64,000 nt of DNA, from NCBI RefSeq assembly GCF_001447785.1, contig NW_015161407.1:1246040-1310039 (forward strand), given 5' to 3'. Shown one piece after another: positions 1-64,000 of this stretch (position 1 is its first letter; the number at the start of each line of letters is the position of its first letter). The DNA comes from Gekko japonicus. Taxonomy: Eukaryota. Under the pieces are notes generated by a model. It was not told where the DNA came from. It searched no databases and worked only from the letters and a program-made list of their open reading frames with translations. The translations under genes were made by a program, and so were the position numbers.

Positions 1-154
1 AATTTTTTAATCTCAGGTTAATTAGTGTGTTTTTGTTAGCAGAGATAGTTCTTCCTGTGTTGCAGATGGCTCCACTGATTATCCATTTTTATTATTGTTC
101 CACTACTATGTGTCCTATACCTTTTTGCTCATAGAAGTAACAATCTGCAATTTT

Positions 155-203
155 NNNNNNNNNNNNNNNNNNNNNNNNNNNNNNNNNNNNNNNNNNNNNN
201 NNN
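155..203. other. Assembly gap (49 N)
   Basis: N run. Confidence 1.
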
Positions 204-1301
204 TATCTAAAATATAAGCAGAATGTGTTAAATGTGTGAAATTTCTGGAAATTTTGAAACCACAAAGGAAAAACACAGCTGTGGGGGAAAATTGAAATAC
301 ATGCAATTACTTTGCTAGCCCCCAAATTTTACAGTTTTTCAAATTGAAAGATTTGAGGGATAGCAAAATAGTTACATATATTTCAGTTTTCCATTGGGAA
401 AAATTGAAAGGATCCTTAGACCTTGTTGTATATTTGGAATGAAAGAAATGCTTTGAAAGACAGTTTTTCTCACTCAAAAAGAGAAAATATTTTATGGGAG
501 GTTTTTGAATACTCTCTAAAATGTCCCAGTTCTTCCATTGGAAGAAAAAAAAATCTCAGACTTTTCATATTGTACATTTTGAGTGTGAAAAGAAACATTT
601 GACTCATTCTAAAAGAGAAAATATTTCACACAAGTTTTGTTTCAGTGTTGAAAAGCACATTTCCCTTCCTGACTTTTTTCCTATTTTTTTCTGGGCCTTC
701 ACATTTCTGCTTGCTATAGAAGAATGCTCTGGTTTTTGTTGTGCAGAATAGCTGTTTGGAGCATAGTTTCAGGCATATTTTCAAGATTGTCTGCTGCCAT
801 GTAATCCAGCATTATACACTTGGAGAACAGTGTGCACGGAAAGCTTCGGGACTGTAATGTCACGATTGCTTGAAGTATATAGGGATCCAGCCAGTTTTTT
901 GACTCAGTCTCACCCAAGTAACCTTATCCAGAGCCACTGTCCCAAGTGGTTTTTGTACATGCAGCAATCACGATTCCCCAGCATAACCTTTTTAAATGGC
1001 CAAGTGACCCCTCTTTCTTGTTTTCACTGGCACTTTTGCTGTTGGTACCTAACCAGGTACATAGGTGATCCAGGCAGGCCCCATTTATATTATGATGGTT
1101 CTTTAAGAAAAGATATGTTTTGTTCTGGTGCTGCTGTTATAAATGCTAACAGTAAAAAATTCACTTTTTAACAATATAAATTTACACGTAAGAAATTAAT
1201 TTCCATTCCTCAGTCTAGCCTAATGAAACTGTTACACAACTATTCATCAATGTTCTCGTTGCTTAAGTTGTGCATTTTTCACTTTTTGATTGATATTGCA
1301 G

Positions 1302-1463
1302 GACCACCACATCCTGTAAACCAGAGCGTTCAGCCTATAAGGCCTACCCAAGGAACTTCTTCAACTGTGACTTCTTCAGAAAGAACACCTGGTGTAGAGA
1401 AAACAACAAAGCCTACCATTGCCTCCTCCATCACACAACCGCCAGAGTCATTACTACATGAAG
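1302..1463 (+). CDS. SEC24B: SEC24B exon ([11 protein letters not shown]...[11 protein letters not shown])
   Basis: ttgcag acceptor, gtatta donor, 162 nt, phase 1-1; Ser/Thr/Pro-rich and in frame with the next exon. Confidence 0.75.
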
Positions 1464-4400
1464 GTATTAAAAAGTAGAAGAAGAGTTAAAAAAAACTTCT
1501 CATGCACTTCAGTATTACCTTTAAACTTAAAGCTAGGGACTTTTAAAACTTTACTTCTAAGCACGGGGTCCCTTTCGTGTTTTTTGGTAGAAAAGTAGTT
1601 TTGTTCTGAAGAGTAAATCCTTAATTTGACACTGTTTTTTCATTATGGCAAAGGACTTGTTTTACTGGATTCTGTTCATGAACTAGTTAGCCTACAGTAC
1701 ATGTGTGTAAGTAATTATCACACATACACACACAAGGCTGCTTTTGACAGCATGTTTGTTTTCACATCAAGGTAACTGTGGACTTCATTTGTATATTTGA
1801 AAAAGAACATGTGTAGCATGGTCTCCTTATTTTGTCTTGTCAGATTGGTATTGTGGGGCTCAGATTTCTCAGTATAATCCTTTGCAAGTCTAATAATTTT
1901 CTTTCAGAAATAAGTAGCTCTGGTTCAATATGGACCTTTATATGGTGATGATCCTTTGCACTAAAATAACATTAAAGACCTTCCCCTTCCTTCTGTAAGG
2001 ACAACCAAACCCCCAAAACCAAGATTCTAAGCGTTGGGATTTGTGAGGATCACTGCCATTTGTAGATATGATGTATCCTGCCATCTGGGGTTTGTAGCCC
2101 TTCTGCCAAAATCCACTGCTTTTGAAAGGTAGTCATATTTTAGCAAATTTCTTGAGGACAGGGTATTTCATAGTTGACAAATAGTCACAAATATTGTTGC
2201 CTGACAGGTCCTTCATTCCTAGCAGACGTGCTGTTGATTTTAGGAGATTGTAATGATGTATTGGAGTGGAGGTAGTCTGGCAGATATATCGGTCCAAACT
2301 ATTTAAGATTTAACAAGTCATAATCTTAAATGGCAACTGAAAGATAATAGAGGGCCAGTACAGATGCTGGAGTGTTGGTACAATGTGTTTTTGGTGACTC
2401 ACTCCACCAGCAAGTCATAGTTTTCTGTATTAGTTAAAGCTTGAACGATCATCAAGGGTAGTAAGGATATCATAAGGTGTCAGTGGTGGCTTACAACAAA
2501 ATGGGAGAGAAAAACTGCAGCTTTCTAAGCAGGGAGGTGATAGTACCTAAGCAGGGAGGTGATAGTTGCCTCTCACAGAATCCAGGATGTCAAGCTTGAG
2601 TGACTTGGGTAGAAGGAAATGAACTTCCACTGAGGACTGGCACTAGGCAGACAACAAGACCTGTTTGGTGTCTTGTTCCCTGAATGAGTTATTACTGGTT
2701 ATTGCCAAACTGACTTTTGGGTCAAGATTGAACCTCTGGTTCTGACTGTTTTCTGAGTTTTGATCCCCAAGGGAACAGAATCTCAGTAATTGTGTCGGCA
2801 AAATAGGTCCCAAAGTGATCCTTCTGTGTTAACAGTGGCTTGATTTTTTTCAAATAGATATGGCTGTGTTTTATAATTCAACACTTGTTCCAATGGATGA
2901 CTGAGAGGTTTTGCAGCTTCTGTGGAAATGTCATTTATGCCTTAAGTGTGGCAAGATTAAGATAACATTGTAAATAATTTAAATAAAAATTAACTGTTAA
3001 CTTATATTTTAAAGTATATACTATACTATTCGCTATCTCAGTTGATTGGTATAGATCAAACCATGGTTGGAAACATCAGATTAATAAGTGATTATTTTAA
3101 AAAAAACTTTTGCAGTCAAATGTGACAGTTCAGTTTCATTAAAGGTAAAGGTTCCCTTGCTCAAAAGCCAGTCGAATCTGACTCTAGGGTTGCGGCGCTC
3201 ATCTCTGTTTCAAAGCCGAAGAGCCAGTGCTGTCCGAAGACGTTTCCGTGGTCATGTGGCCGGCATGACTAAACACCAAGGTGCACGGAACGCTGTTACC
3301 TTCCCACCGAAGTGGTACCTATTTATCTACTTTATTATCATAGTGTTTTGAGGAGGCAAGTAATGTGGTCAGGCAGATTAGTGTATGCCTGGGGGTGTTG
3401 GGCAATTTACAATCCAAAACCACAGACTGCAGGCTTTCACATTATTTGAATGACGTTTCTTAATGACATCTAAACATTCTAGCAAAAGTTGGATTCTCTT
3501 TGTCTAGATGAGGGTTCTAGTAGAAATAAGGAGAAAATTAAGAGATTGGTGGATTCTTTTATTTCCACATTTATATTTTACTGAAAGCCTGCAGTCTGTG
3601 GTTTGGATTGTAAATTGCCCGACACCTCCAGGCATACGCTATTCTGTCTGTTCATATTATTTGAAAGCAAGTCCCACTGAATTCAGTGGTGCTTACGCCC
3701 CTGTACTTGTGTATGAGATCATGTTCTTCACACTGCCTCACATTCATGCCTGGATGGAAAAGAAGGGAAAGCCTAATTTAATTGATGGAGGCAAAGGTAC
3801 AGAAGTTATTCTTGTTCTTTTCCTGCCTAGAGAGAATGTGCCGTAGGCGTGAACATCACAGTATTGCACAGACATATGATGATAAGCCCCAGTGAACTTG
3901 GTTACAGTTCAATCCAATGCATGTCTGTTTGAAAGCAAATCCTGCCAAGTTTCTCTCTCTCTCTGCACAATTCTGGCTCTCTCCTCCCAGGCAGGGATAT
4001 GTGCTGTCTGTGGAGAAGCTTCATTGCCTCAAATACAATACCATATAAGAGATGTCTGATAGGTTAGGTTTTCAAGGTACCTCTGGTGATGGTCTTTATT
4101 TTAAATTTCTCTTCAACTTTACATGCTTCTCAACACTGACTGATAATGTTGACATTGATGATGATCACTGTGTTTTGGAACCTAATTTTTAAAAGATGCA
4201 TGTTATGACTGATCTACATAATATAATGTAATAGGTAAAAGAGTGCCTAAAAGTGGTGCCTTCACATACTGTGGCTTCTACATGTCCATTCAGACTTAGA
4301 CAGATATGCTGCAGAGGTAGAAAAGTATTTGTTGAATATATGTATGTTTGTACAGTTTCTGCTAAGCACTGTCTGAACTGCAAGAAGAACTCTTTAATTG

Positions 4401-7400
4401 ATCTCAGAGTTCTTGTACAATAGAAAATTTGACTGCCATATGGAAATCCAGAGACGTCATGAGTGTATTTCAGATCAAGAAAAATTCAGAATAACGTTAG
4501 TTGTTTAATCATAATAGCCACACAAGAGTGTGTTCCAAAACATGAATGTTGCTTCATATTTATAAATGTTATACCTCATTCTCATGGTTAGGAAGAGAAT
4601 GTGTGGAGAGAGCTTTTACTTTCTGCAGTTGACATAACCCCATGTGTTTTCCTTTGCTTAATCACAACCCGAGGGTAGAGGACTGTTGATATGTAATGAT
4701 GTCCTTAGTTGTTGAAACAATGTGGGTGAATTATGGACAAGTAACATTTTGTACTCATTTCATGCATGACTAGCTTATTACCAAAGTTCTGTCACTTTGG
4801 AAATCAGTAAAGACGTTGAAGTAGCATGCCAAAGGACATGGAAAGGGTTGCATAGTGAAATGTGTATCTGTTCCCGTGATACTTGTGAAATCCAAAAAAA
4901 AATTAACTTCTGAAAATGTGCTCCACTGAGTTGTTTAGTTTTACTAACTTTGTTTGTCTGCCTCTAATATTTAACCAAATCGTGCTACTGAAAATTGCCA
5001 GCTAAACTGCTTTAAAGAGATACTTTTCATGTTAGGATGTCCTTTACAATNNNNNNNNNNNNNNNNNNNNNNNNNNNNNNNNNNNNNNNNNNNNNNNNNN
5101 NNNNNNNNNNNNNNNNNNNNNNNNNNNNNNNNNNNNNNNNNNNNNNNNNNNNNNNNNNNNNNNNNNNNNNNNNNNNNNNNNNNNNNNNNNNNNNNNNNNN
5201 NNNNNNNNNNNNNNNNNNNNNNNNNNNNNNNNNNNNNNNNNNNNNNNNNNNNNNNNNNNNNNNNNNNNNNNNNNNNNNNNNNNNNNNNNNNNNNNNNNNN
5301 NNNNNNNNNNNNNNNNNNNNNNNNNNNNNNNNNNNNNNNNNNNNNNNNNNNNNNNNNNNNNNNNNNNNNNNNNNNNNNNNNNNNNNNNNNNNNNNNNNNN
5401 NNNNNNNNNNNNNNNNNNNNNNNNNNNNNNNNNNNNNNNNNNNNNNNNNNNNNNNNNNNNNNNNNNNNNNNNNNNNNNNNNNNNNNNNNNNNNNNNNNNN
5501 NNNNNNNNNNNNNNNNNNNNNNNNNNNNNNNNNNNNNNNNNNNNNNNNNNNNNNNNNNNNNNNNNNNNNNNNNNNNNNNNNNNNNNNNNNNNNNNNNNNN
5601 NNNNNNNNNNNNNNNNNNNNNNNNNNNNNNNNNNNNNNNNNNNNNNNNNNNNNNNNNNNNNNNNNNNNNNNNNNNNNNNNNNNNNNNNNNNNNNNNNNNN
5701 NNNNNNNNNNNNNNNNNNNNNNNNNNNNNNNNNNNNNNNNNNNNNNNNNNNNNNNNNNNNNNNNNNNNNNNNNNNNNNNNNNNNNNNNNNNNNNNNNNNN
5801 NNNNNNNNNNNNNNNNNNNNNNNNNNNNNNNNNNNNNNNNNNNNNNNNNNNNNNNNNNNNNNNNNNNNNNNNNNNNNNNNNNNNNNNNNNNNNNNNNNNN
5901 NNNNNNNNNNNNNNNNNNNNNNNNNNNNNNNNNNNNNNNNNNNNNNNNNNNNNNNNNNNNNNNNNNNNNNNNNNNNNNNNNNNNNNNNNNNNNNNNNNNN
6001 NNNNNNNNNNNNNNGTGGCTTCTACATGTCCATTCAGACTTAGACAGATATGCTGCAGAGGTAGAAAAGTATTTGTTGAATATATGTATGTTTGTACAGT
6101 TTCTGCTAAGCACTGTCTGAACTGCAAGAAGAACTCTTTAATTGATCTCAGAGTTCTTGTACAATAGAAAATTTGACTGCCATATGGAAATCCAGAGACG
6201 TCATGAGTGTATTTCAGATCAAGAAAAATTCAGAATAACGTTAGTTGTTTAATCATAATAGCCACACAAGAGTGTGTTCCAAAACATGAATGTTGCTTCA
6301 TATTTATAAATGTTATACCTCATTCTCATGGTTAGGAAGAGAATGTGTGGAGAGAGCTTTTACTTTCTGCAGTTGACATAACCCCATGTGTTTTCCTTTG
6401 CTTAATCACAACCCGAGGGTAGAGGACTGTTGATATGTAATGATGTCCTTAGTTGTTGAAACAATGTGGGTGAATTATGGACAAGTAACATTTTGTACTC
6501 ATTTCATGCATGACTAGCTTATTACCAAAGTTCTGTCACTTTGGAAATCAGTAAAGACGTTGAAGTAGCATGCCAAAGGACATGGAAAGGGTTGCATAGT
6601 GAAATGTGTATCTGTTCCCGTGATACTTGTGAAATCCAAAAAAAAATTAACTTCTGAAAATGTGCTCCACTGAGTTGTTTAGTTTTACTAACTTTGTTTG
6701 TCTGCCTCTAATATTTAACCAAATCGTGCTACTGAAAATTGCCAGCTAAACTGCTTTAAAGAGATACTTTTCATGTTAAGATGTCCTTTACAATGCTTGG
6801 TTTTGCACTCTCTCTTAATGCTCTGTGTTGTGCTTTCAATTTCTTACCTTTCCTGACGGTCTGATTCTTGTGTTTGTGCTTTCCACTTCACAGGCATGCA
6901 GTATGGTGGATATGTTAATAATCAAGCTAGCTCTCCAGCAACTCCCTTGTCATCAAGTACAGATGATGAGGAAGAGGATGAGGAGGATGAGGAAGCAGGT
7001 CTGCTTTAGCTTTGCACTAGTATTTCTCACATTTCATGCCCATTTTTGATTATCCTAATAACTGAAGAAGTCAAAAATTCTGTTTTATATAGGAGTTAAA
7101 GATAGAGATCAGTAATTAAAAAAACCCTCTTCAGTAAGCATTTCACTTAGAATCAAAAGCATGGAAGCGCATACTGAATTATCAGTTGGGCTTTTTAAAA
7201 ATAATTATCATGGGTTCTGGTAAAGTTCTGTGGTGCCTTTGCATCATTTCTTATGTTAGAAATAACGTGCTCTTTGTTGACCTCATCATAAACACAGATT
7301 GCTTTCTTTGCAGTTAAATATGTTATCATATTTTGGTATTTAGCGGGTATGAGAAAGTTATCCATAAATAACTGCAGTCCTAAACAGACTTAAACTCTTC

Positions 7401-10400
7401 TAAGCCCATTGATTTCAGTAATCTTTAGAAGGGTGTAACTCTGTGTAGGATTACACTGACTGAATACACAGGTATCTTATGAGACCCACAAACTTCTGTG
7501 GCAACTTGCATTTTTTTACATTTTATTGTGCAGATAAACATATGCATGTGATATCTTCATGGTAATATATTTGCCAGTCTATTTCAGTTGGCTTTATTCA
7601 TTTTTGCCATGAGTATTATTATTCAGTGGACACATTATTTTACTTTAAGCTTAGGCATACTTCAAAAAAATAGAGTCTAGCACATATGATTTAAGTCCAA
7701 CTGCCACAATTAAAAAAATTCTTAAGTTGTGCTATATAGACAGAGTAGGTTTTTAAATTAAGATTTAGAATGATACATTTACCATTTATTTAAAACTATC
7801 TGTTGCTATATTAATGAAGAATTAATCGTGCTCTTATGCTGCTTGTGCTCTTATGCATTCCCCGAGGTGGTGGTGCATGGGAATGTTGCCAATTTGGCAT
7901 GCATAGATATGCCCTCAGGGGTGTGTTAGTGGTTAAAAATTGACTTTAAATTTTAATGCATCAAAGTTCATTTGTTCAGTTAGCTAAAACAGATCTTAGA
8001 ACTTTAGAATCCTTCCAAAATAAATTAAAATATAAAGTGCACATATTTGAGTACTGGATTATCTTTAGTCTGAAAAAGGTAGCCTACTGTAGTGAGTGTT
8101 GCAAAGTAAACAAAACCAAAATAAGCAAATAGAATGCAAAGTATATCATATTAGTAATATATAATGGTTATGTGGGTTAGTATAAGTAGAAATGTGTGTT
8201 GCTGAAGGATGTGGTTCAGTCTGAATTAAAGAGTGCAGACTAGGGCTGCGATCACACACACTAAATAATACACTTTCAATACACTTTCATATTGGATTTT
8301 GCCAGTTCACACATTCTTTGACCTCTCGTTTTCCTCAACATTTATAGAGTCCTTTGGGGAACAGTTAATTTTTTTAAAAAAGTAAATGAATTAGTGATGT
8401 GATAGCCAAAATTTAATATTGATAATCTCTTGAAATCTAGGATAGGAAGGCAAAGAGTTTGCACCAAGAGGTGTCTGGTAGTCAGTGCTTGGAGCATTCC
8501 TCTTCTCTTGTCCCAGTGACCATAGCTCAAGTCTTTCTTACTTTTCAGAATGTATGAGTGATGTGCATTTGTTCCTGTTTGCAGACTCTTTCCTCTGGCT
8601 TTGAAGTACTTGTGAGGGAAACCATGATATCAAGTAGTTTTAAATGGTTAACGTATAAATAATCTGTTTTCACTAACTTCTTTTCAAGCTGCTATTTTCT
8701 CATCACTTTTTCTTGTTGATAATTCTTTTTTAAAAAACTAGTTTTGTAGGCACAGGATCCTGTCTTGTATTCTTGTTATACAGTACTCTCATTTTCTTAG
8801 AGGGTTCCTTAATCTTTCTTATGTTAAAACAGTGGTTGGCATGCAAGTGAATAAATGTGTTCTTCTTTGATTTCTTCCCCTAGCTATTGACAGCTCTTCC
8901 ACTACTAGTAGTGCATCTCCTGTTCCCAACAATTATGATAACCTTGAAGGAGGTGGCTATCCAGGTAAATTCTTTCTGTTTAATGTTTTAATATTAACAT
9001 TATACTTGCAAAATATTAATATGTAAAAATGGATGTTTTGTCCAACTTCAGATGTGTAATTGAGTTTAACTTGAGATTCAAATCATGGGGGTTTGGGATT
9101 TTTTTTTTAAATAATCAGTTCTGCTTTCTAGGTACTGAGTTAAATAATACTGGGTTCCCTAACTGAATTGAGTTCCCTAAAGTTTATTTATTGTATTTTT
9201 ATACTGCTTTATTGGGTATATTTTATATGTTAGCTGCCTCGAATCCCGTTCAGGGGAGAGGGAGTGGGAAATAAATTTGATAAATAAAATAAACAAATAC
9301 TAACCATTTTCAAATAAATTTAGGTGGGTACCTGTGTGGGTCTGAAGCATCAGAACAGAGTTTGTGTCCAGTGGCACCTTTAACACCAGTTTTATTCTGG
9401 ATATAAGCTTTTGTGTGCACGCACACTTGGCGTGTCTGAAGAAGTGCATGTGCACACAAAAGTTCATTTTCAAATAAGTTATTAAGACAGCATTATAAAT
9501 ATGACACTCTAAAATAATTTTTTCCTTTCATCTATGTAACATACAGCTTTATACCCTGTATTACAGCTTCTGCAGAGTTGTTCAGATGCAATCCTGCATG
9601 CAATTATGAGAGGCCCTATTGAACTTGCTACCACGCAATACTCAGCTTAGTAAACATACAATGTGGCTAGCCAGCCATGGGGTATTTAATGGGAGCTGAA
9701 TATTACATACATTCCTTTGTAAAATAAGTTTCCCCTTTACATATCATTTTAAATTGTAATCTTGGTATCTGTCCAAACCTTGTGTTTATGTGCATCATTT
9801 CATTTTTGTCTGTTATCCTCCTATTGATATTTGATGTTTCCCATTTTATGCTGTAAAGAACTGCAGGACTGGGATTTTTTTTCCTGAGCTAAAGTTGATT
9901 AAGTGAAACTGCATCTTTATATTAGTGTAGAACATAGCGGGGGGTTGAGGTAGTATCATGAAATAGCCAGATTGCGTTTTCAATGAAAATGCTAGTCTGG
10001 TATCTGGTGATTGGAGCATCCAAGTAAGTTTTCCATAAAAGGAGGATGTGAAACTATTTAAGAAAGGTGGGTCAGTGGCAGTGAGCAACAGAGTAAGACT
10101 TTAGTTTAAGGAACAGACAAAAGAAGTCTCTGTCATTCATATTGACTTTAAGTCACTTGAAGAATGCCTCATTTTCAGCAATATTTCAAGGGACAGAAAT
10201 ATGTGAGAACAGGTTTTTGAGGTGGGCTGCCTGCTGCCTGATGGTCCTTTTGTTCCTTGACATTCGGGGGGAGTGTGGGGACAGGACTTTGTCTGCTTCT
10301 GTTTGGGGCACTTGCGTTTTTCAAGGGTCAAGGTTTCGGTGTTGACCTTCAAGGCCCTTAGCGATCATAGACCCACATACCTTTGGGACCGCCTCTCTCA

Positions 10401-13400
10401 ATTCCCTGGAAGAGTGTTACGCTCTAGCAATAAGAACCTGCTTGTGGTCCCCGGCCCAAGAGAGGTCCAACTGTCTTCAACTAGGGGCAGGGCCTTTTCA
10501 GCCCTGGCCCCTTCCTGATGGAACTCTCTCCCTGAAAATATTTGGGCCCTATGGGATTTACTACCTTTCCGTAAAGGCCTGTAGGGCAAAGATGTTCCTC
10601 CAGGCCTTCGGTTGAGGACAGCGATGGTTGGCACTCTCATACCCAGCCCTCCACACCCCTTCATTCAGGGAGCTGGTGGGAACAGAAATTTTTCTCCATC
10701 TTAAATAATGAAGTTGTATGGCTTGAAGTATATTGTTTAGTATATTTTAATTGTTGTTTAATGGAGCATCACTATGTTTACTTGATGCAAGCCGCCCTGA
10801 GCCCTGCTTGCAGGGAAGGGCAGCCTAGCAAGTTGAATTTAATAAATAAAGTAAAGAAGTGCATTAAAATGGAACATTGATCTTTGTAGACACACGCTCC
10901 ACAACAAGTAGTCCAGCTCCTGTTTCTTCAGTTTCCCAGATGTCAAAACCCTCTAAACCTTTTGGCTACGGGTACCCTACTCTCCAGCCTGGATATCAGA
11001 ATGTAACACCCCCACCTGCCATGCAACCAAATAACTCTGGATATAATTCTGGGTTTCCTCAGTACCCACAGGTTAGTGATTGGAAGATCCTTACATAAAA
11101 TATATGTTTGTCTGATGTCATTTTTGATAAAATGAAATGAATGCAGATGTATAACATGTTGCTAAGCAAGTACCAGGATTGGGATTCTATTTTTTTGATT
11201 TCAAAATAGATTCTTTATACTTCAGTTGAAATAAAAGGCCTATCAAACAAAATCTGTATTGAATATTTTGCTTCTCCAAGCAATGGGGGCTTCAGAACAG
11301 TTTTCAGGGTCAGTTGCATTCAGTAGACAGCACGCAACTGGTTAGGCTGACATCTTGAAATACTGTTAAAAAGTTCTGGTTCTTCTGACTTCGTGTTCAG
11401 TAAAGCTGTTATCACTGTTCACCTGCTGCCTCAAGTCTCGTATCTAACAAAAAGGAATGATTAGAGAGGTGCAGCCCGTACGGACAGTGTTAGCCCCTAG
11501 CCCAGGGGTGTCAAACTCATTTGTTACAAGGGCCTGATCTGACATAAATGCCTCTTTGTTGGGCCATAAAATGTAATGCCAGGTACCGGAGATAGAAACT
11601 GTATAAAGGACGGCAGCTGGTAAGCTCTGAGTTGGTGTGTCCTCCCTGCAAGGTCCCCTGGGGTGGGAGGGGGGTGCAGAGGAAAACCCACAGAGGTGGA
11701 CTGGAGATGCAGCAGTGCCGTACTGGGCAGATGCTCCTACAATGTTTGACTGGTGCAGGTGAGGTTGTTCTGCTGTGCTAAAGCCATAATGGAGTGGCTC
11801 TGCCCACTCCCCCCCCCCAGCACTCCCTCCCTTGCATCAGTTGCTTGCAGGCTGCATAAGAACCCTAGATGGGCCTGATCCAGCCCCCGGGCCTTATGTT
11901 TGACATCCCTGCCCTAGCCAGAACTCGGACATTCCTCAAGATCAGCCAGTCAAAGCCTAGCTGCTTTTTCTATCCATATTTCTAGCATCTCACATGGCAA
12001 AGAACCATGCCCACTGTTCATAGAATCATAGAGTTGGAAGTGGCCATACAGACCATCTAGTCCAACCCCCTGCCCAATGCAGGACCAGCCTAAAGCATCT
12101 CTGACAAATATTCATCCAGCGTTTTCTTGAAAGCTGTCAGTGAAGGGGAGCTAACCACCTCCCTAGGCAGCTGATTCCACCTTTGAACTACTCTGACCGT
12201 GAAAAAGTTTTTCCTAGTATCAAGCCGACACTTTCTGCATGTAATTTAAACCCGTTGCTTCGCGTCCTATCCTCTGCTGCCAACTGGAACAGCTCCTTGC
12301 CCTCCTCCAAATGACAGCCTTTCAGATATTTAAAGAGCAATCATGTCCCCCCCTCAATTTCCTCTTCTCCAAACCAAACATTCCCAATGCCCTTAGCCTT
12401 TCCTTGTAGGGCTCAGTCTCCAGACCCCTGATCATCATCGTCACTCTCTTCTGCACCCTTTCGATTTTATCCACATTCTTTTTGAAGTGAGGCCTCCAGA
12501 ACTGCACTCAGTACTCAAGGTGTGGCATGACCAAGGCAGTATACAGAGGGGCTATGACATTCTGCGATTTTGATGCTATGGCCCTTTTAATATAACCCAA
12601 GATTGAATTTGCCTTTTTTGCCACTACATCACACTGACTGCTCATATTTAGTTTACAGTCCACCCTTACCCCAAGATCTCTTTCGCATACACTACTCCCC
12701 AGAAATGTATCCCCCATCCAGTATTTGTGCTTGACATTTTTGTGGCCCTGATGTAATAGTGTGTATTTATCTTTGTTGAATTGCATCCTGTTTGCAACTG
12801 CCCACTTCTGAGTATTCATCCAGATCATTGAACATCTCAAATTGTGGCTTGCAGAAGAACCTTTTTACAAACTATCTAGCTGGGAAGTTTTAAGGTGCTC
12901 CCTGTGTACAGATGAAGGCCTGCCTAACCAGAGTTACAGTGCAAGGCTGTTTTTCCATACTATTCATAGCAAATATAGCTCAGTCAATGTTTATATATTT
13001 AGAGAGGATAATATTTTGTTACTTGGAGAGCCAGTTTGGTGTAGTGGTTAGTAGTGTGGACTCTTATCTGGGAGAACTGGTTTTGATTCCCCACTCCTCC
13101 ACATGCAGCTGCTGGTGTGACCTTGGATCAGTCACAAATTCTTTCAGAGCTGTTCTCTCAAGAGTAGTTCTCAGAAGAGCTCTCTCAGCCCCACCTACCT
13201 CTCAGGGTGTCTGTTGTGGGGAGGGGAAGGGCAAGGAGATTGTAAGCCACTCTGAGACTCCTTCGGGTAGTGAAGGGTATAAATCCAATCTCTTCTCTTC
13301 TTCTTCTTAAATTGGCAGTGAATTAGCATAGATATGTGGATTGATATCTTAATGATAACAACAGTCTGGCTTAGAAGAAATTCCAGTTTTTTAAAGCAAA

Positions 13401-16400
13401 CTTGTACATTTCAAATCATTAGATGTGAAAACTATGCACATCTAATAACATTTATTTAAATTCATTCACTGGATTCTTATCATTGTTCATTCATCTTCTC
13501 AGCACCTCAAACATTATATTGCATTAGTAGTGTCTGCTCTTTTTTTGAGGCAGTGATATGAAAATAAAATATGTGTTGGTGATGTTCCACTTTTAGTGGA
13601 TTATATGAGCCAAGGTAGAGTATGTTATACTTTCCCATCTTCGTTAGACCACCCTGTCACATAAGTTTGCCACTCCATAGCCCACATTGCCTAGAATATT
13701 GTTTAGGCCTAGGCTATGAGTTAGCTTGTGGTAAGGCAGTAAAAAGGGTTTTCTACCAGCGTCTACCTGTATGACCAGGAAGATGGGACATATGTGCCAG
13801 TTTTATGAGAAGCCATACAGGTACATCACAGAACAAATGTCAGTGAGTCTGTGAAGTGTCTGTGCCTGGGTGAAACATACTTTAGGAGCAAGTTTAGGAA
13901 AGGAGGAGGTGGCAGGAGTGGTTAATGGAGAAAGGAGGGATTAAGTCACATTGGCCAGGAAATGAACCAGAATTGGATTTGGACTTGTGTGTATCAAAAA
14001 GCAACCTTCCCTGCCACATGGCATACCTCTTTTGAAGGTGAGAGGATTTTCAGAAAGTGTTTAATGATGTGATATATCTTCCTGCTGTTTAAAGAACTTT
14101 TAAAAATCCCCCTCAAAAAAACATTAGCTCTTTTAAGTAACTCTTTGGATCACAGCTCTTTTTGTTGGTTAGAAGTTAGGATTACCTCACAAAAGAGGTA
14201 ATAGTGAGGAAGCTAATACTACGGAATAAATATTTGTCATTAATGGTTGTTTCCAGCAATATCCCACAATGAATCAACTTTCTGCTAGTCTTGGAGGACT
14301 AGGTCTACAGCAGGCTCAGCAGCCAGAGAGTTTAAGACCAGTCAACCTTACTCAAGATAGAAATATTCTGCCTATTGTTCCAGTTCCTGCTCCTGTGCCT
14401 AATTTGAACTCAGATCTGAAGAAACTGAACTGCAGCCCAGAGTAGGTATAAATTTTTTATTATTAAGCATGTTTAAATCCCTGTGTTTCTTGGTTTGATT
14501 AATCTGTTTGAGGAACATACAGCCTTATAGTATCAGATTGCTGTTCCATCTAGCTCAGGAGCCTGCAATCTGTGGCTTTAGAGCCAGGTGTGACTCACCA
14601 AAGAACCAAATTAGTTCTCTAATAAAGATAATGAAGTACATTAAGGTATATTGGAGGGCTAGAATAACCAGGATGTGAATTGAATGACAGAAAAAAGGTT
14701 TTTGGGGGACTGAAGGTCTTCTTAGAGATACTTTACAGAAAGGGAAAATAATAGATCACATTGCCAGTGATCATATTGCAGGCCATGGGCAGGTTTATTC
14801 TGGTGCACTAAAACAATCACATGGGCTGTTCCTCTGTAGGTTACTTATTGCAAGGCCCCACATGCTCCACATCTGCAACAGCCAGTGTTTGGGCGGCAGA
14901 AACTTAATGGATTATTAATCAGTATGCCAATTATCGGTAGTGTTGTATAGTTTCAGTTCTGAAAATGGGCTTTCTTATACTGGCTCTTTAATTAATTGCT
15001 CTGACTTACAAGTCTAATATTATATATCTTTATTTGGATTGTTTGCTAAAAATGCAGTAATCCATGCCCTGCAACATTTTTCTGCCCCTGCTGTTATGTC
15101 TTGCAGTTAGTATGCTGTTTAAGAAGTGTAGATAATGTTAAACGCCCCCTTGTGGCTGCTGCTGCTCACTCTACACTATGACAACAAACAATCTTGCCCT
15201 TTTCTTGTTGAAAAGCTGTAATTATCAGCTCATAAATTACTGAAGTCTCTCACTGTTGTTTGTATTCCAGATACATACATGGCGACTCCTTGTAATAAAT
15301 GGTGAAAAATATGGCTAGAGTTAAATGCTGAATGTGGGGATGATGGGTTGGGGGTGGGAAGGGAGTTATCACACTTGTTGCTCCTGAATCCTTCATCAGG
15401 TCTTGAATGCTCTATGCTGATGCAGAGTTTTGCATGTTGGTCTGGATATTTGCATAACACAGTGGCCCTTGAGCACATGGCCTTTTCTACGCAACAAACA
15501 CTGTGGATCATTATCTGTGAAACTAATACTTGTAATTTATCTTCTAGCTCATTTCGATGCACTTTGACAAATATCCCTCAGACTCAGGCTTTGCTAAACA
15601 AAGCAAAACTTCCTTTGGGGTTGCTTCTCCATCCTTTCAGAGATCTAACGGTAAAATACCCTTTTATGCCCAAATTTTGCTTTCACTATGTTAAAATATA
15701 AACAGAAGTTGGTAAACATTCAGAAGTAAACTGAAGTGGAATACTGGTTTACTTTAAGATGGTGCAAGCTGTTGTTGCATTATATTTCTTGAAACCAAAA
15801 TAAAACCAGAGAATAAATAGAAATGTGAACAAGCTTTGGATTGTAGCCTTTATGCCTGTCCTGTCCTATTCCTTTTTTATATCAGTTATCTTTAATATAT
15901 GTGTGTGTATAGAATTGTGATAATGTCTTAACAGTAAATAGAATTGAGTAGAATGTTTTAAAATTTGCATGCTGCAATTTTCTTATTCTCTTTTTTCCTT
16001 TTAGCAGTTACCTGTGATAACATCAAGCACCATTGTGAGATGTAGGTCATGCAGAACATACATCAACCCTTTTGTTTCCTTTATTGATCAAAGAAGGTGG
16101 AAATGTAACCTCTGCTACAGAGTTAATGATGGTAAGTATTAATGAGATAAGCTGTAATCCAAAGGGCTACCTGATAAACTTGAAAGATACAGGTGTACAG
16201 AGAAGCTTCAGACGATGTGTCGTCCTCTGTGAAGATAGCCCCCTTTCAATGTGGGAGCAGCTCCCAAAGCATAAGGGCAGCATGATCTCTTACTGTACTT
16301 GGGAACATTCTTCAAAGGCCTTACTTGTAGTTTTAACAGGTGTTAAGTAAACAGTGGTGTTAACAGGGATAACATGTAGAACTGAATAGGGTTTTGGTTG

Positions 16401-19400
16401 TTATTGTTTTTGATGCTGTAAGCAACATAAGCCCATTTCACAGTGGGCAAAAAGTGCTACAAACAAATTCTTTACCTTTTGACAATGACATATTTGTTTT
16501 ACAATTTAGTTCCAGAAGAATTTATGTATAATCCTCTGACACGATCATATGGTGAGCCTCACAAACGGCCAGAAGTGCAAAACTCTACAGTGGAGTTCAT
16601 TGCTTCTTCAGATTACATGGTAAGTATATATTTTAAAATGCTTGTCAAAAATAAATTCTCATGCATTCATTGAAGTGTTCTGAAGGTAGGACTGAAGGCA
16701 GTCATGAACTTAGATATTCCTCCCCCCCCCCACTGACTACTTCTTACTTCCTTTTTAAAACTGCTGTTTACTTTCCTTACAAAGGGCCTACACAGATGTG
16801 ATGGGATTACAGGAGCATGCAAAGCAAAATAATCTATAGTTCTGAATAAACAAATAGAGAATAAAAAAGGCTGTATCAGTACAATTTTTAATGATTTGTT
16901 TTATTTTACAGCTTCGTCCACCTCAGCCTGCAGTGTATTTGTTTGTATTTGATGTGTCCCACAATGCAGTAGAAGCTGGATATTTGTCCATTGTATGCCA
17001 GTCTTTGCTGGAAAACTTAGACAAGTAAGAACCTTCTTGGTTTTAGCTGTAATGTGGAATTATAATCAGGATTCTTCAGCCATTATAAGTGTTACTCAAA
17101 TGGTCATCTCTATTTGGCTTTGTACATACATCCACAGTCTCTCCTCCCTGCCTTGTGCCTCTGGTTCCAGAATGATCTCCTTTTAAGGAACTCACTGACT
17201 AGCTCTTAAATGCTTGGGGCATGGGGAAGAATGACAAACCCCAAATAGCAATTAGCACAGAGCCAAGGTTATAGGAGCTTGAAGTTCTGTCCCCCCCCCC
17301 CATTTCATGAATAAGATATTGGCTTTTAATGCTTCACAAAGGAGGGGGCTAGAGAGTGCCCAACCTACGCATACTTGGCCACTGTTGCTAGAGGCTTAGA
17401 GTTGTATTAGATTGCATATTGGGGATCCATGCTCTACATTCTGGTGTTAAACAGCAGTTGTCTCTGGAGACCTGCTAAAACAATGTAACTGTTGTTTGTT
17501 TTTAATCTTTAGGTTGCCTGGAGATTCAAGAACAAGAATAGGCTTCATAACATTTGACAGCACTATTCAGTTCTACAATTTGCAGGAAGGATTATCACAA
17601 CCTCAGATGCTAATTGTCTCAGAAATTGATGGTAAAGAATACAATAAGAAACCTATCTTGATTCTGATTTCAGGGATTACACAGCTGTTAGTTACTGTGC
17701 CGTGTAGTACTTTGCAAGGTCAGAAATAGTATAGATAATGACTGGAATTATCAAATTTGCTGGATAACTAGCCTGAGGCCACCTAGCAAGCTTGTAATTT
17801 GTTATATGTATTGGCTGGGATCCATAGGGCCATGCACAGTGTTTCACTCCATGTTTTAAGGTTTTTTCTAATCCCATCCCCTTGCAACAACAGCCCTTCT
17901 TGCCCTGAAAATGCAGCTCTTGAAAGTCAAGGAATTATTTTGGAGTAATGTTGCATTTAGTTGAAGGCTGCAGTTGGGAAGTTTTTTACTCTTTTTTTAC
18001 TCTTGTGTGGATCCTGGCTTTTGTATCTTACATTCAGAAAATAAATGCTTTATAGATGTAATCTGATGCCTTACTAGAATGTACTCTTCCCATAGATGTC
18101 TTCCTGCCCACACCTGACAGCTTACTCGTTAATTTGCATGAAAGTAAAGAGGTAAGATGGATCAAAATGCAGTGACCATTTACTGAAGAATTAAATGCTA
18201 GGATGAAGCCACCTTTTCTGCTACTGCTTTTAAAATAAGTAACTTAAAACAGATATGTGATCCAAGAGATCTGTGGGCCACATTAGACACGCAACATTTC
18301 CAGCCCCACCTTGAGTTATGTAGCTCTCCTGCCACTTCACTTTTGTCTCCTGTGGACCAGTGTGGTGATTCAAAGAGAGAAGAGGAGGCTGAACTAGCAA
18401 GGGAGCAATTCTGTGTTCTGTGTCGGACAAAAGGAAAAAAGTTATTGTGTTCAGATGAACTGGCTCAGAATAGAGCTGTCCTAAATTTGTAAATAGGTGT
18501 TCATCCTGGAAGAGGAGGCTGATGGTGACATAGAACACCTTTAAAAATTGCTGGATTACATACATCTTTTGAAAAGGGTAACATGGGGAGTTGTGGTGAA
18601 GGAGAGATAGTGGGAATGTCCTGAGTTACCCAAATGCCCATAATGCTGGGAAGACGTGAATAAAAGGCAGTAGGGCTCCTAGTCTTTGACTTGTAGAACT
18701 TGTGAGAAATAGACCTTAGTCCCTAGGTTATATGAGCTGGCTGTGTTCAGATGCTGCTTTGTTTTCTCCCAGCCCATTCAAGTGGCATGTACTTGTGAGC
18801 AGTTTAATGTATAAGTTATTAGTTTTCAAAATTCAGTACTCATAGAATCATAAAACCACAGAGTTGGAAGGGGCCATACAGGCCATCTAGTCCAACCCCC
18901 TGCTCAATGCAGGATCAGCCTAGAGCATCCCTGACCAGTGTTTGTTGAGCCGCTGCTTAAAGACTGCCAGTGAGGGGGAGCTCACCACCTCCCTAGGCAG
19001 CTGATTCCACTGTTGCACAACTCTTACTGTAAAAAAGTTTTTCCTAATATCCAGCCAGTACTTTCCCACCCTTAATTTAAACCCATTATTGCGAGTTCCA
19101 TCCTCTGCTGCCAACAGGAACAGCTCCCTGCCCTAAGTGACAACCCTTCAAATACATAAAGAAAGCAATCATGTCCCCCCTCAACCTCCCCTTCTCCAGA
19201 CTGAACATTCCCAAGTCCCTCAGCCTTTCCTCATAGGGCTTGGTCTCCTAATTGTTCCAGTGGATGATTTGAATTTAAACATTATGTGAAGTCATCTATC
19301 TGTAACTCGTTGCTTGTAAAAGTTGAGGTGTATCTGAATTTTCAATTTTAATGAAGAATATAGATTTGGGTGCATGAAGATTGCATCTTTCTAGCACTTG

Positions 19401-22400
19401 TGACTTTAGTAGCTGGGTTTAGCAATTAGCTTAGCTCTCTGCATAATGTGTGTGTGTGTGTTTTAAGAACTAGTATCACATGTTCTTCTGCTGTCAGTTA
19501 TTGCCACAATTTCTCGTAAACTGAAATTTCCTCCTAACATCATTCCATCTGTTTTTCAGCTGATTAAAGACTTATTGAATGTGCTACCAAATATGTTCAC
19601 CAACACGAGAGAAACACACAGTGCATTAGGTCCTGCCCTTCAAGCGGCCTATAAATTGATGTCTCCTACAGGTGGGCGGGTATCTGTGTTTCAAACGCAG
19701 TTACCATCCTTGGGTGCGGGGCACTTGCAGTCAAGGGAAGATCCCAATCAAAGATCAAGCACAAAGGTACTTTGGATTTTGGTTTATTTTGGGACATGAC
19801 ATAGCTAAGTCTTTATGTGTTCTGAAGAGAAAGGCAGACAAGAATCGAAGCTTCCATTTTGAAAAAAGATCCATATATTTCTAGCCTAAAGGCTTTGAAG
19901 ATAGGCTTGAAAGTATATTTAATGAAATCTTAGGGCTGGTTAGGTGGTGGCAGAGGGCAAAGTGAGCTTTCAGTCCCTCTCAGTGCTCTTTTTTTTCTTC
20001 CCTGAATCCAGCCGAGGAGGAATAAATTATGCAAAATAAGCAATTATGTATGCCCATTTGTTTTGTTTGCATAGGGTGGGGGGCAGGATTTGTAGAAATT
20101 TCTTTAAGCACAGCTGTGGTTACAGTGTAGAAATTTCTTTAAGCACAGCTGTGGTTATAGTTTTTTCTAAGTTGTATAATTTCTCAGGCAGTTATTTGCA
20201 TAGTGTTAATAATTCGAATGAATAAGAAGTTCCAGCACAAGAATAATATACCGCTTTAATCCATTTCTGTGCATTTGGTTCTCATTTTGTATATTTTTAT
20301 TGAAAGTTTTTTTTAAAAGACAATAAAAGTAAAGGAATTAGAAGTAAAACAAAGAACAGGAAAAAAATACTGTGCATTTTGTTCTCAGTAAGTGCTTTTA
20401 CTACTCAGTCTTGCAGACCATATTTTCTGGCTGTTCTGTGTGTAAATATTTTCTGGCAAAGCATGATCGTAAAGCCCTAGAATTCTGTTATGTCTATTCA
20501 TATGACAAACACAGATAACAAACCAGTCTTTATTTAATGTAATTATTTATTTGTGTCCCATTTTTCATGGCAATTTTGTATTTCTATAAAATCATCACAA
20601 TAATGTTTTTTAAAAATAAGAATTGAAATTATAAGATCAAGGACCTCCAAAAGAAATAGAAAATGGCAGACTAACAAGGCTAATAAAACTAAGATAAAGC
20701 TGACAATCGGGAGTGGCACAGGGCTGGCCTGATCTTATCAGATCTCGGAAGCTAAGCAGAGTGGGTCTGGTTAGTACTTGGATGGGAGGGAAGTAAGTCC
20801 ACCAAGGAAGTGTTAGGGTTGCTACGCTGAGAAACCACCTCTGCTTTTCACTTGCCTTGAAAATCCCATGGGGTCAACGTAAGTTGGCTGCGACTTGACG
20901 GCACTTTCCACCACCAAAAATACCTCATTGATTAATGCTACCTGAAATGAGAATGTTTTTCTCCTTTTTGGCGCCTGCGCTGGATCCAGCGCAGGCGCAC
21001 TAGATCCCATTGGTGTGAATGCACAGATGACCACTCGAAGATCACCAGTTACTGGTAAGCAACCTGTTTTTTTTCTCCTTTCTGTGATGTGCCTTCAGAG
21101 ATGGAGTCAGACAAACTGTCCCTGGGAAGGCATTGTTAGGTTCTGGGGGAGCAATTTGAAAAGGCTCAGCTTGTTATTATAAAAGCCAATCTTGCCTGTA
21201 CTATAAGCACCTGGGACAGGGCTTCCCTGTTTCCCTGTTAGCACCTGGAACACAGATTCCTTTAAATTATGGGGAAGTTTGTATGGGAGCCCACTGTAGT
21301 CTAATATAACTGTGAAAATTCCAGAAGAAATGGCTGGATCCTTAGTACTGCCAGTGGAGTGAGTCCTGCTAAACCAGACTTCTCCTGACTCCTGTTGCAG
21401 CCCTTCGAGCCCCACTCATCAAACCTTTGCTCCTGGGAAGGAGATTTAAACTGGGGGGGGGGGCAAAGTGGGTATCTGTGGTAAGCGGTGGAAATCAAAG
21501 GCTCAGCCTTTTGTGAATGGAAGAGCTGTTCCTCCAGAGTAGTTGTCATTACAATATTGGAATGCCAGCCTTGGATCCAAACCAAATGCTTTTAAGATCA
21601 TAGGCATATGTCATTAGGAGCATTAGTTTTTCTAGCAGATGTGATAGTCAAAGTCTGAATTTATCAAGGGCTATCATGGGCTTCAGCATTTGACAGTGGT
21701 GAAACTGTGGAGTAAATGATTACATATAACTAGTAGCACATATTTAACTTGCAACTATAGAAAAGTGTATTTGGTGTTCCTAAACTGTTCAATGTGCTGG
21801 AACGTATTCAGACATCGTCTTCATTTTGTTTGCTTATTCTAGGTTGTTCAGCACCTTGGCCCAGCAACAGATTTTTATAAGAAGTTGGCACTAGATTGTT
21901 CAGGACAGCAAACTTCTGTGGATTTGTTTCTTTTAAGCTCACAGTATTCAGATCTAGCATCTCTTGGTAAGAGATTAATTTGCGCAATTACTTTGTACTT
22001 CACCATGTGATGGAGAATTTTTCACATTCTGTTAAATTGTCTAAAAGAAGTCTTATGGCTGTAAGACATGTACCATAAAACATAGTTATTATTATTATTA
22101 TTATTTTAAAAAAGCATCTGGGCCAGCCTGAAGGCTTCATTCATTAGCTGATTTAATAATGTATTTTAATTATTTTGGTAGATTATCATTTTTTGTATTT
22201 ATTCTTTGTTACCCATTTTGGGTCCTAATTGTGTTGGGAGAAAGGAAAGGTATGTAAATGCCTTCATAGATAGATTTGCATTTATTGGCTTGCCTATCCA
22301 AGTTCTAGATTGATTAAGCTTGAACAAGCAGCTTGTGACCCCCACACCATCTTCAGTAACAGAGTTGCTCACAGCTTGGCTAAGCACAGGAAGAGGTGCT

Positions 22401-25400
22401 CATGGTATGAATTGGTGCCTATGTCTGGACGCTGGTATGGTCCACACAATTTGCACCGGTGGCTAAAAAGGCAAATGATTTGGCTAACCACAGGAGGCAG
22501 AGCTGATCACAAAATATCAAGCAGTGAGGTCATGCATAACTCTAATAATACCCTGTTTCCCTGAAAATAAGACCTACCCCAAAAATAAGCCCTAGCAGGA
22601 TTTCTATGCATTTGTGGTATAAGCCCTAGTGTGTCTTCTTGAGAAAAAATAAATATAATACAGTGTCTTATTTTTGGGGAAACACGGTAACTCTTCAACA
22701 TGCCTTTCAAAATGAACGTAGTTTAAAAATATTTTCTTGCATTCAGGCAGCTTACCTTCAGTCACACAGTGAAGAGCCTTGTTCTGTTGTGGCAGCTGCT
22801 GCTGAAGCAATTAAAAAAATTTATGCAGAACCAATTGGAAGCTTTACAGGGCAAAAGCACCGCCTGGTCCCATCCACATTCTAAAAGCACTTGCTGGGTG
22901 CCAGGAAAAGTGTTGGTGGGCACTGTGGTGCCCACAAGCACCACATTGAGGATTCCCATTTTAGAGCATTGTCCATTTCTTCGGTTCAGTGATGTGGGTT
23001 TTTCAGAAAAATTAGAATTGGAAATTTGGGGGGAAATTATCTGGTGCTCTAAAGAGAACGTGATCTGATTCAGCATGTTTATTTTGATTTGTATTTTAGT
23101 AGACAAAATTTTAAAAGTACCATTTGTTACTATTGTGGTCCAGTAGCAAGAAATACTGAACCGAAAAATTTGATTAGGAAAATAACAAATTAAGTGTGGG
23201 TTAAATGGTATGTTCAAACAAACACAAAGCTTTATAGTAATTAAAGACAATATAGTGTATACTTCCATTGTTCAATTTTTTTTAAAACCCAAGGGCACTG
23301 AAAAGTGCTGGCATCCTAATTCTAGCACACCCAAAGAACTGTGTGTGATATGTTGTGGATGTGGTTTGCTGGTGTTGCTAACTCTGGGTTCCTGGGTGAG
23401 TCCCTGGAGATTTTTGGGGAGGAGAGAAGAGGGACCTCAGCTGGGTATGATGCCATAGGAGCCACCCTCCAAAGCAACCGTTGTCTTTAGGGGACTGGAT
23501 CTCTGTTGTCTGGAGATCAGTTGTAATTCCTGGAGATTTCCAGACCCACCTGGAGGTTGACAACCCTAACATATGAAACAACATAGTAAGAATTTTAGCT
23601 TTGGTTTCGATTTGTTTTGTGGAGTCAGTCAGGTGAATTGATACCGTTGGCTTTTTTTAAAATTAACAAACACTGGGTTATTATATGTATTTGTGATTTT
23701 AAAGCTCCCCCATTTCCAGATCAGTAGAACATGCATGTATTTAGTATAACAATTCTTGTTATAATCACCTGAAAAACGTTAATTGCAACTTTGAAATTGA
23801 TGAGGTTGCCTGATATTCCGTTGGCAGTGACATCTGTTCATTTTTTAACAATGTTATTAGAATGGAATATTTTCCACAGAAAAATAAAGAACTGGAAAGT
23901 TTTATGCCCTACCTCTTTGCTTAGATGACCATCAGCTTTGCTGCTTCTTCAGTGTTCTATGCTGAGCATTATATATTCTTATATGTAGGTGATTTTCTTT
24001 TGGATCACATAATCAAATCTTTAAAAAAACTTTTTTACATTTCAGTCTTAAACAGATTTATTAGAACTAATTGATACCTGTTTAAAGGTGCTTCCATGTG
24101 CATATTAAAAGGAAGCATGCTTAGGCTCATTATAGTTTTGGTTTGGATAGCTAATTGTTTCTCCATAATGAATCTCACTTTTAAAACTGCAGAAAGGTGT
24201 GGCAGAGAAGAACAAAATATCAAGCAGTGAGGTCATGCATGACTCTAATAACAACTCTACAACATGCCTTTCAAAATGAACGTAAAACTGCAGAAAGGTG
24301 TGGCAGAGAAGGTGATTCCCCCAGAATGTGAAGGGACCCCATACTCCATCAGTAATACCCTGCCTTTCCTGTTATTAAGGAAATGTTCTGATCTTGGCTG
24401 TATTGTCAGCCTTTTTAAAAAAAGGATAACTGTATAGTAAACTGTGAATTAATGGAGGTTGATAAAATTTTCTGTCAACACTTGGATTGCAACTATTGTT
24501 ATGGATGCATATTAACTTTCTCTTTTGGTGCATCTCTCTCTCTCTCTCTCTTCCCCCCTCTTCCTCCCTTTTTACCAAAAGCTTGCATGTCCAAATATTC
24601 TGCTGGGTGCATCTATTATTATCCATCTTTCCATCATAGCCTCAACCCAATTCAAGCAGAAAAGTTGCAGAAAGATCTTAAAAGATATCTTACTCGAAAG
24701 ATTGGGTTTGAAGCAGTCATGAGAATAAGATGTACAAAAGGTATGTTATGAATTTTTAAACATATTTGTTTGCACTTTCACGAGTCAGTCTTGTGAAGTG
24801 GAACTGGATTTAGGCATCCAGAATTCTCCCAGTATAATACTTGTACTTTTGGAACTGTACTTTACTTTTGTACTTGGGGTATTGGGGAATCAACGTTTTC
24901 AGAATGACAGTCTGATTTAGCTGGGTTCTGGATTTAAAAAACAAAACAAAACACCAGTCAGTTTCTTAACTTAAATTGCTTGGAATCAAGATGTTATTTT
25001 ATGAAGACTACCATAAGATGATTCCTTTCTGGAGTCAGCCATAAAATAATAGCTATGCTTAGAGGACCTGCTCATCTTTACTGTTAGGAGCTGCATTTTT
25101 CAGCCCTCCCTGTTTTAAATTCCTAAATAATGCCTTTTGTTTTTAGGCCTTTCAATACATACCTTCCATGGTAACTTCTTTGTGCGATCTACTGACTTGC
25201 TGTCACTTGCCAATGTCAATCCTGATGCTGGGTTTGCAGTACAAATGTCCATTGAAGAAAGCCTGACAGACACCTCATTAGTTTGTTTTCAGACAGCACT
25301 TTTATACACTTCAAGCAAAGGTAACTGCAGAAAAGTATAGTTATCTCTTACAGCGGCAAGTTCACATAAAACAACAAAACATGAAGGCAGTTATTTTAAG

Positions 25401-28400
25401 AATAGTTTTTGCGTAGAGGTAAAATGTGTGGTACATTGCCTTATTCATTAATTGCCCTTACAGCTGTCCTAGAAATGTACTTTGTGGCATAAAATGTTTT
25501 GATAACGACATTTAAGAATGCCCTGTACTGTTCATTCTGATGTAGGTGAACGGAGAATTCGAGTGCACACACTCTGTTTGCCTGTGGTCACTTCATTGCC
25601 GGACGTTTATGCTGGTGCAGATGTACAAGCAATTATATGCCTCTTGGCTAACATGGGTGAGTTGAAAATAACAGTTCAGAATGTTTATGTGTTTCTGGGG
25701 CTAATTAGTCATGTTGTAGTTTAAACACTGAAGACGTACTGTGAAGATAATGTTTTCAGTTTGCAAAATGTTGCAAAACCTTTTCTAAAATGGCCCTTTA
25801 ATATTATTAGTGGTTTTGTATTCTTAACTTTTACATCTTATTGGAATTAGCAGAGGAGTCATTATGGAAGTAGTCCTTAGTACCATTTCATATTTCATTA
25901 TGGAAGTAGCCCTTAGTACCATTTCATATTTTTTAATTAGTTTGGACTAAAGGTATTTATATAGTGCCTATGTGTAGGAATAATCACAAAGGGGCACAAA
26001 AGCTTACAGTCTAGATTACATTTAGTAGTAATGCAAAGAGAGTGCTGTTTACAATCATATTTTTCAAGCTGCTTTTCCTCCGGGAAATTCAGGGTAGCAT
26101 ACTGGGGGCTACTCTTGCCCCAGTTTTATCCTTAGAAGAAACCTGAGGTAGGTTAGGCAGAGAGAAAGCGATTAGCCCAAGCTGACTCTCTGAGTTCAGT
26201 GGCAGAGTGGATAGCTGAAGAAAGTAGGTCTAATGGGAAGAGAAATTGCTAAATTATTTTATTTAATGAGCACTTCTGTTATTCCTTATTTATTTAATCA
26301 GATGTTGGCATCTTCATGGTTATTTGTGCTGAGAAAATTTTGCTGTATCATGTTGCTTATTACTTTTTTAATAGAGTTGCTTTCCTGATTATTCATTTTT
26401 TCGTTCGCCTCTCTCAGCTGTGGATCGTTCAGTTTCATCAAGTCTTTCAGATGCAAGGGATGCCTTAGTGAATGCGGTGGTTGATTCGCTGTCTGCTTAT
26501 ATGTCAACTGTATCAAATCTCCAGCCAACTGCTTTGATAGCTCCAAATTCCCTCAGGCTGTTTCCTTTGTATGTTTTAGCTCTCTTCAAACAGGTATTAC
26601 ATCTAAACAGTAGCCTATAATTGACTTCCAGCAAATATAAAGCTGTGCTTTTAATGACAGAAACTTTAATTATATGAAACTGCGTAATTGGAACACCTTT
26701 TCTGTCACATAATGTTCCTTTTAGTTAAGCTTTGTGAAGCTTAAATTACATGGTGTTGTTTATAGTAAAAATAGTCCATGCACCAAGCTGCTTTAAAAGT
26801 CGGAGTTTAAATAGTCTTTTTACTCATCAAGAATGTCAAAGACATATTGCCAGACCTTAATATTGTTTCATGATAAAAGCTAGGAGACCTTTAGTAGTAA
26901 CCCTTCGTGTTTGTAGTAAAAGGATGAAATCACTGTCATTTCTCCAAAATGCTGCAACTGGTATGCATGCCCTGAGAAGTTTTTGACTTGAGTTTATTAA
27001 ATGGTCTCCATGCCACACTGTGAGACTATTGTGAAAATTCAGGAGTTTCCTAAGCAGTTTGTGGTATGGTTTCAGAGGAGGGTGTGTTTGCCATTCAGAG
27101 GGAAACAGAAGATCCAAATGTGTCTCTTCATATTCTGGCTACAATGTTTAATAATCCTGCAGGGTATGTAGAATACTCTAAATCAGTTACTTTCTTACAG
27201 AAAGCGTTTAGGACTGGCACCAGTACACGCTTAGATGATCGCGTATATGCCATGTGTCTAATAAAAAGTCAGCCTCTGGTTCACTTGATGAAGATGATAC
27301 ACCCCAACTTGTACAGGATAGACAGACTCACTGATGAGGTATAGTATATATATATTTTATATTTAATCTAACGGGTTAGAGGGGGTGTTGCCTGAAATGC
27401 TGGAACTGCATGTGAACACTTTCACAAGTGCAGCAATATCAAATACTAAATAAATTACTAAGCTATGAGTAAATAAATGGCCCAAAGAATCACACAAGCA
27501 TTTGGGAAATAAGTAACAACAAGCAAATAAGATGACCCCATACTGCTTATGCTAGATGTTCTTCCATTAGGTTAGTCTAAATTCCAAATCAACTCTTGAG
27601 GTTTGTTATGAGCGTATTGTGTCTTGGGGTGTGGGGTAAGTTGGCAGACAGGGAATGAGGCTTTTCCCTCTGATCAGCACTCATAGCAGAGGAAGGGAAG
27701 GCTAAGGTTGGGGAGCAAGGAGGCTAGGATCAGAAAGCAAGGAGAGAAACAGCTTAAAGAATAAGAATATAAAGTTCTATACATTACTCTAGCAGTCTTA
27801 ATGCAGTTGAAGGAATAGCAAGGGGAAGAGGTCTGGGGGAAAGAGGGGACCTCTAGTGATTTCAGCCGTGGATAAGCAGTTTTGGGGATCATACTGGCCC
27901 TTTACAACATTACGTGGCAGAGGAACAATCTGGGATGAAGAACTGAACACAATTTTCTTGTGTCAGTTTGCAACTTTTACCCTATATTTCCCTATATTAC
28001 CATTGGGAACAAATTCTGTTGATGGCATTATTGAATCCTCTCTGTCACTGGGCCAGATTTCCAGAATTCTGTCCATGACTGGAGGATTCCCCCCCTCTAT
28101 CTTTATTTTCCAAACAAAGGACAAAAACAAACAGTACAGAAAACAACAAAAAAGAAAGACAGACAGTACACACAGCAGGAACCCCTCATCTTAACCAAAA
28201 ATTAACAATTGAAAAATTTTGCTCTTATCATTCCTTCTTAACAAAAAAAGAAAAAAAAAGCTTAGAAATTTTTCTCCAACCAGTCATAAACACGTGACCA
28301 GGTATTTTGAAAAGCAGTGTCTTCCTTTCTTTGCAATTCCATTGTTAAATTATCTAATTCTGCTACCTCAAGTTTATTAATTAGGTCCTGTTTGGATGTT

Positions 28401-31400
28401 ACTTCTTCCTTCTTCCAGAATTTCACAAATATAATCCTAGCAGCTGTAACTATGTGTAAAAACAAATATTTGTCTGATTTTTGCAGACTTTCAGGCATTA
28501 TATTTAATAGAAATATTTCCGGATCTAACGAAACGTGGACAGAATTTTGTCAAAATCTGTCTGCTTGGCATAGAAACCTACTTGTTTATCTTTAGTGTAT
28601 CTAGACACTAGTTGATTTCTGTCCCACCAAGTGAAATTTATGTTTTGTTGTTGAAGCATTTCCTGTGGTTTCAGCTCGTCTTTATGATCTAGAAGTTCTT
28701 CATAGGTTGACATACGTGTTTTAACCATCAGATTTGGATTGGCAAAGGCTTCTAGAGGTGCTACCCATTTTGGAGTTTTATTGTAGACAGATATGGTCTA
28801 AGCATGTGTTGTCTAAAGTATGTATGTGAATCTTGTTTTGCATACAATGCAAAAGCATGCCAGCCTAAGAGGAGGTTATAGTCCTTCAAGTTTGAGAGTT
28901 CTAGAGTTTTTGAGTAGTATCCAATCACGAATCCATGTTAAAGACTCATCTGGTAGTACAATCGCCAATTCGGGGTCTTTTTTTGCCAAATAAAGTTTCG
29001 TACTAATTTATCCAAATCTTTAAAAAAAGATTGGTATCTAAGAATAGGTATGTTTTGGAAGAGAAAAAAGATTTTTGGAAGTATGTTCATCTTGATGGCT
29101 GCAGCTCTCCCCATCAGTGAGAGTTGTAAGTTTTTCCATTTGTTAAGAGTTTAAGGTAGTTATCCTGTTAAGAGTTTAAGGTAGTTATCCTGTAGTAACA
29201 AACTTAGTCTATTCGTAATATGAATACCTAAATATTTTATCTTGTTTTGGACTTCAAATCCGGTAATTTTCTGTAGCTCTTGGATTTGCTTTAAATTACA
29301 ATTTTTGGTCATTATTTTAGTTTTATTCGCATTGATCTTAAAGCCTGCAAGTTGCCCATATTGTTGTAATACGTTCAAAATGTTATCCATTGATTGAAAA
29401 GGATCTTGCAGGATAATTGCTAAATCTTCGGCGAACTCTTGTATTTTGTATTCTTCGCCTCTTTATTTAATCCAATAATTGATTTATCATTTCTTATTTT
29501 TTCACATATGACTTCTGAAGTAAACATGAAAAGTAGAGGTGATAGTGGACATCCTTGTCGAGTACCTTTGCATATTTCGATTTTTGAAGTTAGATCATTT
29601 ATCGCAATTCTAGCATTTTGTTTAGTATATATCGCCCCTACCATATTAGTGAAATTTTCACCACATTGCGCAACTTTTAAGTGTTCCAACATAAAATCCC
29701 AATTTATATTATCGAACGCCTTCTCCACGTCCAGAAACAATATTGCCATCTGCTTACCCGGGTTTACCTCGAAGTATTCCAAAACATTCAGGATGGTTCT
29801 TAGGTTTTTCGGGATTGCATATTGGGTAAAAAAACAGCTTGATCTTGATGTATTAAATACATGAGTACCTTTTTTAATCGCGTAGCCAAGATAGAAGCGA
29901 ATTTTTTGTAGTCTACGTTAAGGAGTGATATAGGGCGATAATTTTTAATCTCTTTCTCATCAGAGTCCTGTTTCTGGATAGGGGAAATTAGTGCTGTATT
30001 CCATGAATCTGGAATAATTTTCTTTTCTGTGATGTTATGCATGGTCTGTTTGAGTGGCAGTAGTATTTCTTCTTCTACAGCTTCTTAGAATTCTGCCAGC
30101 AGTCCATCAGGGCCAGGTGTTTTATTCTTCTTTTGTTTTTTAATAGCCTCTGTAATCTCATAAATTGTAATGGGTTCATTAAGCATTTTTTTCTGTGATT
30201 CGTTTAGTTTTTTGATATTAGGGTTATCCTTGAAGTAACTTGGAATTAATCCTTTCTCAACTTTCTGTTTCCCATACAGATTTTCATAAAATCTTTTGCT
30301 AATCTCTTTCAAATCATCTAAGCTATTTTTTCCTACTTCTTGTTCATTTCTCAAAATCTTGATATATCCTTTTTTCCCCTCTTGCTGCAATCCATAACCT
30401 TGTTCATTTCTCAAAACCTTTTTTCCCCTCTTGCTGCAATCCATAAGTCAGCCAACGTGTGGGTTTATTGGCATTCTTGAAAAAATTCTGTTTAGCATAG
30501 AGGATCTTTTTTGCAATTTCTTGGTTAAGCAGGTGATTCATTTGGTGTTGTAAATTTTGGGTTTTTAGTTCCAGTTTACCTGAAGAGGTATCTCTTTTCA
30601 ATGTATCTTCACAATCTTTGATCTGGTTTTTAAGTTGAGTAAGTTTTTGGTTTTCCATTATCTTTCTTTTAATGCTTTGTCAAATGAGGATTCCCCTTGC
30701 GAATGCTTTGAAGGTGTCCCAAACTAATTGGGCTGACTTGCTTCCTTTTGACTTAAGTCATGGGGCTTGTAACTACACTCTAGCAGAGTTCATTCTGTCT
30801 ACTGCTTTTTGACAAAATTGCCCATTTTTGGAGGGTGAAGGTAGAAACCAGTACTCTTCTGCATAGTTGAGTATTATCCTGGATATGCAAAACTTTCCTT
30901 CTGCTTGAATGTCCTACTGATTGGCATTTAACTGCCTACTTTGCAACTTTTGGGAATGACAGAATGTTGTGGTAGCTTCCCATTTGGAAATTTGTGAAAG
31001 AAAATGGAATACATTCCTTCATAGTTTTTGCTTTCATTAATATGTGTTAGACATGGGAACAGTTTGATAACAGTCCTCAGTATATGGATGTGTTCTGGCA
31101 ACGGACCCAGAAGTATATTGCCCAATTACTTAAGAATGTAAAAGGAACCAATTGATTGTGAGTCCTTTTTCAGTTAATTGGTTTGAGGCCATTTAATATT
31201 TGAAACTGCTTAATGTGGCCTGTAACAATTGTAAGCAATGTTGCATAAGTTGCCAAGGCTCTGCAACCCAGCTTTTGGATTATTAGTAGTGCTGCTAAAT
31301 TTTGTACACCCAGCATATACAATGTTTGTATGTTTGTAGCAGGTTTAATTATAATTCTTCTTATAGGGTGCAATACATGTCAGTGATAGAGTTGTACCCC

Positions 31401-34400
31401 AGCCACCTCTTCAGCGTCTGTCTGCAGAGAAATTGACAAGAGAAGGAGCTTTTCTTATGGATTATGGCCCAGTAAGTAGTACCCCTGGTTTCTTCATACA
31501 TATTTATGATTGCTTTGGTAAATTTTTTGGTAAAAGTAGAAAATCTTAGATTCTTAAAGAATGATGTGTTGCCATCCGTGTTGTAATAGGCTATTGATTT
31601 TATTTTCTAATAAACTGTTCTGTAAATCATTAAGTACAGTAATTTAGTCATTTGTTCATTGTTTAAATATATATACTTATGTATACAAAACAATTTAACA
31701 AGTATTTCCATGGAAGTATCAACAATGACAATGTTATCTTATCTAAATTAACAAAGATGTTTACTTCAATGATGTTGGTTCTGACATTTTAGGCAATGTA
31801 TATATGGACTGGAAAAACCTGTGATAATAACTTCATAAAAGATGTCCTTGGATACCCTAACTATTCATCTCTGCCACAGGGACTGGTAAGGGTTTGTTTT
31901 CCTTAATACAAGAAACTACTCACTTTCTTGAAATTGATTTCTTTGTGAGTCAGTTTGTTGCAAGCTTCCAGATTGTTTGGGGTTAGGGGGTATTAAGGTC
32001 CAGCTACAGAAAAGCTGAGGAGGCAGATATGCCTTGGAAATGTTCTGTTGCCCCTGTCATTGAGCTAGCTAGATTGGTCACTAGATCTTGTAATGGGTGG
32101 ATTTGAAGTGGTAATGTTGTTTAGCTGCTGCTTTTTCTATCCTGACTCCAGACCAGTAAGTCAGTCCGGGGGGGGGGGCACTCTTGAAGGTATCCTCTTG
32201 TATGTCTGCGCCATAAGGGCTGTTTGTGCTCTGCTTTTCCTGTTTATAAAAACTACTTAGGAATTTTTGAGTGCTTCTGGGGATTTCAGGCAGGAAAAGA
32301 CATTTTAGCATTTGCTTGTTCCTATAAGTGGCTTGAATGCACTAATTAAGTCATTATCAATGAGGTATTATTATCCCCCCCCCCTCGGTGCTTTGATATT
32401 TGATAACTTCAGTGATGCTGGATCATCATACGAGTGTTTGGGACAAATACTAGGAATTTAAATTACATCTGGGCATTATGAGTAGTTGTGAATTGAGTCA
32501 GTCAATTAAAAGACGTTTGAGAGATCTTGATTATAAGAGTATGCTGGTCAGAGTGTGCAGAATACATTCATCCTTTTCAGTTGGTATTCTTCCCCCAATA
32601 AAAATGCCAAACTACCTGTTTGAAGTATACAAGGACATTTATGCTTGTGCATTTGAACATCTTGTCATCGGGGATGGTGTTAGGAAGACTGAATAGTATT
32701 CTGTACTCTAATAGACTTGGTGGATATGGTACTAACCAAATTGACTTTATTGTTTGTATTCTTTTGGATTGCCCCGAATTTTCAGGTTTGAGGGCTCAAT
32801 TGATTTTCCCTTTGCTTAAGCAGAACTGTGTTGCTTTAGAAGCTAAGTCTTCTTGGTTACTAAGAGATGAAGATAAACAAGTAACTTTTCATGTGGCTAA
32901 ATTTTTGGTGGCTGTAGGAAAATCACGTAATTCCAATAGCAAATATTAGGCTTCTCTTTTAGTGTGTGAGGGCTCACTTTATGACTTTTGTCATGGAAAC
33001 AGTAATTAGGAAGGAAAGGATAACTTCAGTGGGTTTTGGTTCTAATGTGTTTGGCTTTCTGGATTCTTTAACATATCACTGGTATGTTTTAAGTGAACTG
33101 TGCTTAAACTTTGTATTTAATTTTTCTAGACACAGCTTCCAGAATTAGATACCCTTTCTTCAGAACGAACCAGGTCATTTATATCCTGGCTTAAGGACAG
33201 TAAACCTCTAAGCCCAGTCCTTCAAATAATAAAGTAAGTGTGTGTATGTATGTATATATATGTATCAAAGTAAGTATCCACACATTGATCCTTCGCTGAA
33301 TTCAGTGATCTTTTATGCATACCTGTACAATAGCTTTTTGTTCACTCTTAATAGGCATTTATTTAAAATTTATTTTAAAGAAGTTCTATCCCTGCAGTCT
33401 TTTGATCCAAGTAAAAGTGCACACTCAAATGCATATAGAAAGTGGTGATGTTCACAGGAATCAGTGGGGGACTGTGTAACTATTATGTGCCCCAAACTCA
33501 ATAAATGCAATAAAGCCTTGTGATCATCATCTCTCAGGATTACACAAAAGTGACCAGCTGATGTCTTAAACCTGATTTCCCTCAGCATCTTTTTATTTTT
33601 TATTTTATTGGGCTTTTAGCCTGTCCTGCCCCACAAGCAGGCTCAGGGCAGGTTATAACTAGGGGTGTGCATTCGGCAATAACCAAGCTAAATTAATACC
33701 AGAAAAATACCTTACCGGTATAGCTGAGCCCCAAAAAGCAGATTTTATCCAGCTTTTATTTGGGTTAATTCAGCTATACCAACCCTACCAGCCATTTAAA
33801 CCTAACAGCTGACAAGGAGAGCCACCAGTCAGCTGTTGAGTTTAATGCCTCCCTGGGAGCCATTTCAGCACTCCTTTCACCACCACCACCCCCCAAAAAA
33901 AATCCTGAGCAGGGGGAGCAAAAGGGAGGGCTGACTTGGCTTCCCTCCATGTAAACCAATTAGTGCTGTGCTGGGAGGAGTGTCTTCCCTTCCTTAGCCT
34001 CCCTGCTGCTGTGGGAAGACTCAAGGAGGAAAGCAGGGAGATGCAAGTTTAAATGCCTTTCTTTCCCTCCCTGAACTTGAGGCGGGAAGGACAGGCATTC
34101 AAGCCTGCCTAGCCTCTCTGCGTTCCCTTCTCCAGCTGCCCCACTTCAGCCTTACCTTCCTTACCGGAGCCTCCCCGCTGCTGCAAGGATAGTCAGGGAG
34201 GAAAGGCAGGGAGAGCAAGGCATGTTTAAATGCCTTTCTTTTCCTCCCTGGACTTGGGATGGGAAAAAAGGCATTTAAACATGCCTTGTCTCTCTGCCCT
34301 CCCTTCCCCAGGGAAGGCAGAGAGGAGAGAAGGCTTCCACTGGTCAGTTTCACTCCCATCCGCCTGTCAGCTGTTAGGTTTAAATGGCCTAAATCTAACA

Positions 34401-37400
34401 GCTGACCGTTGGGAGTGAAACCAACCAGTGGAAGTAGCAGGGCATGGGAAGGGAAGGAAGGCGTTTCAACATGCCTCCCTCCCCTCCCCTTGGCTTTAGA
34501 CCCAAATATATTCGGCAGTACCTAATATTTCCCCAGCCACAATACTTTACTGGTATTGGACTGGGGAAATATTCAGTACTTACCAATATTTTTTTGATCT
34601 GTTATACCTGAATCCGGAAAAAAAATTTTTTTTCCTTGCACACCCCTAGCTACAACAGCATTAGAAACAGAATCCTCTTTCTAAAATATCCAATTAATCA
34701 TTAACAATAATAACAACACAATAATAAAATCACATCAATAAATACAGCAGTAACAGTTGATGGCATCGTCTAATTTTTCCATTTCCATCTGCTCCCTGGT
34801 CTTGTACATGCTCTCAGTTGTATGCCATCCTGACCTGATGACTTGTTAGTTTTTAGTTTGTCCTTTAGCTCTAGAACTTTATTTCTATTTCACAGTTCTT
34901 CAGATACCCTTCCTGAAAAGAGCTGCTTTGGTGCAGGTAACTGTTTCACATTTTCTGCAACCTCTGAGCTCTGACAGCACACCAGCAGGCAAGCTCTTGC
35001 AGTTCCAAGGATGTTTAGAAAGAGGAATAGTGCTCTATCCCTTTGCAGTTATTCTTGGTGCTCTGAGAGCACACCTGCTGAGGCTGTCCCAGCAGCTGTG
35101 CTCTGTACCTCAGTGATGGCAGAAAAGGGTTCACCTGAGTGAACTTTGAGGGGGAGTGGAAATCTCATTTCCAGCTCTGCCCCTTCCTTGCAGTTGGCTT
35201 CAGAGTGTGGAGGGGGTCCTTCATAGCTGATGCTGTGGTTTGTTTTCCTGCCCAGAACTGTCCTCTGTCTGTCAGGTACATCACAGTCAGATTAGCTTCT
35301 TACTCTCGAAGTATTTTCATGAAACCTATGCATATATGCAGACATCACTTCATCATTATTTTGGAGGAGATTTTTAAAATACAATAATTTTTTTAAAAAA
35401 ATTCAGATTTTTCTGCAAATCTGGGGGATTATAGAAAAATATTATCTTTCTATAGTTGATTGTGTTGTGTGGATTTTTTACTCCACACTCTGGGGCCACA
35501 TCAGATTTAGATGTATGTTGTGTGGGGTGAAGAAAATATGCAGGAAGAATGTTCTTTCTTCTCCTATAATTCTAAACCTCATGGCCAGCTAGTATATGTA
35601 TTTATTTATTTAGATTTATATCCCGCCCTCCCCGCAGACTCAGGGCGGCTAACAGAGGCTGAACGCCATGTGATAACAATAAAACAGTAAAATACAGACT
35701 AAAATTACAAAATAAACAATTAAATAATTAACCAGAGTTCTTAAAACATTTTCCGGTGCTCCTCTACTCACTTCCAGATTTTTAAAGTCAGGATGGTGTT
35801 CTCAATAATATAGTTGCATAACAGTGCCCCACTGTTGTCCCTAGGCACGTCCCACTCCCTCCGATGGTACCCGCACCAGCTATGACAGTATGCGGAAATT
35901 ATAGGGTGTTGATGGAACAGTAGTGGTGGCGGCTCCTATTCAAAAGCCTGGCGGAAGAGCTCCGTCTTACAGGCCCTGCGGAACTGTACGAGGTCCCGCA
36001 GGGCCTGGATCTCCTCTGGGAGCTCGTTCTACCAGATAGGAGCCGCCACCGAAAACGCCCTATCCCTGGTCATAGCAAATTTGATGGTCTTGGGGCCTGG
36101 AACATCCAGGAGATTTTGATTCCCCGACCGTAGTGCCCTTGGGGGAACATGTGGGGAAAGGCGGTCCCTTAGGTAGGCCGGTCCCTGGCCATAGTTAATG
36201 GGCAGTCCATTCAGGACAGAGACATATTTCACTCACAGTTTTTAACTTGTGGAATTAACTGTCCCAGGATACAGTGATGACATTTGCCATTGGTCCAGTT
36301 GATGTTTAAAGGAGAAATCATGGAAGATAGGTCCATCAGTGGCTGTTAGTCACAGAGGGCAATAACCCTCTGAATACCAGTGCTAGGTGTCAACAACTGG
36401 AAGCATCTTTGTGCTACATCCCTGGCTTGTAAGCCTTCTGGTACATCTGGTTGGCCACTGTGTGATACAGGACGATACACTACATGGAACATTAATCTGA
36501 TTTCCAACAAGCTGATGCTTTTGTATAATGTGGGATGTTTGGACAGCGGTCCCTCTTCTGTTCACTTGGTGTTTCTGAATGTCATGGTGGTGGTTACTAA
36601 AAGAGGATTCAGTGCTGGAAGAATCAGCCTTCCTTGCTGGTATTCCTGAGAACCTACTGGGGATCCTGCTAGTCTGTGATATAGAGTGATTTTACAGGTC
36701 ATACCTTTTGCTTTCCACAGATTGCACTAGAAGATGTTTTTTTCCCCTCCTTGTATTTACAGAGGTGATTTTTGGGGCCTTAAAAATATATTGCTTTGCC
36801 CAGTCCCTCCACCACCAAAATCATTTGATTGGGCTGATGTGAATAAAACCAGGCTGGTCTCCAGTGTTTCCCTGGGTGGCAAGATATTTGAGAGAAGTCA
36901 CAAGATATGCATGAGGCTGATTACTCACTGAATGTTCAGATCAGGGAAGGAAACTGCTTTAGTGGCTCTGACTGACAGCCTGCATCTAGAAATGGACAGG
37001 GGAAGTAGGTGCTAATCTGTATTTCTCAGCCTTTTGGTAGCCCTGATACAATAGATCATTAAATCCTGTTGAAGCAGTTGGGCATGAGGGGATTTTACTT
37101 TGTAGTGGTTCCACTCCTGCCTGTCTAATTGAACTCAGTAGGAAATATCACTCTCCTTAGTGAGAATTTAATTTATTTTTTTTGGGGGGGAAGCACGCTT
37201 CAGTGTGTCTTGCCCCAAGAATTTCCTTTAATATACAGGTATTCAGAAAGACTATAAGAATTTGGAATGTCTCTTTTATTTTCATCTGACCCTTTATGCC
37301 TAGACTGCACTGGATAAGCAAGAAGAAATAAATTGTGAGTGAATCAGGCAAGTAAGCTATACAAGAACATTCCTTAAACATTCAATTTCTTCCTGTTTCA

Positions 37401-37516
37401 GAGATGAAAGTCCTGCAAAGGCAGATTTTTTTCAATATTTAGTTGAAGACAAAACGGAGGCAGCATTCTCTTACTATGAATTTTTGCTGCATATTCAACA
37501 ACAAATTTGTAAGTAA
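1302..37516 (+). CDS. SEC24B: SEC24B (COPII coat component), 5'-partial multi-exon CDS; 22 coding exons in window
   Basis: Exons join in frame through GT-AG sites. Peptides match SEC24B: low-complexity N-terminus with acidic DDEEE tract, Zn finger CRSC..CNLC, trunk ([11 protein letters not shown]), beta-barrel ([21 protein letters not shown]), helical and gelsolin-like domains, C-terminus [15 protein letters not shown]. Confidence 0.97.
3141..3331 (-). mobile_element. Sauria SINE, 3' part
   Basis: AAAGGTAAAGGT (antisense of the ACCTTT tail) followed by GTGGTCATGTGGCCGGCATGAC and GTTACCTTCCCACC..GGTACCTATTTATCTACT, recognised as Sauria SINE core. Confidence 0.8.
5051..6014. other. Assembly gap (964 N) flanked by a 780-bp direct duplication
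   Basis: N run; 4271-5050 is repeated at 6015-6794. Confidence 1.
6894..6998 (+). CDS. SEC24B: SEC24B exon ([14 protein letters not shown]...[12 protein letters not shown])
   Basis: cacag acceptor, gtctgc donor, 105 nt symmetric exon; resembles the SEC24B acidic segment. Confidence 0.92.
8884..8964 (+). CDS. SEC24B: SEC24B exon ([13 protein letters not shown]...LEGGGYP)
   Basis: cctag/gtaaat, 81 nt, in frame. Confidence 0.92.
9318..9478. mobile_element. Penelope-like element terminal fragment (inverted pseudo-LTR)
   Basis: GTCCAGTGGCACCTTTAA...AAGCTTTTGTGTGCAC followed by an inverted CTGAAGAAGTG..GCACACAAAAG; same family as 50605-50814. Confidence 0.6.
10325..10850 (+). mobile_element. L2 LINE 3' fragment
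   Basis: VLTFKAL...YLWDRL...LRSS...LLVVP...RAFSALAP (L2 ORF2 C-terminus); GCCGCCCTGAG 3' end and AATAAATAAA tail. Confidence 0.8.
10890..11071 (+). CDS. SEC24B: SEC24B exon ([11 protein letters not shown]...[16 protein letters not shown]...QYPQ)
   Basis: tgtag/gttagt, 182 nt. Confidence 0.92.
11503..11911 (+). mobile_element. hAT (Charlie-type) MITE
   Basis: TIRs CAGGGGTGTCAAAC / GTTTGACATCCCTG; perfect 8-bp TSD CCCTAGCC at 11495-11502 and 11912-11919. Confidence 0.9.
12018..12814 (-). mobile_element. CR1 LINE 3' fragment
   Basis: Antisense ATTCTATG tail; ORF2 peptides MQFNKDK..., [19 protein letters not shown] with stops and frameshifts. Confidence 0.9.
13025..13307 (+). mobile_element. 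tRNA-derived SINE (MIR/Squam3-like)
   Basis: A-box TGGTGTAGTGG, B-box-like GTTTTGATTCC, core GTGACCTTGG..CAGTCAC, (TTC)n tail. Confidence 0.75.
14257..14441 (+). CDS. SEC24B: SEC24B exon (QYPTMNQ...LKKLNCSP)
   Basis: ttccag/gtaggt, 185 nt. Confidence 0.93.
15548..15650 (+). CDS. SEC24B: SEC24B exon ([13 protein letters not shown]...HPFRDLT)
   Basis: ttctag/gtaaaa, 103 nt. Confidence 0.95.
16005..16131 (+). CDS. SEC24B: SEC24B exon, Sec23/24 zinc finger (CRSC...CNLC)
   Basis: ttag(cag) acceptor, gtaagt donor, 127 nt. Confidence 0.95.
16510..16619 (+). CDS. SEC24B: SEC24B exon (VPEEFMYNP...ASSDYM)
   Basis: tttag/gtaagt, 110 nt. Confidence 0.95.
16912..17024 (+). CDS. SEC24B: SEC24B exon ([16 protein letters not shown]...LENLD), trunk domain start
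   Basis: tacag/gtaaga, 113 nt. Confidence 0.95.
17513..17631 (+). CDS. SEC24B: SEC24B exon ([15 protein letters not shown]...VSEID)
   Basis: tttag/gtaaag, 119 nt. Confidence 0.95.
18096..18151 (+). CDS. SEC24B: SEC24B exon ([19 protein letters not shown])
   Basis: catag/gtaaga, 56 nt. Confidence 0.93.
18840..19249 (-). mobile_element. CR1 LINE 3' fragment
   Basis: Same family as 12018-12814; TRNNGFKL...[15 protein letters not shown]. Confidence 0.9.
19560..19766 (+). CDS. SEC24B: SEC24B exon ([10 protein letters not shown]...QRSSTK)
   Basis: ttcag/gtactt, 207 nt. Confidence 0.95.
20724..20916 (+). mobile_element. 5S rRNA-derived SINE (5S-Sauria-like)
   Basis: 5S internal promoter segment GATCTCGGAAGCTAAGCAG...TGGTTAGTACTTGGATGGGAG followed by a non-5S body and a BovB/Sauria-like tail (GACTTGACGGCAC). 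Confidence 0.75.
21843..21966 (+). CDS. SEC24B: SEC24B exon ([19 protein letters not shown]...DLASL)
   Basis: tctag/gtaaga, 124 nt. Confidence 0.95.
22551..22687. mobile_element. TcMar (Tc2/Tigger-like) MITE
   Basis: ~23-bp TIRs CC(C/G)TGTTTCCC..AAAATAAGAC; TA TSD on both sides. Confidence 0.8.
23373..23568. mobile_element. Degenerate hAT-like MITE
   Basis: Ends GTTGCTAAC.../...GTTGACAACCCTA resemble a TAGGGTTGCCAAC TIR family; the left end is eroded. Confidence 0.45.
24582..24740 (+). CDS. SEC24B: SEC24B exon (ACMSKYSAG...AVMRIRCTK)
   Basis: AAG acceptor after a long CT tract, gtatgt donor, 159 nt. Confidence 0.93.
25147..25320 (+). CDS. SEC24B: SEC24B exon ([17 protein letters not shown]...YTSSK)
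   Basis: tttag/gtaact, 174 nt. Confidence 0.95.
25546..25656 (+). CDS. SEC24B: SEC24B exon ([15 protein letters not shown]...LANM)
   Basis: tgtag/gtgagt, 111 nt. Confidence 0.95.
26418..26593 (+). CDS. SEC24B: SEC24B exon ([17 protein letters not shown]...LFKQ)
   Basis: ctcag/gtatta, 176 nt. Confidence 0.95.
27201..27338 (+). CDS. SEC24B: SEC24B exon ([14 protein letters not shown]...RLTDE)
   Basis: tacag/gtatag, 138 nt. Confidence 0.95.
28100..30740 (-). mobile_element. Degenerate L1-clade LINE ORF2 (RT), antisense in a SEC24B intron
   Basis: [56 protein letters not shown] spread over several broken frames; 5'-truncated. Confidence 0.9.
31367..31471 (+). CDS. SEC24B: SEC24B exon ([14 protein letters not shown]...FLMDYGP)
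   Basis: tatag/gtaagt, 105 nt. Confidence 0.93.
31793..31885 (+). CDS. SEC24B: SEC24B exon ([20 protein letters not shown]...QGL)
   Basis: tttag/gtaagg, 93 nt. Confidence 0.93.
33130..33233 (+). CDS. SEC24B: SEC24B exon ([17 protein letters not shown]...QII)
   Basis: tctag/gtaagt, 104 nt. Confidence 0.93.
33660..34648. mobile_element. Non-autonomous hAT DNA transposon inserted in an L2 3' end
   Basis: 12-bp TIR TAGGGGTGTGCA / TGCACACCCCTA; 8-bp TSD GTTATAAC / GCTACAAC (6/8); internal inverted repeats. Confidence 0.8.
35596..36197 (-). mobile_element. L2 LINE 3' fragment
   Basis: GPAYLRDRL...ALRSG..LLDVP...RAFSVAAP; (TTTA)n antisense tail. Confidence 0.85.
37402..37516 (+). CDS. SEC24B: SEC24B last coding exon ([16 protein letters not shown]...QICK*)
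   Basis: ttcag acceptor; TAA at 37514-37516. Confidence 0.95.
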
Positions 37517-38163
37517 AAGAGGAAGAAACAGGGGAAAAAACCCAATTCTGGACTCTTACTCAAATAGCAGCCGTGAAAGAAGCGATAAAACCAGGCATGA
37601 ATTCTTCAGTGTCCAGGACAAATAACCATATTTAGAACGTTTCAGCTGAAAGGACAAAATACACATTTCCAGATGAATTTTACAGATTTCCTTCAATCTA
37701 AAAATGATGGCTTTGATGCAGTTTCAATAGTATGTTTTAAGTTGGTTTATATGCATTTCCAATAGTGCAGCAATATGGTGCTTCTGTTCATTTCAAGCTG
37801 GTGGATTTAGCTGTTGAATTTATGTAGCTGTGTGGAATGGTATTTCTCAATGGAATCTAAAATCAGAGCTTTCCCCCTCTTAACTCTTCATATCCCAGCC
37901 TTGCCTCTAGCAGAGATGCCAAAGTGCAATGCTCCATGCTGTTTATATGAATTTGTAAAAGAAATAATTCATATTTGAAAACTTCACTGTTTTCTCTGTG
38001 AAGGCTATAGAATTTCAATACAGAATACATGACTTGTAGAAATATATAATGTACAGAAGTATTACATTTGTAAAAAAAATGTAAAACTGTAACTACAGAG
38101 TATGAATTGCTTAGTGTGCTGCAGTGTTGGTGATTCAATGACAAATCACTATATCAGTTAAAG

Positions 38164-38169
38164 AATAAA
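38164..38169 (+). terminator. Candidate proximal SEC24B polyadenylation signal
   Basis: AATAAA ~650 nt after the stop in an AT-rich 3'UTR; a second AATAAA lies at 39441-39446. Confidence 0.45.
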
Positions 38170-38979
38170 GTAGACTAATACATATTAAAACAAAGAAATC
38201 TGAATCCACATAAGAAAAATGCAACTTTGTAATTCATTTAAATTAATCCTTTTATGTGGATTTATTTATGATCAGCTGATTAAAAGTATTTTGCTTGATC
38301 ATGTGTTTTTATATCTGTGATACATTTTAGATACTAATAGTGAACTTGGCTTGCTGTATTAAGAAGGAATGTTTACTACTTTATTGTATAGATTCCTCGA
38401 AAGAGGATAAGTTCAGTGAACTGAAATTGGGGATTTGTATGCAACCAGTTTGTGATGCTACCTAGAAAAATGATAGTCTCGCTTATCTCTGGTTTACTTT
38501 ATGTACCCTGCATTGGTTTGGTTCTAGGTTCCTCATTTTCTCTTGCCACCATGAGACATTAAAGAAAATTGTATTTCACTTCCAGGTGAGAGTTGCTTCA
38601 GCACATGAACTGAATATCAGCCTGGGTTTATCCTACTGTTCCTTTTTCAGTTCTAGTGCTACACAGACATGCCTGTGACTCTGCAGGGCCTACGTGCCAG
38701 GGGGGATCATGTTAGCCTGCTTGATGTGTTAATTGTAAGAGCCAGTTTTGAGGAATAGCAATTACACATTAATCCCTCCTTGAATGCGTGATCCAGTGTG
38801 CTGCTCTTAGGCAAGGGTAATGCCAATCCCTTACCATGTGTGGGCACTACATCATTGGAACCATGTCTGTATCTTAAACCTAGTTGGCTTAAGTTTGTGT
38901 TAAATACGTAGAGTCATCTGAACAAGCCACCTGTTTTTAAAGCAACACTTTTTAAAAGATGACAAATACTAATTACACC

Positions 38980-38981
<2 letters not shown>

Positions 38982-39031
<50 letters not shown>

Positions 39032-39070
39032 ATATGTATATATATATATGTGTGTGTGTTTGTGTGTGTG
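38982..39070. repeat. Compound (GT)n/(TA)n microsatellite
   Basis: Directly visible. Confidence 0.95.
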
Positions 39071-42000
39071 CCCCAATACGTTTTCACCTGTGCACAAATG
39101 CTCTTAAGCAACTGAATTATGTTTAGTTATTTTACCTGCTTACCTAATCATATGGATAAATATTTGTGAATCTACCTTAATCTTAATTTTGCAAAAGCAT
39201 GCCAAAGGATTTGTTGGAATATCACTCGCTTGTTTAGTTTTATTTATGGCATTTTTAAACTTGTCTAAAAGTATAAAAATGTTCTCAAAGATGCTGTTCC
39301 CTTACAGTTTTAAAGTTAGTATGTCCCATAGTTCACATTTTGGGAGGGGAGTGAAAAGATAGATTGGATGAAAATGTATGTTATGGGTCCATAAATGTGT
39401 CCAGTATATTACTGTAATCTAAACAAACAAGTTATTTTGGAATAAAACGATTTTTGTGAGCTTAGTGATTAATATCCAAAAACATCAAAAGCCATGCTGT
39501 ATGGTAAATGATCTGTAAAACCATTACTTAAAGTTTTATTCTTCTACATTTTGTATATAAAATTGTTATAAAATATATTTGAGAAATATTTGCTTTGAGT
39601 AAGGTACTTGTTGCCTGTTACAGTTGGGAGAAAATAATGTAGTGTTAGTAGTTCCTCCTAACATTTCTGCATAACTTAAACAATTGTGGGATCTTGTGAG
39701 TTCTGTGTCCCATTGTTAGTTGACACTCAGCAAGATTAATCATAAGGATTCCTGAAAAGACTGAAATGTTGGCTTGTGTAAATACAAGTCAAACACCCAT
39801 CCTAAATCTTGGTAGGGGCTGGTGGGGGGGTGAGGGTTTGGCTTTGAGGATACACAGTGTGGTCCAGTCATCCTCCAGCGTTATCCTTGAACAAAAACTG
39901 AAGCCTTTGGCATATGTTTTATCACTCCTTTCAATAATCTGTAGATGTTCAGTGAAAATAGAAGTACTGGGTAGTTTCCCAAAGTTGGCAGGTAGATAGT
40001 TTTTTATAAAAGGAAAAGAAGAAATGGAATATTAAAGTTCAATGCAAGATGCCTATGCAAAACCTGTAAGATGGTTGGCTTCCTGCCACTCTAGTGTGTC
40101 CCACTACCCCAGTGATTGTCAGTGTAGCATTAGATGCATACAGATGGAAGAATGCCTAATCTCAGTGCGGCCTTGATTTTCAGGTAAGTGGATTTCCTTA
40201 TACACACTTATATAGGGCTAACTTTATATACCTTTGTATTTATTTGGATGCCTATTAATCTGTCTGTCTTGTAGATTTTAAGAAACAGGATCCTTTCTAT
40301 GATATCCTGTCTTTTACATTTCAGTATTGTATAAATAGTAGCTTGAATGCTGTAGACATTTTTAATGACCTCTAAATTTGTCATCATCTAGTTCTGGGTT
40401 TCTTTCCATCTCCTGTCCCCTAATTGCACGTTCATTCAGTTTGCTTGGAGGTTAGTAGAACTTTGGCTTTCTATTAATCATGCTTTCAGGGAACTTCTAA
40501 AGCTTGTAGTGGCCCTTGCAAGGTTTTAAACCATATCTACTCCTTCATTACAAGGATGATTTGAACCATTTACTGTAGTCTGGTTCACAGCAAGACAGCT
40601 GGAGAGCAGATACCACACCAGTTACTATAACTTGCAAAAATAACTTAAGATTCTTACCTGTATGCAAATAACAAAAATAGAAATTGCATGTATGAGTCCT
40701 GGGGGCAATTTTTTAAAAAAATTCTAAATGGCTGGCAGGAGTTTTTGAGTCACTGCTTTACGGACAAGAATTATACTCTGTCTGACTCAGTGATCATGTC
40801 TGACAGGTTCATGCTGTGCAGCACCATGCAACAGACTGGATAAAAATAACAAAATGAAGATGGGTAATCTGGTTTTCTAAGCAGCTGGATCACAGAATGA
40901 TATTTCAGAGAGATGTGTGAGAAATTTAGAAGTTTTGAGATTATCTGGAAATGTCAAGGGCCCGTGCAGCTTCATTAGCAACTCATTTTACTACTGTTGT
41001 TAACATTTGGTAGGTGTTGACTTGGCTAGTCTTAGTACAGCTAGTTTAATTCCACAGACAAAATTGGTTTAAATCCACATGTGCTTGTTCCTTTAATTGA
41101 TCTTCAAGGCATAATAACTGTATTTTATGATCCTTTACCTCTCCTGAGTGAAGAGAAAAGGTGCGTGCTGTTTTGTTAAATGGTGTATGCCTATTTCGTC
41201 CTGCTGTACATGTAATCTGGAAGACTATGCTGGTAAAGGTCCTCAGTGAAGCTGCTGTAGATACACAACACATTTTTTATTGAATGTGATTATTTATAAA
41301 TGAGGAAACAGCTGAATGAAGTCAAGAGCATAGTTCTGCCCCAAATCTGAGACAGCACAATGGAAGAGCTGTTTTGTGCATCTGCTTGTGATACATCTCA
41401 ACACTATGTGCAGAGCAAAAATTGAAATCCTTTTTAATTGGTGCTTTAATATGTTAACTGGAGCTTTAGCAACCTAAAATATGTTAGTCAAGATTGAAAC
41501 AGACTTCTGAAACCCAGATGTCTGCAATTTGGTTATGTCTCAACAAATTTATAAGTAGTTTTTTATATCCTTACTCATAGGTATTTACACCAGGCTAAAA
41601 CTAAATCCATGAATGCTTGGAAATTCCAGTTAAGACAAATAATGGCTTTTAGGGAAACAGCATCTATGTATTAAAATGAGCACACCTGAATTTTGTTAAA
41701 TGTTTGCCCTTATTAACAGCAGACAGTACACATGATCTAGTTTAAAAACTAGTTTTAATACTAAGCTGTGGCTAAAAAGGCATTAAAACTGCTGCCATAT
41801 TTGTCCCAACTACATAGGCTGCTGGAGGGGTGTGTGTGTGAGATGTTAATTGCAGCAAAAACAAGTGGATACTTTCCCTGTGTGTAGATTTTGCTAGGGA
41901 CAAACCTTTGACAACCTGTTCTGTCACATCTTTGGTATTGGAGAAAAGTAATGGCAGAGAAAAGAAGGATGTGGCAATGTGTCTTTTTCTGGATTCAGCA

Positions 42001-42193
42001 TGAAACAGGGAAGATGCTATTTTTAAGCCTGGCTGGTGGAGAAAGCAACTCAATAATGCAACACACCTATTTTAGAATGAAATTAGCCCCCAGCTTGGAG
42101 GGAATTCACATGAAAGCAATATTTGCTTTAATGTGAGCTGAGGACAAAGTTGTTCTGTTGAGTTGCTGAGGGCTGCATGCTTATTAGGTCAGT

Positions 42194-42745
42194 ACATAAG
42201 AACATAAGAGAAGCCAATGTTGGATCAGGCCAATGGCCCATCTAGTCCAACACTCTGTCACACAGTGGCCAAAAATACCAGGTGCCATCAGGAGGTCCAG
42301 CAGTGGAGCCAGGACACTAGAAGCCCTCCCACTGTTGCCCCCCCCCCCAAGCACCAAGAATACAGAGCATCATTTGCCCCAGCCTGAGAGTTCCTATCTA
42401 TACCTTATGGCTAATAGCCACTGGTGGACTTCTGCTCCATATGCTTATCTAATTCCCTCTTGAAGCTGTCCTTGCTTGTAGCCACCGCCACCTCCTGTGG
42501 CAGTGAATTCCATTGTGTTAATCACTCTTTGGGTGAAGAAGTGCTTCCTGTTCTAACCCAATTGCTTAGCAATTTCATTGAGTGCCCACAAGTTCTTGTA
42601 TTGTGAGAAAGGGAGAAAAGTACTTCTTTCTCAACCTGCTCTATCCCATGCATAATCTTATAAACCTCAATCATGTCACCCCTCAGCTGTGGTTTCTCCA
42701 AGCTAAAGAGCCCCAAGTGTTTTAACCTTTCTTCATAGGGAAAGT
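42194..42745 (-). mobile_element. CR1 LINE 3' fragment (second subfamily)
   Basis: ACATAAGAACATAAGA tail; YEERLKHLGLFSLEK..LRGDMIEVYKIM. Confidence 0.9.
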
Positions 42746-43199
42746 GCAGAAAAGTACAGAAAAGGCAGAGGCATCTCTTAACAACTTGCGCACTTCCAGC
42801 TGTAAAATGTGAATGCATATGTAAAAATAATGGCTGGTGAATCTCCAAAGATGGTTATTAAATATGGAGTAGTTTGTATCACCGGTTCCCCATCAGAGGT
42901 AGAAAAACAATGCCTGCTTTAAAAACGCAGTAGAATTTTAACATGTTCAGAATTACAGTCTACTTGTGCTTGAAAACCCTGAGCACAACTGCTGGACTGA
43001 GTAGACGGCCAGTATGAGTAGAACTGACTTTGATGGACAAATGGATTCAATTTATGCTGTGTCTTTCTGTGCTGAGGAGAATGCTCACCGAGGAAACAAC
43101 CTCCGGACCTGCTGCTGAGTAACCAGCCTAAAGGCTGCGATGAAAATCACTCAAAGCATCTTTCTACCCCCAGTGATAGGTGATAGAAGTCCCTCTCCC

Positions 43200-44270
43200 C
43201 TTGTTCTCTCATACTACTACGCTGCAGGGTGACCTAAAGGGTGGGAATCCTTCACATAGTCGACCGTGACGGGAAGAGAGGGCTTCTTCCAGCCCTGACT
43301 GCAGGTCGTCGTCTCGACCCCTTCCCACCTCAGACCAGCGACTCCGTTCTTTTCACAGTCCCTCTGGATCGCCTTTGCAACGTAAAGCCGCCACGTTCCC
43401 GCCAATCAGAAACCAAGCTGAACGTGAAGGTCGCAGCTTGAGCCTCACACTTGGGCAAGATTGACCCCCCCCCCTCCTCCAAAAAAACCAATATGTGCGC
43501 TACACACTTATTAAACGACGGGCGGCATGCGGAAGTTAGCAGCCCCGCTTCAGACCAGCCTCCCGCTCTGTTGGGCCGGCTTGGTGGGGCGATCAACTAG
43601 GGGAAGGGAACAGAGAAGCCCCGCCTCCCCTCCCTTTAATCCCGCCCTCTCCGGCTCTTGGCGGCGTTCGGAGGGAGCTGCCGCTGGATTCCCGCGGTGG
43701 TGCAGCTCCTGCCTCGCCCTCTCCGCGCGCGCTCCGCCTCGCCCGGGCAGGGTTACGCGCCTCGACGCCTCTGCTCAGCCCGGCGGGACGTGCAGGATGC
43801 TCCCCTCCGCGGCGCAGTTACTCCGGAGTGCCTGGGGAGGGAGGTGGCAGCCCCGGATGCGGCTGCTCGCCCCTCTGGCGGGCGGAGGAGGGGGAGGGCG
43901 AAGAAACGGGAGCTCTTCCCTCCAGCGGGACCAGCCGCAGGTGAGTGGCGGCCCGGGCAGGGAGCGGGTCCGCGTTGGGCGCTCTTTCGCTCTCCTCCCT
44001 TTCAGGCCTCGAGAAGAAGAAGAAGAAGCGAAACTTCCTGGTGGTTGTTTCTCGCCAGGGCAAAGCGCCAGGTTGGGGCTTCGGTTGCTTTGGGCTTCCG
44101 GGCGGGTTGGAACCAAACAGAAAAGTTGCGTTGGGCTCCGGACGCGGCTGAAACCGCACGCTCTTTCCTGCCCCAGTGCCAGAGCTCGGGGCCTTCAGAC
44201 TAGAGAGCAAACTTGCAAAGAACGGAAGGAGAGGCAGAGCAGGCGTTCGAGTCCCGAATGGGGCTCTTTC
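43200..44270 (+). promoter_or_regulatory. CpG island promoter, copy 1
   Basis: High GC and CpG in an otherwise CpG-depleted region; CCAAT (GCCAATCAG) at ~43402; GC boxes at ~43618 and ~43641. Confidence 0.85.
43797..43940 (+). CDS. MCUB: First coding exon, probably MCUB (CCDC109B), copy 1
   Basis: ATG in CpG island; 48 aa Arg/Leu/Ala-rich, nearly acid-free MTS-like peptide (MLPSAAQLLRSAWGGRW...QPQ); strong CAG|GTGAGT donor. Gene name rests on conserved SEC24B-MCUB synteny, not on sequence recognition. Confidence 0.6.
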
Positions 44271-46107
44271 CAGATGTCATTCCTTCACTGATGAATTCCG
44301 GATGGGTGGGTAGTTGTGTCAGTCTGTGGCAGCCAAACAAAACAGGAGTCTTCTTGGTAGCCCTAACGGTGCCATTGGGCTTCTCTGTTATTATTCTCCG
44401 CCGCTGATCAAGACAGTGTGCATGAATGCTAAGGAAAGTGCGCTCTTTCCTCCCGTATTCCAAAGAGCCTGTGGAAACAATCTTCACTTTAAACCGCAGA
44501 CTTGCAATTTTCTTATAAAGACTTTCCAATACCATATCAACCTACAGTTCTTTAAGGATGCGTTTGTATCTCGATTTCAGCACTATACTTAGCACTGGGA
44601 ATGCTGCTAGCCCTTGGGGACTTCATGCATGTCTAGATTGAAATGAGAACAGACTGTGCCTTTTCCCTTGGTACTTGAAATTGCTAGTGGCATTGAACAT
44701 TGCCAGTGGCATTGAGAGTCATACCCTTCTCATAAACACACGTGTCCATGGAGATGTCTACTATTTCTGCCTTGGTGGTGACCGTTAGAGAGAGGATACA
44801 CTTCGTTAAGGAAGGGGTAATATATCTGTGTGCTGTTGCAAGACGACCCAACATTAATCAGCCTTGCCTTGCCAAAACGCCTGAGCATTAGAAAGCCACT
44901 GGAGGTAATCTCGTGGGAGGGAAGCAATTAGTTCAGTTAGATCGAGCAGTTAGTTGCTGGCAGCATTTTTCTTTCTGCCTTCTTTCTCTCATTTGTATTT
45001 GCCATCCCCTTATTTTCAGTGGGTTGTAAAATAAGAGTTTTCTGAAGCTCAGAACTCTGCTGACACTTATCAGCCATTTGCCTTCCACAACTTCGTAGAG
45101 ACTCTTTCTAGCAAGGAAACAGCGCTCTGTGCCGAAACTCTTTATACGGGAGTAAAGGTTTTCTTCCTTTGTGAGCCCTCAAGGTGTGCCTGAGAAAATG
45201 TATTTGGCAGCAAGTGATAGTGTTGTTTCCAGAGCGCTGTGATGAGAGCCACTCTTTATTGCTTAGAGGCAAAGTCTTCTCTCTGACAGGATATAGGCTC
45301 AGAATTAAGCATATGCCGCTTTGATCTTATGAAAAATAAACAAAAAAGCCCTGTTGAAAATCATGACATTTCCCCCTCCCCCCACCACACTCTTTTTGGT
45401 TCTACATCAACTGTTGTCCTACTTTTGGAAGAATAACAAATTATCCATGGAAAACACTTAAGGAGCTGTTTATTTAGCACAGATGTATTCTGTGCACTCT
45501 GTACTCAAAACACAGACAATCTGCATATAAATGACTCTTGTAAATAATTGTAGTAAATCAACTAGAGTTCAATAAATGTATGATTTCCAATGCCTGCTTC
45601 TAGCTGTTGAAGCCATCCTCCCTTGGGGCTTGTTTATTTATTTTTGCATGCTGGATATGCACTGCTGGGTAGTATCTACAGAGGCCCCATATAACAACAG
45701 GAGCTCATCAGCAGGCATTTAGATTGTTACTTAGTCACCCTGGGTTAAGTAGCTTAACCTTCTGTCACCACTTCAATGCAATATTGCTGAATGATTCCGG
45801 AAGGTATGCTGTTGTTTTCTTTATGTTCCCTTGTACATTTAACATGTTCATTTTGTAAAATTTTGGCTTCATTGCTGTGGAAAGTGGTAGCCTGTGAAAT
45901 GGTGAAGCATCACTTTGGATATTGTTTTTTAAAAAATATATATTTTCCCCATGTGTGGGCTCATGTGTGCTGAGGAGAATGCTCACCGAGGAAACAACCT
46001 CCGGACCTGCTGCTGAGTAACAAGCCTAAAGGCTGCGATGAAAATCACTCAAAGCATCTTTCTACCCCCAGTAAGGTAGCTAAACAGGTGACAGAAGTCC
46101 CTCTCCC

Positions 46108-47178
46108 CTTGTTCTCTCATACTACTACGCTGCAGGGTGACCTAAAGGGTGGGAATCCTTCACATAGTCGACCGTGACGGGAAGAGAGGGCTTCTTCCAG
46201 CCCTGACTGCAGGTCGTCGTCTCGACCCCTTCCCACCTCAGACCAGCGACTCCGTTCTTTTCACAGTCCCTCTGGATCGCCTTTGCAACGTAAAGCCGCC
46301 ACGTTCCCGCCAATCAGAAACCAAGCTGAACGTGAAGGTCGCAGCTTGAGCCTCACACTTGGGCAAGATTGACCCCCCCCCCTCCTCCAAAAAAACCAAT
46401 ATGTGCGCTACACACTTATTAAACGACGGGCGGCATGCGGAAGTTAGCAGCCCCGCTTCAGACCAGCCTCCCGCTCTGTTGGGCCGGCTTGGTGGGGCGA
46501 TCAACTAGGGGAAGGGAACAGAGAAGCCCCGCCTCCCCTCCCTTTAATCCCGCCCTCTCCGGCTCTTGGCGGCGTTCGGAGGGAGCTGCCGCTGGATTCC
46601 CGCGGTGGTGCAGCTCCTGCCTCGCCCTCTCCGCGCGCGCTCCGCCTCGCCCGGGCAGGGTTACGCGCCTCGACGCCTCTGCTCAGCCCGGCGGGACGTG
46701 CAGGATGCTCCCCTCCGCGGCGCAGTTACTCCGGAGTGCCTGGGGAGGGAGGTGGCAGCCCCGGATGCGGCTGCTCGCCCCTCTGGCGGGCGGAGGAGGG
46801 GGAGGGCGAAGAAACGGGAGCTCTTCCCTCCAGCGGGACCAGCCGCAGGTGAGTGGCGGCCCGGGCAGGGAGCGGGTCCGCGTTGGGCGCTCTTTCGCTC
46901 TCCTCCCTTTCAGGCCTCGAGAAGAAGAAGAAGAAGCGAAACTTCCTGGTGGTTGTTTCTCGCCAGGGCAAAGCGCCAGGTTGGGGCTTCGGTTGCTTTG
47001 GGCTTCCGGGCGGGTTGGAACCAAACAGAAAAGTTGCGTTGGGCTCCGGACGCGGCTGAAACCGCACGCTCTTTCCTGCCCCAGTGCCAGAGCTCGGGGC
47101 CTTCAGACTAGAGAGCAAACTTGCAAAGAACGGAAGGAGAGGCAGAGCAGGCGTTCGAGTCCCGAATGGGGCTCTTTC
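46108..47178 (+). promoter_or_regulatory. CpG island promoter, copy 2
   Basis: Duplicate of copy 1 at offset +2908. Confidence 0.8.
46705..46848 (+). CDS. MCUB: First coding exon, probably MCUB, copy 2
   Basis: Identical to 43797-43940. Confidence 0.6.
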
Positions 47179-50094
47179 CAGATGTCATTCCTTCACTGAT
47201 GAATTCCGGATGGGTGGGTAGTTGTGTCAGTCTGTGGCAGCCAAACAAAACAGGAGTCTTCTTGGTAGCCCTAACGGTGCCATTGGGCTTCTCTGTTATT
47301 ATTCTCCGCCGCTGATCAAGACAGTGTGCATGAATGCTAAGGAAAGTGCGCTCTTTCCTCCCGTATTCCAAAGAGCCTGTGGAAACAATCTTCACTTTAA
47401 ACCGCAGACTTGCAATTTTCTTATAAAGACTTTCCAATACCATATCAACCTACAGTTCTTTAAGGATGCGTTTGTATCTCGATTTCAGCACTATACTTAG
47501 CACTGGGAATGCTGCTAGCCCTTGGGGACTTCATGCATGTCTAGATTGAAATGAGAACAGACTGTGCCTTTTCCCTTGGTACTTGAAATTGCTAGTGGCA
47601 TTGAACATTGCCAGTGGCATTGAGAGTCATACCCTTCTCATAAACACACGTGTCCATGGAGATGTCTACTATTTCTGCCTTGGTGGTGACCGTTAGAGAG
47701 AGGATACACTTCGTTAAGGAAGGGGTAATATATCTGTGTGCTGTTGCAAGACGACCCAACATTAATCAGCCTTGCCTTGCCAAAACGCCTGAGCATTAGA
47801 AAGCCACTGGAGGTAATCTCGTGGGAGGGAAGCAATTAGTTCAGTTAGATCGAGCAGTTAGTTGCTGGCAGCATTTTTCTTTCTGCCTTCTTTCTCTCAT
47901 TTGTATTTGCCATCCCCTTATTTTCAGTGGGTTGTAAAATAAGAGTTTTCTGAAGCTCAGAACTCTGCTGACACTTATCAGCCATTTGCCTTCCACAACT
48001 TCGTAGAGACTCTTTCTAGCAAGGAAACAGCGCTCTGTGCCGAAACTCTTTATACGGGAGTAAAGGTTTTCTTCCTTTGTGAGCCCTCAAGGTGTGCCTG
48101 AGAAAATGTATTTGGCAGCAAGTGATAGTGTTGTTTCCAGAGCGCTGTGATGAGAGCCACTCTTTATTGCTTAGAGGCAAAGTCTTCTCTCTGACAGGAT
48201 ATAGGCTCAGAATTAAGCATATGCCGCTTTGATCTTATGAAAAATAAACAAAAAAGCCCTGTTGAAAATCATGACATTTCCCCCTCCCCCCACCACACTC
48301 TTTTTGGTTCTACATCAACTGTTGTCCTACTTTTGGAAGAATAACAAATTATCCATGGAAAACACTTAAGGAGCTGTTTATTTAGCACAGATGTATTCTG
48401 TGCACTCTGTACTCAAAACACAGACAATCTGCATATAAATGACTCTTGTAAATAATTGTAGTAAATCAACTAGAGTTCAATAAATGTATGATTTCCAATG
48501 CCTGCTTCTAGCTGTTGAAGCCATCCTCCCTTGGGGCTTGTTTATTTATTTTTGCATGCTGGATATGCACTGCTGGGTAGTATCTACAGAGGCCCCATAT
48601 AACAACAGGAGCTCATCAGCAGGCATTTAGATTGTTACTTAGTCACCCTGGGTTAAGTAGCTTAACCTTCTGTCACCACTTCAATGCAATATTGCTGAAT
48701 GATTCCGGAAGGTATGCTGTTGTTTTCTTTATGTTCCCTTGTACATTTAACATGTTCATTTTGTAAAATTTTGGCTTCATTGCTGTGGAAAGTGGTAGCC
48801 TGTGAAATGGTGAAGCATCACTTTGGATATTGGTTTTTTAAAAAATATATTTTCCCCATGTGTGGGCTCATGTGTACTTAAAGATTCTCATCAAGCAGTT
48901 GTGTTGCATCGAAGACCCCTAGGGATGGCTTTCCTTCTTTGAATTACTCCATTGCTTTGCAAGTCAGCAAATGGTATTTCTGAAGGGGAAAGGTTATGTG
49001 CTTGGTTATAATCTATGCTGTTAACACTGGCTTAACGGTGTGCTATGCATATACAAATGTGCTTATGTAAAACAAAATTATATGCTTGGTGTTATGGCCA
49101 AGATAAAAAAAACCCTCATGGTAGTAAAATGCTAAACCACTAGCAAAACATCACTGACAGTTAAAGTTAGTACTAGTAACGTGCCTTTACTCAAATGTAC
49201 CATTCCATTTTCACATGTACTTTTGCAGCAGATTCAAATCATTATTTTTGCTACAACAGTTAAACATTATATAATTGATTTGCAGGGGTCTTGCAAACGC
49301 AGAATCTGTGTTGGGGGTTCAGAGCCCTTCCTTCCCTCCTCGTTTTTCACCCTCACTATATATAAAGGGGGATGTTTTTGGTATGTCAGTCTGACAAACA
49401 CAGACATAATCTGAGTAGTACTGAAATGTAGGTCCTTCTGTGGGAAAGGGTCAGCTATTGTGGCTGGCCTCGGGTAGTCAGCCAATACCTGTGGTTGCAC
49501 CAGAGAGTGGTCTTGCCTTTGACATCATGGTGAGCCTAAGATGTGCATGAAGTACCACAGAAGCACGGCATAGCTTCAAGGACAACCCTCTCCTCCCGAG
49601 CTCACAAAAAAGTTCGGATGGGTTCTACTCACCTGAAAGAGGCAGGACATTTGTCATGGGACCAAGATACATAAAATTATTGGATCAGTTTCGTCTTAAA
49701 GAGGACTCCTTGCCTTTAGATAAATTTGTGTTATAAGGAAGAGATTCTTTAGTGTAGCTCATGGAAATAAATAGCATAATAGTGTTTATCAATGTGACTG
49801 CTTATAATTTTAAGAGTGCTTGAATCCCCCCCCCCCTCTGCCCGGGTAATCTATTGAAGAACATAGAAACACCATTTCCTCTGGTAATCTTGGGAACATG
49901 GAAGCAAGATCCACAGCATACTAGCAGTAATTATGGGACAAGAAAGTTCATTAGCGAAAGAACTCGCTACATCTCTGGAGCAGAGGGAAAGTTAGTTGAG
50001 TGATTAGTTATTCTTCTTGCAAGTTGGGCTTCAGCTGGCTGTGGCATACGGTGAGTGGGATCCCGCTGAGAAACTTCAGTGAGGAGTCTGCGCG

Positions 50095-50421
50095 GTAAGC
50101 ACTGAGAATTCTACGAGATCTTGTCACAGTTCCGCAGGGCCGTGAAAACTGAGCTTTTCCGGCAGGCATTCCGATAGGAGCTGCACCTTATCAGCCATGC
50201 CCTGTGTCGACCTAGAGCTAGAAGTTACTTAGAGTGGTAGCACTGCTGAATGTGTTCTTAAATGCACTTTAGTATATCACACTGCCATCGTTATATCAAC
50301 TGTTTTAAATTGTTTATTATGGATTTTTATACTGAAATGTACATTATTTTATTGGTTTTATGTGAGCCGCCCTGAGCCTGCCTCAGCGGGGAGGGTTGGG
50401 TAAAAGTTAAATAAATAAATA
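50095..50421 (+). mobile_element. L2 LINE 3' end
   Basis: GAGCCGCCCTGAGCC...GGGAGGG and (AAAT)n tail shared with the other L2 copies. Confidence 0.7.
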
Positions 50422-50604
50422 CATGGGAGGCATTGTATGGAAGCAGGGGAGGGAAGGAGAAAGCAGCTACTTCATGTGTGAACTGAGCCTCGCTATCTGG
50501 TAGAGATAGTGCACATGAAAAAGGCCTTCTCTACTGTGGAACCTTGCTGGGTGACTTTGGGCCAGTCACACACACTCAGCCTAAGCTACCTCACAAGTCT
50601 GTTG

Positions 50605-50814
50605 AACAAATTTAGAGTCCAGTGGCACCTTTAAGACCAACAAAAGTGTATTCAAGGTATGAGTTTTCATGTGCATGCAAACGTTTTCAAAATAGTATTT
50701 GAAAAAATGTCCATGCACACAAAAGCTCATACCTTGAATAAACCTTTGTTGGTCTTAAAGGTGCCACTGGACTCTAAATTCTGCTGCTTCAAACCAGCAC
50801 GGGTAAGCCTGGAA
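50605..50814. mobile_element. Penelope-like inverted terminal fragment inserted in a MIR/Squam-like SINE
   Basis: ~70-bp inverted arms (50609-50780); TSD TCACAAGTCTGTTG at 50591-50604 and 50821-50834. Confidence 0.7.
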
Positions 50815-52289
50815 CTACCTTCACAAGTCTGTTGTGAAAACGAAGGGGTGAATGTTGTAAGCCACTTTGGGTCCCCATTTGGGAGGAAAATTGGGGTATA
50901 AAATGACACAAATAATAGTTTGGGAGGTTGCTTTAAACTTCTCCTTGTAGCAAACTTTTCTGCCCAGCAAGCTGTTCCTGCACAGTTTCTCAGCACATAG
51001 ATAACATATTGATTCTTTGTCACTGTCTGCCTGGTTACCTACTTGGTTACCTTTTTATGTTTAAAAATACTCCTGGTATATTTAGAGGGGAAGAAGCTGT
51101 AAAGCTGGTTTATGTACCTTTGAAAGTATTCTGTATTGTATTTGTGTAAAGATTAAAACAGGAATGCTTGCCTTTCTATGGAGTAAGGTGTGCTGGATTT
51201 TCTTTGAAGCCAGCCAACATTTCCACATAGGTGGAAAAATGCAGAATTTTTTTTGCCCCTAATGCCTGGAGAGTTTTCATGACTGCTTCTATATTAGGGT
51301 CTCTGTACTCCCAGTGATAAGTGCATTTGAACCGGGGTGGGGGGTTCCTTCTCTTGCTCTGTTCTTCTGCTTCAAAATTTTTGCTAGAAGATCTAGTTGT
51401 ACATGAATCTGGCTGAAAAATATTAATAACCTCACAGTTATGGGAAAAGAAAGTAGCATTGTGAATCCACAATCCTAAAACATAGGGCACTTTGTACTTA
51501 AGTAGGGTCTGATGTGTTCGTACAGCACATACGTCTACTTGTAATCCACATGTGTTTGTGATTTTAATCATACCTTTGCAGCACCTCCATTTCCTCCTTC
51601 CCCCACATTTTTGTACATGGCTAATGGTGGTGATGGTGGAATCAGCAGTGGTGTACAGTATGGGTGCCAGCCTTTCTGCTTGGGTGGCGAAGGTGCCTTA
51701 GCAAAATATCGTCATTTTTGCCTCTCAAACAGCTGGTTGTGTGCTGCACCAGGCAAAAAGACAGTAGGTGAGGTTCTGCCGGCCCATTATGCACGATGGG
51801 TGGTAGCAGTGGTGGGGAAGTGGTATTTCACCACAGTGCTCGGTAGACCTTTTCTATGTAAATATGGCCTCAGGACAAATTCTAACCATGTGAATAAATC
51901 CAGTGATTAAGCCAGCACTGAGAACTGACTAACAACAGTCCTAGATAGTAAGGACAATATTTGTAAAGTGAAGGAATTACTATGAATATGGAAAGATAGA
52001 TATGTTTGCAAAGTTGTTTGTCTCTTTTGGTTTTTGTTATATCTGTATTTCCTGAAAATTTAATGCAAACCAAAATGTTTTCAATTAAGTGGCGGTAAAA
52101 TATTTGTTCTATTAAATGTAATGTAGTGAAAAACTGTAGGCCTAACTAGATATGTAAACTGCAACTGGGTTCAGAAGCAGTATTTTGACACAATGGCCTT
52201 GATTAGAAATATGACTCAACTTGTCTACATTTCACTAGAGGGAAAAGTGAGTGAATGTTGCAGAGTTTAGAAATGCTTTAAGAACTTGC

Positions 52290-52883
52290 TGTACTGGCTT
52301 ACAGGCTCTGAGTACCAAGTGTCAGAAGTCAGGCAGGGGCGGGGTCTTTCATTCTGAAGTCAGGATTCCAAAAGTCAGGCTAGGCAGGGTCGTTCAGTCC
52401 AACATCAGGCTTCCAAGAATCAGGCAAGGCAGAGTTGGTGGCTTAGCATCTATCATACATGTTGCATCCATGTCTAACAGCCTCTCTTGGCTGGTTTTTA
52501 CAGCCCAGTGCCTAAGGGTCATGCTTGCAGCCAGCTGCTCATAAGTAATCCTACTCATCTTTGTCATCAGCAAGCAGCTGGCATTAGGCCAGGAGGTGTG
52601 CATTCTGCCTTCTTGCCTGTAGTTCTGTTCGCAGCCTCTGTCTATGGCACACTCTGAGGGTGTAGGAGATACTGGTGGGCTGCAAATGGCTAACTGAGGT
52701 TCACCTGCTGAATCAGGGCTGAAGGGTGTTGATGGTTCTGCACCAGCTGTTGGCTGTGAATCCTGACAACCCTGCATCTCATTCTGTTGCTGGTCAACTT
52801 CTGTTAATTCAAGGCTGGCTACATGGGGCTCCTCTTTTTCTGAGGAGTCCTCACTGTTTCTGAGCCCTGGCTGACCTAGGATA
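52290..52883. mobile_element. Probable solo LTR (Gypsy-type)
   Basis: Flanked by 5-bp direct repeat CTTGC (52285-52289 / 52884-52888); termini TGTACT...AGGATA (decayed TG..CA); internal AGTCAGG repeats. Confidence 0.55.
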
Positions 52884-55269
52884 CTTGCACTTAGTGCCCA
52901 AAGTGAATGACTTCAAGGTTATGTAACAACTCATTGTGGATGCTTAGTCAATGATATGCAAACAACCACTCTTTTAAAGTGTTCCAAGTCTCCAGGTTAT
53001 CGTTAGCAAGGAAGGCTGAGAGCATTGTTCTGCACATGCAATGGATCTGACAGCTATATTGTAATCACAAGGTAATGAGCTTCCCACATGCTTAATTCAG
53101 CTGAAGGCTCTGCTGGCAAACTGTTAGGATAATATCCAAGAACACTGTTTACTATGGTGGGTGCAGATGTAATGCTGGCTTCCTTTGCATTGCAGTGAAC
53201 AAATTAAAAACCGGCCTCTTCATGGAGAAAATTCTCCTTTCCTCTTTAACTGCAGCTTGTTGGTACTGCTGCAAGAGTCACATTGAAGCAGCAATTTCAT
53301 GTTCTTTTAAGGGAGGCATTGGTTAGACTTATATTTGACCATAGTTAATGCTGGTGCTGAGGAAGTTGGTCTGGGGCATTTGCTCCAGGGCTGGCTTCTA
53401 AAGGTAACTCCTAACTTGCTAGATGTGGTAGGCTGATAGCCCAGTGACTGGCAAGTCGTGAGAATACAGTTCAAAATAAATTACAGCCAGTAACCTGTAG
53501 GCATACATGACTTAACTCTCTTTTGCTTTCCTCCAGAAGTTTGCCAGGTATGGATGGTCCCCTTAAAGCTTTTGGTTTCGTAAATATCTTAAACCAATTT
53601 AACATGGGAGGGGGGGTGGACACTGACTTTGTTGTTAGGGTATAAAACTTGAACAGTTTGTAGAAGACTTCTTTGCCAGAGAAGCCTGATTAACAAAATC
53701 ATGTCGGCAAAATCCATTTGGAGAAAGAGACTTTGGATGTGAATAATTCTTGTGCGTGTGTTAAAATCTTAGTGTTTACTGTTGATGGTCTATTAAAGCA
53801 TCCATCCAGCAGTCTTTAAAAAAACAAAAACACCAGTATTAAAACTGAATTCCACAGTTCCACACGTGAAGAAAGCCAAAATGAAACAAATGATCTATTT
53901 GGTAGATTTTTTTTATCCTGCTTTTGTTCCTCAGACCAGCTCAGCACGGTGTATATTGTTTTCCTGCTCATCCCCGAAACAACTCTTTGAGATGCGTTGG
54001 GCACAGAGTGAGTGACTGTCCCAAGATCACCCAGTAGGTTTTGTGGCACAGTGAAGATTTGAATGCCGGTCTCCCAGATCCTAGTCTAATAGTCTACCAG
54101 TTGAAGTGGAAATGTTCATTTTCGCCATGAATAGAATAAAAATGAACAAGGATTTTTCGAAAATATAGCAGATAAATATTTCTGTTTTCCTAACGTATTA
54201 AATGGTCCCACCCGCCTTCTTAAAACACTTGGTGGGTGCCAGGAAAGGTTTTAGTGGACACCATGGGGCCTTCAGGTACCACATTGGGGACTCCTGGTTT
54301 GGATGTTCCTGCAGCAAATTTTCTGGTTTTGTTTTGCAGTAAAGGAGGACTCAAAACTTTATGAATTCTAGACAGACTTATTCTGTTGTTAGTAACTCAC
54401 CTTAATTCCTCTTGACATTCTCTAAGCTTAGAGGCACTGGATTACATAAATTAGAAAACACAACTGCATCTTTGCTCTTGGGTGAGATCTCCGATGAGTG
54501 TAAACATCAGGAAAAGGGTCATTCTCTTCCTGGTTTTGTTTTCCACCTTTCCTTTCAGAGCATGATAGTAAAGATAATACATTCTGTCAACGCTACATCC
54601 CCAGGACATCACAGGCCAGCTGCAAAGAACAAATTAATCATTCTTGCGTCCTCTGCCTTGGGGTAGAGTTTTCCAAATATATCACTCATCTATAGGGCTG
54701 CCATCTTATTTATGTGCCTCACAAGTTTAATTTCCCCTGCTGGTTCAGTAGTAGAGACTACTGGACTGCATCTATGATGCAGAGAGTAGATGCTGCATCC
54801 TGGTTATTCTAAGATTCATTTGTATTCATTTGTATGTTCCTTACCCAACAGCAAACTAGGGCAGAAGATTTCCTAGCTTTGTTCCATTGATTTGAATGGT
54901 AGATTCATGACTGGATCTTTAACTGTGTAGGGTCACACATGGAGAGGAGACAGGGTTTTGATCATTGAAACTAGCCCCCCTCCTGCATTATTGACAGCTC
55001 ATTTTTTTCTTTTAAGGGGTTTTAATTAATAGCACTGGGCAGTTTTAATTAGCAAGGGAAGGGCACAAACCACATGGCAAGCCAAAACTGGAGCCAAATT
55101 CTGGCAGGATTGGGGCTCAGGGGGTAGGGCAACATTTGGTGCACGGATGGTCTCTGAAGAAATCTCTGAGCTTTTGGGAGCATCTCAGGGTGGCTTGGAG
55201 AATGAAACCCTGTAAAGAAGTTGTAACTCCAGGGACTTCACAACTTCGGTCCTGGTCCCAAAAATGAGT

Positions 55270-56376
55270 AGCCTTTGCCAGCTTTTGAACCTATTAGATT
55301 TCATCTTTTCAGCAACCTCAGCAGCTTCTCGCAAGCTTGCTACCTTTTTATCTTGAATCAAGGCTGAAAGTCCTTCTGGAAGGAAGGAGAAAAACTGTTC
55401 CAACAAAATTAACTCTCTGAGTTCAACAAAAGTAGTCACATTTTTTGCAGCCAGCCAATAAACCAAATTTTGAGCCAACTTGGCTGCAACCACTGGCAGG
55501 CTATTCTCTGCCCAGCAATGTCTTGTCAATTTTTTGAAAAGCTTTTCTATAAGCCTCAGGACCCAAGGCAAACCTTTGCTTTGCCAAGTCCTTAAATCCC
55601 CAGTAGTCTCCTGCTTGATAAAGAGGCATCTGGCCCAAAAGATCTGCCAAAGGGCCACTAACTTGAGATCTCAAAATGGACATATAAAAGCGCTGTGGCA
55701 CTCTATAATCCATTCCTGACATGAAAGTTCAAGCAGGTTAAAAAATGCCAAAATGTCATTTCCAGTCTTATACACAGGAAACATACGTCTGTCAAAATGC
55801 AAGGCTGTAAGTCCCTCTTCTCTCTGTCTGCCACCACACTGTGGTAAACATGAGCCACCAGTATCCCTCAGTCTCTGATCAGCTGGGCCTCTTCCTTCCC
55901 CAGGAAAGAGCAGGACCATTTGGCTGACATCCATCCCCAGGGTGCCAAGACTTATGATCTGACACGCATCTTCAAAGTTAGCAAATGATGAACGACCCCT
56001 CAGTTCTTGCCGCTGGCTCAACTACAGACACACTCCTCTGGCCCTGAAGCCTGGCGTAACCTTCAGCAAGGTCCTGTAGCTGAAGTCCTCTTTGACTGCT
56101 GTTAAACCTTTGATCCAAAAGGCCAGCATCAGATTCCGCACCCCCTCTATGAGGCCAATAATTCCTTAAGGTCTGTTCAGATGTATATACTGATTTTCTA
56201 TTTGAAAACCCAACAGTCTCTTTAAAACCATGTCTTGACTTCCTTCTAGGCAAGGGTCTAGGTTCCCAATAAAAATCAGCTAGATAATCCGGCCTACCAC
56301 TAACATCCATAGTCTGGAAAGACATATCTTCCCAAAGTGATAACTCTTGATCCTGACATTCAGCCATACTGGCCAA
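55270..56376 (-). pseudogene. Frameshifted gag with SCAN-like capsid C-terminal domain
   Basis: Segments FPVYKTGNDILAFFNLLE, DYWGFKDLAKQRFALGPEAYRKAFQ and LAQNLVYWL...LRELILLEQFFSFLPEGL lie in successive frames. Confidence 0.75.
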
Positions 56377-56947
56377 CTCAACAAACTTCTTGCAACCTCA
56401 GCCTAGACCCAAAACTCCCACCTCTCATGCAGAAATAAGCCACCGCTGTACCACCATGTAAATAAGTTGTAACTCCAGGAACTCACCCTGATAGTGCTTT
56501 TCATCCTGGCCGTGGCCTATTTGCCGCACGAAAGAGGGAACTCCATATTCAACACATAAACAGTTCTCTTTATTTACTAGATCAAAAGCGGAGTGAGTGA
56601 GGAAGCAAGAAAACAAAATAACAATCCCGTACTTAGTGTAGATAAAAGTCAAAATTACACAGCAGTTACCACAAGCAACAGCCCAAGCCTTCAACTGAAC
56701 TCATACAGGGCTCCTGAAGAGGGACGAATTCCAAGAATCTCTCAGCTCTCCTCCAATTTCCTGCTTTGCTTTCTCTGTCTAACGACTAACGGCTCATAGC
56801 AGCCACACCAACTCTACTCCCTCTCTATCCACCCCCACCTATTAAGCGATCTCAGCCTTAATTTGCCACAGCTGTTACTACCATTCTGTAAAAGTAAATG
56901 TTCAGGCTGATTCAAACCATCTAAAGGGTTTACTCTACCCTCTACAG

Positions 56948-57381
56948 CAGGGGTGTCAAACATGCGGCTCGGGGGCCGGATCAGGCCCCCAGAGGGTTTC
57001 TATCAGGCCTGCACTCGAACTGGCTGTCTTTTGCTTCTTCTTCCAGTTCTTCTGCTGCTGCGTCATCGTAGGTTTGCAGCTTACAGATACACACCTAAAC
57101 AGCATAGTCAAGATTGCAACAGCGCAGACATTTTGATGCAATAATTCAGAGCAAGAGGTGTCAGTTATTAGACACTGTTAAATAAACAAAATATTGCAAG
57201 AGTGCTAATATTTTAAGCATGTTTTTATTTTAAGTTAAAAAAAAACCTTTGTGTTTGTGTTCTTTATAAAGTTTATTTCTCCGCTACCTGGCATTACATT
57301 TTATGACACACATGGCCCGGCCTGACAAGGTCTCATTTATGTCAGATCCGGTCCTCATAACAAATGAATTCGACACCCCTG
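56948..57381 (-). mobile_element. hAT MITE (same family as 11503-11911) nested in the Gypsy 5' LTR
   Basis: TIR CAGGGGTGTC(A/G)AA; TSD CTCTACAG / TTCTACAG; shares ~100 bp of terminal sequence with the 11.5 kb copy in opposite orientation. Confidence 0.88.
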
Positions 57382-58260
57382 TTCTACAGGAGATAGAAAA
57401 GAGGAAATCATAAAAGGCTTGAACACTGCTGCCACAACCTAAAACCCACACACATAACATTTAATCCTTTACAAACCCACCCAGAAGCTCTGGTGGGAAA
57501 ATGCTAGACAATGGTAGAGGTGGTGTTTTCCAGCCTTAGAAGCACAAATAGGGATCCTCCAAAGCTTGACAGGCACTCCTACCTGCCAATAACATAGTCT
57601 CCATTCATTGCAATGGGTCTCAGAACTATATAAGTATAGGGTGAATGCACATTCTTTTTGTTGGCATTGTAGTTTTGGATGTAGAGGGGGTACATGTGAT
57701 CATGAAAGAGCTTTGCTGCTGGGCGTGGTGGGGGATTGCTTAGCTAGCTTAGTCAGTCAGGGACCAGGGGGCTTAGTTTTTCCCTGGGTTCCTCTGTGTT
57801 GCAATTCAGTTTTTGTTTGTTTGTTTACTGCAAACGGTGGAAAAAATTGGGACTGAATTCCTCTTTCACATTATAGCATTTTTGCTTAGTGGGATTTTCC
57901 GGCATACTCTCTGCTTCCATGGTATTGGTTTCCCTTTGTTTTTCTTTTCATTTTATTTTACCCCCCTCCCTTTTGGGTTGCAGTAATATGAGGGATTGAT
58001 CTTTGGGGTTTGGGGGGCTCCTGTTTTGGGGGGGCTTCTCTGCCATTTTATCACACACTGGGCTGCTTTTTGTTTTGGGGTGATCTGTATTTATATTTAC
58101 TGCCCACTGACTTTACTGCTCTCCATTTGAAACCCCCCTACTGACCTGCTTCTCCTTGGGGGGTGATCTCTCTCAGCCTGCCTCCCTGCATCCAGCCTGC
58201 TTTGGGGGGCTTGTTCCAGAGTTACTGGGGTGACTTCCCTTTACTCCCAGCTTTCCATTT

Positions 58261-58671
58261 TGTTGGAAGTTACAAGTTAGAACACTTCTATTCAGTATTT
58301 ACTGAGTTAATGCTGTGTTCTGAATCACATGTTTGTTTGTATCCTATCTGCTTAGAGAGTTAGAAAGCCCGCCAGATACAGATCTAGTTTGTTGTTTTGA
58401 TTGGGGAATGGAGTGTTACTATTTAGCATTTTATGGCTCTTTGTCCCTGAGCAAGAAGAAGCTCCAGCCTCCATTACTCTTCGTTAAGTTTTCTAGATGA
58501 GAGGATGTAGAAATAAAGCTCTTTGTTATTTTACCTCCTGTTTACCCTACCCTTGATAGGTTGTTAGTAAACTTTTTATATTTTGAAACTACCATGGACT
58601 CAGACTCATTTTTACTCTGCTAACTCTGCTGAATTAAGAAATTAAGAAATTAAATACTAAACCATCTAACA
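58261..58671 (+). repeat. Copia 5' LTR
   Basis: TGTTGG...CTAACA; contains AATAAA. Confidence 0.97.
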
Positions 58672-58687
58672 GGTTATGGTTGCCCAG
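58672..58687 (+). other. Primer binding site, internal (half) tRNA-iMet type, with 2-nt insertion
   Basis: GGTTATGGttGCCCAG versus GGTTATGGGCCCAG, the complement of the tRNA-iMet anticodon arm. Confidence 0.8.
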
Positions 58688-59003
58688 ACAGAGTTGTTTT
58701 TTTGAGCCATGTGTATTAGAACTTAAGAAAGAACAGAAAAGAATTTTTTTGAAATTTTTTCTGGAACAAGAGAGAGTCTTCTTTGTTTTTTCTCGAGTCT
58801 GCTAAGCCTTGTGCTAGCAGAACAGAAGGCAAGAGGAATTTCATCTCCTGCTGTGAACTATCTCCAACACAAAAGGATTTTCCCAGAGAGCTGAACGACA
58901 GCGCCTGAGGGAACGAAGGAGATCACAAGCAACCCCAGACGATCCCAGACGAACGACAGACGACCTCGCTTCTACAAAGGGAAGTTTTGGTAAAGTAGTA
59001 AAA

Positions 59004-62000
59004 ATGGCGTCTGCACACGGTTATAACATACCGAAATTATCGGCTAGTAATTACCATTACTGGAAAGAATGCTTAAAGTGCATATTAGAGGCCAGTTCTT
59101 CCAATCATGTTTTGGAGAACAAAGGAAATGTAAAGAAGGCCGTTAAATGCTTTGTCTGTTCCCGAACGGGCCATCTTTCCAAAGACTGCTGGTTTAGACA
59201 ATCACAGACAGATCAAAGAAATAAAGACATGCGCTCTCCCCCTATTTCTTCTGTAAGAGGAAACGCCAGAGGGCGTGGCAATGGGAAGCCAAACGGTCAT
59301 CAGGGGCAGGAAAAATCCAAGCCTGTGTTTCTCCTGAGAGAGGCTGTGCCAGAAACTGCAGGAAAGCGAGCCGAATGTGCGAATGTGCTTGCTGTAAACA
59401 TTAATCATAGCAGAGAATACAGTGATGAATCACTGTGGCTACTGGACACAGGGAGTGCCGTCCACATTTGCAACAGTGCTGAATATTTTGTTGATCTGAA
59501 TAAAGATGAGATGCCCAAACTGATCAAAGTTGATAATGAACCATTGAGAGTTGCTGGAACAGGAAAGATTTTTCTTAATGTGTTAAATTCTGCTGGCCAA
59601 ATTCAGCAAATGACTTTAAATGATTGTGTATTTGTGCCTGAAGCTAGTACTTGTCTGATCTCCTCAAGGAGAATTATTGCTGCTGGTTTTAACATTAATC
59701 TTAAAAAGGGACAAGGAAAAATTTGGCACAAAGATGGAGTCGAGCTCATTATGGAAGAGCACGACAGTTACCATTATGTAAGAAATCTTGGCATAACTGA
59801 AAATGATGAACTGGACACAAGTGGACCTGTGTTTCACACAAAATCATCTGAATGTGAGCACAAAGACTGTTTATTTAAATGGCATGTGATGTTTGCTCAC
59901 AGAAATTTACAAAGTGTGAGAAAGCTTCTGAAGGGCTGTAATATTGATGCTGTTGAATGCAATACTATTAGTAATGGTTGTGATACCTGTTTTAAGGCAA
60001 AAGGCAAAGCGCCTTGTTACAGAGGCAAAAATCCAGAACAAGATAAAGGTTTTCTAGAGACTGTGTACTCAGATCTTGTTGGCCCTATCAAACAATCTAC
60101 TGGTGGTAGTAAATACTTTGTGACTTTTATGGAAGCAAAATCCAGATATGTCTATACCTACCTACTTAAAAGTAAAGACCAAGTACTTGACAAATTTAAG
60201 TGCTATGTTGCTGCTGTTAAAAATAAATTTGGCAAAGCGCCTGAAGTGTTATTCACTGACAATGGCACAGAGTATTGCAGCAGTGAGTTCCAAAGGTTCA
60301 TGGAACAAGAAGGAATTGAACATCAAACAACTATTGTTTATTCTCCAGAACAAAATGGAACAGCGGAACGCTTAAACAGAACCATACTAGAAATGGCGCG
60401 TTCTATGCTAATACAATCTGGAATTTCAGAAGATATGTGGGGTGAAGCAGTCAATACAGCTACTTACCTGCACAATAGAGTTCCATCTAAAACTACAAAT
60501 AAAATTCCTTTTCAATTATGGCATAACAGGATGCCTGGACTTAAACACATTAAAGCATTTGGATCTAAAGCCTATGCCCACATTCCAAAAGAGAAAAGGG
60601 GCAAATTAGAGCCAAGAGCAGAAATTGGTATCCTAGTGGGGTACGCTCAAGGAGGAAAAGGCTACCGAATTTTTGATTCTACAAACTGTGTAATTAGAGA
60701 ATGCAATGTGGTACATGTTGATGAGAGTAACATCCTGCAAACTCCTAAGCCAGCTGAGTCCACAGCACAACCTGTCAATCAGGAATCTACAGATGTCTCT
60801 TTCTTTGATGTGATCACTTGGCAATCTGCAGAGACCACCTGTGACCAGGCAGGTCCATCTCCACAAGAGGATTCCACCTCAGAAGGGGAACAAGGGAATT
60901 CCACCTCAGAAGGGGAACCAGGAGAGGCAACGCCAAGGGTAAGAGAGACAACTGCTGTGAGACAATCAGCAAGGAGTACCAAAGGTGTTCCACCACCAAT
61001 GTACGGAATTTGTGCAAGTGTGCAACAAATAAAGGAACCTACTAACTGGAAGGAAGTTAATCAACTACCTGCATCTGAAAGAAGCAAGTGGATTAATGCC
61101 ATGGAAGAAGAATTTGCATCTTTGCAAGACAAACAAGTTTGGACTCTTACTGAGTTACCTTCAGAAAGAAAAGCCATCGGCTGTAAGTGGGTGTACAAAG
61201 TGAAGTATAACCCTGACGGCGAAGTGGACAAGTACAAAGCTCGTCTTGTCGCAAAAGGATTTTCTCAAAAATATGGAATCGATTTCTCGGAAACTTTTGC
61301 ACCTGTTGTAAGCTACACAACCTTCAGAACACTTTTGAGCATAGCAGCCTCAAGGGGCATGCACATTGAACATTTGGACGTCAAAACTGCGTTTCTCAAT
61401 GGAGAATTGAATGAAGAAATCTACATGGAACAACCAGAAGGATTTTCAACAAAAGGACAAGAAGGCCTAGTGTGCAAACTCAACAAAAGCGTTTATGGAC
61501 TAAAGCAAGCAGCAAAAGCGTGGAATGAGAAACTGACTGAACTGTTACAAAAACAGAACTTTCAACAAGGAATAGCAGAACCGTGTTTGTTCTCAAGAAT
61601 CAAAAATGGACAATATCAGTACATACTCATTTATGTTGATGACTTGATTATTTGTTGTGAAAATCAAGGAGATGTACAGGAAATAGCAGATGAACTAAAC
61701 AAGGAAGTGGAAGTGAAACAATTGGGACCTATAAAACACTATCTTGGAATACAAATTGAAAGAACTGATGATGGAAGTTTTCTTCTAAGCCAAAAGCAAA
61801 AGATCATGGACTTTATTGAATCTGTAGGAATGAAACATTCCAAGCCAGTGAGCACACCTCTTGAAAAGGATTACCTCAAGAATACAGAGGGACCACTACT
61901 TCCAAATAACCACGAATACAGATCAGCAATAGGAAAATTATTGTATCTTAGCAAAATTTGTCGACCAGACATAACTTCAGCTGTTGGACTATTATGCAGA

Positions 62001-62591
62001 AAGACCAGCTCACCGACTATCCATGACTGGAAAGCTGTAAAAAGACTGGCAAGATACCTAAAAGGAACTTTGGATTACAAACTGAAAATCTCATCCTGTG
62101 ATGAACCAAGACTGACTGGTTTCATGGATGCCAACTGGGGAAAAGACACAACTGATGGAAAATCTACAAGTGGATACTTATTCTACTATGGAAACAGTTT
62201 AATTGACTGGACTAGTCAAAAGCAATCTGTTGTAGCGATCTCTACTGCAGAAGCTGAATGTGTATCAGCGCAAAGTGCCAGCTATGAACTGTACTGGATC
62301 ATTCATCTACTGAAAGACTTTGGAATAGACGAACCGAAACCAATAATAATGTATGAGGACAATCAAGCTTGCATCGTTCTCTGCAAAGGTGAGAGCACCA
62401 AATCCAAGAGTAAGACCATTGCTCTTCAATGCAAATATGTGAAAGACTTACAAGACAAAGGACTCATTGAACTTCGTTACTGTCCTACTGACCAGATGAC
62501 TGCCGACATCCTGACCAAGCCGCTTGACAAGCAACGTTTTGAGAATCTTCGTGAAAGTTTAAATTTGCATGATTTCAGTGTTATAACTTGA
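59004..62591 (+). CDS. Copia Gag-Pol polyprotein, 1195 aa, uninterrupted
   Basis: Zn knuckle CFVCSRTGHLSKDC, protease WLLDTGS, integrase H-H-C-C plus SDLVGP/TDNGTEY/NGTAER and GKGY, RT YKARLVAKG/YVDD, RNase H DANW/AEAE/EDNQ/ADILTK. Confidence 0.97.
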   Translation: MASAHGYNIPKLSASNYHYWKECLKCILEASSSNHVLENKGNVKKAVKCFVCSRTGHLSKDCWFRQSQTDQRNKDMRSPPISSVRGNARGRGNGKPNGHQGQEKSKPVFLLREAVPETAGKRAECANVLAVNINHSREYSDESLWLLDTGSAVHICNSAEYFVDLNKDEMPKLIKVDNEPLRVAGTGKIFLNVLNSAGQIQQMTLNDCVFVPEASTCLISSRRIIAAGFNINLKKGQGKIWHKDGVELIMEEHDSYHYVRNLGITENDELDTSGPVFHTKSSECEHKDCLFKWHVMFAHRNLQSVRKLLKGCNIDAVECNTISNGCDTCFKAKGKAPCYRGKNPEQDKGFLETVYSDLVGPIKQSTGGSKYFVTFMEAKSRYVYTYLLKSKDQVLDKFKCYVAAVKNKFGKAPEVLFTDNGTEYCSSEFQRFMEQEGIEHQTTIVYSPEQNGTAERLNRTILEMARSMLIQSGISEDMWGEAVNTATYLHNRVPSKTTNKIPFQLWHNRMPGLKHIKAFGSKAYAHIPKEKRGKLEPRAEIGILVGYAQGGKGYRIFDSTNCVIRECNVVHVDESNILQTPKPAESTAQPVNQESTDVSFFDVITWQSAETTCDQAGPSPQEDSTSEGEQGNSTSEGEPGEATPRVRETTAVRQSARSTKGVPPPMYGICASVQQIKEPTNWKEVNQLPASERSKWINAMEEEFASLQDKQVWTLTELPSERKAIGCKWVYKVKYNPDGEVDKYKARLVAKGFSQKYGIDFSETFAPVVSYTTFRTLLSIAASRGMHIEHLDVKTAFLNGELNEEIYMEQPEGFSTKGQEGLVCKLNKSVYGLKQAAKAWNEKLTELLQKQNFQQGIAEPCLFSRIKNGQYQYILIYVDDLIICCENQGDVQEIADELNKEVEVKQLGPIKHYLGIQIERTDDGSFLLSQKQKIMDFIESVGMKHSKPVSTPLEKDYLKNTEGPLLPNNHEYRSAIGKLLYLSKICRPDITSAVGLLCRKTSSPTIHDWKAVKRLARYLKGTLDYKLKISSCDEPRLTGFMDANWGKDTTDGKSTSGYLFYYGNSLIDWTSQKQSVVAISTAEAECVSAQSASYELYWIIHLLKDFGIDEPKPIIMYEDNQACIVLCKGESTKSKSKTIALQCKYVKDLQDKGLIELRYCPTDQMTADILTKPLDKQRFENLRESLNLHDFSVIT

Positions 62592-62598
62592 GAAGGGG
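62590..62598 (+). other. Polypurine tract
   Basis: GAGAAGGGG directly before the 3' LTR. Confidence 0.9.
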
Positions 62599-63009
62599 TG
62601 TTGGAAGTTACAAGTTAGAACACTTCTATTCAGTATTTACTGAGTTAATGCTGTGTTCTGAATCACATGTTTGTTTGTATCCTATCTGCTTAGAGAGTTA
62701 GAAAGCCCGCCAGATACAGATCTAGTTTGTTGTTTTGATTGGGGAATGGAGTGTTACTATTTAGCATTTTATGGCTCTTTGTCCCTGAGCAAGAAGAAGC
62801 TCCAGCCTCCATTACTCTTCGTTAAGTTTTCTAGATGAGAGGATGTAGAAATAAAGCTCTTTGTTATTTTACCTCCTGTTTACCCTACCCTTGATAGGTT
62901 GTTAGTAAACTTTTTATATTTTGAAACTACCATGGACTCAGACTCATTTTTACTCTGCTAACTCTGCTGAATTAAGAAATTAAGAAATTAAATACTAAAC
63001 CATCTAACA
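62599..63009 (+). repeat. Copia 3' LTR
   Basis: Identical to the 5' LTR by eye. Confidence 0.97.
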
Positions 63010-64000
63010 CATTTAAAAACCTCTCCCCAACTGACCTGCTTCTCTGGGGGGGAGGGGCAATCGATCTGTGCCTGCTGCCCAGCATGCCTGTCTGGTGTGA
63101 CAGACACACCCCGTCCTCCAGAAAACCAACCTTCTAGAAATTAAAGGGAGTAAATTTGGGGAGAATGAATGGGGGGAAAGGACTTAAGATAGAAGAGAAA
63201 GCAAGAAGAACCTAAACCAAAAGCCCCTCTCCACACACGCACAAACACACCAGACCAAAAAAAATAAAATGGGGAAAAAGTAGAGGAAACAAGCAACAAA
63301 GCCTCACACCCCAAATCCCAAAAAAAGAGAAACAGAAGAAAAAGATGGCAAAGGATGGTGAAGGGGGGGGGGGAGAGAGAGAGAGAGAGAGAGAGAATTT
63401 AAAGAAAATAACAGAACCTCTACACACACACGCCCAAAACAAGAACCAAAAATGAATGAGTTAACCAAGTTTTAAGCCAACTCCAACCAAAGCTAAGAAC
63501 CAACAAAAGGAACCCTTGTCCTGGCCTCGCCATCTACCACCAGGCCCAAACAACAACAAACTCCACAAGAATTACTGCAAGCACAAACGATCAGAAAGAG
63601 TAAAACCTAAAAATAAAGCCAAAGGGAACAACAACAACAACAAAAAGGCCTGAGGCTCTTGCCCTCACCCCCCCACACACACACACATAACCATCAGGCC
63701 CCATAAAACAAGCAAAAAACTCCAAATGTAAGCCACAACATCATAAGAAATTAAAACAAAAGAATAAAACCAAAGGGCACAAACAAAAAAAAGGCCTGAA
63801 GCCCTTGGTCTGACCCCCCCCCCACACACACACACCTACCACCCACCAAGTGCAAAGAATAAGTTAAAGTAAAATAAGAAGACTTTAAAACAATGTTAAG
63901 TGAAACCAGTCCCTGTCTTCAGTCTTCTGCAGGCAGGCAGGCAGGCAGGCAGGATCTGATCTGAAGTCCACAGTTGCTCAAGCAGCAGGAGTCAAACTCA

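What the first reader, a model, noticed from the sequence alone, without database searches (positions are those of the whole stretch)
59004..59190. Capsid-less Copia: apparent in-frame loss of most of Gag with Pol fully intact
Seen: the ORF starts with the usual Copia Gag N-terminal motif (IPKLSASNYHYWKECLKCILE, aa 9-29) and reaches the CCHC zinc knuckle at aa 49. All downstream catalytic motifs are intact and in frame. Known: Copia Gag normally has roughly 150-200 aa of capsid-like domain (Retrotran_gag_2/UBN2) between these motifs, and polyproteins are usually longer than 1195 aa. Inference: this is a Gag-defective, Pol-competent element that would need capsid in trans. That is the reverse of the usual non-autonomous pattern and could be one half of a complementing pair. 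The identical LTRs mean either that the deleted form itself transposed or that the deletion is very recent.
Basis: partly seen in the sequence, partly recalled or inferred. Interest (0 to 1): 0.8.

Follow-up and report, generated by a model that had tools for sequence, protein, structure and literature searches.

The report
Young Copia retrotransposon missing its capsid
A very recently inserted Copia-type jumping gene, probably in a reptile genome, has lost the capsid part of its coat protein by a clean in-frame deletion; such a copy cannot move unaided, this kind of defective derivative is already known, and nothing here shows that the deleted form spreads.

Summary
Window 58261-63009 is a complete Ty1/Copia LTR retrotransposon of 4,749 bp. 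It has identical 411-bp LTRs, a 5-bp target duplication (CATTT), a primer-binding site, a polypurine tract and one 1,195-aa ORF.

The ORF keeps the Gag N-terminal motif (aa 9-30) and the CCHC knuckle (aa 49-62). These lie 28 residues apart, against 174-237 (median 204) in 55 full-length relatives. A profile built from 83 relatives shows that about 173 positions, the whole capsid core, are absent. No frame anywhere in the window encodes that core. An AlphaFold model shows one helix, the knuckle and a disordered linker ahead of a well-folded protease, integrase, reverse transcriptase and RNase H.

The copy cannot build a capsid, so it is non-autonomous. Intact Pol is what extreme youth predicts, and an in-frame deletion has a one-in-three chance.

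Mobility of the deleted form is therefore untested. Precedents exist (BARE-2, IAP 1Δ1). Interest is low to moderate.

The parts
58256..58260 (+). Target-site duplication, left copy (CATTT)
   Evidence: Read directly. It is identical to 63010-63014.
58261..58671 (+). 5' LTR, 411 bp, TG...CA ends, contains an AATAAA signal
   Evidence: 100% identical to 62599-63009 by alignment and blastn 411/411. The repeat finder shows the first 300 nt.
58672..58689 (+). Primer-binding site directly after the LTR. It is complementary to the anticodon arm of initiator tRNA-Met (half-tRNA type): 8 contiguous bases, a 2-nt bulge, then 6 more bases.
   Evidence: Sequence. It was compared by eye with the antisense tRNAiMet probe printed in PMC5648532. 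Half-tRNA priming in copia and Ty5 is described in PMC5371799.
59004..62591 (+). Single Gag(ΔCA)-Pol ORF, 1,195 aa, stop TGA at 62589-62591
59004..59093 (+). Retained Gag N-terminus (aa 1-30) with a DUF4219-like motif. The model shows a single helix at aa 17-31.
   Evidence: Pfam, HMM domain 1, alignment, AF2 model.
59088..59135 (+). Zone holding the deletion junction (aa 29-44). About 146-209 codons (about 173 profile positions) of capsid core are missing here.
   Evidence: The model has pLDDT below 50 for aa 32-46.
59148..59189 (+). CCHC zinc knuckle (nucleocapsid-like), aa 49-62
   Evidence: Pfam zf-CCHC. C49, C52, H57 and C62 are invariant in 61 sequences.
59190..59432 (+). Basic linker between knuckle and protease (aa 63-143). 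It is predicted disordered from aa 72 on, after a short helix at 63-74. It is longer than in relatives: 85 aa against a median of 45.5.
   Evidence: AF2 pLDDT below 50 for aa 72-140. Spacing statistics.
59433..59786 (+). Aspartic protease (aa 144-261), active site D148-T-G
   Evidence: Pol_BBD, invariant D148 and G150, confidently folded.
59853..60722 (+). Integrase (aa 284-573): HHCC zinc site, DDE core, SH3-like C-terminal domain
   Evidence: gag_pre-integrs, rve and SH3_retrovirus. Invariant H294, H299, C326, C329, D357, D419 and E455.
60863..60922 (+). 27-bp in-frame tandem duplication (2.2 copies) in the disordered integrase-RT linker
   Evidence: TRF and translation.
61134..61865 (+). 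Reverse transcriptase, RVT_2 (aa 711-954), YVDD at 877-880
   Evidence: Pfam E 5e-72 and invariant columns.
62091..62558 (+). RNase H (about aa 1030-1185), D1042/E1085/D1119/D1168
   Evidence: Invariant or nearly invariant columns, confidently folded, 66% identity to a python fragment.
62590..62598 (+). Polypurine tract (GAGAAGGGG) abutting the 3' LTR
   Evidence: Read directly.
62599..63009 (+). 3' LTR, 411 bp
63010..63014 (+). Target-site duplication, right copy (CATTT)
   Evidence: Read directly.

Best explanation
This is one very young insertion of a Ty1/Copia LTR retrotransposon in a CpG-depleted, vertebrate-like genome, probably a squamate reptile. Its polyprotein gene carries an in-frame internal deletion of about 175 codons. 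The deletion removes the capsid (Retrotran_gag_2/UBN2) core of Gag. It leaves the first 30-39 residues, the zinc knuckle, protease, integrase, reverse transcriptase and RNase H.

Shown: the anatomy, the missing core, the absence of any substitute capsid, and the intact Pol motifs.

Inferred:
(a) The copy is non-autonomous because it cannot assemble a virus-like particle.
(b) The deletion most likely predates integration. Either reverse transcriptase switched template during the cycle that made this copy, or a recently deleted RNA was packaged by a full-length sibling's Gag. I consider the two about equally likely.
(c) Pol is intact because the copy is too young to have decayed, not because the deleted form is selected.
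(d) Its capsid-less polyprotein is unlikely to enter a helper's particles. If the element moves at all, it moves as a passenger RNA using the helper's Gag and Gag-Pol. Its LTRs, PBS and PPT are intact, which that route requires.
For: Complete element with identical LTRs and a 5-bp TSD.

Capsid core absent by four measures: Pfam, a family profile, spacing statistics and alignment. No capsid in any frame of the window.

AF2 with a 61-sequence alignment shows only one helix (17-31), the knuckle with a short helix (63-74) and a disordered stretch (72-140) before well-folded Pol domains.

The architecture is derived, not a lineage trait. None of 120 relatives combines the N-terminal motif and the knuckle without the core; the 24 that lack the core are all N-terminally truncated ORFs.

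Pol deviations from near-invariant columns look lineage-specific. Those that lie within the python fragment (for example D1044 and H1138) are also non-consensus in that relative.

Trans-mobilisation of deleted Ty1/Copia or ERV elements is established: mini-Ty1 with a helper (PMC3592414), BARE-2 and IAP 1Δ1.
Against: Only this one copy could be examined, so the timing of the deletion relative to integration is inferred from priors, not observed. Post-insertion deletion and assembly error cannot be excluded without reads or sibling copies. No full-length helper of the same family was seen in the window or in the protein collections, so the existence of a helper is assumed. The claim that capsid-less Pol is not packaged rests on knowledge of Ty1 and retroviruses, not on a test of this family.
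Confidence: 0.6

Rival explanations
1. Post-insertion deletion. A full-length, autonomous copy inserted here and later lost about 0.5 kb of gag at this locus by replication slippage or end-joining. The result is in frame by chance.
For: In-frame outcome has a 1/3 chance. Identical 411-bp LTRs still allow up to a few million years of residence at an assumed 1e-9 per site per year. Nothing in the sequence contradicts this reading.
Against: The element shows no other damage over 4.7 kb. In so young a copy, a single 0.5-kb deletion without any small indel or LTR substitution is a rare event. This is inference from general deletion spectra and was not measured here.
Confidence: 0.2
2. An established capsid-less but Pol-competent Copia lineage amplifies with capsid supplied in trans and may supply Pol to a Gag-only partner, forming a two-component system.
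For: The deletion is clean, in frame and spares every Pol motif as well as the LTRs, PBS and PPT. Precedents exist for Gag-less (BARE-2) and Gag-only (TR-GAG) Copia derivatives and for a highly active, partly deleted IAP subfamily that makes a GAG-POL fusion protein.
Against: No second copy, no partner and no close relative was found in the window or in a 15-billion-protein collection. Intact Pol is explained by youth. Pol in single-ORF Copia elements is packaged through the capsid part of Gag-Pol, so a ΔCA polyprotein is a poor Pol donor (established knowledge, inference for this family).
Confidence: 0.1
3. Assembly artefact. The junction was created by mis-assembly or collapse of reads from a full-length element.
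For: The window contains assembly gaps (N runs at 155-203 and 5051-6014), so the assembly is not finished quality. Reads were not available.
Against: The junction preserves the reading frame and lies in unique, non-repetitive sequence. No internal repeat was found that could cause a collapse.
Confidence: 0.07
4. Native minimal Gag. This Copia lineage is autonomous with a very short Gag, and particle formation is served by another part of the protein.
For: The knuckle-protease linker is unusually long: 85 aa against a median of 45.5.
Against: That linker is predicted disordered (pLDDT about 26-38). None of 120 relatives has this architecture. All 55 alignable full-length relatives have 174-237 aa between the two motifs.
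Confidence: 0.03

Closest known systems
BARE-2 of barley (Gag-defective Copia mobilised by BARE-1 Gag; Tanskanen et al. 2007, as described in PMC4350172)
   Same: It is a Ty1/Copia element that cannot supply its own Gag. It keeps the pol region and cis signals and depends on capsid from an autonomous relative.
   Different: PMC4350172 describes BARE-2 as an active, mobile element with a known helper family, BARE-1. From my own recollection, not checked here, it is a multi-copy subfamily whose defect is loss of Gag translation. Here there is one copy, an internal in-frame loss of the capsid core with the N-terminus and knuckle kept, an animal host, and no helper identified.
Mouse IAP 1Δ1 subfamily (PMC7411935)
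   Same: An internal deletion creates a fused, shortened polyprotein. The element is non-autonomous and needs Gag and Pol in trans.
   Different: It is a retrovirus-like ERV, not Copia, and its deletion lies in the gag-pol region. It is proven highly mobile with many insertions, and its fusion protein facilitates retrotransposition in cis. None of this is shown here.
Mini-Ty1 / helper-donor systems in yeast (PMC3592414 and references there)
   Same: They show that Ty1/Copia RNAs lacking coding capacity can be mobilised in trans if the cis signals near the LTRs are kept.
   Different: These are engineered elements. The packaging signals of the present family are unknown and may or may not lie in the deleted segment.
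TR-GAG elements of plants (PMC4350172)
   Different: No Gag-only element was found in the window, and none related to this family was found in the collections.
Drosophila copia and yeast Ty5 (half-tRNA priming; PMC5371799, PMC3592414)
   Same: The PBS abuts the 5' LTR and is complementary to the anticodon arm of initiator tRNA-Met rather than to its 3' end.
   Different: Here the match is 8 + 6 bases with a 2-nt bulge. Protein identity to other animal Copia elements is only 35-50%. The nearest is a python RT/RNase H fragment at 66%.

Membership tests
Ty1/Copia (Pseudoviridae) LTR retrotransposon | Direct LTRs with TG...CA ends, flanked by a 5-bp target-site duplication | tested here: met
   411-bp identical LTRs and CATTT on both sides.
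Ty1/Copia (Pseudoviridae) LTR retrotransposon | Domain order PR - IN - RT - RNase H (integrase upstream of RT) with an RVT_2-type RT | tested here: met
   Pfam order Pol_BBD, rve, SH3_retrovirus, RVT_2. Full-length alignment to 60 Copia polyproteins.
Ty1/Copia (Pseudoviridae) LTR retrotransposon | PBS after the 5' LTR and PPT before the 3' LTR | tested here: met
   PPT read directly. The PBS matches the tRNAiMet anticodon arm as 8 + 6 nt with a bulge. Priming itself was not tested.
Autonomous Copia element | Complete Gag with a capsid domain (Retrotran_gag_2/UBN2) between the N-terminal motif and the CCHC knuckle | tested here: not met
   No Pfam hit. Profile nodes 87-259 absent. Spacing of 28 aa against 174-237 aa. 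No capsid fold in the model.
BARE-2-like mobile Gag-defective non-autonomous element | Own Gag not functional while the cis signals are kept | tested here: met
   Capsid core absent. LTRs, PBS and PPT intact.
BARE-2-like mobile Gag-defective non-autonomous element | Several copies share the same defect at different sites with different TSDs | not testable with these tools
   There is only one copy in the window. The family is absent from the protein collections.
BARE-2-like mobile Gag-defective non-autonomous element | An autonomous helper family with matching LTR, PBS and packaging signals in the same genome | not testable with these tools
   None in the 64-kb window.
IAP 1Δ1-like in-frame deletion derivative | An internal in-frame deletion gives a fused, shortened polyprotein | tested here: met
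   The ORF is continuous from the Gag N-terminus through Pol.
IAP 1Δ1-like in-frame deletion derivative | Demonstrated amplification of the deleted form | not testable with these tools
   Same limits as above.

The most novel reading that the evidence does not exclude
The capsid-less form is a propagating subfamily in a vertebrate genome. It keeps pol under selection and forms a two-component system with a full-length or Gag-only partner. That would make it a Copia counterpart of IAP 1Δ1 or BARE-2 in an animal, perhaps favoured because loss of the gag segment removes a target of host silencing.
Probability: 0.1. Interest if true: 0.55.

Novelty: new member of a known kind. Interest (0 to 1): 0.3.

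Why it matters
If the deleted form proved mobile, it would be an animal example of a Gag-less Copia parasite of its own family. That could help show how non-autonomous LTR elements arise and compete with their helpers. As it stands, it documents two things. First, an active or very recently active, deeply divergent Copia family exists in a probable squamate genome: the nearest full-length relatives are 35-40% identical, and a python RT/RNase H fragment is 66% identical. Second, this is an ordinary deletion derivative of that family. For annotation, the copy should be labelled non-autonomous despite its long intact ORF.

Tried and rejected
1. Capsid elsewhere. I looked for a capsid in another frame, in the leader or elsewhere in the window. 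Small ORFs and a six-frame profile scan of all 64 kb found none.

2. Sibling copies.
- blastn of the element against the window found only itself.
- Exact-protein look-up: not in the collection.
- Word-indexed search with the whole protein: best full-length hits about 35% identity, best partial hits up to 40%.
- Exhaustive phmmer of aa 1-200 against 1.84 billion representatives: best E 2e-12, mostly zinc-knuckle or protease matches, and no close relative of this family.
- Search with the RT/RNase H part: best hit a 66%-identical python fragment.
- Degenerate DNA pattern for the N-terminal motif: metagenome contigs gave one chance hit that is not Copia; viral contigs and prokaryotic genome contigs gave none.
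Neither the python locus nor any other could be fetched.

3. Host identification. The SCAN-like ORF gave no homologue. There are no tRNA or Rfam hits in the window. The host is inferred only from CpG depletion, the SCAN domain and the python relative.

4. Native short-Gag lineage: rejected.

5. Pol decay. The query matches 133 of 151 near-invariant columns, the lowest of 61 sequences. It is also the outgroup. The RNase H deviations that lie within the python fragment are shared with it, and the protease S149T change is DSG to DTG, both being standard motifs. This is not evidence of decay.

6. Not attempted. dN/dS, breakpoint microhomology and splice-site tests all need sibling copies.

7. Species. 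I do not take the window for human: it carries an intact Copia whose nearest relative is from a python. The N runs were left as they are.

Full report
**What is there**

Window 58261-63009 is a structurally complete LTR retrotransposon of 4,749 bp.
- Two 411-bp LTRs (58261-58671 and 62599-63009) are identical at every position and end TG...CA.
- They are flanked by a 5-bp target-site duplication, CATTT (58256-58260 and 63010-63014).
- A polypurine tract (62590-62598) abuts the 3' LTR and overlaps the stop codon.
- Directly after the 5' LTR lies a sequence (58672-58689) complementary to the anticodon arm of the initiator tRNA-Met. I compared it with the antisense tRNAiMet probe printed in PMC5648532. 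The match is 8 contiguous bases next to the LTR, a 2-nt bulge, then 6 more bases.
- This is the half-tRNA type of primer site known from Drosophila copia and yeast Ty5 (PMC5371799, PMC3592414).
- A single ORF (59004-62591, 1,195 aa) has the Copia domain order protease, integrase, RVT_2 reverse transcriptase, RNase H.

Pfam finds a partial DUF4219 (aa 12-30) and zf-CCHC (aa 48-62) but no Retrotran_gag_2/UBN2. Four further checks agree.
- Alignment with 14 and then 60 relatives places a long gap exactly where their capsid domain lies.
- A profile of the first 340 residues of 83 full-length relatives matches query aa 1-39 to nodes 47-86 and aa 38-238 to nodes 260-414. About 173 profile positions are therefore missing.
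- The spacing from the motif tryptophan to the first knuckle cysteine is 28 residues. It is 174-237 (median 204) in 55 relatives, whose total length is 1,260-1,390 aa.
- The capsid core is not hidden elsewhere. Small ORFs of the leader and a six-frame profile scan of the whole window are negative.

An AlphaFold model built with a 61-sequence alignment (mean pLDDT 78) gives, for the first 143 residues, only one helix (17-31), the knuckle with a short helix (63-74) and a disordered stretch (72-140, pLDDT about 26-38). Protease, integrase, RT and RNase H are confidently folded.

All catalytic residues sit in invariant columns. The junction itself can be placed only within aa 29-44 (59088-59135). 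Residues 29-39 align weakly either with the end of the N-terminal motif or with the spacer before the knuckle.

**A derived state, not a lineage trait**

Of 120 relatives, 96 carry the core. The 24 that do not are N-terminally truncated ORFs with no N-terminal motif. None has the motif and the knuckle without the core.

**Host and family**

- The window is strongly CpG-depleted (observed/expected 0.27).
- It holds a SCAN-domain-like ORF (55185-55658, minus strand).
- The closest named relative of the element is an RT/RNase H fragment from the olive python, at 66% identity. The next relatives, at about 50%, come from a whipworm (nematode) and a spider.
- Full-length relatives are only about 35% identical.
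- The host is therefore probably a squamate reptile, though I could not confirm it (one search found nothing). I do not take the window for human.
- The element's own CpG depletion (0.35) suggests long residence of the family in methylated genomes.

**How it most likely works**

Without a capsid domain the polyprotein cannot assemble a particle, so the copy is non-autonomous. This is inference from established retroelement biology. Its LTRs, PBS and PPT are intact, so its RNA could in principle be packaged and copied by a full-length sibling's proteins. That is how engineered mini-Ty1, barley BARE-2 and mouse IAP 1Δ1 move.

I doubt the idea that it contributes Pol to a partner. In single-ORF Copia/Ty1 elements, Pol is brought into the particle as Gag-Pol through capsid-capsid contacts, and the protease is activated by crowding there. 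A capsid-less polyprotein would probably stay outside. This is established knowledge applied by inference.

Intact Pol needs no selection to explain it. Zero differences in 411 bp give a 95% upper bound of about 0.7% LTR divergence. That corresponds to at most about 13 substitutions in the ORF, and to an age of up to roughly 3-4 My at an assumed rate of 1e-9 per site per year. The in-frame outcome has a one-in-three chance.

**Origin of the deletion**

- inheritance from an already deleted RNA, meaning the deleted form is mobile in trans;
- template switching by reverse transcriptase in the very cycle that made this copy;
- deletion after insertion.

Pol deviations from near-invariant columns look lineage-specific rather than decay. 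This fits a recent deletion under any route. With one copy, the routes cannot be separated. My estimate is about 0.6 for a pre-integration origin, split roughly evenly between the first two routes, about 0.2 for post-insertion, and below 0.1 each for an artefact or the strong two-component reading.

**What could not be done**

No sibling copy, full-length or deleted, could be retrieved.
- The exact protein is not in the collection.
- An exhaustive search of 1.84 billion representatives with aa 1-200 found no close relative of the family: best E 2e-12, with matches mostly to zinc knuckles or the protease.
- DNA pattern scans gave one chance hit or none.
- The shared-breakpoint test, dN/dS and read support therefore remain open.

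A bench mobilisation test is listed under referred steps.

**Verdict**

This is a real, cleanly confirmed feature: a young Copia copy with an in-frame loss of the capsid core. It belongs to a known kind, the internally deleted non-autonomous LTR retrotransposon, with direct precedents. Nothing so far shows that it is more than a single defective copy.

Noticed in passing
window 58672-58689: The primer-binding site is of the half-tRNA type, complementary to the anticodon arm of initiator tRNA-Met as in Drosophila copia and Ty5. Here a 2-nt bulge interrupts the match (8 + 6 bases). Whether this is normal for the family or a second defect is unknown.
   Followed up: partly
window 60863-60922: A 27-bp in-frame tandem duplication (2.2 copies, 90% match) encodes a repeated Ser/Thr/Glu/Gly-rich nonapeptide in the disordered integrase-RT linker.
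   Followed up: no
window 59190-59432: The linker between the zinc knuckle and the protease is 85 aa, against a median of 45.5 in relatives. It is basic, rich in Arg, Gly, Asn and Lys, and predicted disordered from aa 72 on.
   Followed up: partly
window 55185-55658 (minus strand): An ORF with a SCAN domain (Pfam E 1.6e-10) lies about 2.6 kb upstream of the element. A homologue search found nothing, and neighbouring minus-strand ORFs have no Pfam hit. It may be a decayed SCAN gene or a Gypsy-gag relic.
   Followed up: partly
window 43068-48878: A 2.9-kb tandem duplication (43068-45971 and 45966-48878, 99.4% identical) sits in the most GC- and CpG-rich part of the window (CpG o/e 0.6). Each copy carries an identical 254-aa ORF with no Pfam hit.
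   Followed up: partly
window 58261-63009 compared with the whole window: The young element is itself CpG-depleted (o/e 0.35; LTR 0.16), close to the host background (0.27). This suggests the family has long lived in a methylating genome rather than arriving recently by horizontal transfer.
   Followed up: no
window 59004-62591: The family is very isolated. The nearest full-length polyproteins among 5.8 billion clusters are about 35% identical. The nearest fragment, 66% identical, comes from the olive python (Liasis olivaceus). Other near relatives, at about 50%, are from a whipworm and a spider.
   Followed up: partly
window 155-203 and 5051-6014: Runs of N (assembly gaps or masking). The four long 'ORFs' listed across 4971-6167 are artefacts of the N run. 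The gaps were left untouched.
   Followed up: no
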